Assembly (NCBI GenBank): GCA_002269645.1
Contig: NIVC01000222.1
Location: forward strand, 1 to 64,000
DNA length: 64,000 bases
Reading direction: 5' to 3'
DNA from: Macrostomum lignano
Lineage: Eukaryota
In this document: piece by piece, positions 1 to 64,000 of the stretch
Layout of the letters: every line of letters starts with the position of its first letter
How positions within the stretch are numbered: position 1 is the first letter of the stretch
The notes under the pieces: model-generated
What the model was told of the DNA's origin: nothing
Seen by the model: only the letters and a program-made list of their open reading frames with translations
Database searches by the model: none
Position numbers and translations under genes: made by a program

Positions 1-781
1 AAAATTAGATACTTTGTTTAAAATAGAAAAGACTTTTTTCTTCTGTATGATATGCTCTCGACGAAGCTCTCCTTGTAACTAATCATGTATTTCCATTTAA
101 TAGTTAGGCGTTTAGTTTAAGAGATTATAGTAGCTTAATGCAGTAGTAAAAACGTGGCTGTAGCTAAAAATTACGTATTTAAATAGCCTTATTCATCCTT
201 ACTATTTTATAAATTACTTATAAAGTACAATTGTTAATAAACTATAAGAACTACAAATAGATACCTACAAATAAACTAAAGAATTCCGAATCGTATCATA
301 ATTGAAATATTCAATAAATACGTGTTCCAACGTCAGTAACAAAGCTACTTCAAGCTGGGTGCATGTAATTGTCAATAAACTATTTAATATTCGACTCCGG
401 GTGTTTATGAGGCAAGCAAAGTCAAGAATTTAACAGAATAAGAATTCACTACTTATTTTTGTCGAATAATTGCATCGAAGTGCAAATTTGCAAATTGTAC
501 AGCACACGCATTTTTATTTTTCGAAACAGAAATTTTGAAGTGTTGCATAAAAATAGTTAAATTAATTCATTTTTTAACAGCATAAAAGTAAGCATCCTCG
601 CGTGGTCCTTGACCTTGCTAATTTAGAAGAAAATTCGAAATTCGAAATAAAAATGTATTCGATATTTTTAGGGAGTAGAAATAATTTTAGGTATAAAATT
701 AAATGGTAAACAAAATTTTAATTTAAAGCAAAAAGTTTTCAGTCGGTTACACGTCATGAATAAACCGCGTACTTTTACATG

Positions 782-1762
782 TTAGTTTAGCGTTGATTGA
801 CTTGTTGAGGTTCGTGTGCGTGCAGCTTTAGGAGTCTGGCTTGACCCGCTTGCGGCGCTGTTGAGCCGCCGTCGGCTGCTTCTTCTGCTGCTTGGCGGCC
901 GGCTTTTTTGATGTCGCCGCCTTGATTTTGCTGAAGCAGCCGGCTTTTTCTTTGGCTTCTCTTCTTCCTCTTCCTCATCTTCTTCCTCTGCTTCCTCGAC
1001 ATCCTCCTCCATTTCCTCGTCGATGTCTTCCTCTTCCTCCTCCGCCATACCGTCCTCGCCCTCCTCTTCTGCTTCTTCGTCCTCCTCCTCCTCATCATCT
1101 TCGTCGCCACCGCCAATCAGCGACACCACCCGGTGAACCCGGTGAGTACCGGTTAGCCACACCGGCCCGTCGCCTTCGGCTAGTTCGAACGTGCACGACG
1201 ACGGCGTCGCGGGCAGACTCGTGGCAGCAGCCTCTTCGAAGCCACTGCAGCCGCATGTTACACCGGTCTCCAGCACGAACTCGTGGCCCAGGGCCAGGGT
1301 CCGCTGGCTGGCCGGGTCGATGCACAGAATCGGCGTGCCGCTCAGCGCAGTCAGCAGCTTCTCGTCCGCCTCTTCTTCAGCCCCTGCTGGCTGCTTCTTG
1401 GTCGACGATGGTGGTCCCGTGCGCACGGTGACCAGGTGAATACCGGCGGCCTTGGGCGCCAGAACGCAGCCAGTCACGTGCAGCAGATGACGCGTCTCCC
1501 TCGGTCTCGTCGTCCGCATCTTCCTCGTGAGCGTGGTCCGACTGCTGCTTCTGATCTTTGCCGTTTTTAGAGTGCTCATCGGGTTTTGGCTCAACTCCGT
1601 TGCCATTCTTACCGCGTGCTCACTTTCCGGTTTCCCATCCGGGCACCATTCAAAGCGCGGCTGCTCGCGGGTCAACTGGCAGCGCCAGAAGTGCACGGAC
1701 ACTTGCTCAACTCTTTGCTCCTGCATGGCGGCTAGAGTGCTTAAGTTGAACGCAGAGGACAT
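782..1762 (-). CDS. Nucleoplasmin-like histone chaperone (core + acidic tract + basic tail), probably with local frameshift errors
   Basis: The ORF has FWRCQL near the N-terminus and FELAEGDGPVWLTGTHRV, matching the nucleoplasmin consensus F.L..GSGPV.I.G.H.V. A long D/E tract and KPKKKPAA follow. Alternative frames give a better acidic A1 loop and basic tail (see findings). Confidence 0.8.
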   Translation of the reverse strand: MSSAFNLSTLAAMQEQRVEQVSVHFWRCQLTREQPRFEWCPDGKPESEHAVRMATELSQNPMSTLKTAKIRSSSRTTLTRKMRTTRPRETRHLLHVTGCVLAPKAAGIHLVTVRTGPPSSTKKQPAGAEEEADEKLLTALSGTPILCIDPASQRTLALGHEFVLETGVTCGCSGFEEAAATSLPATPSSCTFELAEGDGPVWLTGTHRVHRVVSLIGGGDEDDEEEEDEEAEEEGEDGMAEEEEEDIDEEMEEDVEEAEEEDEEEEEEKPKKKPAASAKSRRRHQKSRPPSSRRSSRRRLNSAASGSSQTPKAARTRTSTSQSTLN

Positions 1763-1879
1763 TGTGCAGCTTTTTGGAGATTGAAGTTTCTAATTGACTA
1801 AATTTTAGGTTCAGTCATGTTTATAAATCGATTTGCCATGCCGTTTTTTTGGGGGGAGGATGGGTTGAAGGCAGATCGG

Positions 1880-1995
1880 CCCTGATTGGCTGCTGAAATT
1901 TATCAGTCTATAAACAAGTCAGAGCGTGCGCGGATTGTTTTCCACCCCTCCCTCCCCGCCAAATACGTATAGAACCACCCCAGCCAATCAGAAAG
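1880..1995 (-). promoter_or_regulatory. CCAAT-box promoter region of the nucleoplasmin-like gene
   Basis: CTGATTGGCTG (~1883) and CAGCCAATCAG (~1981) lie 120-230 bp upstream of the start codon. Confidence 0.4.
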
Positions 1996-2564
1996 AGCTT
2001 AGACTTTGTCTTTATCAAGGTCAGTTAGTTGAGTACGCTCGTAATAGTAAGTACACACACACACACACTTGTTAGCCGGTTTTTGCAAGAAAGATAAAAA
2101 GGTTTAATAATTATCTGTTCGTATAATTGAATCAGGTTAGGTTACGTATTATTGAATACGTAAATTTACTTTATTAAACTACCTATTAAATTTACAGTCG
2201 GTGAGTCGGAAAAAGTAATTATTGAATACTTTCCAAGGCTAGTTCACACCAGCATAAGATAAGATCGCGTGGTTGATTTATTGTACACCATGTGATGAAA
2301 GAATGTGTGCAACCCTTTTAAAGGCTAAAAAAAAGCTTCTAAATGGGACCTTTATTATTGATCTCGTAGTTTTTCGTATAATATTATCAATCAAGTTAAT
2401 TTTTCCAAGAAACGCCGTTTTCTGATGATTAGTTAATTCATAAGCTTTCAAATATAAACTCAACAACATTGATAAGTTGCCACCCTTTGACCCAGTGAGC
2501 AGCGTCGATCACCTGGCCAACCATTTTTATATTTGAAAATGCTTGAAAAAACAATAAAAAAACC

Positions 2565-3015
2565 GAGCTTGCTATCTGGGATGCTTGCTATCTGGGGGAT
2601 GCTTGCTGTCTTGGGGATGCTTGCTATCTGGGGATGCTTGCTATCTGGGATGCTTGCTGTCTTGGGGATGCTTGCTATCTGGGGGATGCTTGCTATCTTG
2701 GGGATGCTTGCTATCTGGGGGGATGCTTGCTATCTGGGGGATGCTTGCTATCTGGGGATGCTTGCTATCTGGGAGGATGCTTGCTATCTGGGGATGCATG
2801 CTGCTATCTGGGGGATGCTTGCTATCTGGGGGATGCTTGCTATCTGGGGGATGCTTGCTATCTGGGGGATGCTTGCTATCTGGGGGATGCTTGCTATCTG
2901 GGGGATGCTTGCTGTCTGGGGGATGCTTGCTATCTGGAGGGATGCTTGCTATCTGGGGGGATGCTTGCTATCTGGGGGATGCTTGCTATCTTGGGGATGT
3001 TTTCTATTTAGGGGA
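2565..3015. repeat. 18-bp minisatellite (ATGCTTGCTATCTGGGGG)n, ~25 copies
   Basis: Direct tandem periodicity with a variable G-run; the MLAIWG/GCLLSG/DACYLG ORFs are artefacts of it. Confidence 0.95.
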
Positions 3016-3561
3016 ATGTCTGTTATCTTTGTGAATGCTGTATTTTGTTGTCTTTCTGCTAATTTAGAAAAAAAGAAAGAGATTCACAGCAAACATCCTT
3101 GTCCGTGACAATTTTACTCGAATAAGGTGATTTATAAAACTGAAGAAGGAAATGTGCTTAAGAAAAGAAAATGTGCTTTTTTAAATGTTTTCCATGAATA
3201 AGTTTTGCTCCTTGCCTATTGAGCGCCCTGAAGAGGGGCACTAGATTGCTAGTTTTAATTATGAATCAATTACAAAGAAATACTATTTACTCGTACATGT
3301 AGATCTAGACCTGAAATATTTAAAAAAATTGACTCATTTTTTTTTCTCATTGACTCATTGACTCCTGACTCATTTAATTGATTTAAGATTGTCAATCGAC
3401 CCTTTGAACTTACTCTTGACTTAGGAGCTGGGAGCACCCCTTGAGTTACTCTTAATGCTGTTCAATTCACTCCTGACTCCCTGTGTCATATAGCATCCAT
3501 ATTCATAACTTTTGCACTCTTGAACTCCTTAATTAAGAGTCTCGAAAAAGCATTGACAATC

Positions 3562-4035
3562 CTAATCCTAGCTTTATCCTAATCCTAGCTTTATCCTAAT
3601 CCTAGCTTTATCCTAATCCTAGCTTTATCCTAATCCTAGCTTTATCCTAATCCTAGCTTTATCCTAATCTTAGCTTTATCCTAATCCTAGCTTTATCCTA
3701 ATCCTAGCTTTATTCAAATCCTAGCTTTATCCTAATCCTAGCTTTATCCAAATCCTAGCTTTATCCTAATCCTAGCTTTATCCTAATCCTAGCTTTATCC
3801 TAATCCTAGCTTTATCCAAATCCTAGCTTTATCCTAATCCTAGCTTTATCCTAATCCTAGCTTTATCCTAATCCTAGCTTTATCCTAATCCTAGCTTTAT
3901 CCTAATCCTAGCTTTATCCTAATCCTAGCTTTATCCTAATCCTAGCTTTATCCTAATCCTAGCTTTATTCTAATCCTAGCTTTATCCTAATCCTAGCTTT
4001 ATCCTAATCCTAGCTTTATCCTAATCCTAGCTTTA
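3562..4035. repeat. 17-bp minisatellite (TCCTAATCCTAGCTTTA)n, ~28 copies
   Basis: Direct tandem periodicity. Confidence 0.95.
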
Positions 4036-4724
4036 TAGAATAGCACGGGCCGCTGAGAAAATACTTGACGACCGTCCACTACTGGTTTCGGGTGGAAACT
4101 TTATAAGATGTTGCTGCGTGTGGCTATCGCGCGGACAGACAGACAGACAGGGGGGGGGGCAAAATAAGAAGAGTGCGCCGGGTTGCAGTTTTTTTACCGA
4201 ATGACCCATCGCAAGCAATCTCTATCTCTCCATTATTGTAACCAGAATCTCTGTCTCCGATTATTCTTTCTCACGTGGTCTTGCATTCTTATATTTTTTT
4301 GTCTCACTACGCAGCGATTCGTAGAGGCACTCACTCCTGTTGGACTGAGGGTTTCAACTCTGCATATGGTTAAGCAAGAAGCTTGAGTTTCCATATTTAT
4401 GAACAACCCTCAGGGCAGTTCATTTGTCCGGCCCTCATTTCGCTTGGAGCGAATTCTTTTCTAAGAATATTTTTGAAACTATTGATAGATATATTTCTTG
4501 TCTGAACGAATCGACTGTTTTCAAAAGAAAATCGAAATCTAAGATTTTGTTGGTAGAGCAAGTTTAATTCGACTATAAACTTCTGACAGAGGTGAGTTGA
4601 AAATCGGACTGTGCATTATAATGGGCGTCAGCACCACTTAGGTGTCAGGAGCGCCATTTTAAAGGAGTTATTTTAGTGATGCCTCGATAGGGTGTCAGAA
4701 AGGCCACTAAAAATGTATCAGGAG

Positions 4725-5115
4725 TGCCGCTATAAATGTGTCAGGGGTGCCGCTATAAATGTGTCAGGGGTGCCGCTATAAATGTGTCAGGGGTGCCGCT
4801 ATAAATGTGTCAGGGGTGCCGCTATAAATGTGTCAGGGGTGCCGCTATAAATGTGTCAGGGGTGCCGCTATAAATGTGTCAGGGGTGCCGCTATAAATGT
4901 GTCAGGGGTGCCGCTATAAATGTGTCAGGGGTGCCGCTATAAATGTGTCAGGGGTGCCGCTATAAATATGTCAGGGGTGCCGCTATAAATGTGTCAGGGG
5001 TGCCGCTATAAATGTGTCAGGGGTGCCGCTATAAATGTGTCAGGGGTGCCGCTATAAATGTGTCAGGGGTGCCGCTATAAATGTGTCAGGGGTGCCGCTA
5101 CAAGTGTGTCAGGGT
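4725..5115. repeat. 23-bp minisatellite (GTGTCAGGGGTGCCGCTATAAAT)n, ~16 copies
   Basis: Direct tandem periodicity (TCAGGGG at 4741, 4764, ...). Confidence 0.95.
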
Positions 5116-5345
5116 CCTTTCAGGGGCTAGTCACAACGTTCGTTTCAGGGTTGTCACTTGAGGAGATGACACCTAATTTGAGTACCTGGGGCTCCAAAAT
5201 GACCCCCTTGGCTAACAAAATCTCTGACGAACAATTCCGTCTATAGCGTGATCATTTGTATGCATCAGGGCCCGTGGGCGGCACCGGTCCTCCTCCCAGA
5301 AGCGAGACTAATTAAATTATGATATTTAATTCTCTCACCTGTCAG

Positions 5346-5758
5346 AATTCAACCTGGCCTCGTTGATAAGTGCAGCAGCACCGAAAGCTGCTGCCGCTGC
5401 AGCCGCCGACGCCTGGTTGTCAGTCCATGCCGGCTCCATCGCCAGCAGCCGGCTGGGCTGCAGTCAGCAGGCCCTACGGAAGCAGGACATCGACCAGAAG
5501 ATTCTGCTGAACCAAATCGACGAGTTGGACGCCAGGCTGTCCAAATTGAACGATGCGGCAGTCAGCAGCGCCTATGCCGAGCGGTTCAACAAAGCACGGA
5601 GCGATGTGGCCAGCAATCAGAGCGCCATTGCCTACCTGCGCCAGATAGCCAGCCTCGAGGACGTCCTGTCTGAGTCGTGTCGCCGGGCTGCCGATCAGGC
5701 CATCGGCTTGTCTCAAGGACAGGCGGCGGCCTCCAGCTTCGACAGCAGCAGCGGCAGG
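5346..5758 (+). CDS. Paralog 1 exon (helical N-terminal part)
   Basis: CTGTCAG acceptor, AGG|GTGAGT donor; AWL..IAS.RLGCSQQAL and AIAYLRQI.SLE are shared with the paralog 2 exon. Confidence 0.75.
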
Positions 5759-8700
5759 GTGAGTCTGGGGGGGGCGTCGCCTAGGGGGACTGGGGGGACA
5801 AGGAGGATATGCGAATTTGAGCAGCTTTGAGTACATCTCTTCTTTCACTTTGCCCTTGGGGATTTGAGCAGCTTTGAGTACATCTCTTCTTTCACTTTGC
5901 CCTTGGGGATTTGAGCAGCTTTGAGTACATCTCTTCTTTCACTTTGCCCTTGGGGATTTGAGCAGCTGTGAGTACATCTCTTCTTTCACTTTGCCCTTGG
6001 GGATTTGAGCAGCTGTGAGTACATCTCTTCTTTCACTTTGCCCTTGGGGATTTGAGCAGCTTTGAGTACATCTCTTCTTTCACTTTGCCCTTGGGGACTT
6101 GAGCAGCTGTGAGTACATCTCTTCTTTCACTTTGCCCTTGGGGATTTGAGCAGCTTTGAGTACATCTCTTCTTTCACTTTGCCCTTGGGGATTTGAGCAG
6201 CTTTGAGTACATCTCTTCTTTCACTTTGCCCTTGGGGATTTGAGCAGCTGTGAGTACATCTCTTCTTTCACTTTGCCCTTGGGGATTTGAGCAGCTTTGA
6301 GTACATCTCTTCTTTCACTTTGCCCTTGGGATTTGAGCAGCTGTGAGTACATCTCTTCTTTCACTTTGCCCTTGGGGATTTGAGCAGCTGTGAGTACATC
6401 TCTTCTTTCACTTTGCCCTTGGGGATTTGAGCAGCTTTGAGTACATCTCTTCTTTCACTTTGCCCTTGGGGACTTGAGCAGCTGTGAGTACATCTCTTCT
6501 TTCACTTTGCCCTTGGGGATTTGAGCAGCTTTGAGTACATCTCTTCTTTCACTTTGCCCTTGGGGATTTGAGCAGCTTTGAGTACATCTCTTCTTTCACT
6601 TTGCCCTTGGGGATTTGAGCAGCTGTGAGTACATCTCTTCTTTCACTTTGCCCTTGAGGATTTGAGCAGCTGTGAGTACATCTCTTCTTTCACTTTGCCC
6701 TTGAGGATTTGAGCAGCTGTGAGTACATCTCTTCTTTCACTTTGCCCTTGGGGATTTGAGCAGCTGTGAGTACATCTCTTCTTTCACTTTGCCCTTGGGG
6801 ATTTGAGCAGCTGTGAGTACATCTCTTCTTTCAATCTTGCTTGGGAAATTGAGCAACTTTTTTTTACTTAATTTCTGTAGAAGAAGAACTCAAAGGCTTG
6901 GCCATCACCCCCACAATTCGCATTCAACAGCTAATCAGCAGTGAGGTGTTGCAGACCTGGGAATGGGTGACTCGGCTCGCCGAGCTGACCCAGCTGCACC
7001 TGAAGAACTCGGCAGATTATCACTCGTTCTACCACGACGCCAACGAGCTGGACGGACTGATCAACTCGCGAAAGCTGACTAACGCTCAAGTCTTTGGTTC
7101 GATTCCGCCAACAGGACAGCTGAGCTCTATGCAGCGGATGAACACGGTCTTGAGTGTGAGTTTCTAACGTGGAGATTGATGCGACTGTAAAGTGGCCAAA
7201 GTCCAAGGATTCGGGAGGATCTTCCAAGGATACATAATAACTGTAGGACTGGAAAGTAGCAAATCATGGCACCAGGGGCTTTAGCATCAGGGGCTTTAGC
7301 ACCACGGGCTTTAGCACCAGGGGCTTTAGCACCAGGGGCTTTAGCACCAGGGGCTTTAGCACCAGGGGCTCTAGCACCAGGGGCTTTAGCACCAGGGCTT
7401 TAGCACCAGGGGCTTTAGCACCACGGGCTTTAGCACCAGGGGATTTAGCACCAGGGCTTTAGCACCAGGGGCTTTAGCACCAGGGGCTTTAGCACCAGGG
7501 GCTTTAGCACCAGGGGCTTTAGCACCACGGGCTTTAGCACCACGGGCTTTAGCACCACGGGCTTTAGCACCAGGGGATTTAGCACCAGGGGCTTTAGCAC
7601 CACGGGCTTTAGCACCAGGGGCTTTAGCACCAGGGGCTTTAGCACCAGGGGCTTTAGCACCAGGGGCTTTAGCACCAGGGGCTTTAGCACCAGGGGCTTT
7701 AGCACCAGGGGCTTTAGCACCAGGGGCTTTAGCACCAGGGGCTTTAGCACCAGGGGCTTTAGCACCAGGGGCTTTAGCACTAAATGTTTGTGCAATATAG
7801 CATATAAAAAGTATTGAACAGTTATGGAAGTAAAAAATGTTATTATTTTTTCTCCCTATTTTGCAGGACAATTTTTCGAATTTCCTCATGCTATGGCAGC
7901 GAGCTGACCAGCTCGTGTCGCGCAGTCATCGAATTGTCCCGGTTTACCGGCGCAATCAACCGCTGGAGACGCCTCATCCGGGACGTAACATCTTCCGGTT
8001 TGATGACGGAGAGGTGAGAGTGCCATTTGTCGGAGAGTGTTTAGTAGTGTCGGAGAGTGTTTAGTAGTGTCGGAGAGTGTTTAGTAGTGTCGGAGAGTGT
8101 TTAGTAGTGCCGGAGGGTGTTTAGTAGTGTCGGAGACTGTTTAGTAGTGTCGGAGAGTGTTAATTATTGTCGGTGGTGTTTAGTAGTGTTGGAGTGTGTT
8201 TAGTAGTGTCGGAGAGTGTTTAGTAGTGTCGGAGAGTGTTTAGTAGTGTCGGAGAGTGTTTAGTAGTGTCGGAGAGTGTTTATTACTGTCGGAGAGTTTT
8301 TAAGAATATCGTCGAATGAATTCACTGTTAAAATATTCGATGATGTTTCATAATGTCCTGTAATAAGATTCGAAGAAGGCATGTAGTATCGTACAAGTAT
8401 TTATCTTGTAGGAGAATGTTTACACTGTATGAGTGTTTATACGAGAGTAAATGTAGTCTTTATAAGTTTACAAGAGTTTTTTCTGTAAACTCCAACGTTC
8501 GTTCGTCCTACAGAACACGTTGCTGGATTCGGAAGAAGTCGCGGTCCTTGACAATACGAAGCCATTGACCTGGAAGGTGCGAAAAACTGACGGCACAGTG
8601 ATGGAGGTGCCCAGCATCTGCATCTGGCTGCCGCCACCCGACACAGAGTCTGGGGAAGTGGCTCTCGTGTAAGTGACCTCGGTGATTTGCTCAGATCAGC

Positions 8701-11700
8701 TGTCACACTCATTTTTTGTTTGCTCTGTTGTGGGATATCTCCTAAGATTCTGTAGGATGAGATGCTCTGTTGCGGGCTTGTTCCTAAGATTCTGTAGGAT
8801 GAGATGCTCTGTTGCGGGCTTGTTCCTAAGATTCTGTAGGATGAGATGCTCTGTTGCGGGCTTGTTCCTAAGATTCTGTAGGATGAGATGCTCTGTTGCG
8901 GGCTTGTTCCTAAGATTCTGTAGGATGAGATGCTCTGTAGCGGGCTTGTTCCTAAGATTCTGTAGGATGAGATGCTCTGTAGCGGGCTTGTTCCTAAGAT
9001 CCTGTAGGACAAAAGTCATTTGGCTTTTTCGAATCGGTGACTCGTAACTCTGGATATCTTCTAGGTGGATTAGTCTAGACTAGGAATTCAGAAGGTGAGC
9101 TGGGAGGAGGCGGATGAGCACTGAACGCTAATATATTCATGTGCATGTTTCCTATATAATGATCCCATTTCATTGGTGTTTATGAAATGGGATATTTACT
9201 GTCGCACAAGCCATGCGCTGCACATTCCAGATAGAAAAAAATGTTCTATAGTTCACGTTAGATTACAGAATATGATTGGGCATAGCATGTCTGAATTGGA
9301 ATCACCTCAAGGCGTACTTGTATCCATGTAATGCATTTCAGCATTCGCAAGAAGTTGTTGAACGCGTGGGCGGCCCTGCTCAGCAAATCCAGGGCCTGGC
9401 TGGTCACCTGTTACACCGCCTATTTGCGAAGCCTCGGCCACGGTTCAGTGGTAAGTCCTTGATATTTAGCCAGTAGTGTTTATAAATCATGTAGAAAACA
9501 ACGATTGATACGCTTGGAAATTTCAGCCCGTGTTCTCTAAACTGTTGCCTCAAGTTCGGGAGTTTCTGAACCACCTGGAACGAGCCTCTGGTGACATCCT
9601 GATCGACGTCGAAGGTCGACAGCAGTTGATGAATGCGCTGCGAGTTGTTCGTAATAATCTTGTCGCCTGCGGTGAGCTGCTGAGACCACGTGCTCAGTTT
9701 TTCATGACAATATTTATCGTTATCGTATCTTTTTCGGATCTGGGTGTGGGTGCCATTTCTGAATGGAACCTGATAGTGAATGTAATTTCTGATTATGCAT
9801 GCCATTTCTGATGGTGAATGCCATTTCTGATGGTGAATGCCATTTCTGATGGTGAATGCCATTTCTGATGGTGAATGCCATTTCTGATGGTGAATGCCAT
9901 TTCTGATGGTGAATGCCATTTCTGATGGTGAATGCCATTTCTGATGGTGAATGCCATTTCTGATGGTGAATGCCATTTCTGATGGTGAATGCCATTTCTG
10001 ATGGTGAATGCCATTTCTGATGGTGAACTCCATTTCTGATGGTGAATGCCATTTCTGATGGTGAATGCCATTTCTGATGGTGAATGCCATTTCTGATGGT
10101 GAATGCCATTTCTGATGGTGAATGCCATTTCTGATGGTGAATGCCATTTTTGATGGTGAATGCCATTTCTGATGGTGAATTCCATTTCTGATGATTAATG
10201 CCATTTCTGATAGTGAATGCCATTTCTGATAGTGAATGCCATTTCTGATGGTGAATGCCATTTCTGATGGTGAACTCCATTTCTGATGGTGAATGCCATT
10301 TCTGATGGTGAATGCCATTTCTGATGGTGAATGCCATTTCTGATGGTGAATGCCATTTCTGATGGTGAATGCCATTTCTGATGTTTAATGCCATTTCTGA
10401 TAGTGAATGCCATTTCTGATGGTACATGCCATTTCTGATGGTACATGCCATTTCTGATGGTGAATGCCATTTCTGATGGTACATGCCATTTCTGATGGTA
10501 CATGCCATTTCTGATGGTGAATGCCATTTCTGATAGTGAATGCCATTTCTGATGGTGAATGCCATTTCTGATGGTGAACTCCATTTCTAATGGTGAATGC
10601 CATTTCTGATGGTGAATGCCATTTCTGATGGTGAATTCCATTTCTGATGGTGAATGCCATTTCTGATGGTTAATGCCATTTATGATGGTGAATGCCATTT
10701 CTGATGGTGAATGCCATTTCTGATGGTGAATGCCATTTCTGATGGTACATGCCATTTCTGATGGTACATGCCATTTCTGATGGTTAATGCCATTTCTGAT
10801 GGTTAATGCCATTTCTGATGGTACATGCCATTTCTGATGGTGAATGCCATTCTGATGGTACATGCCATTTCTGATGGTGAATGCCATTTCTGATGGTGAA
10901 TGCCATTTCTGATGGTACATGCCATTTCTGATGGTAAATGCCATTTCTGATGGTACATGCCATTTCTGATGGTTAATGCCATTTCTGATGGTGAATGCCA
11001 TTTCTGATTATGCATGCCATTTCTGATGGTGAATGCCATTTCTGATAGTGAATGCCATTTCTGATTATGCATGCCATTTCTGATGGTACATGCCATTTCT
11101 GATGGTACATGCCATTTCTGATGGTACATGCCATTTCTGATGGTTAATGCCATTTCTGATGGTGAATGCCATTTCTGATGGTACATGCCATTTCTGATGG
11201 TGAATGCCATTTCTGATGGTGAATGCCATTTCTGATGGTGAATTCCATTTCTGATGATTAATGCCATTTCTGATAGTGAATGCCATTTCTGATGGTGAAT
11301 GCCATTTCTGATGGTGAATGCCATTTCTGATGGTGAATGCCATTTCTGATGGTGAATGCCATTTCTGATAGTGAATGCCATTTCTGATGGTACATGCCAT
11401 TTCTGATGGTACATGCCATTTCTGATGTTTAATGCCATTTCTGATGGTACATGCCATTTCTGATGGTGAATGCCATTTCTGATGGTGAATGCCATTTCTG
11501 ATGTTTAATGCCATTTCTGATGGTGAACGCCATTTCTGATGGTGAATGCCATTTCTGATGGTGAATGCCATTTCTGATGGTGAACGCCATTTCTGATGGT
11601 TAATGCCATTTCTGATGGTGAATGCCATTTCTGATGGTTAATGCCATTTCTGATGATGAATGCCATTTCTGATGGTAAATGCCATTTCTGATGGTGAATG

Positions 11701-14700
11701 CCATTTCTGAATCGGATCTGATGGTGAACGCCATTTCTGATGGTGAATGTCATTTCTGATGGTGAATGCCATTTCTGATGGTGAACGCCATTTCTGATGG
11801 TTAATGCCATTTCTGATGGTGAATGCCATTTCTGAATCGGATCTGATGGTGAACACCATTTCTGATGGTGAATGCCATTTCTGATGGTGAACGCCATTTC
11901 TGATGGTTAATGCCATTTCTGATGGTGAATGCCATTTCTGAATCGGATCTGATGGTGAACACCATTTCTGATGGTGAATGCCATTTCTGAATCGGATCTG
12001 ATGGTGAACATTATTTCTGATGGTGAATGCCATTTCTGATGTTTAATGCCATTTCTGATGGTGAATGCCATTTCTGAATCAGATCTGATGGTGAACGCCA
12101 TTTCTGAATCAGATCTGATGGTGAACGCCATTTCTGAATCAGATCTGATGGTGAACGCCATTTCTGAATCAGATCTGATGGTGAACGCCATTTCTGAATC
12201 AGATCTGATGGTGAACGCCATTTCTGAATCGGGTCTGATGGCGAACGCCATTTCTGAATTAGATCTGATGGTGAACGCCATTTCTGAATAGAATCTGATG
12301 CCAAGTTGGATTCCTGGTGTGACTGTTCCTTCAGATATAAAAATTTGTAACCAATAAAAAATCTAGGCCATTTTAAATAAAAGTAAACAGAATAAATTTG
12401 CAGCACATTACCTATTAGTAACAGTCTCCAGTGTTAAACAACACGCAATAAAATCCCGAATTTCGAATCAGACTCCGAGGAGCAGAGCGCTGTCCGAGAG
12501 AGCGAGCTATCGCGACAAAAATCGTTGCTGCAGAAACTGATGGACCACCTAAAACACTGGAAGCACCTGAGGGAGCAGGTCGATTTTTCCACCCCGGATC
12601 AACGGACTCTGTTGAAAGAGACTACTAATGTGCTGTCGGAATTCAGCGCTCTGAAGTAAGCTTGAAAAAAGCCTTCGCGTTGCTTTCTATCTGGGTAATT
12701 GTTTCGGTTGACGAGCAGTCCTATTGTTTCAAAGTTAACCAAAGTTGGTTAGTACTAAGCTACCACCTTGCTGTCTTCGAGAAATTCTTAGCATCGAGCT
12801 GCCGTAGGAGCTCAAATTCTCAGTAGTAATAGTTCTCAGTAACTCTCAGTAGTTCTCAGTAGTTCTCAGTAGTTCTCAGTAGTTCTCAGTAGTTCTCAAT
12901 AGTTCTCAATAGTTCTCAATAGATCTCCGTAACTCTCAGTATTTCTCAGTAGTTCTCAGTAGATCTCAGTAGTTCTCAATAGTTCTCAATAGTTCTCAAT
13001 AGTTCTCCATAACTCTCAGTAGTTCTCAGTAGTTCTCAGTAGTTCTCAGTAGTTCTCAGTAGATCTCAGTAGTTCACAATAGATCTCCGTAACTCTCAGT
13101 AGTTCTCAGTAGTTCTCAGTAGTTCTCAGTAGTTCTCAGTAGTTCTCAGTAGTTCTCAGTAGTTCTTAGTAGTTCTCAATAGTTCTCAATAGTTCTCAAT
13201 AGATCTCCGTAACTCTCAGTAGTTCTCAGCAGTTATCAGTAGTTCTCAGTAGTTCTCAGTAATTCTCAGTTAGTTCTCAGTAGTTCTCAGTAGTTAGTGA
13301 GCTTATTATGGCCTCTTAAATTTGTCTATCAAAACTCTTACAGCCAGTTCCAGAGCGACAGCATGTCCCAAATAGAAGAGCTTCAGGCTAGAATAGACGA
13401 ATGGCAGTTCCACAGTCCTCTATCGAGAGACTCGTCCGCTAGGCAAAGCGATGTTCTGGTACGTAAAAATCAAGCTCGAAAATGTAGATTTTCTGTGAAA
13501 ACTAAAGCGAAACCAATGAAATTTTATAGGAAGCAGTAGCCTCGCGACTCGACAGAGACGTCAGTAACGAGCGCAGGCCTGGTTGGGAGGCAGACAGACG
13601 TGACATGCTCACGTACAACTTAATGTCGGAGACTGTTCAGCACTCCAGGCTTAGCGAGCACTGGCCCAGCAGCAAGTCAGTCACAAGCTGCGCCACTCAA
13701 ACCGACGTGGCGACTGATAGAGATAAAGACAAAGACAAAGACTGGTCAAAGCATGTGGACGCATTTTCAAGCAACGCCCATCAGAAAAGTGTTCAACCAA
13801 CGCACAGCGCCGAAACTGTTAGCATAGTTTACAGTTACATTGAAGAAAACGAGGAGGAAGTGAAGGAATATCTTAGACAGAAGTGCCCTCATCCGATTGT
13901 CAACGCAACGTCAGCTGATTGGACAGTAGCCGAAGACGAAGAGTCAACAGATCAGCTGGACAGTCGGCAAAGCTTCAAGGTTGCGACGTCAAGGCAACCA
14001 ATGATAGAGACAGTCGGTGTTGATTGTCAAACCGAACTACCGACATTGGCGACGACGGAGCTTCGTTTCGAACGAGCTTTTGCCGATGGGAATGCTATTG
14101 GTCGCCAGCGCACAATCGAGGCCAGCGTTGCTTGTAAGCCTGCGGATAGATCGCTGACGCGGGACACGGAGAGCCGATTCGCGATAGATAAAAGCAGCAC
14201 CGAAACAGCGACAGTTAACTTAGAATACTTTACAAGCCATGTACTGGTCACAACACCGTCGCTCATGGTCACCGCAACAGGCACCTTCATTGAAGACGAA
14301 ATCATCGAAGTGCCAGAAAAAGCAAAACAGCTAAAAGCTGGCGTTCCAAAAGAACCAACCAAATTAATTGATGCATGCGTAGGTTTTCAACAGGAAACCG
14401 TGGTAGCCGAATGTCAAAGCTTCGTCGAAACACCCTACATTGAAAGTACAGTCCAAGCCAAGAGAACCGTAAGCGACTCCAGCGTAAGCCATGAAGTCTC
14501 CCTAAAAGAAGGGTCAATCAGTATCAGAATGCAACCAAAGTTGTCGGAAGCAGGAACTTTCCTTGAAACACAGTATCACGAAAACACCGTGAAAACGAAA
14601 CGTTTCGTCTGTGATTCCATGATCAGAATCAAAGCCGCGGTAGTTGATAACTGCGTGACTACAAGCCCTCAGAATTCAGTAAAAAGCTGCGCCAGCTCGC

Positions 14701-17700
14701 TTGAGCTCGAGTACGAAGCCGCTGGCATACAAGTAAAGCAGGCCGTTTCTGAAATGGGCTCTTGTGAGCAAATCCTTACGGCCGACGGGGGCATGAGATA
14801 CAAGGACGAGCCGAAACTGGAAGCGTGCGCCAGCTCGCTCGAGTTCTCCTTCGAGCATGGCTCGGCTCGAGCTGCGTCCGTCGTCAAAGAGGCTTCTGTA
14901 CAAGTCAATCAGCCAGTCGGAGCCATTGGAGCGTTCGACGAAGTGCTCACAGCCGACGGCGGCATGAGATACAAGGACGAGCCGAAACTGGAAGCATGCG
15001 CGAGCTCGCTTGAGCTCGAGTACGAAGCCGCTGGCATACAAGTAAAGCAGGCCGTTTCTGAAATGGGCTCTTGTGAGCAAATCCTTACGGCCGACGGGGG
15101 CATGAGATACAAGGACGAGCCGAAACTGGAAGCGTGCGCCAGCTCGCTCGAGTTCTCCTTCGAGCATGGCTCGGCTCGAGCTGCGTCCGTCGTCAAAGAG
15201 GCTTCTGTACAAGTCAATCAGCCAGTCGGAGCCATTGGAGCGTTCGACGAAGTGCTCACAGCCGACGGCGGCATGAGATACAAGGACGAGCCGAAACTGG
15301 AAGCATGCGCGAGCTCGCTTGAGCTCGAGTACGAAGCCGCTGGCATACAAGTAAAGCAGGCCGTTTCTGAAATGGGCTCTTGTGAGCAAATCCTTACGGC
15401 CGACGGGGGCATGAGATACAAGGACGAGCCGAAACTGGAAGCGTGCGCCAGCTCGCTCGAGTTCTCCTTCGAGCATGGCTCGGCTCGAGCTGCGTCCGTC
15501 GTCAAAGAGGCTTCTGTACAAGTCAATCAGCCAGTCGGAGCCATGGGAGCGTTCGACGAAGTGCTCACAGCCGACGGCGGCATGAGATACAAGGACGAGC
15601 CGAAACTGGAAGCATGCGCCAGCTCGCTTGAGCTCGAGTACGAAGCCGCTGGCATACAAGTAAAGCAGGCCGTTTCTGAAATGGGCTCTTGTGAGCAAAT
15701 CCTTACGGCCGACGGGGGCATGAGATACAAGGACGAGCCGAAACTGGAAGCGTGCGCCAGCTTGCTAGAGTTCTCCTTCGAGCATGGCTCGGCTCGAGCT
15801 GCGTCCGTCGTCAAAGAGGCTTCTGTACAAGTCAATCAGCCAGTCGGAGCCATGGGAGCGTTCGACGAAGTGCTCACAGCCGACGGCGGCATGAGATACA
15901 AGGACGAGCCGAAACTGGAAGCGTGCGCCAGCTCGCTCGAGTTCTCCTTCGAGCATGGCTCGGCTCGAGCTGTGTCCATCGCCAAAGAGGCTTCTGTACA
16001 AGTCAATCAGCCAGTCGGAGCCATGGGAGCGTTCGACGAAGTGCTCACAGCCGACGGCGGCATGAGATACAAGGACGAGCCGAAACTGGAAGCGTGCGCC
16101 AGCTCGCTCGAGTTCTCCTTCGAGCATGGCTCGGCTCGAGCTGTGTCCATCGCCAAAGAGGCTTCTGTACAAGTCAATCAGCCAGTCGGAGCCATGGGAG
16201 CGTTCGACGAAGTGCTCACAGCCGACGGCGGCATGAGATACAAGGACGAGCCGAAACTGGAAGCGTGCGCCAGCTCGCTCGAGTACTCCTTCGAGCATGG
16301 CTCGGCTCGAGCTGCGTCCATCGTCAAAGAGGCTTCTGTACAAGTCAATCAGCCAGTCGGAGCCATGGGAGCGTTCGACGAAGTGCTCACAGCCGACGGC
16401 GGCATGAGATACAAGGACGAGCCGAAACTGGAAGCGTGCGCCAGCTCGCTCGAGTACTCCTTCGAGCATGGCTCGGCTCGAGCTGCGTCCATCGTCAAAG
16501 AGGCTTCTGTACAAGTCAATCAGCCAGTCGGAGCCATGGGAGCGTTCGACGAAGTGCTCACAGCCGACGGCGGCATGAGATACAAGGACGAGCCGAAACT
16601 GGAAGCATGCGCGAGCTCGCTTGAGCTCGAGTACGAAGCCGCTGGCATACAAGTAAAGCAGGCCGTTTCTGAAATGGGCTCTTGTGAGCAAATCCTTACG
16701 GCCGACGGGGGCATGAGATACAAGGACGAGCCGAAACTGGAAGCGTGCGCCAGCTCGCTCGAGTTCTCCTTCGAGCATGGCTCGGCTCGAGCTGCGTCCG
16801 TCGTCAAAGAGGCTTCTGTACAAGTCAATCAGCCAGTCGGAGCCATTGGAGCGTTCGACGAAGTGCTCACAGCCGACGGCGGCATGAGATACAAGGACGA
16901 GCCGAAACTGGAAGCATGCGCGAGCTCGCTTGAGCTCGAGTACGAAGCCGCTGGCATACAAGTAAAGCAGGCCGTTTCTGAAATGGGCTCTTGTGAGCAA
17001 ATCCTTACGGCCGACGGGGCATGAGATACAAGGACGAGCCGAAACTGGAAGCGTGCGCCAGCTCGCTCGAGTTCTCCTTCGAGCATGGCTCGGTTCGAGC
17101 TGCTTCCATCGTCAAAGAGGCTTCTGTACAAGTCAATCAGCCAGTCGGAGCCATGGGAGCGTTCGACGAAGTGCTCACAGCCGACGGCGGCATGAGATAC
17201 AAGGACGAGCCGAAACTGGAAGCATGCGCCAGCTCGCTTGAGCTCGAGTACGAAGCCGCTGGCATACAAGTAAAGCAGGCCGTTTCTGAAATGGGCTCTT
17301 GTGAGCAAATCCTTACGGCCGACGGGGGCATGAGATACAAGGACGAGCCGAAACTGGAAGCGTGCGCCAGCTCGCTCGAGTTCTCCTTCGAGCATGGCTC
17401 GGTTCGAGCTGCGTCCATCGTCAAAGAGGCTTCTGTACAAGTCAATCAGCCAGTCGGAGCCATGGGAGCGTTCGACGAAGTGCTCACAGCCGACGGCGGC
17501 ATGAGATACAAGGACGAGCCGAAACTGGAAGCATGCGCGAGCTCGCTTGAGCTCGAGTACGAAGCCGCTGGCATACAAGTAAAGCAGGCCGTTTCTGAAA
17601 TGGGCTCTTGTGAGCAAATCCTTACGGCCGACGGGGGCATGAGATACAAGGACGAGCCGAAACTGGAAGCGTGCGCCAGCTCGCTCGAGTTCTCCTTCGA

Positions 17701-20700
17701 GCATGGCTCGGCTCGAGCTGCGTCCATCGTCAAAGAGGCTTCTGTACAAGTCAATCAGACAGTCGGAGCCATGGGAGCGTTCGACGAAGTGCTCACAGCC
17801 GACGGCGGCATGAGATACAAGGACGAGCCGAAACTGGAAGCATGCGCCAGCTCGCTTGAGCTCGAGTACGAAGCCGCTGGCATACAAGTAAAGCAGGCCG
17901 TTTCTGAAATGGGCTCTTGTGAGCAAATCCTTACGGCCGACGGGGGCATGAGATACAAGGACGAGCCGAAACTGGAAGCGTGCGCCAGCTCGCTCGAGTT
18001 CTCCTTCGAGCATGGCTCGGCTCGAGCTGCGTCCGTCGTCAAAGAGGCTTCTGTACAAGTCAATCAGACAGTCGGAGCCATGGGAGCGTTCGACGAAGTG
18101 CTCACAGCCGACGGCGGCATGAGATACAAGGACGAGCCGAAACTGGAAGCATGCGCGAGCTCGCTTGAGCTCGAGTACGAAGCCGCTGGCATACAAGTAA
18201 AGCAGGCCGTTTCTGAAATGGGCTCTTGTGAGCAAATCCTTACGGCCGACGGGGCATGAGATACAAGGACGAGCCGAAACTGGAAGCGTGCGCCAGCTCG
18301 CTCGAGTTCTCCTTCGAGCATGGCTCGGCTCGAGCTGCGTCCATCGTCAAAGAGGCTTCTGTACAAGTCAATCAGACAGTCGGAGCCATGGGAGCGTTCG
18401 ACGAAGTGCTCACAGCCGACGGCGGCATGAGATACAAGGACGAGCCGAAACTGGAAGCGTGCGCCAGCTCGCTCGAGTTCTCCTTCGAGCATGGCTCGGC
18501 TCGAGCTGCGTCCGTCGTCAAAGAGGCTTCTGTACAAGTCAATCAGCCAGTCGGAGCCATGGGAGCGTTCGACGAAGTGCTCACAGCCGACGGCGGCATG
18601 AGATACAAGGACGAGCCGAAACTGGAAGCATGCGCCAGCTCGCTTGAGCTCGAGTACGAAGCCGCTGGCATACAAGTAAAGCAGGCCGTTTCTGAAATGG
18701 GCTCTTGTGAGCAAATCCTTACGGCCGACTGGGGCATGAGATACAAGGACGAGCCGAAACTGGAAGCGTGCGCCAGCTCGCTCGAGTTCTCCTTCGAGCA
18801 TGGCTCGGTTCGAGCTGCGTCCGTCGTCAAAGAGGCTTCTGTACAAGTCAATCAGACAGTCGGAGCCATGGGAGCGTTCGACGAAGTGCTCACAGCCGAC
18901 GGCGGCATGAGATACAAGGACGAGCCGAAACTGGAAGCGTGCGCCAGCTCGCTCGAGTTCTCCTTCGAGCATGGCTCGGCTCGAGCTGCGTCCATCGTCA
19001 AAGAGGCTTCTGTACAAGTCAATCAGCCAGTCGGAGCCATGGGAGCGTTCGACGAAGTGCTCACAGCCGACGGCGGCATGAGATACAAGGACGAGCCGAA
19101 ACTGGAAGCATGCGCCAGCTCGCTTGAGCTCGAGTACGAAGCCGCTGGCATACAAGTAAAGCAGGCCGTTTCTGAAATGGGCTTTTGTGAGCAAATCCTT
19201 ACGGCCGACGGGGGCATGAGATACAAGGACGAGCCGAAACTGGAAGCGTGCGCCAGCTCGCTCGAGTTCTCCTTCGAGCATGGCTCGGCTCGAGCTGCGT
19301 CCGTCGTCAAAGAGGCTTCTGTACAAGTCAATCAGCCAGTCGGAGCCATGGGAGCGTTCGACGAAGTGCTCACAGCCGACGGCGGCATGAGATACAAGGA
19401 CGAGCCGAAACTGGAAGCGTGCGCCAGCTCGCTCGAGTTCTCCTTCGAGCATGGCTCGGCTCGAGCTGTGTCCATCGTCAAAGAGGCTTCTGTACAAGTC
19501 AATCAGCCAGTCGGAGCCATTGGAGCGTTCGACGAAGTGCTCACAGCCGACGGCGGCATGAGATACAAGGACGAGCCGAAACTGGAAGCGTGCGCCAGCT
19601 CGCTCGAGTTCTCCTTCGAGCATGGCTCGGCTCGAGCTGTGTCCATCGTCAAAGAGGCTTCTGTACAAGTCAATCAGCCAGTCGGAGCCATGGGAGCGTT
19701 CGACGAAGTGCTCACAGCCGACGGCGGCATGAGATACAAGGACGAGCCGAAACTGGAAGCGTGCGCCAGCTCGCTCGAGTACTCCTTCGAGCATGGCTCG
19801 GCTCGAGCTGCGTCCATCGTCAAAGAGGCTTCTGTACAAGTCAATCAGCCAGTCGGAGCCATGGGAGCGTTCGACGAAGTGCTCACAGCCGACGGCGGCA
19901 TGAGATACAAGGACGAGCCGAAACTGGAAGCATGCGCCAGCTCGCTTGAGCTCGAGTACGAAGCCGCTGGCATACAAGTAAAGCAGGCCGTTTCTGAAAT
20001 GGGCTCTTGTGAGCAAATCCTTACGGCCGACGGGGGCATGAGATACAAGGACGAGCCGAAACTGGAAGCGTGCGCCAGCTCGCTCGAGTTCTCCTTCGAG
20101 CATGGCTCGGCTCGAGCTGCGTCCGTCGTCAAAGAGGCTTCTGTACAAGTCAATCAGCCAGTCGGAGCCATGGGAGCGTTCGACGAAGTGCTCACAGCCG
20201 ACGGCGGCATGAGATACAAGGACGAGCCGAAACTGGAAGCGTGCGCCAGCTCGCTCGAGTTCTCCTTCGAGCATGGCTCGGCTCGAGCTGTGTCCATCGT
20301 CAAAGAGGCTTCTGTACAAGTCAATCAGCCAGTCGGAGCCATGGGAGCCTTCGACGAAGTGCTCACAGCCGACGGCGGCATGAGATACAAGGACGAGCCG
20401 AAACTGGAAGCGTGCGCCAGCTCGCTCGAGTTCTCCTTCGAGCATGGCTCGGCTCGAGCTGTGTCCGTCGTCAAAGAGGCTTCTGTACAAGTCAATCAGC
20501 CAGTCGGAGCCATTGGAGCGTTCGACGAAGTGCTCACAGCCGACGGCGGCATGAGATACAAGGACGAGCCGAAACTGGAAGCATGCGCGAGCTCGCTTGA
20601 GCTCGAGTACGAAGCCGCTGGCATACAAGTAAAGCAGGCCGTTTCTGAAATGGGCTCTTGTGAGCAAATCCTTACGGCCGACGGGGGCATGAGATACAAG

Positions 20701-23700
20701 GACGAGCCGAAACTGGAAGCGTGCGCCAGCTCGCTCGAGTTCTCCTTCGAGCATGGCTCGGCTCGAGCTGCGTCCGTCGTCAAAGAGGCTTCTGTACAAG
20801 TCAATCAGCCAGTCGGAGCCATGGGAGCGTTCGAAGAAGTGCTCACAGCCGACGGCGGCATGAGATACAAGGACGAGCCGAAACTGGAAGCGTGCGCCAG
20901 CTCGCTCGAGTTCTCCTTCGAGCATGGCTCGGCTCGAGCTGTGTCCATCGTCAAAGAGGCTTCTGTACAAGTCAATCAGCCAGTCGGAGCCATGGGAGCG
21001 TTCGACGAAGTGCTCACAGCCGACGGCGGCATGAGATACAAGGACGAGCCGAAACTGGAAGCGTGCGCCAGCTCGCTCGAGTACTCCTTCGAGCATGGCT
21101 CGGCTCGAGCTGCGTCCATCGTCAAAGAGGCTTCTGTACAAGTCAATCAGCCAGTCGGAGCCATGGGAGCGTTCGACGAAGTGCTCACAGCCGACGGCGG
21201 CATGAGATACAAGGACGAGCCGAAACTGGAAGCATGCGCCAGCTCGCTTGAGCTCGAGTACGAAGCCGCTGGCATACAAGTAAAGCAGGCCGTTTCTGAA
21301 ATGGGCTCTTGTGAGCAAATCCTTACGGCCGACGGGGGCATGAGATACAAGGACGAGCCGAAACTGGAAGCGTGCGCCAGCTCGCTCGAGTTCTCCTTCG
21401 AGCATGGCTCGGCTCGAGCTGCGTCCGTCGTCAAAGAGGCTTCTGTACAAGTCAATCAGACAGTCGGAGCCATGGGAGCGTTCGACGAAGTGCTCACAGC
21501 CGACGGCGGCATGAGATACAAGGACGAGCCGAAACTGGAAGCGTGCGCCAGCTCGCTCGAGTTCTCCTTCGAGCATGGCTCGGCTCGAGCTGCGTCCATC
21601 GTCAAAGAGGCTTCTGTACAAGTCAATCAGACAGTCGGAGCCATGGGAGCGTTCGACGAAGTGCTCACAGCCGACGGCGGCATGAGATACAAGGACGAGC
21701 CGAAACTGGAAGCGTGCGCCAGCTCGCTCGAGTTCTCCTTCGAGCATGGCTCGGCTCGAGCTGCGTCCGTCGTCAAAGAGGCTTCTGTACAAGTCAATCA
21801 GCCAGTCGGAGCCATGGGAGCGTTCGACGAAGTGCTCACAGCCGACGGCGGCATGAGATACAAGGACGAGCCGAAACTGGAAGCGTGCGCCAGCTCGCTC
21901 GAGTTCTCCTTCGAGCATGGCTCGGCTCGAGCTGTGTCCATCGTCAAAGAGGCTTCTGTACAAGTCAATCAGCCAGTCGGAGCCATGGGAGCGTTCGACG
22001 AAGTGCTCACAGCCGACGGCGGCATGAGATACAAGGACGAGCCGAAACTGGAAGCGTGCGCCAGCTCGCTCGAGTACTCCTTCGAGCATGGCTCGGTTCG
22101 AGCTGCGTCCATCGTCAAAGAGGCTTCTGTACAAGTCAATCAGCCAGTCGGAGCCATGGAAGCGTTCGACGAAGTGCTCACAGCCGACGGCGGCATGAGA
22201 TACAAGGACGAGCCGAAACTGGAAGCATGCGCCAGCTCGCTTGAGCTCGAGTACGAAGCCGCTGGCATACAAGTAAAGCAGGCCGTTTCTGAAATGGGCT
22301 CTTGTGAGCAAATCCTTACGGCCGACGGGGGCATGAGATTCAAGGACGAGCCGAAACTGGAAGCGTGCGCCAGCTCGCTCGAGTTCTCCTTCGAGCATGG
22401 CTCGGCTCGAGCTGCGTCCGTCGTCAAAGAGGCTTCTGTACAAGTCAATCAGCCAGTCGGAGCCATGGGAGCGTTCGACGAAGTGCTCACAGCCGACGGC
22501 GGCATGAGATACAAGGACGAGCCGAAACTGGAAGCGTGCGCCAGCTCGCTCGAGTTCTCCTTCGAGCATGGCTCGGCTCGAGCTGTGTCCATCGTCAAAG
22601 AGGCTTCTGTACAAGTCAATCAGCCAGTCGGAGCCATGGGAGCGTTCGACGAAGTGCTCACAGCCGACGGCGGCATGAGATACAAGGACGAGCCGAAACT
22701 GGAAGCGTGCGCCAGCTCGCTCGAGTACTCCTTCGAGCATGGCTCGGCTCGAGCTGCGTCCATCGTCAAAGAGGCTTCTGTACAAGTCAATCAGCCAGTC
22801 GGAGCCATGGGAGCGTTCGACGAAGTGCTCACAGCCGACGGCGGCATGAGATACAAGGACGAGCCGAAACTGGAAGCATGCGCCAGCTCGCTTGAGCTCG
22901 AGTACGAAGCCGCTGGCATACAAGTAAAGCAGGCCGTTTCTGAAATGGGCTCTTGTGAGCAAATCCTTACGGCCGACGGGGGCATGAGATACAAGGACGA
23001 GCCGAAACTGGAAGCGTGCGCCAGCTCGCTCGAGTTCTCCTTCGAGCATGGCTCGGCTCGAGCTGCGTCCGTCGTCAAAGAGGCTTCTGTACAAGTCAAT
23101 CAGACAGTCGGAGCCATGGGAGCGTTCGACGAAGTGCTCACAGCCGACGGCGGCATGAGATACAAGGACGAGCCGAAACTGGAAGCGTGCGCCAGCTCGC
23201 TCGAGTTCTCCTTCGAGCATGGCTCGGTTCGAGCTGCGTCCATCGTCAAAGAGGCTTCTGTACAAGTCAATCAGCCAGTCGGAGCCATGGGAGCGTTCGA
23301 CGAAGTGCTCACAGCCGACGGCGGCATGAGATACAAGGACGAGCCGAAACTGGAAGCATGCGCCAGCTCGCTTGAGCTCGAGTACGAAGCCGCTGGCATA
23401 CAAGTAAAGCAGGCAGTTTCTGAAATGGGCTTTTGTGAGCAAATCCTTACGGCCGACGGCGGCATGAGATACAAGGACGAGCCGAAACTGGAAGCATGCG
23501 CCAGCTCGCTCGAGTTCCTCTTCGAGCATGGCTCGGCTCGAGCAGAAGTTAAAGCTAAGAATTCTTCGGTGTGTGTCGATATGTCGAAGAAAGTGGTTAT
23601 GATTGGAAATGGAATTAAGGCTTGTTACATACCAAAAGTTGTGTCATTTGAAGGTTCGCTTTCTTTTGAATCGGTTGAAGGCTCGTGTGTTTTTGGAAGG

Positions 23701-24810
23701 AAATACGTGGAATCTTTTGTTAAGGCTCTTCCTGAGCTGCGTGCCACGGGTTGTCACAAAGAATCCATTACCTCCGAAGCTGGTATTCGCTGCTGTAATA
23801 GCAACAAATTTGGATTTTGCGAAGCGGCTTTAGAGGTCCCTGTTCGGGATAGTTATGTTTCTGTCCGAGCTATCACTGAAGAAGCCATTGTTAAGGCTAA
23901 CTATAGAGTGCTCTCAAAGAACAGCGGATCGTTATGGTTGTTCGAAACCGGAAGTGCTAGCGTAAGAAAGCAGGATCAGGTTTTGATAAGATCTGCTGGA
24001 AGCCACTGGGAGAGTTTTGCCGCTAAGGAAATTTGCAGCACCCATGCCTGCATCGAGGAGTCCAAGGAGTTTCGCGCCGCCATACTGAAATTCGACGCCT
24101 CAATTGTCCCAAATGAGTCGGCTTCGTTCGTTTCGAGTAGCGGCTGTTGCTACGAGGTGCAGTTAAACAGTATTTTAGTGTCAGTTAAGCCGGAGACTGT
24201 GTCAGCGCCGCACGCCCGTCTAGAAGCCAGCGTAACAAGACGCGAACGAAGCGCATTGGGATCGACTGACTCCGTCAGCAGTGCCCGGGCACAGCTGGGT
24301 GTAACAAGGCGCAAAGGAACTGAATTGGAATCGACCGACTCCGTCAGCAGTGCCCGGGCACAGCTGGGTGTAACAAGGCATGAACGAACGGCATTGGGAC
24401 CGACTGATTCCGTCAGCAGTGCTCGCACCCAGCTGGATGTAACAAGGCGCGAAGGAACTGCATTGGGATCGACCGACTCCGTCAGCAGTGCCCGGGCCCA
24501 GCTGGGTGTAACAAGGCGCGAAGGAACTGCATTGGAATTGACCGACTCCGTCAGCAGTGCCCGGGCCCGGCTGGGTGTAACAAGGCGCGAAGGAACTGCA
24601 TTGGAATCGACCGACTCCGTCAGCAGTGCCCGGGCCCAGCTGGGTGTAACAAGGCATGAACGAACCGCATTGGGATCGAACGACTCCGTCAGCAGTGCTC
24701 GGACCCAGCTGGGTGTGCCAATTACTGCCAGGTTGACCTGGAGCCGAACTCCGCGTGGTTCACAGCTGGATTTGCGCAGCGACGATGGTGTTTTCGAAGG
24801 ATTTGACTAA
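5346..24810 (+). CDS. Paralog 1: partial plakin domain (spectrin repeat/SH3) plus giant tandem-repeat tail, ~4250 aa; first coding exon not identified
   Basis: Phase-consistent GT-AG exons: 5346-5758, 6931-7155, 7867-8013, 8514-8668, 9342-9450, 9527-9671, 12472-12655, 13344-13458, 13530-24810. TWEWVTRLAELTQLHLKNSADYHSFY, SHRIVPVYRR and WKVRKTDGTVMEVPSICIWLPPP match the plectin/desmoplakin motifs QWSW..L...E.HLK.N..Y..FF, KSK.IV.L..R and WKV....G.E..VPSVCF..PPP. Confidence 0.8.
5815..6860. repeat. 47-bp intronic minisatellite, ~22 copies
   Basis: Unit GAGCAGCTTTGAGTACATCTCTTCTTTCACTTTGCCCTTGGGGATTT. Confidence 0.95.
6931..7155 (+). CDS. Paralog 1 exon (plakin spectrin repeat)
   Basis: TTCAACAG acceptor, AGT|GTGAGT donor; 225 bp, same length as the paralog 2 exon at 32416-32640. 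Confidence 0.85.
7270..7782. repeat. 15-bp intronic minisatellite (GGGGCTTTAGCACCA)n
   Basis: Direct tandem; the same unit recurs at 43820-44200. Confidence 0.95.
7867..8013 (+). CDS. Paralog 1 exon (spectrin repeat end / SH3 start)
   Basis: TTTTGCAG acceptor, GAG|GTGAGA donor; DNFSNFLMLWQRADQLVSRSHRIVPVYRR; 147 bp as in paralog 2. Confidence 0.85.
8022..8300. repeat. 20-bp intronic minisatellite (TTTAGTAGTGTCGGAGAGTG)n
   Basis: Direct tandem periodicity. Confidence 0.9.
8514..8668 (+). CDS. Paralog 1 exon (plakin SH3 domain)
   Basis: TCCTACAG acceptor, GT|GTAAGT donor; LDNTKPLTWKVRKTDGTVMEVPSICIWLPPPD. Confidence 0.88.
8741..9010. repeat. 42-bp intronic minisatellite, ~6 copies
   Basis: Unit CTAAGATTCTGTAGGATGAGATGCTCTGTTGCGGGCTTGTTC. 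Confidence 0.92.
9342..9450 (+). CDS. Paralog 1 exon (post-SH3 helix)
   Basis: ATTTCAG acceptor, GTG|GTAAGT donor; IRKKLLNAWAALLSKSRAWL is homologous to paralog 2 IQRKLRNTWASLLTEVQQWL. Confidence 0.8.
9527..9671 (+). CDS. Paralog 1 exon
   Basis: ATTTCAG acceptor, G|GTGAGC donor; phase fits neighbours; homologous to 43485-43635. Confidence 0.75.
9762..12292. repeat. 19-bp intronic minisatellite (TGCCATTTCTGATGGTGAA)n, ~130 copies, grading into a 30-bp derivative
   Basis: Direct tandem; the MAFTIRNGIHHQKWHSPSE ORFs are its 3x19-bp artefact; GAATCAGATCT inserts appear after ~11700. Confidence 0.97.
12472..12655 (+). CDS. Paralog 1 exon (coiled-coil-like)
   Basis: GAATCAG acceptor, AA|GTAAGC donor; SLLQKLMDHLKHWKHLREQVDF vs paralog 2 SLLEKLLEHMRNWKCLNEQLEF; both 184 bp. 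Confidence 0.8.
12822..13296. repeat. 10-bp intronic repeat (AGTTCTCAGT)n
   Basis: Direct tandem periodicity. Confidence 0.95.
13344..13458 (+). CDS. Paralog 1 exon
   Basis: CTTACAG acceptor, CTG|GTACGT donor; IEELQARIDEW vs paralog 2 MEDLQTRMQDW. Confidence 0.78.
13530..24810 (+). CDS. Paralog 1 giant terminal exon (~11.3 kb, ~3760 codons) with two single-G deletions
   Basis: The TTTTATAG acceptor at 13529 is in frame with ORF 13605. ORFs 13605-17024, 17021-18259 and 18256-24810 join at GACGGGGCATG versus consensus GACGGGGGCATG. Confidence 0.8.
14690..23545 (+). repeat. Coding tandem array of 171-bp (57-aa, unit A) and 138-bp (46-aa, unit B) repeats, ~37 A + ~18 B
   Basis: A = MRYKDEPKLEACASSLEFSFEHGSARAASVVKEASVQVNQPVGAMGAFDEVLTADGG; B = MRYKDEPKLEACASSLELEYEAAGIQVKQAVSEMGSCEQILTADGG; counted from the ORF track. 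Confidence 0.95.
24229..24717 (+). repeat. 69-bp (23-aa) coding repeat, ~7 copies
   Basis: VTRREGTALESTDSVSSARAQLG units near the C-terminus. Confidence 0.9.
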
Positions 24811-24987
24811 TTCGATATGATCAATCATTTGCGAACATTGTATTATATTTTTGTAGCTTTATTCAGCACTTGGATCGAATATCTGGTAACCCGATAATCT
24901 TAAACGCTTATCTGTCTGCACTAATATTTCTTTTCTGCCGCAGTGCTGCTAGAGATGAAACAGTTAGGTTAAAATTGATTATTTTAA

Positions 24988-25262
24988 GCCCGGACAAGTG
25001 ACAAGCCCGGACAAGTGACAAGCCCTGACAAGTGACAAGCCCTGACAACTGACAAGCCCTGACAAGTGACAAGCCCTGACAAGTGACAAGCCCTGACAAG
25101 TGACAAGCCCTGACAAGTGACAAGCCCTGACAAGTGACAAGCCCTGACAAGTGACAAGCCCTGACAAGTGACAAGCCCTGACAAGTGACAAGCCCTGACA
25201 AATGACAAGCCTTGACAAATGACAAGCCCTGACAAATGACAAGCCCTCACAAGTGACAAGCT
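24988..25262. repeat. 17-bp minisatellite (GACAAGCCCTGACAAGT)n
   Basis: Direct tandem periodicity. Confidence 0.93.
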
Positions 25263-25805
25263 TTTACCAAAAAGTTAAATGACAAAATCGTTAATTGAAT
25301 AAAGTATTCCCGAAATTGATAAAAACTGTAGAATCTATGAAACAGGGCCTGCGACAATATCAGTGGCCAACGAAGAAGTAAACAGAATTGTATTTTTAGC
25401 AGCTGCACTGTTTTTATTTTGAATATTGACTAGATAAAAATGTTGGCTACCCGACCAAAAGTTTTTAACCTGCTAATCTATAGAGTGATTTTGATTATAA
25501 ATGATTAAGTCTAACATTCACCTTAGTGTGCCCTGATATTTTTCACCCATCTACTTATAACAAAAGCTTATTAGTGCTTTTTCTAATAACATATTTCTCT
25601 CTTCAGCTTTTTCGTATTTAGTTACCTGATAGCAAATTTATCAAAGTTATGCTTTTGGCGCCAGAATCTAGAATGCCAGCTTAACCTGTATGACTTCATT
25701 TTTAGTAAATATAAGGCCCCATTGAGCCAATTAACCGACATGAAGTTCTTAAATTGAAAATTTTTGGAATTTTACTCTTTTTAACTCATATCCCTTTGCT
25801 CCCTT

Positions 25806-26075
25806 AGCATTGAATCTGCCTCTTTGATCCTTGAATGTGCCTTCAGTATCCTTGAATCTGCCTCCAGTATCCTTGAATCTGCCTTCAGTATCCTTGAATC
25901 TTCCTTCAGTATCCTTGAATCTGCCTCCAGTATCCTTGAATCTGCCTTCAGTATCCTTGAATCTGCCTCCAGTATCCTTGAATCTGCCTTCAGTATCCTT
26001 GAATCTGCCTTCAGTATCCTTGAATCTGCCTTCAGTATCCTTTAATCTGCCTCCGGTATCCTTGAATTTGCCTCA
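25806..26075. repeat. 21-bp minisatellite (CAGTATCCTTGAATCTGCCTT)n
   Basis: Direct tandem periodicity. Confidence 0.93.
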
Positions 26076-26281
26076 GAGTGGATGACGATAGTCTCTCCTC
26101 TCGTACCCTTAGCATTCAGTTTTGCGGCGCAGGAGCTGATAGCAAGGACTTCGTTCTGGAAGACCGTGGAGAGTCTGCCAGTGTTCTGGGCATGCGTGGC
26201 AATGACGCGGCCGTTGATGATGATGCAGACCTCGAAGCCGGCGTAGCCGTCTTTGATGGATCCGTCCGTGTAACAATGAAC
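26066..26281 (-). pseudogene. Degenerate RNase H domain fragment, likely from a non-LTR retrotransposon
   Basis: A minus frame absent from the ORF track reads VHCYTDGSIKDGYAGFEVCIIINGRVIATHAQNTGRLSTVFQNEVLAISSCAAKLNAKGTRGETIVIHSEAN, matching RNase H YTDGS...TVFQAE..AI...I.I.SDS. Confidence 0.75.
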
Positions 26282-26411
26282 CTACTGGAGATTCCAGGTA
26301 CAACCCCTGACACCTCCGGACACCTCCGGAATCGTCATGCATTTGACATGTATCTTACATACATGTAAATCTGAAATACAGTATGTATCTCCTCAGTCCT
26401 CAGTCCTTATA

Positions 26412-27326
26412 CGAGGTGTATTCAAAAGCAAATGTCAGTGACCTTATATTTCAGCTTCCTGAGCAGGTACGCAATTCTATTTTCACACTTTTTCAACATA
26501 GTCTCCCTCGAGTTCGATGCACTTTTCGCAGGGATCTATCCACTTCCTGAAGGCCAGGGCAAAGGCTTCTGCTGGGAGACCTCGCATAACCCGTTCCAAC
26601 TCGTTACTGACTGAGTTGTCAGCAAGCTGGATGACAGATAACTCTTGTTTTGCTTTACGAAAGAGCCAGAAGTATCCGGGAGCCAAATCTGGCAAGTACA
26701 GCAGATGAGGAAGTAAATGGATCAAGTATCTCTCCAGAAAATTCCTCACGCTTTCTGTTGAACGGACCTAATCATCGACGGACATTATCCCTATGGAAAA
26801 CCGTTACTGCTCTGCCAGGTCAAAATCTTTGAGGAGGATCAAATAGCTGACAGGTCCAACGAGAAGCTGAATTCGGCTGCCAATTCCTCAATTTTCACAC
26901 GACGGCTCGACTCCACTGCTGTCTGAACAGGAGTGATTGTCTGACCGAGCGTTTGGTCTTCTTCGGGTTGAACTTCCGCTGGCCTTTGGTGCCAACTCCC
27001 TCTTTCACCTGTCAAATTAGGCGGCAGATCTGTCTCTCCGACTTTGTGGGCTTTGTACAGGGCCTCCTTGATTTCCTTCATTGCATAACCTGCTTTGGCC
27101 ATGTCACACACAAATGCATCAGCTCTATTCATGGTCAAGCTGGAACGCAGAACGATAGAAGAGGACGAAACTTGAACGGCTGCTTGCGCTGAAACGTGTC
27201 AGTGATTTTTACTGATTTTTACTCATTATAGTCATAACATGCTGCTATACAAAGTGGTAAAAAATCAAGTCAAAGTGGCTAGTCAAAGCTGAGATATGAG
27301 GTCACTGACATTTTAAATAAACCTCG
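26412..27326 (-). mobile_element. Internally deleted, non-autonomous mariner (Tc1/mariner) transposon
   Basis: Imperfect TIRs CGAGGTGTATTCAAAAGCAAATGTCAGTGACCTTATATTTCAGCTT / reverse complement of AAGCTGAGATATGAGGTCACTGACATTTTAAATAAACCTCG; TA on both flanks. The transposase relic LPHLLYLPDLAPGYFWLF...KCIELEGDYVEK matches the mariner PHPPYSPDLAP.D...KC....GDYVEK. Confidence 0.88.
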
Positions 27327-28632
27327 TACTAGTTCAGATTTTTTGTCCTTCGCTTGAGCCTTGGTCCTGCCGCAGGTCCGCAGAAAGCCGCACCGATCAA
27401 GCCAGGCGCTCACTGATTGGCCCAGCCGAAGGGGTGTCGACTTGGGTTAGGTTCGAATCTGAAGGCTCAAGCCCCGTGGGGGGGGAGTTGACATTAGCAG
27501 ACCCGGGCTTCTCTTAATTATCAAACCGCGCGTGGTCTAAGCTATAGAAATCAATATTGATTATCCGTAATTATCAATTACATACGTTACTCATCGACTA
27601 GAATTTGACCAAAGTAATAGTAAAACAAAATAAATCTAGTAATTGCAAACTGAGCACACAAACAAACTACTTTGAATGAGTTGTATTCTCTAGCTAAGGC
27701 TAGCTAAATTTACATTAAACCCCTACGATGGTCTTTGTCGGGATGTATTTTTACCATAGACATAAAATATTTTTTAAAGCCCAATATGCATGAAAAAGTA
27801 AATACGAGTTTGAAGGCGACGCAAAGTCAACGAATATCTAGTTTGTTCCAGTCTCACTTTAAGGGAGACATGATGTAGCGTACTTAAAATCAATTGTTAA
27901 TAATGGCAGAGTAGTTATTGACAACCACCGCGGTCGTCGGCTTAGTCTTTTTTCCGCCTCGCGTAGCATTTTGGAGCCCAGAACAGCCGATGGGTTGGCG
28001 ATTTGAACGTCCGAGGTCCGACTCCAACCAGACTCCGATGGCCTGTCCGTTCCATCATTTGCTGTTCTTCTACACTGCAGATTTATTGATTGATGCGTCC
28101 TTCTTTTGACATTTTGTATTAGGCAAATCAAATCAAACTGTGTTTAAGCTGAGGAGCTTAGGTTAGGATCGAGGTAATGAATCGAGTAGTGATGAATCCT
28201 TGATAAAGCTGATCTATGGTGAAGAATGTGGGGCTTCCCACACCTCCAATATTTTCTATTCTAAATTCTTTATGTCTATGATAGATTTTCCGGTTTGTAG
28301 GTACTTTTAATTGTAGGTATGTACCTAAAATGTACTTCTATAGTATGAAATTTTTTCGGTTTGAGTTGATTGTCAGTTTATGTCTAGAATACTAAAAAAA
28401 TGGCAACCACTAGGCCACTGCGAAAAAGCAAATGCTACAGACTTTGTTCTCTTTTAACACCCTCAAACCCGCTGGCTGCTCTGCAGCCATCTGCCATACG
28501 CGGAATACCCACCGCCACAGCTGTCTGTGGCCAGGACCAGCGGCACCCTGCAACTCACTTTGAGAAAACCCACTGTGGCTGCAGAGCAGCCATCAAAGAA
28601 ATAGCACTCATTTTTATACAGCGCATCTAGTG

Positions 28633-29392
28633 AATCTATGGCTGCTCTGCTGCCAGTGGGTTTTCAAAGAGTGAATGCTGTGGTTGCTTTGGGCGGACCC
28701 AGATGTCTATGGCTGCTCTGCTGCCAGTGGGTTTTCAAAGAGTGAATGCTGTGGCTGCTTTGGGCGGACCCAGATGTCTATGGCTGCTCTGCTGCCAGTG
28801 GGTTTTCAAAGAGTGAATGCTGTGGCTGCTTTGGGCGGACCCAGATGTCTATGGCTGCTCTGCTGCCAGTGGGTTTTCAAAGAGTGAATGCTGTGGCTGC
28901 TTTGGGCGGACCCAGATGTCTATGGCTGCTCTGCTGCCAGTGGGTTTTCAAAGAGTGAATGCTGTGGCTGCTTTGGGCGGACCCAGATGTCTATGGCTGC
29001 TCTGCTGCCAGTGGGTTTTCAAAGAGTGAATGCTGTGGCTGCTTTGGGCGGACCCAGATGTCTATGGCTGCTCTGCTGCCAGTGGGTTTTCAAAGAGTGA
29101 ATGCTGTGGCTGCTTTGGGCGGACCCAGATGTCTATGGCTGCTCTGCTGCCAGTGGGTTTTCAAAGAGTGAATGCTGTGGCTGCTTTGGGCGGACCCAGA
29201 TGTCTATGGCTGCTCTGCTGCCAGTGGGTTTTCAAAGAGTGAATGCTGTGGCTGCTTTGGGCGGACCCAGATGTCTATGGCTGCTCTGCTGCCAGTGGGT
29301 TTTCAAAGAGTGAATGCTGTGGCTGCTTTGGGCGGACCCAGATGTCTATGGCTGCTCTGCAGCCAACCGGTTTTCTCAGAGTGAGTGCACAG
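28633..29392. repeat. 71-bp tandem array, ~10.5 near-identical copies
   Basis: Identical 70-aa shadow ORFs every 71 bp (28675, 28746, ...). Confidence 0.95.
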
Positions 29393-29473
29393 GCTTGAGG
29401 GGGCAGAAATGGTTTTAAATAAAACTTTTACAATTCAATAAAAATGCTGAAAAATAAAGATTCTACGAATCTA

Positions 29474-29770
29474 GGGGTTGTAGTTTAGTGGTTAGAGCGT
29501 CGGAATCACGACTGGAAAGTCGGGGGTTCGATTCATGACCCACTCGGAACAATTTGTGTCCTTCACCTTGAGCAAGACACTTGACTGTGCAATGCTTCAG
29601 TTCACCCAGCTGTAAAATGGGTGCCAGCATTAACTGGGGTAATTGAGGGTGTGTGGCGACCCCCCCCCCCCCCCAGTCCTTGGACTGAACAGCCGTACGC
29701 AGCCTTCAGATGCGCCGCGCAATAGCTGCGGCTGAGCTGTCGGTTGCACATCTGGCCATTAATCAATTAA
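29474..29770 (+). mobile_element. tRNA-headed SINE with CORE/Meta-like central domain
   Basis: A box TAGTTTAGTGG and B box GGTTCGATTC, then CCTTGAGCAAGACACTT...CAGTTCACCCAGCTGTAAAATGGGT, which resembles the conserved CORE/Meta SINE domains. The 3' end is approximate. Confidence 0.65.
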
Positions 29771-30516
29771 TCTAATTTTATTATATTATAAAAATTCTAA
29801 AAATACGCTGGTACCGCAATGAAAAGAATGTTCTACTCCGGACGGAACGATCCCGACATTAAAGCCATGAAATTTCGGGATCCCGACGGATACCAAATCC
29901 CTAAAAAATTAATTCCCTAAATAATCCCAAGTTTGGAATGCCTAAGTATGGCATCCTTTTACTTCAGTTCTCCTATGTTTCCCTTGTCTGGTTAACTTTT
30001 TATAGCTCACATCTTTATAATCCAGCAGTGGCTGCAAACCAGAGTAAATAATGTCTGTCTACAGGAGCTAAAGTGAAGTGTAGAATTGCACTCATCAACC
30101 TGCAAGCTTTAGGAGCTTTTGCTTGGATTTAAACCATGCAGCCAAATACCTTTGACCGATTGGTCAGTGCTCACTCTTGCCGTTTTTTTCTGCCAAAATG
30201 CTCAAAGTTTTTTCTTCTGCAATTTTCTTTGCCTTTCTACGCCCGTCTTGCAGCAGTTCTGATGACCCGCTCCTACCCAAAGGAAACTTTTATTCTCTCT
30301 CTATCTGTCTCTCTGTCTGTCTCCATCTCACCTGATCCAGCAAGTTGCCCGCGGCATTTTGCTGAGAGCACGTTTCGCCGTGAAGTTTGTGCACCTCTAT
30401 TGATGTAGACAGCTCTGGGCTTCAATAGCGTATTTACTCATAGGCAGACAGGAGACTCCGTGGACCAGTGAATACAATAGAGATTTACATGTAGAATTTT
30501 ATGGATCGTTTAAGTT

Positions 30517-30521
<5 letters not shown>

Positions 30522-30574
<53 letters not shown>
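30522..30574. repeat. (CT)n microsatellite
   Basis: Direct observation. Confidence 0.95.
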
Positions 30575-30879
30575 GGAGTGTGTAGTTGAGCTCAGAGTCT
30601 CAGGCGGACAGACAGAATAAAATTGAGAAGCTGTTCAGAGTCTGTCAAGCATAAAAGCAGCCTTACCAAGCCCCGAATACAAGGCAAGGCATTAACTTCA
30701 ATACTAAAAACTCTGCTAACAGTTTCAAACCCTGCAAGCATTCAATTGCAAAACAGTTTCAAAAAGGTTCAATTTCTTTTAATTTTTTGTGAGGTAAGTT
30801 TTCAAGTTATTCCTTACTGAAACGATTTGAAGTTTTGAATTCAGATTATTTACATGCTACACATTGTATATTTAATTAG

Positions 30880-31410
30880 CGCATTATCACATCCCCAGAA
30901 TGAACTCCCCAGCGCATTGTCACATCGCCAGAATGGATACCCCAGAGCATTGTCACATCGCCAGAATGAATCCCCCAGAGCATTGTAACATCGCCAGAAT
31001 GGATCCCCCAGAGCATTGTCACATCGCCAGAATGGATCCCCCAGAGCATTGTCACATCCCCAGAATAAACGCCCAGGGAATCGTCACATCCCCAGAATAA
31101 ACGCCCAGGGAATCGTCACATCCCCAGAATAAACGCCCAGGGCATTGTCACATCCCCAGAATGGATCCCCCAGAGCATTGTCACATCCCCAGAATAAACG
31201 CCCAGAGCATTGTCACATCCCCAGAATGAACCCCCCAGAGCATTGTCACATCCCCAGAATAAACGCCCAGAGCATTGTCACATCCCCAGAATAAACGCCC
31301 AGGGAATCGTCACATCCCCAGAATGAACCCCCAGGGCATTGTCACACTCCAGAATGAACCACAGTGCATGTCGAGCTCCAGAATGAACCCCCCAGCGCAT
31401 TCCACGCCAC
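30880..31410. repeat. 33-bp minisatellite, ~15 copies
   Basis: Unit CATTGTCACATCCCCAGAATGAACCCCCCAGAG and variants. Confidence 0.9.
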
Positions 31411-31557
31411 AGAAAGAACACTTATCAAATAGTCCCAGAAGGCAGCCAACAAAGATAGACACGCGTGTTTATCTACCAAAAGCTGTCAATCTTGTATCTG
31501 AAACGTGAATCAAGAACGCCTCACCGCCTCCATCGCTTTTCCAGCCATTGTCAAACG

Positions 31558-31962
31558 ATGGCTTCGCTGGAGACGCCAGACAACCCCGATGTAATCGAGG
31601 CGGCGCAAGCCTGGCTGACGGCCAACGCTGACGTGATCGCCTCGCCGCGACTGGGCTGCAGCCAGCAAGCCCTGCTGCACCAGAGCCGAACGCAGGAGTC
31701 GCTCCTTGCCAAGATTGCCAGCCTAGAAGAGCAGCTGGCGATCGCTTCATCGTCCGAAGCGCAGAAGCTACTTTTGGAAGATTCGTCCTGCGCGCAGCAG
31801 CTGCAGCAGGCTCGCGGCCAAGTGTCAATCAACAAGGACGCTATCGCCTACCTGAGACAGATCTCCAGCCTTGAAAGCAACCTAGCCGAGTGCTGCCGCC
31901 AAGTGGAGGGCCAAGCCATCGCTCTGTCCCAGCGTGACAACACGGAACTATTGGAGAAAAAG
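31558..31962 (+). CDS. Paralog 2 first coding exon
   Basis: TTTTCCAG acceptor at 31544, ATG GCT at 31558, AAG|GTGCGA donor; AWLTANADVIASPRLGCSQQAL. Confidence 0.75.
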
Positions 31963-34900
31963 GTGCGAAATACTTAAATAGTGCTTCGTTCAAAATCCAC
32001 TCACAAGCTTGACAAGTTTCGAAAAGTACGAGGTATTATTGTAAAGTTACAAAGCTCAAAGCCCAGAAAGAATACACTTGAGAGATGCAAAAATTCAAAT
32101 TTCGCCATAAAAATTTGCTTTATTGCCGCGGTGGTAGCATATCATAAAAACTGGCTTGTTGAACTTGCAAAAAAGCCTGAGCAAAGCACAGAACTACAAG
32201 TAGTGATGACTAGAAAGTCAGGGTCGCATTGAATATATCGATTTTTAGGACAAAAACCATGCAATAGCTTACATAAGATAACTCCGGTGCTCAGGTGTAT
32301 GATAAATCATTAATTTTTCTTTAACTATTCCCCAAAACGTCACTTCCCAGACTTTCTTTTTACTATATAAGAGCTATCAATCCTGCAAAGCGTTTGCTTA
32401 AACCCAAAACTTCAGCAACTCAGCAACGAGGTGTCGCAGACCTGGGAATGGGTGACTCGGCTCGGCGAGCTGACCCAGCTGCACCTGAAGAATTCGGCGG
32501 ATTATCAATGGTTCTATCACGAAGCCAACGAGCTAGAAGAGGTGATCAACTCGCGAAATCTGGCTAACGCTCAAGTCGTTGGTTCGATTCCGCCAACAGG
32601 ACAGCTGAGCTCTATGCAGCGAATGAACACGGTCTTGAGTGTGAGTTTCTTCTGTGATTGCGGAAAAATGCAGGGGATAAATGGGATTAAATTGGATTTC
32701 GTGTCAAAGCGTCGGCAGGCAAATACAGTGGAGGAACGCAGAGGAAGACCAACGGGCCGCTGTCCCTCCATAACTAACTTTTGCCATCTGTTGGATGTGG
32801 CATACGAGCTGCACTGGCCCAGAAGACAGTGGCAGGGGCGCCCACGAAGACACTGTATATCGCAGCGCCCTTTAGGGGTTGCGGCCTCCTCCAATGCTCA
32901 TGGTCCAGCGAAAAAAGACAAGAAATATTCACAGAAGGGTTGTGAGTACGAAATCCTCTCACAACCAGAGTTGAGGCACGCCCTCGTGCACACGGGCTCA
33001 CAAAGGGTGTACAAGCAGCCCTTTGACTTTCTTACCTTCAGGCATGTACAACACTCTCTGTTGGGGGTTGGCCCTGATGGGTGAGAATCCAATAAATAAC
33101 TTTACCATCCACAGTCCTCATCATTATACGTCGGAAACCTTTTTACCTCCACTTGCAATGATGACTTGTAATAGGTGTACTGGTATCAAGGCGTGAAACC
33201 TAAAAAATATTTCTCTTTTCTTCAGGACAACTACTCACAGCTGCTGCTGCTGTCACAGCGCACCGACCAGCTGATGTCGAAGAGTCACAGCGTGGTGCCG
33301 CTGTACCGCCGCTGCCAGCCAGTGGATGTTGGCTATCCGGCCAGAAATATTTTCCGTTTCGACGATGGAGAGGTTTGCTTGCTTATGCGTATCTGGGGTC
33401 TGCAGTGTGGGGTCTGCAGTGTGGGGTCTGCAATCTTGGGTCTGCAGTGTGACGTCTGCAGTGTGAGGTCTGCAGTTGGGGTCTGCAGTTGAGGTCTGCA
33501 ATGTGGGGTCTGCAGTGTGGGGTCTGCAATCTTGGGTCTGCAGTGTGACGTCTGCAGTGGGGGGTCTGCAGTGTGGGGTCTGCAATGTGACGTCTGCAGT
33601 GTGGGGTCTGCAGTGTGGGGTCTGCAATGTGACGTCTGCAGTGGGGGGTCTGCAGTGTGGGGTCTGCAATGTGACGTCTGCAGTGTGGGGTCTGCAGTGT
33701 GGGGTCTGCAATGTTGGTCTGCAGTGGGATATGCATGTTCCGATGTTCACTTACTATGCATCCTATGCTCACTGATGCATCCTATGCTCACTATGCATCT
33801 TATGCTCACTATGCATCTTATGCTCACTATGCATCTTATGCTCACTATGCATCCTATGCTCACTATGCATCCTATGCTCACTATGCATCGTATGCTCACT
33901 ATGCATTCTATGCTCACTATGCATTCTATGCTCACTGATTCATTCTATGCTCACTGATTCATTCTATGCTCACTATGCATCTTATGCTCACTATGCATCC
34001 TATGCTCACTATGCATCCTATGCTCACTGATGCATCCTATGCTCACTATGCATTCTATTCTCTCCCACCAGAACACTCTGAACGACTCCGAGGAGGTGAC
34101 AATACTGGACAACTCAAACTCATTCAACTGGAAGGTGGCCAAGGCCGATGGAACAGTGATGGAGGTGCCCAGCATCTGCATCTGGCTGCCGCCGCCAGAC
34201 ACTGAGGCTGTTGAAGTGGCTGTCGTGTAAGTGAGCTTTTCCCCACTGATTCCCGCACAAATTTTGCATGCTTATGTTGTGCCCGGGTGCGCTTGCACCG
34301 ATGAGCAATCTCTGGCTCTCGGTCAAGTGCGCCCGGCACTGCACTCCCACCCCTCCTGGCCGCGTGCCTGCGCCACCCCCCCATTCTGTTTGTGTCAGCC
34401 CCCCCCATTTCTGCCTGCGCTAACCCCCCCCCTCCCCAGTTGTGTATCAGCTCTTATGCTCTGCCCCTTTTCTTTATGCGTACCCAGCCGGATTGGCTGG
34501 TCTGGGCCCTCTCTCCCCCTTTTGTTAGCCCTTGTCAATTGGTGATTGGCCAATAAGTTGGGTTTTGATAATGCTGTCTGGCGTGAGACCCTAGGGCTTA
34601 CGCCAGGCAGTCCAAATAAATAGAGAATTGCTGGCGGTGGGCAGGGCGAGCGCGCTTGTTGACGCCTGACACTAGACTACTCTTCAGAACCTACAAACTT
34701 CAACAGCAAGAATCTCAGTTCTACAAATTGACGAATTCGCTGCCTTGCCCATCGTCGAGCAGATTGGAAATCAAAGTAAGACCTGCGCCTGCATTCATTA
34801 CTCATTTGGGCTTCGTGCGAAGTGGGTACTGTACACCTCAGGGACGGACTGACTACCCTACCTCGACGCGACCCCACGCTCAGTTACGGAGTCAGTCCGG

Positions 34901-37900
34901 TCAGTGGGCTGACGCCATCTCCAGGCTCGATCACTGCAGAGCGTTCTTAGGGGGCTGTTTCGATCACGTGTAGTGACACAACACTGGTGCCGTGACCAGG
35001 ATTTAGGAGTTTAGTTTACTGTAACCTGGGTTGTACGTTTATTTGTTAGCAGCTTGCGCGCCTCTTAGATCTATGCACTGTTAGTCTGTCTCCTTCTCTA
35101 TCCCAGTCAATCTCTTAGTCTTTTCTTCCTGAAGTTGTCTTTCGAATCCCGATGGCCAACGTTGACGACCTCATCAATGCGCTTACAGCTAGAGTGCAGA
35201 ATAATTTGAACGTAGGGCAAAGAGTGCCCCGACCATCCAAGTTTGTGCTGAGTCAGGATTTTGCTCTGTGGATGCAGCAGTTTACAGCGTATTGTGAGGC
35301 TGCAGAAATCCCCGAGGAAGATAGGAAGCAGCACCTACTTAGTATGATGGACTTCAACTCAGCTTACCGAGCCATTGCCAACCTTGAGTTACCGGACGAT
35401 CTAGAGTTTGACGATTTTGTTGAGCGCCTTTCACAGCGGTTTAATCAGCATCACACCCCACAGGACAGTAAGATCGAACTGAGGGGTCGGGACCAGAAGA
35501 AGGATGAATCTGTGGAAGATTATGCCGACGCTCTTCGAGAAATTGTCCGCCGGGCCTACCCAAACCTGCCGGTAGAACAGAGAGATGAGCTAGCAAGAGA
35601 CCGGTTCCTGCTAGGTGCCAGAATCGCCGATAGAATTCGTGAACACTTGCTATTGGAGGAACCGGGTACCCTCGACGCAGCTTGTAGGCGTGTAAGACAG
35701 GGTATGGCATCCCTCCGCACAGCTCAATCGAGCACTGAGAAACCTTGGCCCTCAGCGAACGTATCCGCAAGTAACACGCAAGATGAGGCAGTCAGGCTCC
35801 GCGAAGAGCTGAAAGAACTGAGGGCGGAGCTGCAAGTCCTGAAGGCTGGATCGGGAACTGGAGTCCGCTATCATAAGCACCCTAATCCCCAACCTGCCCA
35901 GGCTGCAGCACCAGCTCAGAGAACTTTCCAGTGTGGTCGCTGCCTCGAGACCACCCACACGACCCAGCAATGCAGAAATCCTATAGTTTGCAATTACTGC
36001 AACCGGTCCGGTCACAAACGGGCTAGGTGTTTTAAACTGCAGAGAGACCAGCAGCAGACGGGAAACGGTCAGGGGACCTGGAGGCAGGGCCGCCCAGGCA
36101 CCCACCCGAACCAGCAGTAGAGGCCCAACCCAGCGCACCGAGCCAACCCGCACAAGGTACAGAACTTGGTTTTGTTGATGTGATATTTGAAGGCAGAACA
36201 AGTAGTATGGCATGTTTGCTAGATTCCGGCTCGAGTATCTCACTGTTAAGTGAAGCCGCGTGGAAGAGGAACTCGAATCGAGCCGTGTTGAAGCCAAGCT
36301 ACATAGGAGAGAGTATTCAAGTTGCAAATGGCGATGTCATAAATGTGCTGGGTGAGTGCGTTGGGGAATTTTCGATTGGCTCGCATAGATTTTGCCACAC
36401 CTTTGTCGTCGTCTCACACATACTGCATCACTGCATCCTTGGTGCAGATTTTTTCCGTTGCCAAGCAGCCAAATTGGATTTAGCGAACCTTCAGATCGTC
36501 ACTTCAGTAGGAACTTTTCCTTTTCGTATGACTTCTGAGCGACCCATCCTCTGCCGGATAGTCATTTCGAAATCGGAAACAGTTCCTGCAAATCGGTCTC
36601 AAATCATTCGAGCTAAGCTGAGTCGGAGAGGAGTGAAGGAATTTCGGTTCTTAGGAATGGCAGAGACCCGCTCCCAGACTGAAGGCCACGTGATGCTGGC
36701 TAGGTCAGTTGTCGTACCCTCTGCTGACGGTTCCGTCCCTGTCAAGATCACCAATGTGTCGGGAGAACCTGTAGTACTAACAAAAGGGAAGCAGATTGGC
36801 TGGTTCTCGCCCGTCCATGACAGCCAACCAAATCACGATCAAGAACCCAAAGCACAAGTTAACCGGGTTTCTCTCGACAAAGACTGGGATCCTGTAAAGC
36901 ATCTGGGCAGTTGGGACTCGCCGGACTTGTCCGAAGACCAGCAGGTGTCGTTCATAAAGTTGATCCGTCAGAACAGAGATTTCTTCGCCAAGGACGATAG
37001 CGAGCTGGGTTCAACGGACCAGGCAATGCATACCATAGACACCGGGGACGCCAGGCCAACTAGAGAACCACCACGCCGCATCCCACCGCACATAAGGCCA
37101 GAAATCGATAAAGAAATTGACAGGCTAATAGACTGCGGTAGGATCTACGAGTGTCAATCCCCGTGGGTCAGCCCGGTCGTACCTGTGCGGAAGAAGGACG
37201 GATCCATCAGGCTGTGCCTGGATTATCGCCGACTAAATGAAGTAACCAATCCTGACCCATTTCCGCCGCCGCGAATGGATGAAACCTTAGAAGCACTTGC
37301 AGGAAATGCTATTTTTTCAACTCTAGACTTGGCTTCAGGCTATCACCAGTGCCCGCTAGATCCTAAAGATCAACTTAAGACGGCATTCGTAGTTCCAAAT
37401 AGAGGTCAGTTCGCCTGGCGATATGTGAGTTTTGGGCTAAGAAATGCCCCTGCGACTTTCGTCAAGCTGATGAACCTTGTTATGGCTGGTCTGACATGGA
37501 GAGAGTGTCTTGTATATTTTGACGATATAATAGTTTTTTCAAAGTCCTACGAAGAGCATTTTGAGCGGCTCCAGCATGTTTTCGATCGCTTACGAACTGC
37601 TGGGATCCGCTTGAAAGCCAAGAAATGCCATTTTCTGTCCAAGGAAGCCAAGTTCTTAGGGCACGTCGTATCGTCTGAAGGTATTGCGACAGATCCTGCG
37701 AAGACAGAAGAAATTCGAAACTGGCCCACACCCAAGAATATAAAAGAACTGCAGTCATTTTTGGGCCTCTGCTCCTACTACAGAAATTTCGTGAATGACT
37801 TCTCAATAAAGGCAGCCGCGTTGTTCAAGCTCATGCGCAAGGACTCACAGTATATTTGGGGCCCAGAGCAACAGCAGGCGTTTTCCGAACTCAAGCAATC

Positions 37901-40900
37901 GCTAACATCAGCGGAGATCATGGCCTATCCAGACTTTTCCGAAGGAGCTGGACCGTTTGTGCTGGACACCGACGCCAGCTCGAAGATTGGGATCGGTGCA
38001 GTCTTGTCGCAATGCCAACCCGATGGGTCAGAGCGCGTCATTGCCTATGGATCCAGGTCGCTAGCAGATTGTGAAAGGAACTACTGCACTACCAGACTTG
38101 AACTCCTAGCGATAGTACACTTCGTAAAGCTGTACAAGTACTATTTGCTGGGAAGGAAATTTAAGATACGGACAGACCATAGCGCTCTTTCGTGGCTGAC
38201 AAGTCTTAAGGACGTCGAGGGGCAATGTGCTAGATGGCTTGAGACGCTGCAGCGTTACGACTTTGAGATCTCGCACAGGAAGGGAATTTTCCATCAGAAT
38301 GCGGACAGTCTGTCTCGTAAAGTTCGAAAGCATTGGGCCCAAGAGTCGTGCCCTTCCTGTAACAGTTCGCCACAAGCACCTGAACAGGTGAACGCTGTGT
38401 TAGCATCACCTCTCAGCGTCAAGTGCATCAGAGAGGCTCAGAGAATTGACCCGGCTCTAAAACGAGTAAGGCAGCTCCTGGAAGGTGAAGCGCTGCAAAA
38501 TGAGCCGATCAGTAGTTTAGTCGAGAGAGAGATCTGGGCCCATAGGACTCGAATAGTCGTAGAAGATGGGCTACTGCTCCTGACAGTGCCGGAGAGCTCA
38601 CAGAAGAGAATCCTCCTTCCGAGTTCCCTGTTTGAGGAAGCCGCCAAAATTCTTCATGATGGCGTCAGTGGATGCCACCTCGGAGTTAAGAAGACTCAAG
38701 GAAAGTTTAAGCAACGCTTTTGGTGGCCTGGTCTGTCTCGGAGAGTTGAAGAGTTCTGCCGAACATGTCTAGTGTGCTCAAAGTGCAAACCATCGCCAAG
38801 AAGCAGGGCACCACTGCAACCCATCCCGAGCTCATTTCCGTTCCAAAGAATCATGTGCGACATCATAGGTCCTTTGCCGAAGTCCAAGCATGGGTCGAGA
38901 TTTGTTTTGACAATCCAAGACGCATTCAGTAAATAGCCGTGTGCAATCCCGTTAACCAATCAGCGTGCCAAAACAGTAGCCCGTGCAATCTTCACGCACT
39001 GGATTTCATCATTCGGTTGTCCACAGGAGATAGTCACTGATCAGGGATCAAACTTTGAGTCAGCATTGATGAAGAACCTTTGTTCTCTGCTAGACATCCG
39101 CAAGTGTCGAACCACTCCATATCATCCGATGGCGGATGGGCAAGCAGAAAGCTTTAATAGGACTCTAAAGCACATGTTAACGTGTCAGTTAGAGCAGGAG
39201 GACAAAGATTGGGAAGACTGCATTGCGCCCGGTTTGCTAGCCTATCGTTCTAGCGTGCATAGAGGCACAGGCTACACTCCGCACTACATTCTGTTTGGTA
39301 GGGAGATGCAGCTCCCGATCGACATTGAGAATCCGACTGAGAGGGTGCCAGAGAGTTTCTCCAAGTTCACTCGTCGACTGGCTGAAGACCTTCAGCAAGC
39401 ACACGAGGCCGTGAGGGAGAATCTCAGAACCTATCAGAGGAAGCAAAAGAAGCTTTATGACAGCCAAGCTCGTGGAGCTCAGATCAATGAAGGTGATCTT
39501 GTTCTAGAATACGATCCCGTCATTAAACCGAATGAAATCCCGAAGTTCCACCGCTATTGGAAAGGCCCGGCCAAAGTCCTGAAAAAATTTTCCGATGTCA
39601 ATTACAGAATCCTGCACGATGGTGCGCGAAGGCCTAGAGTAGTCCATTTCAACAACCTAAGGAAAATCGATGCCAGCTCTAGGTTCCACGTCCCTGCCCA
39701 GAGGAGGACTCAAGCAGCGGCGGGAATCAGGTCACGTGAGCGATATTCCCGCCCGGAAGCTCCTGATCCCCCGATGCCGGTATTTGACTCTGAGCAGAAC
39801 AGTGACGCTGAATTGGAACCAGAGCCCATTTGGGCACAGCGCGTCACACACCATCAGCCTCTTGTAGCCGCTCCTCCCGAGCAAGAATTGAATCGTCGTT
39901 CTGTTCGTGCGAATCGAGGAGTTGCACCACGTCGATTCGGAGACCCAATCCTCTATTAATCTGTACCAATCTGTTTATCAATCGCTCTGGAATGTTTAAT
40001 TCTCACCCTTCTCATCGCGCCTCCAAGTTGCTGAGTACAGTACGGGTTCGTATTTTCATGCAGTTGTAATTGTATTTTGGGCAAGGATGGGCAAGGGTAG
40101 TGGCTGTCGGCGAAGCCGAGTTGGACGTCCAGAATACTGCAATCAGTGTGGAGCAAAAAATGGCAGCCCTGGAGCTACAGGTTCGGCTAGCCAAGAAACG
40201 GGATCTACCCCTCCTGGTTCGTTTGCGAGAGCGTAGACGTAGTCCAGTCGAACCCGGTGGCTCGGCCTGGCACCAGTTCTTACGGTTGCTAGTGGCGTCG
40301 GACTTTGCAAACTGTCGCATTCTAGTTGTCGAATCTTCCGACTGGCCCAAAGACACTCTCAGCCTGTACCTAGCGTCGTTGCCAAGACTGAAATTTGAAG
40401 TCACCGCCCGGGTCGTCAACAGCCGATGGCATGCCCAACGCGTCGCAGCGATACCTTCCGACCGGCTGCTAGTCGCTTCGTCAGCGCCATTCGCGGGAAA
40501 CCCAGGCAAGCCGACTGATGTCCGGAAGGCGGCGGCCTGGCTTGCTGAGGAGCGAAGCGACGGGGCTCTACCTGGTCGACTGGCTGCGGCTGCGCGTGAA
40601 TTTTATAATATTTAACTGTGTGTAAAATGCCAGCTGACAATAACAAATGCTCATGTCGTCATTGCACAGTCCTTCGTCTATGGTATGAACCCTCTTTTCG
40701 TGGAGGGGGAGGGTGTTGTGCCCGGGTGCGCTTGCACCGATGAGCAATCTCTGGCTCTCGGTCAAGTGCGCCCGGCACTGCACTCCCACCCCTCCTGGCC
40801 GCGTGCCTGCGCCACCCCCCCATTCTGTTTGTGTCAGCCCCCCCCCATTTCTGCCTGCGCTAACCCCCCCCCTCCCCAGTTGTGTATCAGCTCTTATGCT

Positions 40901-43900
40901 CTGCCCCTTTTCTTTATGCGTACCCAGCCGGATTGGCTGGTCTGGGCCCTCTCTCCCCCTTTTGTTAGCCCTTGTCAATTGGTGATTGGCCAATAAGTTG
41001 GGTTTTGATAATGCTGTCTGGCGTGAGACCCTAGGGCTTACGCCAGGCAGTCCAAATAAATAGAGAATTGCTGGCGGTGGGCAGGGCGAGCGCGCTTGTT
41101 GACGCCTGACACTAGACTACTCTTCAGAACCTACAAACTTCAACAGCAAGAATCTCAGTTCTACAAATTGACGAATTCGCTGCCTTGCCCATCGTCGAGC
41201 AGATTGGAAATCAAAGTAAGACCTGCGCCTGCATTCATTACTCATTTGGGCTTCGTGCGAAGTGGGTACTGTACACCTCAGGGACGGACTGACTACCCTA
41301 CCTCGACGCGACCCCACGCTCAGTTACGGAGTCAGTCCGGTCAGTGGGCTGACGCCATCTCCAGGCTCGATCACTGCAGAGCGTTCTTAGGGGGCTGTTT
41401 CGATCACGTGTAGTGACACAACACTTACAAACGAATGGTCAACTTCGTATAACTCAAATGTATAAGCTAATAGACTTTGATAGAAAGGATGCAATGAAAG
41501 GAGTCAATCGAAAGAAACATTCGGAAACTTTAGGGACACTAAATTGCTTAGGACAAAAACTCCCGCTAACGAGACGGGACTCTCGGTCTGTAACAGACGA
41601 AGGTTCAATTGTCCTCAGCTGTACTAGAAATGACCGATTATGGGACATTCTACAGGGACTTATTTAGAAGTTTTGTTACTGCTATGATCATTTGGTTGGG
41701 TGGCTCATTCTCGCTGATCTCCCCTCTAATCCTCAGATTCCATATCATGCCCTGCGACAGGCGCACTCTCTACTCACACTTCATAGCACGACTAAGAGCT
41801 ATGGGGGGAGACTGGGCTGATGATACCCAAAAACAGCACAACAGAGGGAAATACCTTAAAGTGCAGACGCGGCCGACGGGCAGGGCTGCTTGGCGCGGTG
41901 GTCGTCGGATTGTGACGGCGGCGGCTGCAGTCACGGACGATTCGGAGGCCTCGGATTGGGGTGGGGTTAGGGGAAGTCGCAAACGATGGGGAAGGACAGT
42001 TAGCGGTGCTTATTGGGATCTGAGGATCTAGGAGCAATCAAAGTATTTTTGGGTAAGAGTCGGTCCAGATAAAAGGTGGGAAAAGCTGCCGATTCGGGTG
42101 CTTTCGGTTTTCAGGAAAGGTTCGGTCTCGCGAGAAAACAGAACAACACAAGGGACTAAAACCCAGCGGACAGAATTTGGGGAAGATGCCGCTCAGGGCT
42201 CAAGACAGGCTCCTATTTATAGCCTTGAGATTATGCGTCACGCAAGGCCGTGACATGTCCTTGACCTCCGTTACCAAGCAACTCTGATGACGTCACCCGC
42301 TAGCCGCGCTATGATTGGACGAGGGGAGCAGCGGAGAAAATTATTGATGATGGGGGATTACGTAACAGGCAGGGAAAAGCTTGGGGAGATATACGCTCGT
42401 AGGGGGTCGTAAAGCTGTCACAACGCATGATTGATTTCGGACGACAGAAAGCAGGTGGGGTTGGTGCTCGGGGGAGCGGGTGAGCGATAAACAAGAGTCA
42501 TCCCAATGAGTCATCCCAATGTGTCATCCCAATGAGTCATCCCAATGAGTCATCCCAATGAGTCGTCCCAGAGTCATCCCAATGAGTCATCCCAAAGAGT
42601 CATCTCAATGAGTCATTCCAATGAGTCAACTCAATGAGTCATTACCAATGATCCATCTCAATGAGTCATCCCAATGAGTCATCACGGGGCACAGGTATCA
42701 CAGAGGAGAAAGGGAGGGTGCGTAAAACTCATTGGAGGCCCAGGGCGCTGCTACATCAAATGTAGTGTTGAGAAGGTTTTGAAATAACTTTCTAAGATAC
42801 GAAGTTTTCCGGTATTTACGGTAACGTTATTATTTTTGGCTAGCTACTGGAGCAATTATTTTTAATAATCAATGACAAGGACTTGAAAGTTAGAAAAGTT
42901 ACTTCCTCTTAATAATTTCTAAAAGTAAATTCTCAAATAATAAATAACTACTTCTTTACTTCGTCACCATTACTAAAATGTTACCAATGGAATGAAATTT
43001 GACTAGGTTGAATGTAAAAAGTATAGTTAATGCATTTTTGGTAGTAAATTTATACTAAAAACGGAGTTATAGGTCGGTTAATAGAACCAAAAATTACCAA
43101 AAAATTGTTAATGATTTTCGTCGAGGTAATTATATTACAAACGATTTTTATTACTTTTAACGGAACGATCTCTATACTTCCGTAGTACCGTTTTTAAATT
43201 GAAACGTTCCTAACGCAGCAAAAACTGTCCGCACTTACCTGCGCATTTCCTCTGGCAAAAAACGTTTCTAGAATTCAACGCAAGCTGCGCAACACGTGGG
43301 CAAGTCTGCTAACCGAAGTTCAGCAGTGGCTGACGCAGTTCTACTCCGACTATTTGCAGAAGCTGCTCAGCAATGACACCGTGGTGAGCTGTTTAACGCT
43401 GACTAAAATCTGTTTCAAACGTAGTTTCTTTTTAACTATAATAAGATTTTATCAGACAGTAAGCTCTTCATTGCACCCTTATAGACTGCGGAGCCATCAG
43501 CTCAGCTGACATTCCTGAACTTTCTCACCCAGCTGGAGGAAGCCCTCAGTGACGGCGTACTGGGAGACGAGGGCCAGCAGCGAAGTCAGCTGGTTGAAGC
43601 GGTTCAAGCCGTTCGAGACCGACTCGTGCTCAGTTGTGAGTTATTCATGCTGATAATTACTTTTCAAATAATCTACCTAACGGGGATGGGCTTTAAGGTA
43701 CCAAAGGACTCCAATAATTCAATCTGAGAATTCAATCAAACTCCAGTTCAAAGAGCACATAAAGAGCCATGGTATTTTCATTGGGGGAGGCATCATTTTA
43801 CAAGTAGTTGAGTGTTCGCCAGCACCAGGGGCTTTAGCACCAGGGACTTTAGCACCAGGGGCTTTAGCACCACGGGCTTTAGCACCAAGGGCTTTAGCAC

Positions 43901-46900
43901 CAGGGGCTTTAGCACCAGGGGCTTTAGCACCAGGGGCTTTAGCACCAGGGGCTTTAGCACCACGGGCTTTAGCACCAGGGGCTTTAGCACCAAGGGGCTT
44001 TAGCACCAGGGGCTTTAGCACCACAAGCTTTAGCACCAAGGGCTTTAGCACCAGGGGCTTTAGCACCAGGGGCTTTAGCACCACGGGCTTTAGCACCAGG
44101 GGCTTTAGCACCACGGGCTTTAGCACCAGGGGCTTTAGCACCAGGGGCTTTAGCACCAGGGGCTTTAGCACCACTTTAGGGCTTTAGCACCAGGGCTTTA
44201 GCTTTTACACTGGAGACTTTTACACGGGCTTTAGAATTCAATGTCCAGGTATTAAAATTCACATAGTCGAGAAAACTTTCTGGTCACTTTCGCAAACTTT
44301 AAGTTTTATAATCTTGAAATTCTAATTCTCTTCAATGCTGTCGAGTTTTGAGCTAGTTTTGAGCTATCAGAAGTTAACGGTGAGCTTTTTCGACTTGCTT
44401 GCTGAAACGCCCCCACCCCGTTTCATCATTGCAGCGCCGGACCAGAGTTCGACGGTTCGCTCGAGCGACGCCGTTCTGCTTCGATCTTTGCTTGAGAAGC
44501 TGCTTGAGCACATGCGAAACTGGAAATGCCTCAACGAGCAGTTGGAATTTTTCAAGCGCGACCACAGCGGGCTAACGGAAGAGTCGGCTCAGATGATGAC
44601 GGCCATTTCTGTCCTACAGTGAGTTCGGGCCAACTCTAGTGGAACTCTTGTGTTGTTGTGATCACGCTCCAGTCTGTTTGTGATCACGCTCCAGTCTGTT
44701 TGTGATCACGCTCCAGTCTGTTAGTGAGCACGCTCCAGTCTGTTTGTGATCACGCTCCAGTCTGTTTGTGAGCACGCTCCAGTCTGTTTGTGAGCACGCT
44801 CCAGTCTGTTTGTGATCACGCTCCAGTCTGTTTGTGAGCACGCTCCAGTCTGTTTGTGAGCACGCTCCAGTCTGTTTGTGAGCACGCTCCAGTCTGTTTG
44901 TGATCACGCTCCAGTCTGTTTGTGAGCACGCTCCAGTCTGTTTGTGAGCACGCTCCAGTCTGTTTGTGAGCACGCTCCAGTCTGTTTGTGAGCACGCTCC
45001 AGTCTGTTTGTGAGCACGCTCCAGTCTGTTTGTGAGCACGCTCCAGTCTGTTTGTGATCACGCTCCAGTCTGTTTGTGAGCACGCTCCAGTCTGTTTGAG
45101 AGCACGCTCCAGTCTGTTCCTGAGAACGCTCTATATACGCTCTTATAAGTAACTTCTCAATGAATTTTGCAGGAAAATGCAGGAAGAAAGTGGCAAACAA
45201 ATGGAAGATCTGCAGACCCGGATGCAGGATTGGAGTCTCTACTCAACTCGTTCGACAGTGGTCAGAAAATCAACAACAGTTAATCAAAGCGTCCAAGTAA
45301 GCAGAAAATTTGACTCAAGTTAAATTTGGATCAGTTTTGCACATCAAAAACTGTTTTTATTACCTACCCATTGATCTACAGCAGCGTGAAAGCCAGTCAC
45401 TAGCAGTGCAAGTCACCGGGAGTTCGCAGACAGACGGTCAATCGGTAACGAACTCGCAGAGAATGGACACCACCGATCTTCTATTCGAAGGTAGAAGAGG
45501 CAGCCTTCGCGACAGTCGCGAGTCTGAGTGGTATTCCCTTCTCGAGTCCAGGCCAGTCGACCTAACCAGCATCCGGGATCTGACAGTCGCCAAGGATCAG
45601 GTCCGCCAGCAGCTCAGACGTGCGTCAATGAGCGAGAGCACGCAGACCAAACCGCCCCCAAGGAGTCCGGTGGGGCTCCTGTCTCCCACTTCGAAATCTG
45701 TGCAGGCCGGTTATTCGGAATATCGACAGAACTCTACTCAGGATATTGAGGATCCAGTATTTCGTCAGGCTGTGTACAACTACATTCAAGAGTACGAGTC
45801 CGAAGTAAAACGCTACCTGCACGAAAATATTCCGAGTCCGATAGTGCACTCTCAGTCCGCGTACGCTGCTGCATCGGCATCTGAGGGCCGATCCCAGCTG
45901 AGAGTTGGCGTCGAAGAAAAGTTAGAGTACTCGGAAACGCGAAAGCTTGCAACGGCATTTCGAGCTCCAATGAAAGCGAAGCGAATGCGACTTCAAGCTC
46001 AGGCTCCGGCACCGGTGCTGCTGTTGGAAAAACCCAAGCAGTCACGCGCGAGGCTGGCTGTCAAACTGCGCAGATACCAATAGCCAGCACAGGTTGCGAT
46101 AAGCAGAGCGTGATGCGGAGAGCAAGATTGCCTGCCACCTGCACTATACTGTGCAGAATGATCTGTTCTGTCTAGAAATAGAAAGCAGCGACTCAGAGAC
46201 TCAAACAGATCAGTCTGGCCAAACAGTGGAGACGGAAGAGAAACTCATTAAGTACGAAAGCCGGGTTGATGAGAGAGTCGAAAGACAAAGCGTAGACATC
46301 GAGATAAAAATCGAAGAGGAGACAAACCGTAAAAAGCTCATGGCAACTCAACCACCGAGAAAAGTAGAAGTTCAAGATGCCTGCGTAAAAACGACCTGTG
46401 AAACAGAGGAATCGGTTTTAGTTGTTAAGCAACAAATAAAATATATGCAACTGTCTCAGGAGCTAGTCACTGCCGACCAGGGAGTCAACTGCGTAATCGA
46501 AAACCAACTTTCAGATTTTGAGTGTTCATTTGACCTGGAATTTGCGGATAGCAGTGTAAATTGCAAAACTGAAGAAAAAACTCAGGAAATCAGCACTTGC
46601 GAAGTGCACTATGAGAACCACTTTAGTGAAGCCGCACTTCAAACAGATTCTTTCACAGGCGAAAGCAGCATCTCCGTAAGCCCAAAACTTGCGTGCATGA
46701 GCGTTGAAATGGAAATTTCAACCGAAGATGCGTCTGTTTTATGCAAAGATGAGACAAAAATTCGAGAGTGTTTCTCCCACTTAGAAAAATCTTATAAGGA
46801 AAGCAACACCAAAGCACAGATAACAACGAAAGACGTTTCTGTAACAGCCAAACAAGCCGTTAGCAAACTGGGATTTGCTGAAGAAATGCAAAAAATCAAA

Positions 46901-49900
46901 GCAGTTAACAGCAACGTAAAATTCAGTAACATGCCGAAAATTCTAGAGTGCAACAGCTCGCTTGAACTTATGCACGAAAATGCTGGTGCACGAGCACAGC
47001 CGACCGTAGATGAGATGGGCGTCTGTGAGCAAGTTATGTTCTCTGATGGTGCCATGAGATTCAAGGACGAACCGCAGGTCGAAGAGTGCACCAGCTCGCT
47101 TGAGTTGTTGGTCAAGTCAGGCTTCGTTCGTACGAAAACTAAAGTCCAAGAAGCTTCTGTGCAAGTCAATCAAGAAGTCGGAGAGATTGGCGTATACAAC
47201 GAGGTACTAAGCGCGAGCGAACACGTAAGATTCAAGGACGAACCGAAAGTTGAAGAGTGCGCCAGCTCGCATGAGCTTATACACAAAACGACTGGTGTGC
47301 GAGCACAGCCAACCGTGGATGAGATGGGCGCTTATGAGACGCTGCTCGCATCAGACGCTTCGGTACGCTACAAGGAAGAGCCGAAACTCGACGAGTGCTT
47401 CACATTCTCCGAGACCACATTCCTGGAAGGCGCTATCCGAGTAGAGACACTTGTGAAGGAGGCTTCAGTTCAAGTGGAACAGCCAGTCGATGGAATGGGC
47501 GTCTGTGAGATGCTGCTCACATCAGACGGGTCGGTACGCTATAAGGAAGAGCCGAAACTCGACGAGTGCTTCACATTCTCCGAGACCACATTCCTGGAAG
47601 GCGCTATCCGAGTAGAGACACTTGTGAAAGAGGCTTCAGTTCAAGTGGAACAGCCAGTCAATGGAATGGGCGTCTGTGAGATGCTGCTCACATCAGACGG
47701 GTCGGTACGCTACAAGGAAGAGCCGAAGCTCAACGAATGCGCCTCATTCCTGGAAACGACTGTCTTGAGTGAGTCCATTCGAGTAAGCCAGAGTGTGAAC
47801 GAAATGGGCTTCTGTGAGATGTTGGAGACATCAGACACGACAATGCGCTACAAAGAAGAGCTAGAAGTGAGAGACTGCGCATCGTCCTCGAGACATCCGT
47901 CATGATAGGATCTGTTCGAGTGAAACAAGAAATAGACGACATGGGCGTCTGTGAGATGCTGCTCACATCAGACGCTTCGGTACGCTACAAGGAAGAGCCG
48001 AAACTCGACGAGTGCTTCACATTCTCCGAGACCACATTCCTGGAAGGCGCTAGAGTAGAGACACTTGTGAAGGAGGCTTCAGTTCAAGTGGAACAGTCAG
48101 TCGATGGAATGGGCGTCTGTGAGATGCTGCTCACATCAGACGGGTCGGTACGCTACAAGGAAGAGCCGAAACTCGACGAGTGCTTCACATTCTCCGAGAC
48201 CACATTCCTGGAAGGCGCTATCCGAGTAGAGACACTTGTGAAGGAGGCTTCAGTTCAAGTGGAACAGTCAGTCGATGGAATGGGCGTCTGTGAGATGCTG
48301 CTCACATCAGACGGGTCGGTACGCTACAAGGAAGAGCCGAAGCTCAACGAATGCGCCTCCTTCCTGGAAACGACTGTCTTGAGTGAGTCCATTCGAGTAA
48401 GCCAGAGTGTGAACGAAATGGGCTTCTGTGAGATGTTGGAGACATCAGACACGACAATGCGCTACAAAGAAGAGCTAGAAGTGAGAGACTGCGCATCGTT
48501 CCTCGAGACATCCGTCATGATAGGATCTGTTCGAGTGACACAAGAAATAGACGACATGGGCGTCTGTGAGATGCTGCTCACATCAGACGCTTCGGTACGC
48601 TACAAGGAAGAGCCGAAACTCGACGAGTGCTTCACATTCTCCGAGACCACATTCCTGGAAGGCGCTATCCGAGTAGAGACACTTGTGAAGGAGGCTTCAG
48701 TTCAAGTGGAACAGCCAGTCGATGGAATGGGCGTCTGTGAGATGCTGCTCACATCAGACGGGTCGGTACGCTACAAGAAAGAGCCGAAACTCGACGAGTG
48801 CTTCACATTCTCCGAGACCACATTCCTGGAAGGCGCTATCCGAGTAGAGACACTTGTGAAGGAGGCTTCAGTTCAAGTGGAACAGTCAGTCGATGAAATG
48901 GGCGTCTGTGAGATGCTGCTCACATCAGACGGGTCGGTACGCTACAAGGAAGAGCCGAAACTCGACGAGTGCTTCACATTCTCCGAGACCACATTCCTGG
49001 AAGGCGCTATCCGAGTAGAGACACTTGTGAAGGAGGCTTCAGTTCAAGTGGAACAGTCAGTCGATGGAATGGGCGTCTGTGAGATGCTGCTCACATCAGA
49101 CGGGTCGGTACGCTACAAGGAAGAGCCGAAACTCGACGAGTGCTTCACATTCTCCGAGACCACATTCCTGGAAGGCGCTATCCGAGTAGAGACACTTGTG
49201 AAGGAGGCTTCAGTTCAAGTGGAACAGTCAGTCGATGGAATGGGCGTCTGTGAGATGCTGCTCACATCAGACGGGTCGGTACGCTACAAGGAAGAGCCGA
49301 AACTCGACGAGTGCTTCACATTCTCCGAGACCACATTCCTGGAAGGCGCTATCCGAGTAGAGACCCTTGTGAAGGAGGCTTCAGTTCAAGTGGAACAGTC
49401 AGTCGATGGAATGGGCGTCTGTGAGATGCTGCAGACATCAGTCGGGTCGGTACGCTACAAGGAAGAGCTTGAAGTAAGAGAGTGCGCATCCTTCCTCGAG
49501 ACTTCGGTCATGGTCGGCTCCGTTCGAGCGAAACAGGATGTGGAGGACATGGGCGTCTGTGAGATGCTGCAGACATCAGTCGGGTCGGTACGCTACAAGG
49601 AAGAGCTTGAAGTAAGAGAGTGCGCATCCTTCCTCGAGACTTCGGTCATGGTCGGCTCCGTTCGAGCGAAACAGGATGTGGAGGACATGGGCGTCTGTGA
49701 GATGCTGCAGACATCGGACTCGACAATGCGCTACAAAGAAGAGCTAGAAGTGAGAGAATGCGCTTCGTTCCTTGAGACATCCTTCATGGTCGGCTCCGTT
49801 CGAGCGAAACAGGATGTGGAGGACATGGGCGTCTGTGAGATGCTGCAGACATCAGTCGGGTCGGTACGCTACAAGGAAGAGCTTGAAGTAAGAGAGTGCG

Positions 49901-52900
49901 CATCCTTCCTCGAGACTTCGGTCATGGTCGGCTCCGTTCGAGCGAAACAAGAAGTAGACGGCATGGGCGTCTGTGAGATGCTGCAGACATCGGACTCGAC
50001 AATGCGCTACAAAGAAGAGCTAGAAGTGAGAGAATGCGCTTCGTTCCTTGAGACATCCTTCATGGTCGGCTCCGTTCGAGCGAAACAGGATGTGGAGGAC
50101 ATGGGCGTCTGTGAGATGCTGCAGACATCAGTCGGGTCGGTACGCTACAAGGAAGAGCTTGAAGTAAGAGAGTGCGCATCCTTCCTCGAGACTTCGGTCA
50201 TGGTCGGCTCCGTTCGAGCGAAACAAGAAGTAGACGGCATGGGCGTCTGTGAGATGCTGCAGACATCGGACTCGACAATGCGCTACAAAGAAGAGCTAGA
50301 AGTGAGAGAATGCGCTTCGTTCCTTGAGACATCCTTCATGGTCGGCTCCGTTCGAGCGAAACAGGATGTGGAGGACATGGGCGTCTGTGAGATGCTGCAG
50401 ACATCAGTCGGGTCGGTACGCTACAAGGAAGAGCTTGAAGTAAGAGAGTGCGCATCCTTCCTCGAGACTTCGGTCATGGTCGGCTCCGTTCGAGCGAAAC
50501 AAGAAGTAGACGGCATGGGCGTCTGTGAGATGCTGCAGACATCGGACTCGACAATGCGCTACAAAGAAGAGCTAGAAGTGAGAGAATGCGCTTCGTTCCT
50601 TGAGACATCCTTCATGGTCGGCTCCGTTCGAGCGAAACAGGATGTGGAGGACATGGGCGTCTGTGAGATGCTGCAGACATCAGTCGGGTCGGTACGCTAC
50701 AAGGAAGAGCTTGAAGTAAGAGAGTGCGCATCCTTCCTCGAGACTTCGGTCATGGTCGGCTCCGTTCGAGCGAAACAAGAAGTAGACGGCATGGGCGTCT
50801 GTGAGATGCTGCAGACATCGGACTCGACAATGCGCTACAAAGAAGAGCTAGAAGTGAGAGAATGCGCTTCGTTCCTTGAGACATCCTTCATGGTCGGCTC
50901 CGTTCGAGCGAAACAGGATGTGGAGGACATGGGCGTCTGTGAGATGCTGCAGACATCAGTCGGGTCGGTACGCTACAAGGAAGAGCTTGAAGTAAGAGAG
51001 TGCGCATCCTTCCTCGAGACTTCGGTCATGGTCGGCTCCGTTCGAGCGAAACAAGAAGTAGACGGCATGGGCGTCTGTGAGATGCTGCAGACATCGGACT
51101 CGACAATGCGCTACAAAGAAGAGCTAGAAGTGAGAGAATGCGCTTCGTTCCTTGAGACATCCTTCATGGTCGGCTCCGTTCGAGCGAAACAGGATGTGGA
51201 GGACATGGGCGTCTGTGAGATGCTGCAGACATCGGACTCGACGCGCTACAAAGGAAGAGCTTGAAGTGAGAGTGCGCATCCTTCCTCGAGACTTCGGTCA
51301 TGGTCGGCTCCGTTCGAGCGAAACAGGATGTGAGGCATGGGCGTCTGTGAGATGCTGCAGACATCAGTCGGGTCGACGCTACAAGAAGAGCTTGAAGTAG
51401 AGAGTGCGCTCGTTCCTCGAGACTTCCTCATGGTCGGCTCCGTTCGAGCGAAACAGGATGTGGAGGACATGGGCGTCTGTGAGATGCTGCAGACATCGGA
51501 CTCGACAATGCGCTACAAAGAAGAGCTAGAAGTGAGAGAATGCGCTTCGTTCCTTGAGACATCCTTCATGGTCGGCTCCGTTCGAGCGAAACAGGATGTG
51601 GAGGACATGGGCGTCTGTGAGATGCTGCAGACATCAGTCGGGTCGGTACGCTACAAGAAGAGCTTGAAGTAAGAGAGTGCGCATCCTTCCTCGAGACTTC
51701 GGTCATGGTCGGCTCCGTTCGAGCGAAACAGGATGTGGAGGACATGGGCGTCTGTGAGATGCTGCAGACATCGGACTCGACAATGCGCTACAAAGAAGAG
51801 CTAGAAGTGAGAGAATGCGCTTCGTTCCTTGAGACATCCTTCATGGTCGGCTCCGTTCGAGCGAAACAGGATGTGGAGGACATGGGCGTCTGTGAGATGC
51901 TGCAGACATCAGTCGGGTCGACGCGCTACAAGAAGAGCTTGAAGTAAGAGAGTGCGCATCGTTCCTTGAGACTCCTCATGGTCGGCTCCGTTCGAGCGAA
52001 ACAGGATGTGGAGGACATGGGCGTCTGTGAGATGCTGCAGACATCACTCGACGCGCTACAAAGAAGAGCTAGAAGTGAGAGAATGCGCTTCGTTCCTTGA
52101 GACTCCTTCATGGTCGGCTCCGTTCGAGCGAAACAGGATGTGGAGGACATGGGCGTCTGTGAGATGCTGCAGACATCAGTCGGACGACGCTACAAAGAAG
52201 AGCTTGAAGTGAGAGTGCGCTCCTTCCTCGAGACTTCGGTCATGGTCGGCTCCGTTCGAGCGAAACAGGATGTGGAGGACATGGGCGTCTGTGAGATGCT
52301 GCAGACATCGGACTCGACAATGCGCTACAAAGAAGAGCTAGAAGTGAGAGAATGCGCTTCGTTCCTTGAGACATCCTTCATGGTCGGCTCCGTTCGAGCG
52401 AAACAGGATGTGGAGGACATGGGCGTCTGTGAGATGCTGCAGACATCGGACTCGACAATGCGCTACAAGAAGAGCTGAAGTGAGAGAATGCGCTTCGTTC
52501 CTTGAGACATCCTTCATGGTCGGCTCCGTTCGAGCGAAACAGGATGTGGAGGACATGGGCGTCTGTGAGATGCTGCAGACATCGGACTCGACAATGCGCT
52601 ACAAGAAGAGCTAGAAGTGAGAGAATGCGCTTCGTTCCTTGAGACATCCTTCATGGTCGGCTCCGTTCGAGCGAAACAGGATGTGGAGGACATGGGCGTC
52701 TGTGAGATGCTGCAGACATCAGTCGGGTCGGTACGCTACAAGAAGAGCTTGAAGTAAGAGAGTGCGCATCCTTCCTCGAGACTTCGTCATGGTCGGCTCC
52801 GTTCGAGCGAAACAGGATGTGGAGGACATGGGCGTCTGTGAGATGCTGCAGACATCGGACTCGACAATGCGCTACAAAGAAGAGCTAGAAGTGAGAGAAT

Positions 52901-55900
52901 GCGCTTCGTTCCTTGAGACATCCTTCATGGTCGGCTCCGTTCGAGCGAAACAGGATGTGGAGGACATGGGCGTCTGTGAGATGCTGCAGACATCAGTCGG
53001 GTCGGTACGCTACAAGGAAGAGCTTGAAGTAAGAGAGTGCGCATCCTTCCTCGAGACTTCGGTCATGGTCGGCTCCGTTCGAGCGAAACAGGATGTGGAG
53101 GACATGGGCGTCTGTGAGATGCTGCAGACATCGGACTCGACAATGCGCTACAAAGAAGAGCTAGAAGTGAGAGAATGCGCTTCGTTCCTTGAGACATCCT
53201 TCATGGTCGGCTCCGTTCGAGCGAAACAGGATGTGGAGGACATGGGCGTCTGTGAGATGCTGCAGACATCAGTCGGGTCGGTACGCTACAAGGAAGAGCT
53301 TGAAGTAAGAGAGTGCGCATCCTTCCTCGAGACTTCGGTCATGGTCGGCTCCGTTCGAGCGAAACAGAGTGGACGGACATGGGCGTCTGTGAGATGCTGC
53401 AGACATCGGACTCGACAATGCGCTACAAAGAAGAGCTAGAAGTGAGAGAATGCGCTTCGTTCCTTGAGACATCCTTCATGGTCGGCTCCGTTCGAGCGAA
53501 ACAGGATGTGGAGGACATGGGCGTCTGTGAGATGCTGCAGACATCAGTCGGGTCGGTACGCTACAAGGAAGAGCTTGAAGTAAGAGAGTGCGCATCCTTC
53601 CTCGAGACTTCGGTCATGGTCGGCTCCGTTCGAGCGAAACAGAAGTAGAGGCATGGGCGTCTGTGAGATGCTGCAGACATCGGACTCGACAATGCGCTAC
53701 AAAGAAGAGCTAGAAGTGAGAGAATGCGCTTCGTTCCTTGAGACATCCTTCATGGTCGGCTCCGTTCGAGCGAAACAGGATGTGGAGGACATGGGCGTCT
53801 GTGAGATGCTGCAGACATCAGTCGGGTCGGTACGCTACAAGGAAGAGCTTGAAGTAAGAGAGTGCGCATCCTTCCTCGAGACTTCGGTCATGGTCGGCTC
53901 CGTTCGAGCGAAACAAGATGTGAGGCATGGGCGTCTGTGAGATGCTGCAGACATCGGACTCGACAATGCGCTACAAAGAAGAGCTAGAAGTGAGAGAATG
54001 CGCTTCGTTCCTTGAGACATCCTTCATGGTCGGCTCCGTTCGAGCGAAACAGGATGTGGAGGACATGGGCGTCTGTGAGATGCTGCAGACATCAGTCGGT
54101 CGGTACGCTACAAGGAAGAGCTTGAAGTAAGAGAGTGCGCATCCTTCCTCGAGACTTCGGTCATGGTCGGCTCCGTTCGAGCGAAACAGATGTAGACGGC
54201 ATGGGCGTCTGTGAGATGCTGCAGACATCGGACTCGACAATGCGCTACAAAGAAGAGCTAGAAGTGAGAGAATGCGCTTCGTTCCTTGAGACATCCTTCA
54301 TGGTCGGCTCCGTTCGAGCGAAACAGGATGTGGAGGACATGGGCGTCTGTGAGATGCTGCAGACATCAGTCGGGTCGGTACGCTACAAGGAAGAGCTTGA
54401 AGTAAGAGACTCGCATGGTCGGCTCCAGGTGATGGGCGTCTGTGAGATGCTGCAGACATCGGACTCGACAATGCGCTACAAAGAAGAGCTAGAAGTGAGA
54501 GAATGCGCTTCGTTCCTTGAGACATCCTTCATGGTCGGCTCCGTTCGAGCGAAACAGGATGTGGAGGACATGGGCGTCTGTGAGATGCTGCAGACATCGG
54601 ACTCGACAATGCGCTACAAAGAAGAGCTAGAAGTGAGAGAATGCGCTTCGTTCCTTGAGACATCCTTCATGGTCGGCTCCGTTCGAGCGAAACAGGATGT
54701 GGAGGACATGGGCGTCTGTGAGATGCTGCAGACATCGGACTTCAAGAAGAGCTGAAGTGAGAGAATGCGCTTCGTTCCTTGAGACATCCTTCATGGTCGG
54801 CTCCGTTCGAGCGAAACAGGATGTGGAGGACATGGGCGTCTGTGAGATGCTGCAGACATCAGTCGGGTCGGTACGCTACAAGGAAGAGCTTGAAGTAAGA
54901 GAGTGCGCATCCTTCCTCGAGACTTCGGTCATGGTCGGCTCCGTTCGAGCGAAACAGGATGTGGAGGACATGGGCGTCTGTGAGATGCTGCAGACATCGG
55001 ACTCGACAATGCGCTACAAAGAAGAGCTAGAAGTGAGAGAATGCGCTTCGTTCCTTGAGACATCCTTCATGGTCGGCTCCGTTCGAGCGAAACAGGATGT
55101 GGAGGACATGGGCGTCTGTGAGATGCTGCAGACATCGGACTCGACAATGCGCTACAAAGAAGAGCTAGAAGTGAGAGAATGCGCTTCGTTCCTTGAGACA
55201 TCCTTCATGGTCGGCTCCGTTCGAGCGAAACAGGATGTGGAGGACATGGGCGTCTGTGAGATGCTGCAGACATCAGTCGGGTCGGTACGCTACAAGGAAG
55301 AGCTTGAAGTAAGAGAGTGCGCATCCTTCCTCGAGACTTCGGTCATGGTCGGCTCCGTTCGAGCGAAACAGGATGTGGAGGACATGGGCGTCTGTGAGAT
55401 GCTGCAGACATCGGACTCGACAATGCGCTACAAAGAAGAGCTAGAAGTGAGAGAATGCGCTTCGTTCCTTGAGACATCCTTCATGGTCGGCTCCGTTCGA
55501 GCGAAACAGGATGTGGAGGACATGGGCGTCTGTGAGATGCTGCAGACATCAGTCGGGTCGGTACGCTACAAGAAGAGCTTGAAGTAAGAGAGTGCGCATC
55601 CTTCCTCGAGACTTCGGTCATGGTCGGCTCCGTTCGAGCGAAACAGGATGTGGAGGACATGGGCGTCTGTGAGATGCTGCAGACATCAGTCGGGTCGGTA
55701 CGCTACAAGAAGAGCTTGAAGTAAGAGAGTGCGCATCCTTCCTCGAGACTTCGGTCATGGTCGGCTCCGTTCGAGCGAAACAGGATGTGGAGGACATGGG
55801 CGTCTGTGAGATGCTGCAGACATCGGACTCGACAATGCGCTACAAAGAAGAGCTAGAAGTGAGAGAATGCGCTTCGTTCCTTGAGACATCCTTCATGGTC

Positions 55901-58900
55901 GGCTCCGTTCGAGCGAAACAGGATGTGGAGGACATGGGCGTCTGTGAGATGCTGCAGACATCAGTCGGGTCGGTACGCTACAAGAAGAGCTTGAAGTAAG
56001 AGAGTGCGCATCCTTCCTCGAGACTTCGGTCATGGTCGGCTCCGTTCGAGCGAAACAGGATGTGGAGGACATGGGCGTCTGTGAGATGCTGCAGACATCG
56101 GACTCGACAATGCGCTACAAAGAAGAGCTAGAAGTGAGAGAATGCGCTTCGTTCCTTGAGACATCCTTCATGGTCGGCTCCGTTCGAGCGAAACAGGATG
56201 TGGAGGACATGGGCGTCTGTGAGATGCTGCAGACATCAGTCGGGTCGGTACGCTACAAGGAAGAGCTTGAAGTAAGAGAGTGCGCATCCTTCCTCGAGAC
56301 TTCGGTCATGGTCGGCTCCGTTCGAGCGAAACAGGAAGTAGAGGCATGGGCGTCTGTGAGATGCTGCAGACATCGGACTCGACAATGCGCTACAAAGAAG
56401 AGCTAGAAGTGAGAGAATGCGCTTCGTTCCTTGAGACATCCTTCATGGTCGGCTCCGTTCGAGCGAAACAGGATGTGGAGGACATGGGCGTCTGTGAGAT
56501 GCTGCAGACATCAGTCGGGTCGGTACGCTACAAGGAAGAGCTTGAAGTAAGAGAGTGCGCATCCTTCCTCGAGACTTCGGTCATGGTCGGCTCCGTTCGA
56601 GCGAAACAGAAGTAGACGGCATGGGCGTCTGTGAGATGCTGCAGACATCGGACTCGACAATGCGCTACAAAGAAGAGCTGAAGTGAGAGAATGCGCTTCG
56701 TTCCTTGAGACATCCTTCATGGTCGGCTCCGTTCGAGCGAAACAGGATGTGGAGGACATGGGCGTCTGTGAGATGCTGCAGACATCAGTCGGGTCGGTAC
56801 GCTACAAGAAGAGCTTGAAGTAAGAGAGTGCGCATCCTTCCTCGAGACTTCGGTCATGGTCGGCTCCGTTCGAGCGAAACAAGAAGTAGACGGCATGGGC
56901 GTCTGTGAGATGCTGCAGACATCGGACTCGACAATGCGCTACAAAGAAGAGCTGAAGTGAGAGAATGCGCTTCGTTCCTTGAGACATCCTTCATGGTCGG
57001 CTCCGTTCGAGCGAAACAGGATGTGGAGGACATGGGCGTCTGTGAGATGCTGCAGACATCAGTCGGGTCGGTACGCTACAAGGAAGAGCTTGAAGTAAGA
57101 GAGTGCGCATCCTTCCTCGAGACTTCGGTCATGGTCGGCTCCGTTCGAGCGAAACAGGATGTGGAGGACATGGGCGTCTGTGAGATGCTGCAGACATCGG
57201 ACTCGACAATGCGCTACAAAGAAGAGCTAGAAGTGAGAGAATGCGCTTCGTTCCTTGAGACATCCTTCATGGTCGGCTCCGTTCGAGCGAAACAGGATGT
57301 GGAGGACATGGGCGTCTGTGAGATGCTGCAGACATCAGTCGGGTCGGTACGCTACAAAGAAGAGCTTGAAGTAAGAGAGTGCGCATCCTTCCTCGAGACT
57401 TCGGTCATGGTCGGCTCCGTTCGAGCGAAACAGGATGTGGAGGACATGGGCGTCTGTGAGATGCTGCAGACATCAGTCGGGTCGGTACGCTACAAGGAAG
57501 AGCTTGAAGTAAGAGAGTGCGCATCCTTCCTCGAGACTTCGGTCATGGTCGGCTCCGTTCGAGCGAAACAGATGTGAGGATGGGCGTCTGTGAGATGCTG
57601 CAGACATCGGACTCGACAATGCGCTACAAAGAAGAGCTAGAAGTGAGAGAATGCGCTTCGTTCCTTGAGACATCCTTCATGGTCGGCTCCGTTCGAGCGA
57701 AACAGGATGTGGAGGACATGGGCGTCTGTGAGATGCTGCAGACATCAGTCGGGTCGGTACGCTACAAGGAAGAGCTTGAAGTAAGAGAGTGCGCATCCTT
57801 CCTTGAGACTTCGGTCATGGTCGGCTCCGTTCGAGCGAAACAAGATAGACGGCATGGGCGTCTGTGAGATGCTGCAGACATCGGACTCGACAATGCGCTA
57901 CAAAGAAGAGCTGAAGTGAGAGAATGCGCTTCGTTCCTTGAGACATCCTTCATGGTCGGCTCCGTTCGAGCGAAACAGGATGTGGAGGACATGGGCGTCT
58001 GTGAGATGCTGCAGACATCAGTCGGGTCGGTACGCTACAAGAAGAGCTTGAAGTAAGAGAGTGCGCATCCTTCCTCGAGACTTCGGTCATGGTCGGCTCC
58101 GTTCGAGCGAAACAGGATGTGGAGGACATGGGCGTCTGTGAGATGCTGCAGACATCGGACTCGACAATGCGCTACAAAGAAGAGCTGAAGTGAGAGAATG
58201 CGCTTCGTTCCTTGAGACATCCTTCATGGTCGGCTCCGTTCGAGCGAAACAGGATGTGGAGGACATGGGCGTCTGTGAGATGCTGCAGACATCAGTCGGG
58301 TCGGTACGCTACAAAGAAGAGCTTGAAGTAAGAGAGTGCGCATCCTTCCTCGAGACTTCGGTCATGGTCGGCTCCGTTCGAGCGAAACAGGATGTGGAGG
58401 ACATGGGCGTCTGTGAGATGCTGCAGACATCAGTCGGTCGGTACGCTACAAGAAGAGCTTGAAGTAAGAGAGTGCGCATCCTTCCTCGAGACTTCGGTCA
58501 TGGTCGGCTCCGTTCGAGCGAAACAGGATGTGGAGGACATGGGCGTCTGTGAGATGCTGCAGACATCGGACTCGACAATGCGCTACAAAGAAGAGCTAGA
58601 AGTGAGAGAATGCGCTCGTTCCTTGAGACATCCTTCATGGTCGGCTCCGTTCGAGCGAAACAGGATGTGGAGGACATGGGCGTCTGTGAGATGCTGCAGA
58701 CATCGGACTCGACAATGCGCTACAAAGAAGAGCTAGAAGTGAGAGAATGCGCTTCGTTCCTTGAGACATCCTTCATGGTCGGCTCCGTTCGAGCGAAACA
58801 GGATGTGGAGGACATGGGCGTCTGTGAGATGCTGCAGACATCAGTCGGTCGGTACGCTACAAGGAAGAGCTTGAAGTAAGAGAGTGCGCATCCTTCCTCG

Positions 58901-61900
58901 AGACTTCGGTCATGGTCGGCTCCGTTCGAGCGAAACAGATGTGAGGCATGGGCGTCTGTGAGATGCTGCAGACATCGGACTCGACAATGCGCTACAAAGA
59001 AGAGCTGAAGTGAGAGAATGCGCTTCGTTCCTTGAGACATCCTTCATGGTCGGCTCCGTTCGAGCGAAACAGGATGTGGAGGACATGGGCGTCTGTGAGA
59101 TGCTGCAGACATCAGTCGGGTCGGTACGCTACAAGGAAGAGCTTGAAGTAAGAGAGTGCGCATCCTTCCTCGAGACTTCGGTCATGGTCGGCTCCGTTCG
59201 AGCGAAACAGGATGTGGAGGACATGGGCGTCTGTGAGATGCTGCAGACATCGGACTCGACAATGCGCTACAAAGAAGAGCTAGAAGTGAGAGAATGCGCT
59301 TCGTTCCTTGAGACATCCTTCATGGTCGGCTCCGTTCGAGCGAAACAGGATGTGGAGGACATGGGCGTCTGTGAGATGCTGCAGACATCAGTCGGGTCGG
59401 TACGCTACAAGAAGAGCTTGAAGTAAGAGAGTGCGCATCCTTCCTCGAGACTTCGGTCATGGTCGGCTCCGTTCGAGCGAAACAGGATGTGAGGACATGG
59501 GCGTCTGTGAGATGCTGCAGACATCGGACTCGACAATGCGCTACAAAGAAGAGCTGAAGTGAGAGAATGCGCTTCGTTCCTTGAGACATCCTTCATGGTC
59601 GGCTCCGTTCGAGCGAAACAGGATGTGGAGGACATGGGCGTCTGTGAGATGCTGCAGACATCAGTCGGGTCGGTACGCTACAAGGAAGAGCTTGAAGTAA
59701 GAGAGTGCGCATCCTTCCTCGAGACTTCGGTCATGGTCGGCTCCGTTCGAGCGAAACAGGATGTGGAGGACATGGGCGTCTGTGAGATGCTGCAGACATC
59801 GGACTCGACAATGCGCTACAAAGAAGAGCTGAAGTGAGAGAATGCGCTTCGTTCCTTGAGACATCCTTCATGGTCGGCTCCGTTCGAGCGAAACAGGATG
59901 TGGAGGACATGGGCGTCTGTGAGATGCTGCAGACATCGGACTCGACAATGCGCTACAAAGAAGAGCTAGAAGTGAGAGAATGCGCTTCGTTCCTTGAGAC
60001 ATCCTTCATGGTCGGCTCCGTTCGAGCGAAACAGGATGTGGAGGACATGGGCGTCTGTGAGATGCTGCAGACATCAGTCGGGTCGGTACGCTACAAGGAA
60101 GAGCTTGAAGTAAGAGAGTGCGCATCCTTCCTCGAGACTTCGGTCATGGTCGGCTCCGTTCGAGCGAAACAGAAGTAGACATGGGCGTCTGTGAGATGCT
60201 GCAGACATCGGACTCGACAATGCGCTACAAAGAAGAGCTAGAAGTGAGAGAATGCGCTTCGTTCCTTGAGACATCCTTCATGGTCGGCTCCGTTCGAGCG
60301 AAACAGGATGTGGAGGACATGGGCGTCTGTGAGATGCTGCAGACATCAGTCGGGTCGGTACGCTACAAGGAAGAGCTTGAAGTAAGAGAGTGCGCATCCT
60401 TCCTCGAGACTTCGGTCATGGTCGGCTCCGTTCGAGCGAAACAGATGTGGAGGACATGGGCGTCTGTGAGATGCTGCAGACATCGGACTCGACGCGCTAC
60501 AAAGAAGAGCTGAAGTGAGAGAATGCGCTTCGTTCCTTGAGACATCCTTCATGGTCGGCTCCGTTCGAGCGAAACAGGATGTGGAGGACATGGGCGTCTG
60601 TGAGATGCTGCAGACATCAGTCGGGTCGGTACGCTACAAGGAAGAGCTTGAAGTAAGAGAGTGCGCATCCTTCCTCGAGACTTCGGTCATGGTCGGCTCC
60701 GTTCGAGCGAAACAGAAGTGAGGCATGGGCGTCTGTGAGATGCTGCAGACATCGGACTCGACAATGCGCTACAAAGAAGAGCTGAAGTGAGAGAATGCGC
60801 TTCGTTCCTTGAGACATCCTTCATGGTCGGCTCCGTTCGAGCGAAACAGGATGTGGAGGACATGGGCGTCTGTGAGATGCTGCAGACATCAGTCGGGTCG
60901 GTACGCTACAAGGAAGAGCTTGAAGTAAGAGAGTGCGCATCCTTCCTCGAGACTTCGGTCATGGTCGGCTCCGTTCGAGCGAAACAGGATGTGGAGGACA
61001 TGGGCGTCTGTGAGATGCTGCAGACATCGGACTCGACAATGCGCTACAAAGAAGAGCTAGAAGTGAGAGAATGCGCTTCGTTCCTTGAGACATCCTTCAT
61101 GGTCGGCTCCGTTCGAGCGAAACAGGATGTGGAGGACATGGGCGTCTGTGAGATGCTGCAGACATCGGACTCGACAATGCGCTACAAGAAGAGCTAGAAG
61201 TGAGAGAATGCGCTTCGTTCCTTGAGACATCCTTCATGGTCGGCTCCGTTCGAGCGAAACAGGATGTGGAGGACATGGGCGTCTGTGAGATGCTGCAGAC
61301 ATCAGTCGGGTCGGTACGCTACAAGAAGAGCTTGAAGTAAGAGAGTGCGCATCCTTCCTCGAGACTTCGGTCATGGTCGGCTCCGTTCGAGCGAAACAAG
61401 AAGTAGACAGCATGGGCTCTGTGAGATGCTGCAGACATCGGACTCGACAATGCGCTACAAAGAAGAGCTAGAAGTGAGAGAATGCGCTTCGTTCCTTGAG
61501 ACATCCTTCATGGTCGGCTCCGTTCGAGCGAAACAGGATGTGGAGGACATGGGCGTCTGTGAGATGCTGCAGACATCAGTCGGGTCGGTACGCTACAAGG
61601 AAGAGCTTGAAGTAAGAGAGTGCGCATCCTTCCTCGAGACTTCGGTCATGGTCGGCTCCGTTCGAGCGAAACAGGATGTGGAGGACATGGGCGTCTGTGA
61701 GATGCTGCAGACATCGGACTCGACAATGCGCTACAAAGAAGAGCTAGAAGTGAGAGAATGCGCTTCGTTCCTTGAGACATCCTTCATGGTCGGCTCCGTT
61801 CGAGCGAAACAGGATGTGGAGGACATGGGCGTCTGTGAGATGCTGCAGACATCGGACTCGACAATGCGCTACAAAGAAGAGCTAGAAGTGAGAGAATGCG

Positions 61901-64000
61901 CTTCGTTCCTTGAGACATCCTTCATGGTCGGCTCCGTTCGAGCGAAACAGGATGTGGAGGACATGGGCGTCTGTGAGATGCTGCAGACATCAGTCGGGTC
62001 GGTACGCTACAAAGAAGAGCTTGAAGTAAGAGAGTGCGCATCCTTCCTCGAGACTTCGGTCATGGTCGGCTCCGTTCGAGCGAAACAGAAGTAGACGGCA
62101 TGGGCTTCTGTGAGATGCTGCAGACATCGGACTCGACAATGCGCTACAAAGAAGAGCTAGAAGTGAGAGAATGCGCTTCGTTCCTTGAGACATCCTTCAT
62201 GGTCGGCTCCGTTCGAGCGAAACAGGATGTGGAGGACATGGGCGTCTGTGAGATGCTGCAGACATCAGTCGGGTCGGTACGCTACAAAGAAGAGCTTGAA
62301 GTAAGAGAGTGCGCATCCTTCCTCGAGACTTCGGTCATGGTCGGCTCCGTTCGAGCGAAACAGGATGTGGAGGACATGGGCGTCTGTGAGATGCTGCAGA
62401 CATCAGTCGGGTCGGTACGCTACAAGGAAGAGCTTGAAGTAAGAGAGTGCGCATCCTTCCTCGAGACTTCGGTCATGGTCGGCTCCGTTCGAGCGAAACA
62501 GGATGTGGAGGACATGGGCGTCTGTGAGATGCTGCAGACATCGGACTCGACAATGCGCTACAAAGAAGAGCTAGAAGTGAGAGAATGCGCTTCGTTCCTT
62601 GAGACATCCTTCATGGTCGGCTCCGTTCGAGCGAAACAGGATGTGGAGGACATGGGCGTCTGTGAGATGCTGCAGACATCGGACTCGACAATGCGCTACA
62701 AAGAAGAGCTAGAAGTGAGAGAATGCGCTTCGTTCCTTGAGACATCCTTCATGGTCGGCTCCGTTCGAGCGAAACAGGATGTGGAGGACATGGGCGTCTG
62801 TGAGATGCTGCAGACATCAGTCGGGTCGGTACGCTACAAAGAAGAGCTTGGAGTAAGAGAGTGCGCATCCTTCCTCGAGACTTCGGTCATGGTCGGCTCC
62901 GTTCGAGCGAAACAAGAAGTAGACGGCATGGGCTTCTGTGAGATGCTGCAGACATCGGACTCGACAATGCGCTACAAAGAAGAGCTAGAAGTGAGAGAAT
63001 GCGCTTCGTTCCTTGAGACATCCTTCATGGTCGGCTCCGTTCGAGCGAAACAGGATGTGGAGGGCATGGGCGTCTGTGAGATGCTGCAGACATCAGTCGG
63101 GTCGGTACGCTACAAGGAAGAGCTTGAAGTAAGAGAGTGCGCATCCTTCCTCGAGACTTCGGTCATGGTCGGCTCCGTTCGAGCGAAACAGGATGTGGAG
63201 GACATGGGCGTCTATGAGATGCTGCAGACATCGGACTCGACAATGCGCTACAAAGAAGAGCTAGAAGTGAGAGAATGCGCTTCGTTCCTTGAGACATCCT
63301 TCATGGTCGGCTCCGTTCGAGCGAAACAGGATGTGGAGGACATGGGCGTCTGTGAGATGCTGCAGACATCAGTCGGGTCGGTACGCTACAAGGAAGAGCT
63401 TGAAGTGAGAGAATGCGCTTCGTTCCTTGAGACATCCTTCATGGTCGGCTCCGTTCGAGCGAAACAGGATGTGGAGGACATGGGCGTCTGTGAGAAGCTG
63501 CTTACATCAGACGGGTCGGTACGCTACAAGGACGAGCCGAAACTGGAAGCATGCGCCAGCTCGCTCGAGTTCTCTTTCGAGCATGGCTCGGCTCGAGCAG
63601 AAGTTAAAGCTAAGAATTCTTCGGTGTGTGTCGATATGTCGAAGAAAGTGGTTATGATTGGAAATGGAATTAAGGCTTGTTACATACCAAAAGTTGTGTC
63701 ATTTGAAGGTTCGCTTTGTTTTGAATCGGTTGAAGGCTCGTGTGTTTTTGGAAGGAAATACGTGGAATCTTTTGTTAAGGCTCTTCCTGAGCTGCGTGCC
63801 ACGGGTTGTCACAAAGAATCCTTTACCTCCGACGCTGGTATTCGCTGTTGTAATAGCAACAAATTTGGATTTTGCGAAGCGGCTTTAGAGGTCCCTGTTC
63901 GGGATAGTTATGTTTCTGTCCGAGCTATCACTGAAGAAGCCATTGTTAAGGCTAACTATAGAGTGCTCTCAAAGAACAGCGGATCGTTTTGGTTGTTCAA
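31558..64000 (+). CDS. Paralog 2: partial plakin domain plus giant tandem-repeat tail (>6700 aa, runs off the window)
   Basis: Exons 31558(ATG)-31962, 32416-32640, 33226-33372, 34072-34226, 43272-43383, 43485-43635, 44435-44618, 45173-45296, 45382->64000. Intron positions and phases match paralog 1. Confidence 0.78.
32416..32640 (+). CDS. Paralog 2 exon (plakin spectrin repeat)
   Basis: CTTCAG acceptor, AGT|GTGAGT donor; TWEWVTRLGELTQLHLKNSADYQWFY. Confidence 0.85.
33226..33372 (+). CDS. Paralog 2 exon
   Basis: TTCTTCAG acceptor, GAG|GTTTGC donor; DNYSQLLLLSQRTDQLMSKSHSVVPLYRR. Confidence 0.82.
33395..33730. repeat. ~14-bp intronic minisatellite (GGGTCTGCAGTGTG)n
   Basis: Direct tandem with variants. 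Confidence 0.9.
33752..34058. repeat. 18-bp intronic minisatellite (TATGCTCACTATGCATCC)n
   Basis: Direct tandem periodicity. Confidence 0.92.
34072..34226 (+). CDS. Paralog 2 exon (plakin SH3 domain)
   Basis: CCCACCAG acceptor, GT|GTAAGT donor; LDNSNSFNWKVAKADGTVMEVPSICIWLPPPD. Confidence 0.88.
34275..34983 (+). repeat. 5' LTR (709 bp)
   Basis: TGTTGTGCCC...GACACAACA; by eye differs from the 3' LTR only by one C in a homopolymer. Confidence 0.95.
34985..35002 (+). promoter_or_regulatory. Primer-binding site, tRNA-His type
   Basis: TGGTGCCGTGACCAGGAT matches the complement of the eukaryotic tRNA-His 3' end (TGGTGCCGTGACTCGGAT) at 16/18 positions. Confidence 0.75.
35152..36120 (+). CDS. gag: Gag with two zinc knuckles
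   Basis: 322-aa ORF; CGRCLETTHTTQQC and CNYCNRSGHKRARC (CX2CX4HX4C). Confidence 0.92.
   Translation: MANVDDLINALTARVQNNLNVGQRVPRPSKFVLSQDFALWMQQFTAYCEAAEIPEEDRKQHLLSMMDFNSAYRAIANLELPDDLEFDDFVERLSQRFNQHHTPQDSKIELRGRDQKKDESVEDYADALREIVRRAYPNLPVEQRDELARDRFLLGARIADRIREHLLLEEPGTLDAACRRVRQGMASLRTAQSSTEKPWPSANVSASNTQDEAVRLREELKELRAELQVLKAGSGTGVRYHKHPNPQPAQAAAPAQRTFQCGRCLETTHTTQQCRNPIVCNYCNRSGHKRARCFKLQRDQQQTGNGQGTWRQGRPGTHPNQQ
36066..39959 (+). CDS. pol: Pol (protease, RT, RNase H, integrase) in the -1 frame, with one in-frame TAG at 38934-38936
   Basis: LLDSGS (PR); YFDD (RT); DTDAS...ERNY..TRLELLA (RH); H..H..C..C zinc finger, CDIIGP, TDQGSNF, ESFNRTLK (IN); WKGP (GPY/F). ORF 39066-39959 is in the same frame as 36180-38936. 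Confidence 0.92.
40070..40615 (+). CDS. Extra retrotransposon ORF: TatD-family (amidohydrolase barrel) nuclease-like, degenerate active site
   Basis: VVAVGEAELD ~ VVAIGEIGLD; QVRLAKKRDLPLLVRLR ~ Q..LA....LP..IH.R; IPSDRLLVASSAPF ~ IPLDRLL.ETD.PY; PTDVRKAAAWLAE ~ P..V..VA..IA; AREFYNI ~ A.RLF. Motif order and spacing are collinear. The start codon is uncertain (TTG after TAA). Confidence 0.72.
   Translation: MYFGQGWARVVAVGEAELDVQNTAISVEQKMAALELQVRLAKKRDLPLLVRLRERRRSPVEPGGSAWHQFLRLLVASDFANCRILVVESSDWPKDTLSLYLASLPRLKFEVTARVVNSRWHAQRVAAIPSDRLLVASSAPFAGNPGKPTDVRKAAAWLAEERSDGALPGRLAAAAREFYNI
40702..40713 (+). promoter_or_regulatory. Polypurine tract
   Basis: GGAGGGGGAGGG immediately before the 3' LTR. 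Confidence 0.85.
40714..41423 (+). repeat. 3' LTR (710 bp)
   Basis: Direct repeat of 34275-34983. Confidence 0.95.
42210..42320 (-). promoter_or_regulatory. Candidate minus-strand Pol II promoter (CCAAT, CRE, TATA)
   Basis: Minus-strand order: CCAATC (42313-42318), TGACGTCA (42288-42295), TATAAATAGG (~42212-42221). Confidence 0.4.
42495..42683. repeat. 13-bp minisatellite (AATGAGTCATCCC)n
   Basis: Direct tandem; about nine exact TGAGTCA motifs. Confidence 0.9.
43272..43383 (+). CDS. Paralog 2 exon (post-SH3 helix)
   Basis: TTTCTAG acceptor, GTG|GTGAGC donor; phase 2 fits the SH3 exon. Confidence 0.8.
43485..43635 (+). CDS. Paralog 2 exon
   Basis: CCTTATAG acceptor, T|GTGAGT donor; NFLTQLEEA...QLVEAVQAVRDRLV is homologous to 9527-9671. 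Confidence 0.72.
43820..44200. repeat. 15-bp intronic minisatellite (GGGGCTTTAGCACCA)n
   Basis: Same unit as 7270-7782. Confidence 0.95.
44435..44618 (+). CDS. Paralog 2 exon
   Basis: ATTGCAG acceptor, CA|GTGAGT donor; 184 bp as in paralog 1. Confidence 0.8.
44658..45130. repeat. 22-bp intronic minisatellite (CACGCTCCAGTCTGTTTGTGAG)n, ~21 copies
   Basis: Direct tandem periodicity. Confidence 0.95.
45173..45296 (+). CDS. Paralog 2 exon
   Basis: TTTTGCAG acceptor, CAA|GTAAGC donor. Confidence 0.78.
45382..64000 (+). CDS. Paralog 2 giant exon (>18.6 kb, open at the window end), broken by many small deletions
   Basis: The ATCTACAG acceptor is in frame with ORF 45310. Consecutive ORFs 46151-47905, 47902-51264 and fragments share one repeat peptide. 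The frame from ~62100 appears open to 64000 and ends in a region ~98% identical to paralog 1. Confidence 0.72.
47000..63520 (+). repeat. Coding tandem array: mixed 57/46-aa units, then ~100 copies of a 138-bp (46-aa) unit in two alternating variants
   Basis: 57-aa VRYKEEPKLDECFTFSETTFLEGAIRVETLVKEASVQVEQSVDGMGVCEMLLTSDGS; 46-aa (M/V)RYKEELEVRECASFLETS(F/V)MVGSVRAKQDVEDMGVCEMLQTS(DST/VGS). Confidence 0.95.

Follow-up and report, generated by a model that had tools for sequence, protein, structure and literature searches.

Capture of ORF3 cargo other than env is already known in LTR retrotransposons. The closest described systems are the ORF3s of the bdelloid elements Juno and Vesta, for which a DEDDy exonuclease and a GDSL esterase are described and which, like the gene reported here, are non-env and family-specific, sit after pol and before the 3' LTR, and include a captured nuclease (PMC5408684). 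Bdelloid LTR ORF3s are described as typically expressed via spliced messages (PMC5408684). The bdelloid nuclease has a DEDDy fold with intact catalytic residues, whereas the one described here is a TatD TIM barrel in which such residues are mostly replaced; moreover, the bdelloid ORF3s carry no J-domain, and both TatD and DnaJ have zero occurrences in the text of that report (PMC5408684). Captured domains are also described in orchid Ty3/Gypsy elements (AlkB, PMC9289625), arthropod Copia elements (MBD, PMC6673714) and Cer1 (CERV, PMC10309623). These deal, as we propose for the present gene, with host RNA or chromatin control, but the domains are different ones, and no J-domain scaffold appears in their brief descriptions.

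A search of titles, openings of abstracts and term counts found no LTR element described as carrying TatD or a J-domain as cargo; Repbase, Dfam, GyDB and an earlier classification of Macrostomum lignano elements were outside this comparison, so prior annotation is possible. In the portion covered of a survey of M. lignano LTR elements (PMC12801592), TatD is not mentioned and the DnaJ row examined, of 13 occurrences, corresponds to a host transcript. A word search found neither TatD nor DnaJ in PMC6338049, PMC8775202 or PMC13524379.

The stretch of DNA analysed here (the window) comprises 64,000 nucleotides of the M. lignano contig NIVC01000222.1. Its positions 34275-41423, on the plus strand, hold a complete Ty3/Gypsy LTR retrotransposon with TG...CA LTRs, target-site duplication, primer-binding site and polypurine tract all present. 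As a preliminary description of this DNA had stated, the LTRs are near-identical: the 5' copy (34275-34983) and the 3' copy (40714-41423) differ only by one 1-base indel, and CTTA is duplicated at both sides. The element is very young. The integrase of this copy contains an in-frame stop at 38934-38936, a point absent from the preliminary description. Its features are the following:

34271..34274, plus strand: left target-site duplication, CTTA
34275..34983, plus strand: 5' LTR, TG...CA, 709 bases, without a heat-shock element
34985..35002, plus strand: primer-binding site, which we take to be tRNA-His-like
35152..36120, plus strand: gag, with a PNMA/Retrotrans_gag-like capsid and a zinc knuckle
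36036..39959, plus strand: pol, in the Ty3/Gypsy order PR-RT-RNase H-IN, in a frame other than that of gag, which it overlaps
39960..40078, plus strand: non-coding spacer 5' of ORF3, with 97-98% identity to undeleted copies, containing NSHPSH and the TAA at 40067-40069
40061..40063, plus strand: splice acceptor (pyrimidine tract and CAG) of a putative ORF3 message, predicted from the sequence
40079..40086, plus strand: deletion junction, an 8-base filler that repeats 40089-40096, in place of 1,215 bases of ORF3
40087..40615, plus strand: remnant of the ORF3 TatD-like domain, beginning at the GE strand and running to the C-terminus, with its first in-frame ATG at 40160
40700..40713, plus strand: polypurine tract
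40714..41423, plus strand: 3' LTR, 710 bases
41424..41427, plus strand: right target-site duplication, CTTA

A stop-to-stop frame of 181 codons (40070-40615) lies 3' of the pol stop (39959) and 5' of the polypurine tract and 3' LTR; the preliminary description had presented it as a TatD-like cargo gene. Both the frame and its homology were borne out: the Pfam TatD_DNase profile matched it with an E value of 1e-6 and 28.8 bits (cut-off 27), and all five matches at E<=10 in a PDB sequence search were TatD proteins, the best being YjjV (E 0.004). The residues also read as described, with the GE glutamate retained, Arg and Glu at the two central histidine sites and ASS in place of ETD. By contrast, the frame is not the cargo gene itself but the 3' remnant of an ORF3 of about 560 amino acids. 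The upstream frame, which had been taken as a continuation of the TatD domain, gave no TatD match in Pfam, and the peptide NSHPSH, read as its G-HP motif, is encoded by DNA that, in copies without the deletion, precedes the ATG of ORF3; in those copies, the true G-HP-equivalent position reads GLRA or GLKA. Read-through of the TAA at 40067-40069 is refuted too, as the stretch upstream of it is spacer in the undeleted copies.

Relative to L033, a copy without the deletion, 1,215 bases are missing from the window at 40078/40087, and the 8-base filler takes their place. Fillers templated in this way are a usual mark of end-joining repair. The deletion removed the ORF3 start codon, the J-domain, the helical domain and the front of the TatD barrel, and it is common to four independent insertions (the window, L031, L032 and L041), so it is not an assembly error; L044 and L048 have the same flanks as the window and thus are not separate insertions. 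Since four independent insertions carry it, and one of them (L032) has an open pol of 1,307 codons, the deletion did not halt the mobility of the lineage. L046/L042, L106 and the L087 family likewise have no ORF3 or a truncated one, and the gene is dispensable in cis.

The deletion is recent, with 1-2% divergence, and the 4-10 differences per copy are too few for a test of selection on the remnant since it arose. This bears on the proposal of the preliminary description, namely that the 181-codon frame encodes a functional small cargo protein, possibly lengthened by read-through of the TAA. The remnant frame is open in three of the four independent deleted insertions, the predicted acceptor is retained and the ATG at 40160 could yield 151 residues. 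However, a deletion so young does not allow an open frame to signify selection, and the peptide upstream is spacer sequence in undeleted copies. In addition, the ORF3 start codon is gone, the next ATG after the acceptor (40087) is out of frame and the first in-frame one is codon 31, beyond the GE motif, so that the 151-residue product would lack the GE strand and about half of the barrel. We consider a functional small protein highly improbable; the frame in the window is very probably a remnant of a selected ORF3.

A search of the M. lignano genome with the window frame gave at least 41 matches among 47 candidates, falling into three identity bands, A (91-99%), B (about 56-67%) and C (33-35%), many of them within much longer frames. 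We retrieved 35 regions around these matches and analysed their element structure. Complete elements showed an ORF3 of about 560 amino acids between the integrase and the 3' LTR, consisting of a J-domain, an acidic linker, a helical domain and the TatD barrel, in that order, and both DnaJ and TatD Pfam profiles matched in the longer frames. TatD_DNase (PF01026) scores, with the same cut-off of 27 bits, were 35.3 bits for A, 31.9 for B and 23.2, below the cut-off, for C. DnaJ (PF00226, cut-off 27.8) scored 48.9 for A and 61.6 for B, and fell below the cut-off for C (18.3); the J-domain is absent from the window copy. Family C includes 12 insertions with both LTRs and all different flanks. A frame of at least 571 codons is open in 10 of its 17 regions and a pol frame of at least 1,290 in 4 of the 17, the rate of breaks per length being similar. 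None of the A or B copies retrieved had the whole ORF3 frame.

Purifying selection acts on each of the three domains of the full ORF3. Comparing A with B, we obtained a pS of 0.67 and a pN of 0.20 for 245 codons of TatD (P 2e-32), with a dN/dS of about 0.14, compared with 0.10 for the J-domain and 0.08 for the helical domain, ratios which are rough because the dS separating these two subfamilies is close to saturation. Among copies of C, dN/dS was 0.28-0.33 for the whole ORF3 (P<=5e-5) and 0.36-0.41 for TatD alone (P about 0.04), the latter a weak signal. For comparison, RT gave 0.04-0.16 between subfamilies and among C copies. An alternative in which TatD is a neutral passenger could draw on the repeated losses and breaks in A and B copies; it is, however, already largely refuted and barely credible, as pN is far below pS across the domain and the TatD of A/B is collinear with that of C at about 35% identity. 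Therefore, the preliminary description was right in that a Gypsy lineage captured a TatD domain and kept it in altered form, as its fold, the selection on it and its retention in three subfamilies indicate. Its error lay in the unit: what the lineage carries as cargo is a fusion of J-domain, helical domain and TatD, of which the window copy retains only a remnant.

The predicted model of a full family C ORF3 had a mean pLDDT of 63, below 50 at the front of the barrel and mostly about 80-93 from residue 390. This model has the TIM-barrel fold of TatD proteins; the window remnant lacks the barrel front. Of 15 Foldseek matches at E<=0.001, led by TatD structures, those listed (14; E 7e-5 to 6e-4) were all to TatD-family proteins or an uncharacterised metalloprotein, J-domain structures appearing at E 0.02-0.04. 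Compared with the HxH group of TatDs (E. coli YcfH and YjjV, human TATDN2 and TATDN3), as described in PMC10085689, the element domain has the fold, the Pfam family and the GE glutamate in common, and in A and B also one histidine of HxH. It differs in that the second HxH histidine, the G-HP histidine, both central histidines and the ETD aspartate are replaced, and in that the barrel is fused C-terminally to J and helical domains and stands on a long branch. In detail, the N-terminal HxH or (G/A)xN motif of active TatD nucleases is lacking: the place of HxH reads DAHAF in A/B, with the second histidine replaced, and DAKAY, without any, in C, and is deleted in the window. The G-HP histidine is Arg or Lys, the two central metal-binding histidines are Arg/Gln and an invariant Glu, and ETD is ASS, TSA or ASG, with the aspartate lost, in all three families. 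The bridging GE glutamate is invariant in the eight aligned rows.

In human TATDN1, as reported, the GE glutamate alone proved essential, exonuclease activity persisting when a His or an Asp was mutated singly, whereas the aspartate matters 30-fold in TATDN3, which is of the HxH type (PMC10085689). The TatD domain is likely dead, one of the two options of the preliminary description, though the glutamate essential in TATDN1 is invariant here. Judged from these residues, the module is probably a non-catalytic binder, and an altered nuclease seems somewhat unlikely; residual nuclease activity is possible because of the invariant GE glutamate and the second invariant glutamate in place of a histidine ligand. 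These two glutamates, together with the activity of the TATDN1 mutants, also suit an explanation in which ORF3 is a replication helper of the particle, its altered, glutamate-based TatD trimming or shielding cDNA ends, abasic sites or RNA:DNA hybrids while the J-domain and Hsp70 would serve capsid assembly or uncoating. The DEDDy exonuclease ORF3s of bdelloid LTR elements, with catalytic residues described as intact (PMC5408684), would be a precedent. However, five ligand or substrate residues are altered together here, including the aspartate worth 30-fold in TATDN3 (PMC10085689), copies with ORF3 deleted still spread, and the five sister families do without TatD, one of them having a chromodomain, a pattern that speaks for a role at chromatin more than in the chemistry of the particle. 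For these reasons, we regard a particle helper as rather unlikely.

The TATDN1-like and TATDN3-like genes of the same genome keep their ligands in the exons observed. In a TatD tree, the element group stood on a long branch; the prokaryotic rows had been chosen with the same profile and each host row covered a single exon, which prevents naming a donor. The element TatD may resemble metazoan TATDN2, of which no sequence was found in the M. lignano genome. PADLOC gave a single weak match, to QatD (E 0.001).

A sequence search over 1.84 billion representatives returned 14 matches: three labelled M. lignano, the protein P0004, and the rest ordinary TatD or DnaJ proteins. P0004 shows 51% identity to family C, and the own genome has no match above 52% to it; being absent from this assembly, it indicates that the TatD lineage exists elsewhere. 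Word-index searches for relatives led to nothing beyond ordinary TatDs and entries of M. lignano, metagenome and viral contigs gave no relatives, and Atlas gave nothing for the full protein and TatD clusters for the TatD domain. The near-identical M. lignano proteins are automatic gene models named 'J domain-containing protein' or 'hypothetical protein'.

A clade-wide J-domain ORF3 with interchangeable domains is beyond what the window sequence alone could reveal. An integrase search, in which 150 of 3,727 candidates were scored, and a J-region search supplied another 36 regions, picked so that each family was represented by roughly one or two. The J profile matched 21 of them and TatD only two, both of family C. 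In five families with 44-52% integrase identity, ORF3 consists of the J-domain, the acidic linker and the same helical domain, without TatD; their J motif is HPDK and their DnaJ matches range from E 1e-12 to 6e-18 (48-65 bits). In one of them, the L102/L111 family, a chromodomain is inserted in ORF3 (Chromo E 1e-12). The HPD motif is present in subfamilies A and B, one B copy reading HPDE, as well as in the TatD-less families. It is lost in family C, which reads KRPRV there, the J-like region being still conserved.

In an RT tree of 43 rows (seven more omitted for short matches), all TatD carriers fell in one 26-row clade (100/99), nested in a 39-row group (93/92) together with the five J-only families, and a quick integrase tree (48 rows, two omitted) recovered the same 26-row clade. 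Inside this clade, as sister to C, the L087 family has another sequence at the ORF3 place, with neither J nor TatD; L106 is likewise without J. The simplest reading is that an ORF3 with J-domain and helical domain is old, that TatD was gained a single time and that several losses occurred. The outgroup L104, outside the J-bearing clade, has LTR length and heat-shock element (HSE) motif in common with Mlig-id38, a published family of the Gmr1/Osvaldo cluster, the RT tree being built without reference RTs.

The helical domain is modelled well (pLDDT 86) and resembles nothing specific: Foldseek gave no match at E<=0.001, the best VIA hit (Z 8.1 over 78 residues) is typical of common helical bundles, and the matches of a PDB profile search were mostly designed proteins. 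A link to heat-shock induction was rejected for the families sampled, as 14 LTRs of TatD carriers contained no HSE of three units, even with one mismatch allowed. Among 14 further regions, a perfect HSE was present only in L104, which has no ORF3, and L102 showed a single near match, at the border of the scanned region.

ORF3 does not look like an env gene. The Kyte-Doolittle maximum over 19 residues was 1.1-1.5 in eight of nine frames, without an env-like membrane helix, and 2.1 in the tail of L091, and no env Pfam match appeared in the frames scanned. The frames contain basic runs, candidate nuclear signals; with the lack of a membrane helix and the chromodomain as an alternative module, these suggest that the protein may act in the nucleus. 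A YAG lies within 17 bases 5' of the ORF3 ATG in all seven families examined, and no splice joint was seen in the contigs of four runs (three guessed as RNA), a material that cannot show absence.

The chromodomain of L102/L111 and the possible nuclear signals would also fit an ORF3 that steers integration by tethering the pre-integration complex, with chromodomain and TatD barrel as alternative targeting modules, and chromodomains are described among the accessory domains of LTR elements (PMC6338049). Nevertheless, tethering needs no J-domain. Known targeting chromodomains are integrase fusions, whereas the one found here is in a separate ORF, and we hold a steering role to be decidedly unlikely.

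The explanation that we find best overall, and hold tentatively, is that the window carries a remnant of a conserved ORF3 whose product is likely a trans-acting anti-silencing accessory that brings Hsp70 to the targets of a likely non-catalytic TatD. ORF3 would be made from a spliced subgenomic RNA, and its added module would anchor the product, inside the nucleus, to RNA, DNA or chromatin of the element, the TatD barrel binding nucleic-acid ends or hybrids and the chromodomain methylated histone tails. With the protein docked there, the J-domain might recruit Hsp70, which would remodel or strip off repressor complexes of the host. Acting in trans, such a protein would also serve ORF3-deleted copies such as that of the window, which could still spread for this reason.

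That anti-silencing is the job of ORF3 is argued by analogy, and the assignment is plausible but doubtful. Polyomavirus T antigen has an N-terminal J-domain followed by target-binding modules and directs Hsp70 to host complexes. Its likeness to ORF3 lies in this combination of J-domain and target modules, although no LxCxE motif was found in the six TatD-less ORF3s scanned and family C has no HPD. A platform of this kind, in which the J and helical scaffold swaps target-reading modules (a disarmed TatD, a chromodomain) to aim Hsp70 at silencing complexes while deletion derivatives freeload in trans, could be envisaged, and we place it on the unlikely side. Among transposons, VANC21 of VANDAL21 is described as a trans-acting silencing suppressor encoded by the element, and SILENZIO as a J-protein that acts with HSP70 in plant TE silencing, at TE chromatin (PMC8616336); the former is a factor of a plant DNA transposon and the latter a host repressor, so both resemble ORF3 by analogy only. 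The main difficulty for the anti-silencing explanation is the loss of HPD in family C: as this most numerous young TatD family lacks the motif and falls under the DnaJ cut-off, Hsp70 stimulation is not the whole job of ORF3.

Retrotransposon accessory proteins with a known job are few, and counter-silencing factors of animal retroelements are rare. The ORF3 described here comes with natural variants that have TatD, a chromodomain or neither, that lack HPD, or that are deleted, and M. lignano is a model species in which RNAi and transgenesis are available and a piRNA pathway has been described, which makes the function of ORF3 directly testable. In addition, a naturally selected TatD pseudo-enzyme may reveal what the barrel binds when it is not cutting.

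The third gene (ORF3), which lies between pol and the 3' LTR, varied in its domain content among the related elements fetched from the same genome, and two of them, L102 and L111, encoded a chromodomain together with the J-domain and the helical domain:

L102, 2691–3674, minus strand: ORF3 with J-domain, chromodomain and helical domain
L111, 6324–7307, plus strand: ORF3 with J-domain, chromodomain and helical domain

Judged by eye, the third aromatic cage position of this chromodomain appears to be occupied by Val. The subfamily B elements L039 and L040 share the site of a frame change in ORF3, located after the J-domain and ahead of the helical domain.

Analysis of the family sister to C (L087, L088, L095, L097, and L105) revealed neither J nor TatD in the pol-LTR interval, which holds about 1.2 kb of differing sequence with frames of about 200–250 codons. 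A perfect heat-shock element (HSE) was found in the LTR of L104, an ORF3-less relative whose match to Mlig-id38, a published heat-induced family, was judged by eye. In addition, the 3' non-coding region in several families contained GC-rich tandem arrays inside the element.

L087, 6175–6915, element orientation: differing pol-LTR sequence, also in L088, L095, L097, and L105
L104, about 6093–6433: LTR of about 340 bases with perfect HSE
L091/L092/L121, L098–L101, L106, and L122: GC-rich tandem arrays downstream of ORF3 or pol and ahead of the 3' LTR

The J-domain matches in L107–L109 were partial, and neither gag nor pol was seen close by; among the adjoining frames, one was called by eye as Walker-A (L107) and one as recombinase-like (L109). 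As for TatD, the database proteins P0148 and P0149, the latter labelled as oomycete, join it to an RNA 3'-terminal phosphate cyclase.

A host exon at window positions 34,066–34,230 encodes an SH3_10 domain (E 2e-10), which we take to be plakin-type. The window element begins about 45 bases downstream of it, and thus apparently sits inside an intron of that gene. From about 46,900 to 50,000 and beyond, the window carries a long run of coding-like repeats of 138/171 bases, possibly a giant repeat exon; the composition stays steady as far as about 63,000.

The integrase of the window copy has an in-frame stop at 38,934–38,936, a place that is open in other copies of its subfamily. Compared with L035–L040, the window pol showed an RT near subfamily B (dS 0.14) but a saturated integrase, whereas the opposite pattern was found against L037. 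Judged from sequence divergence, this mismatch points to mosaic elements, which would have arisen through recombination between subfamilies.
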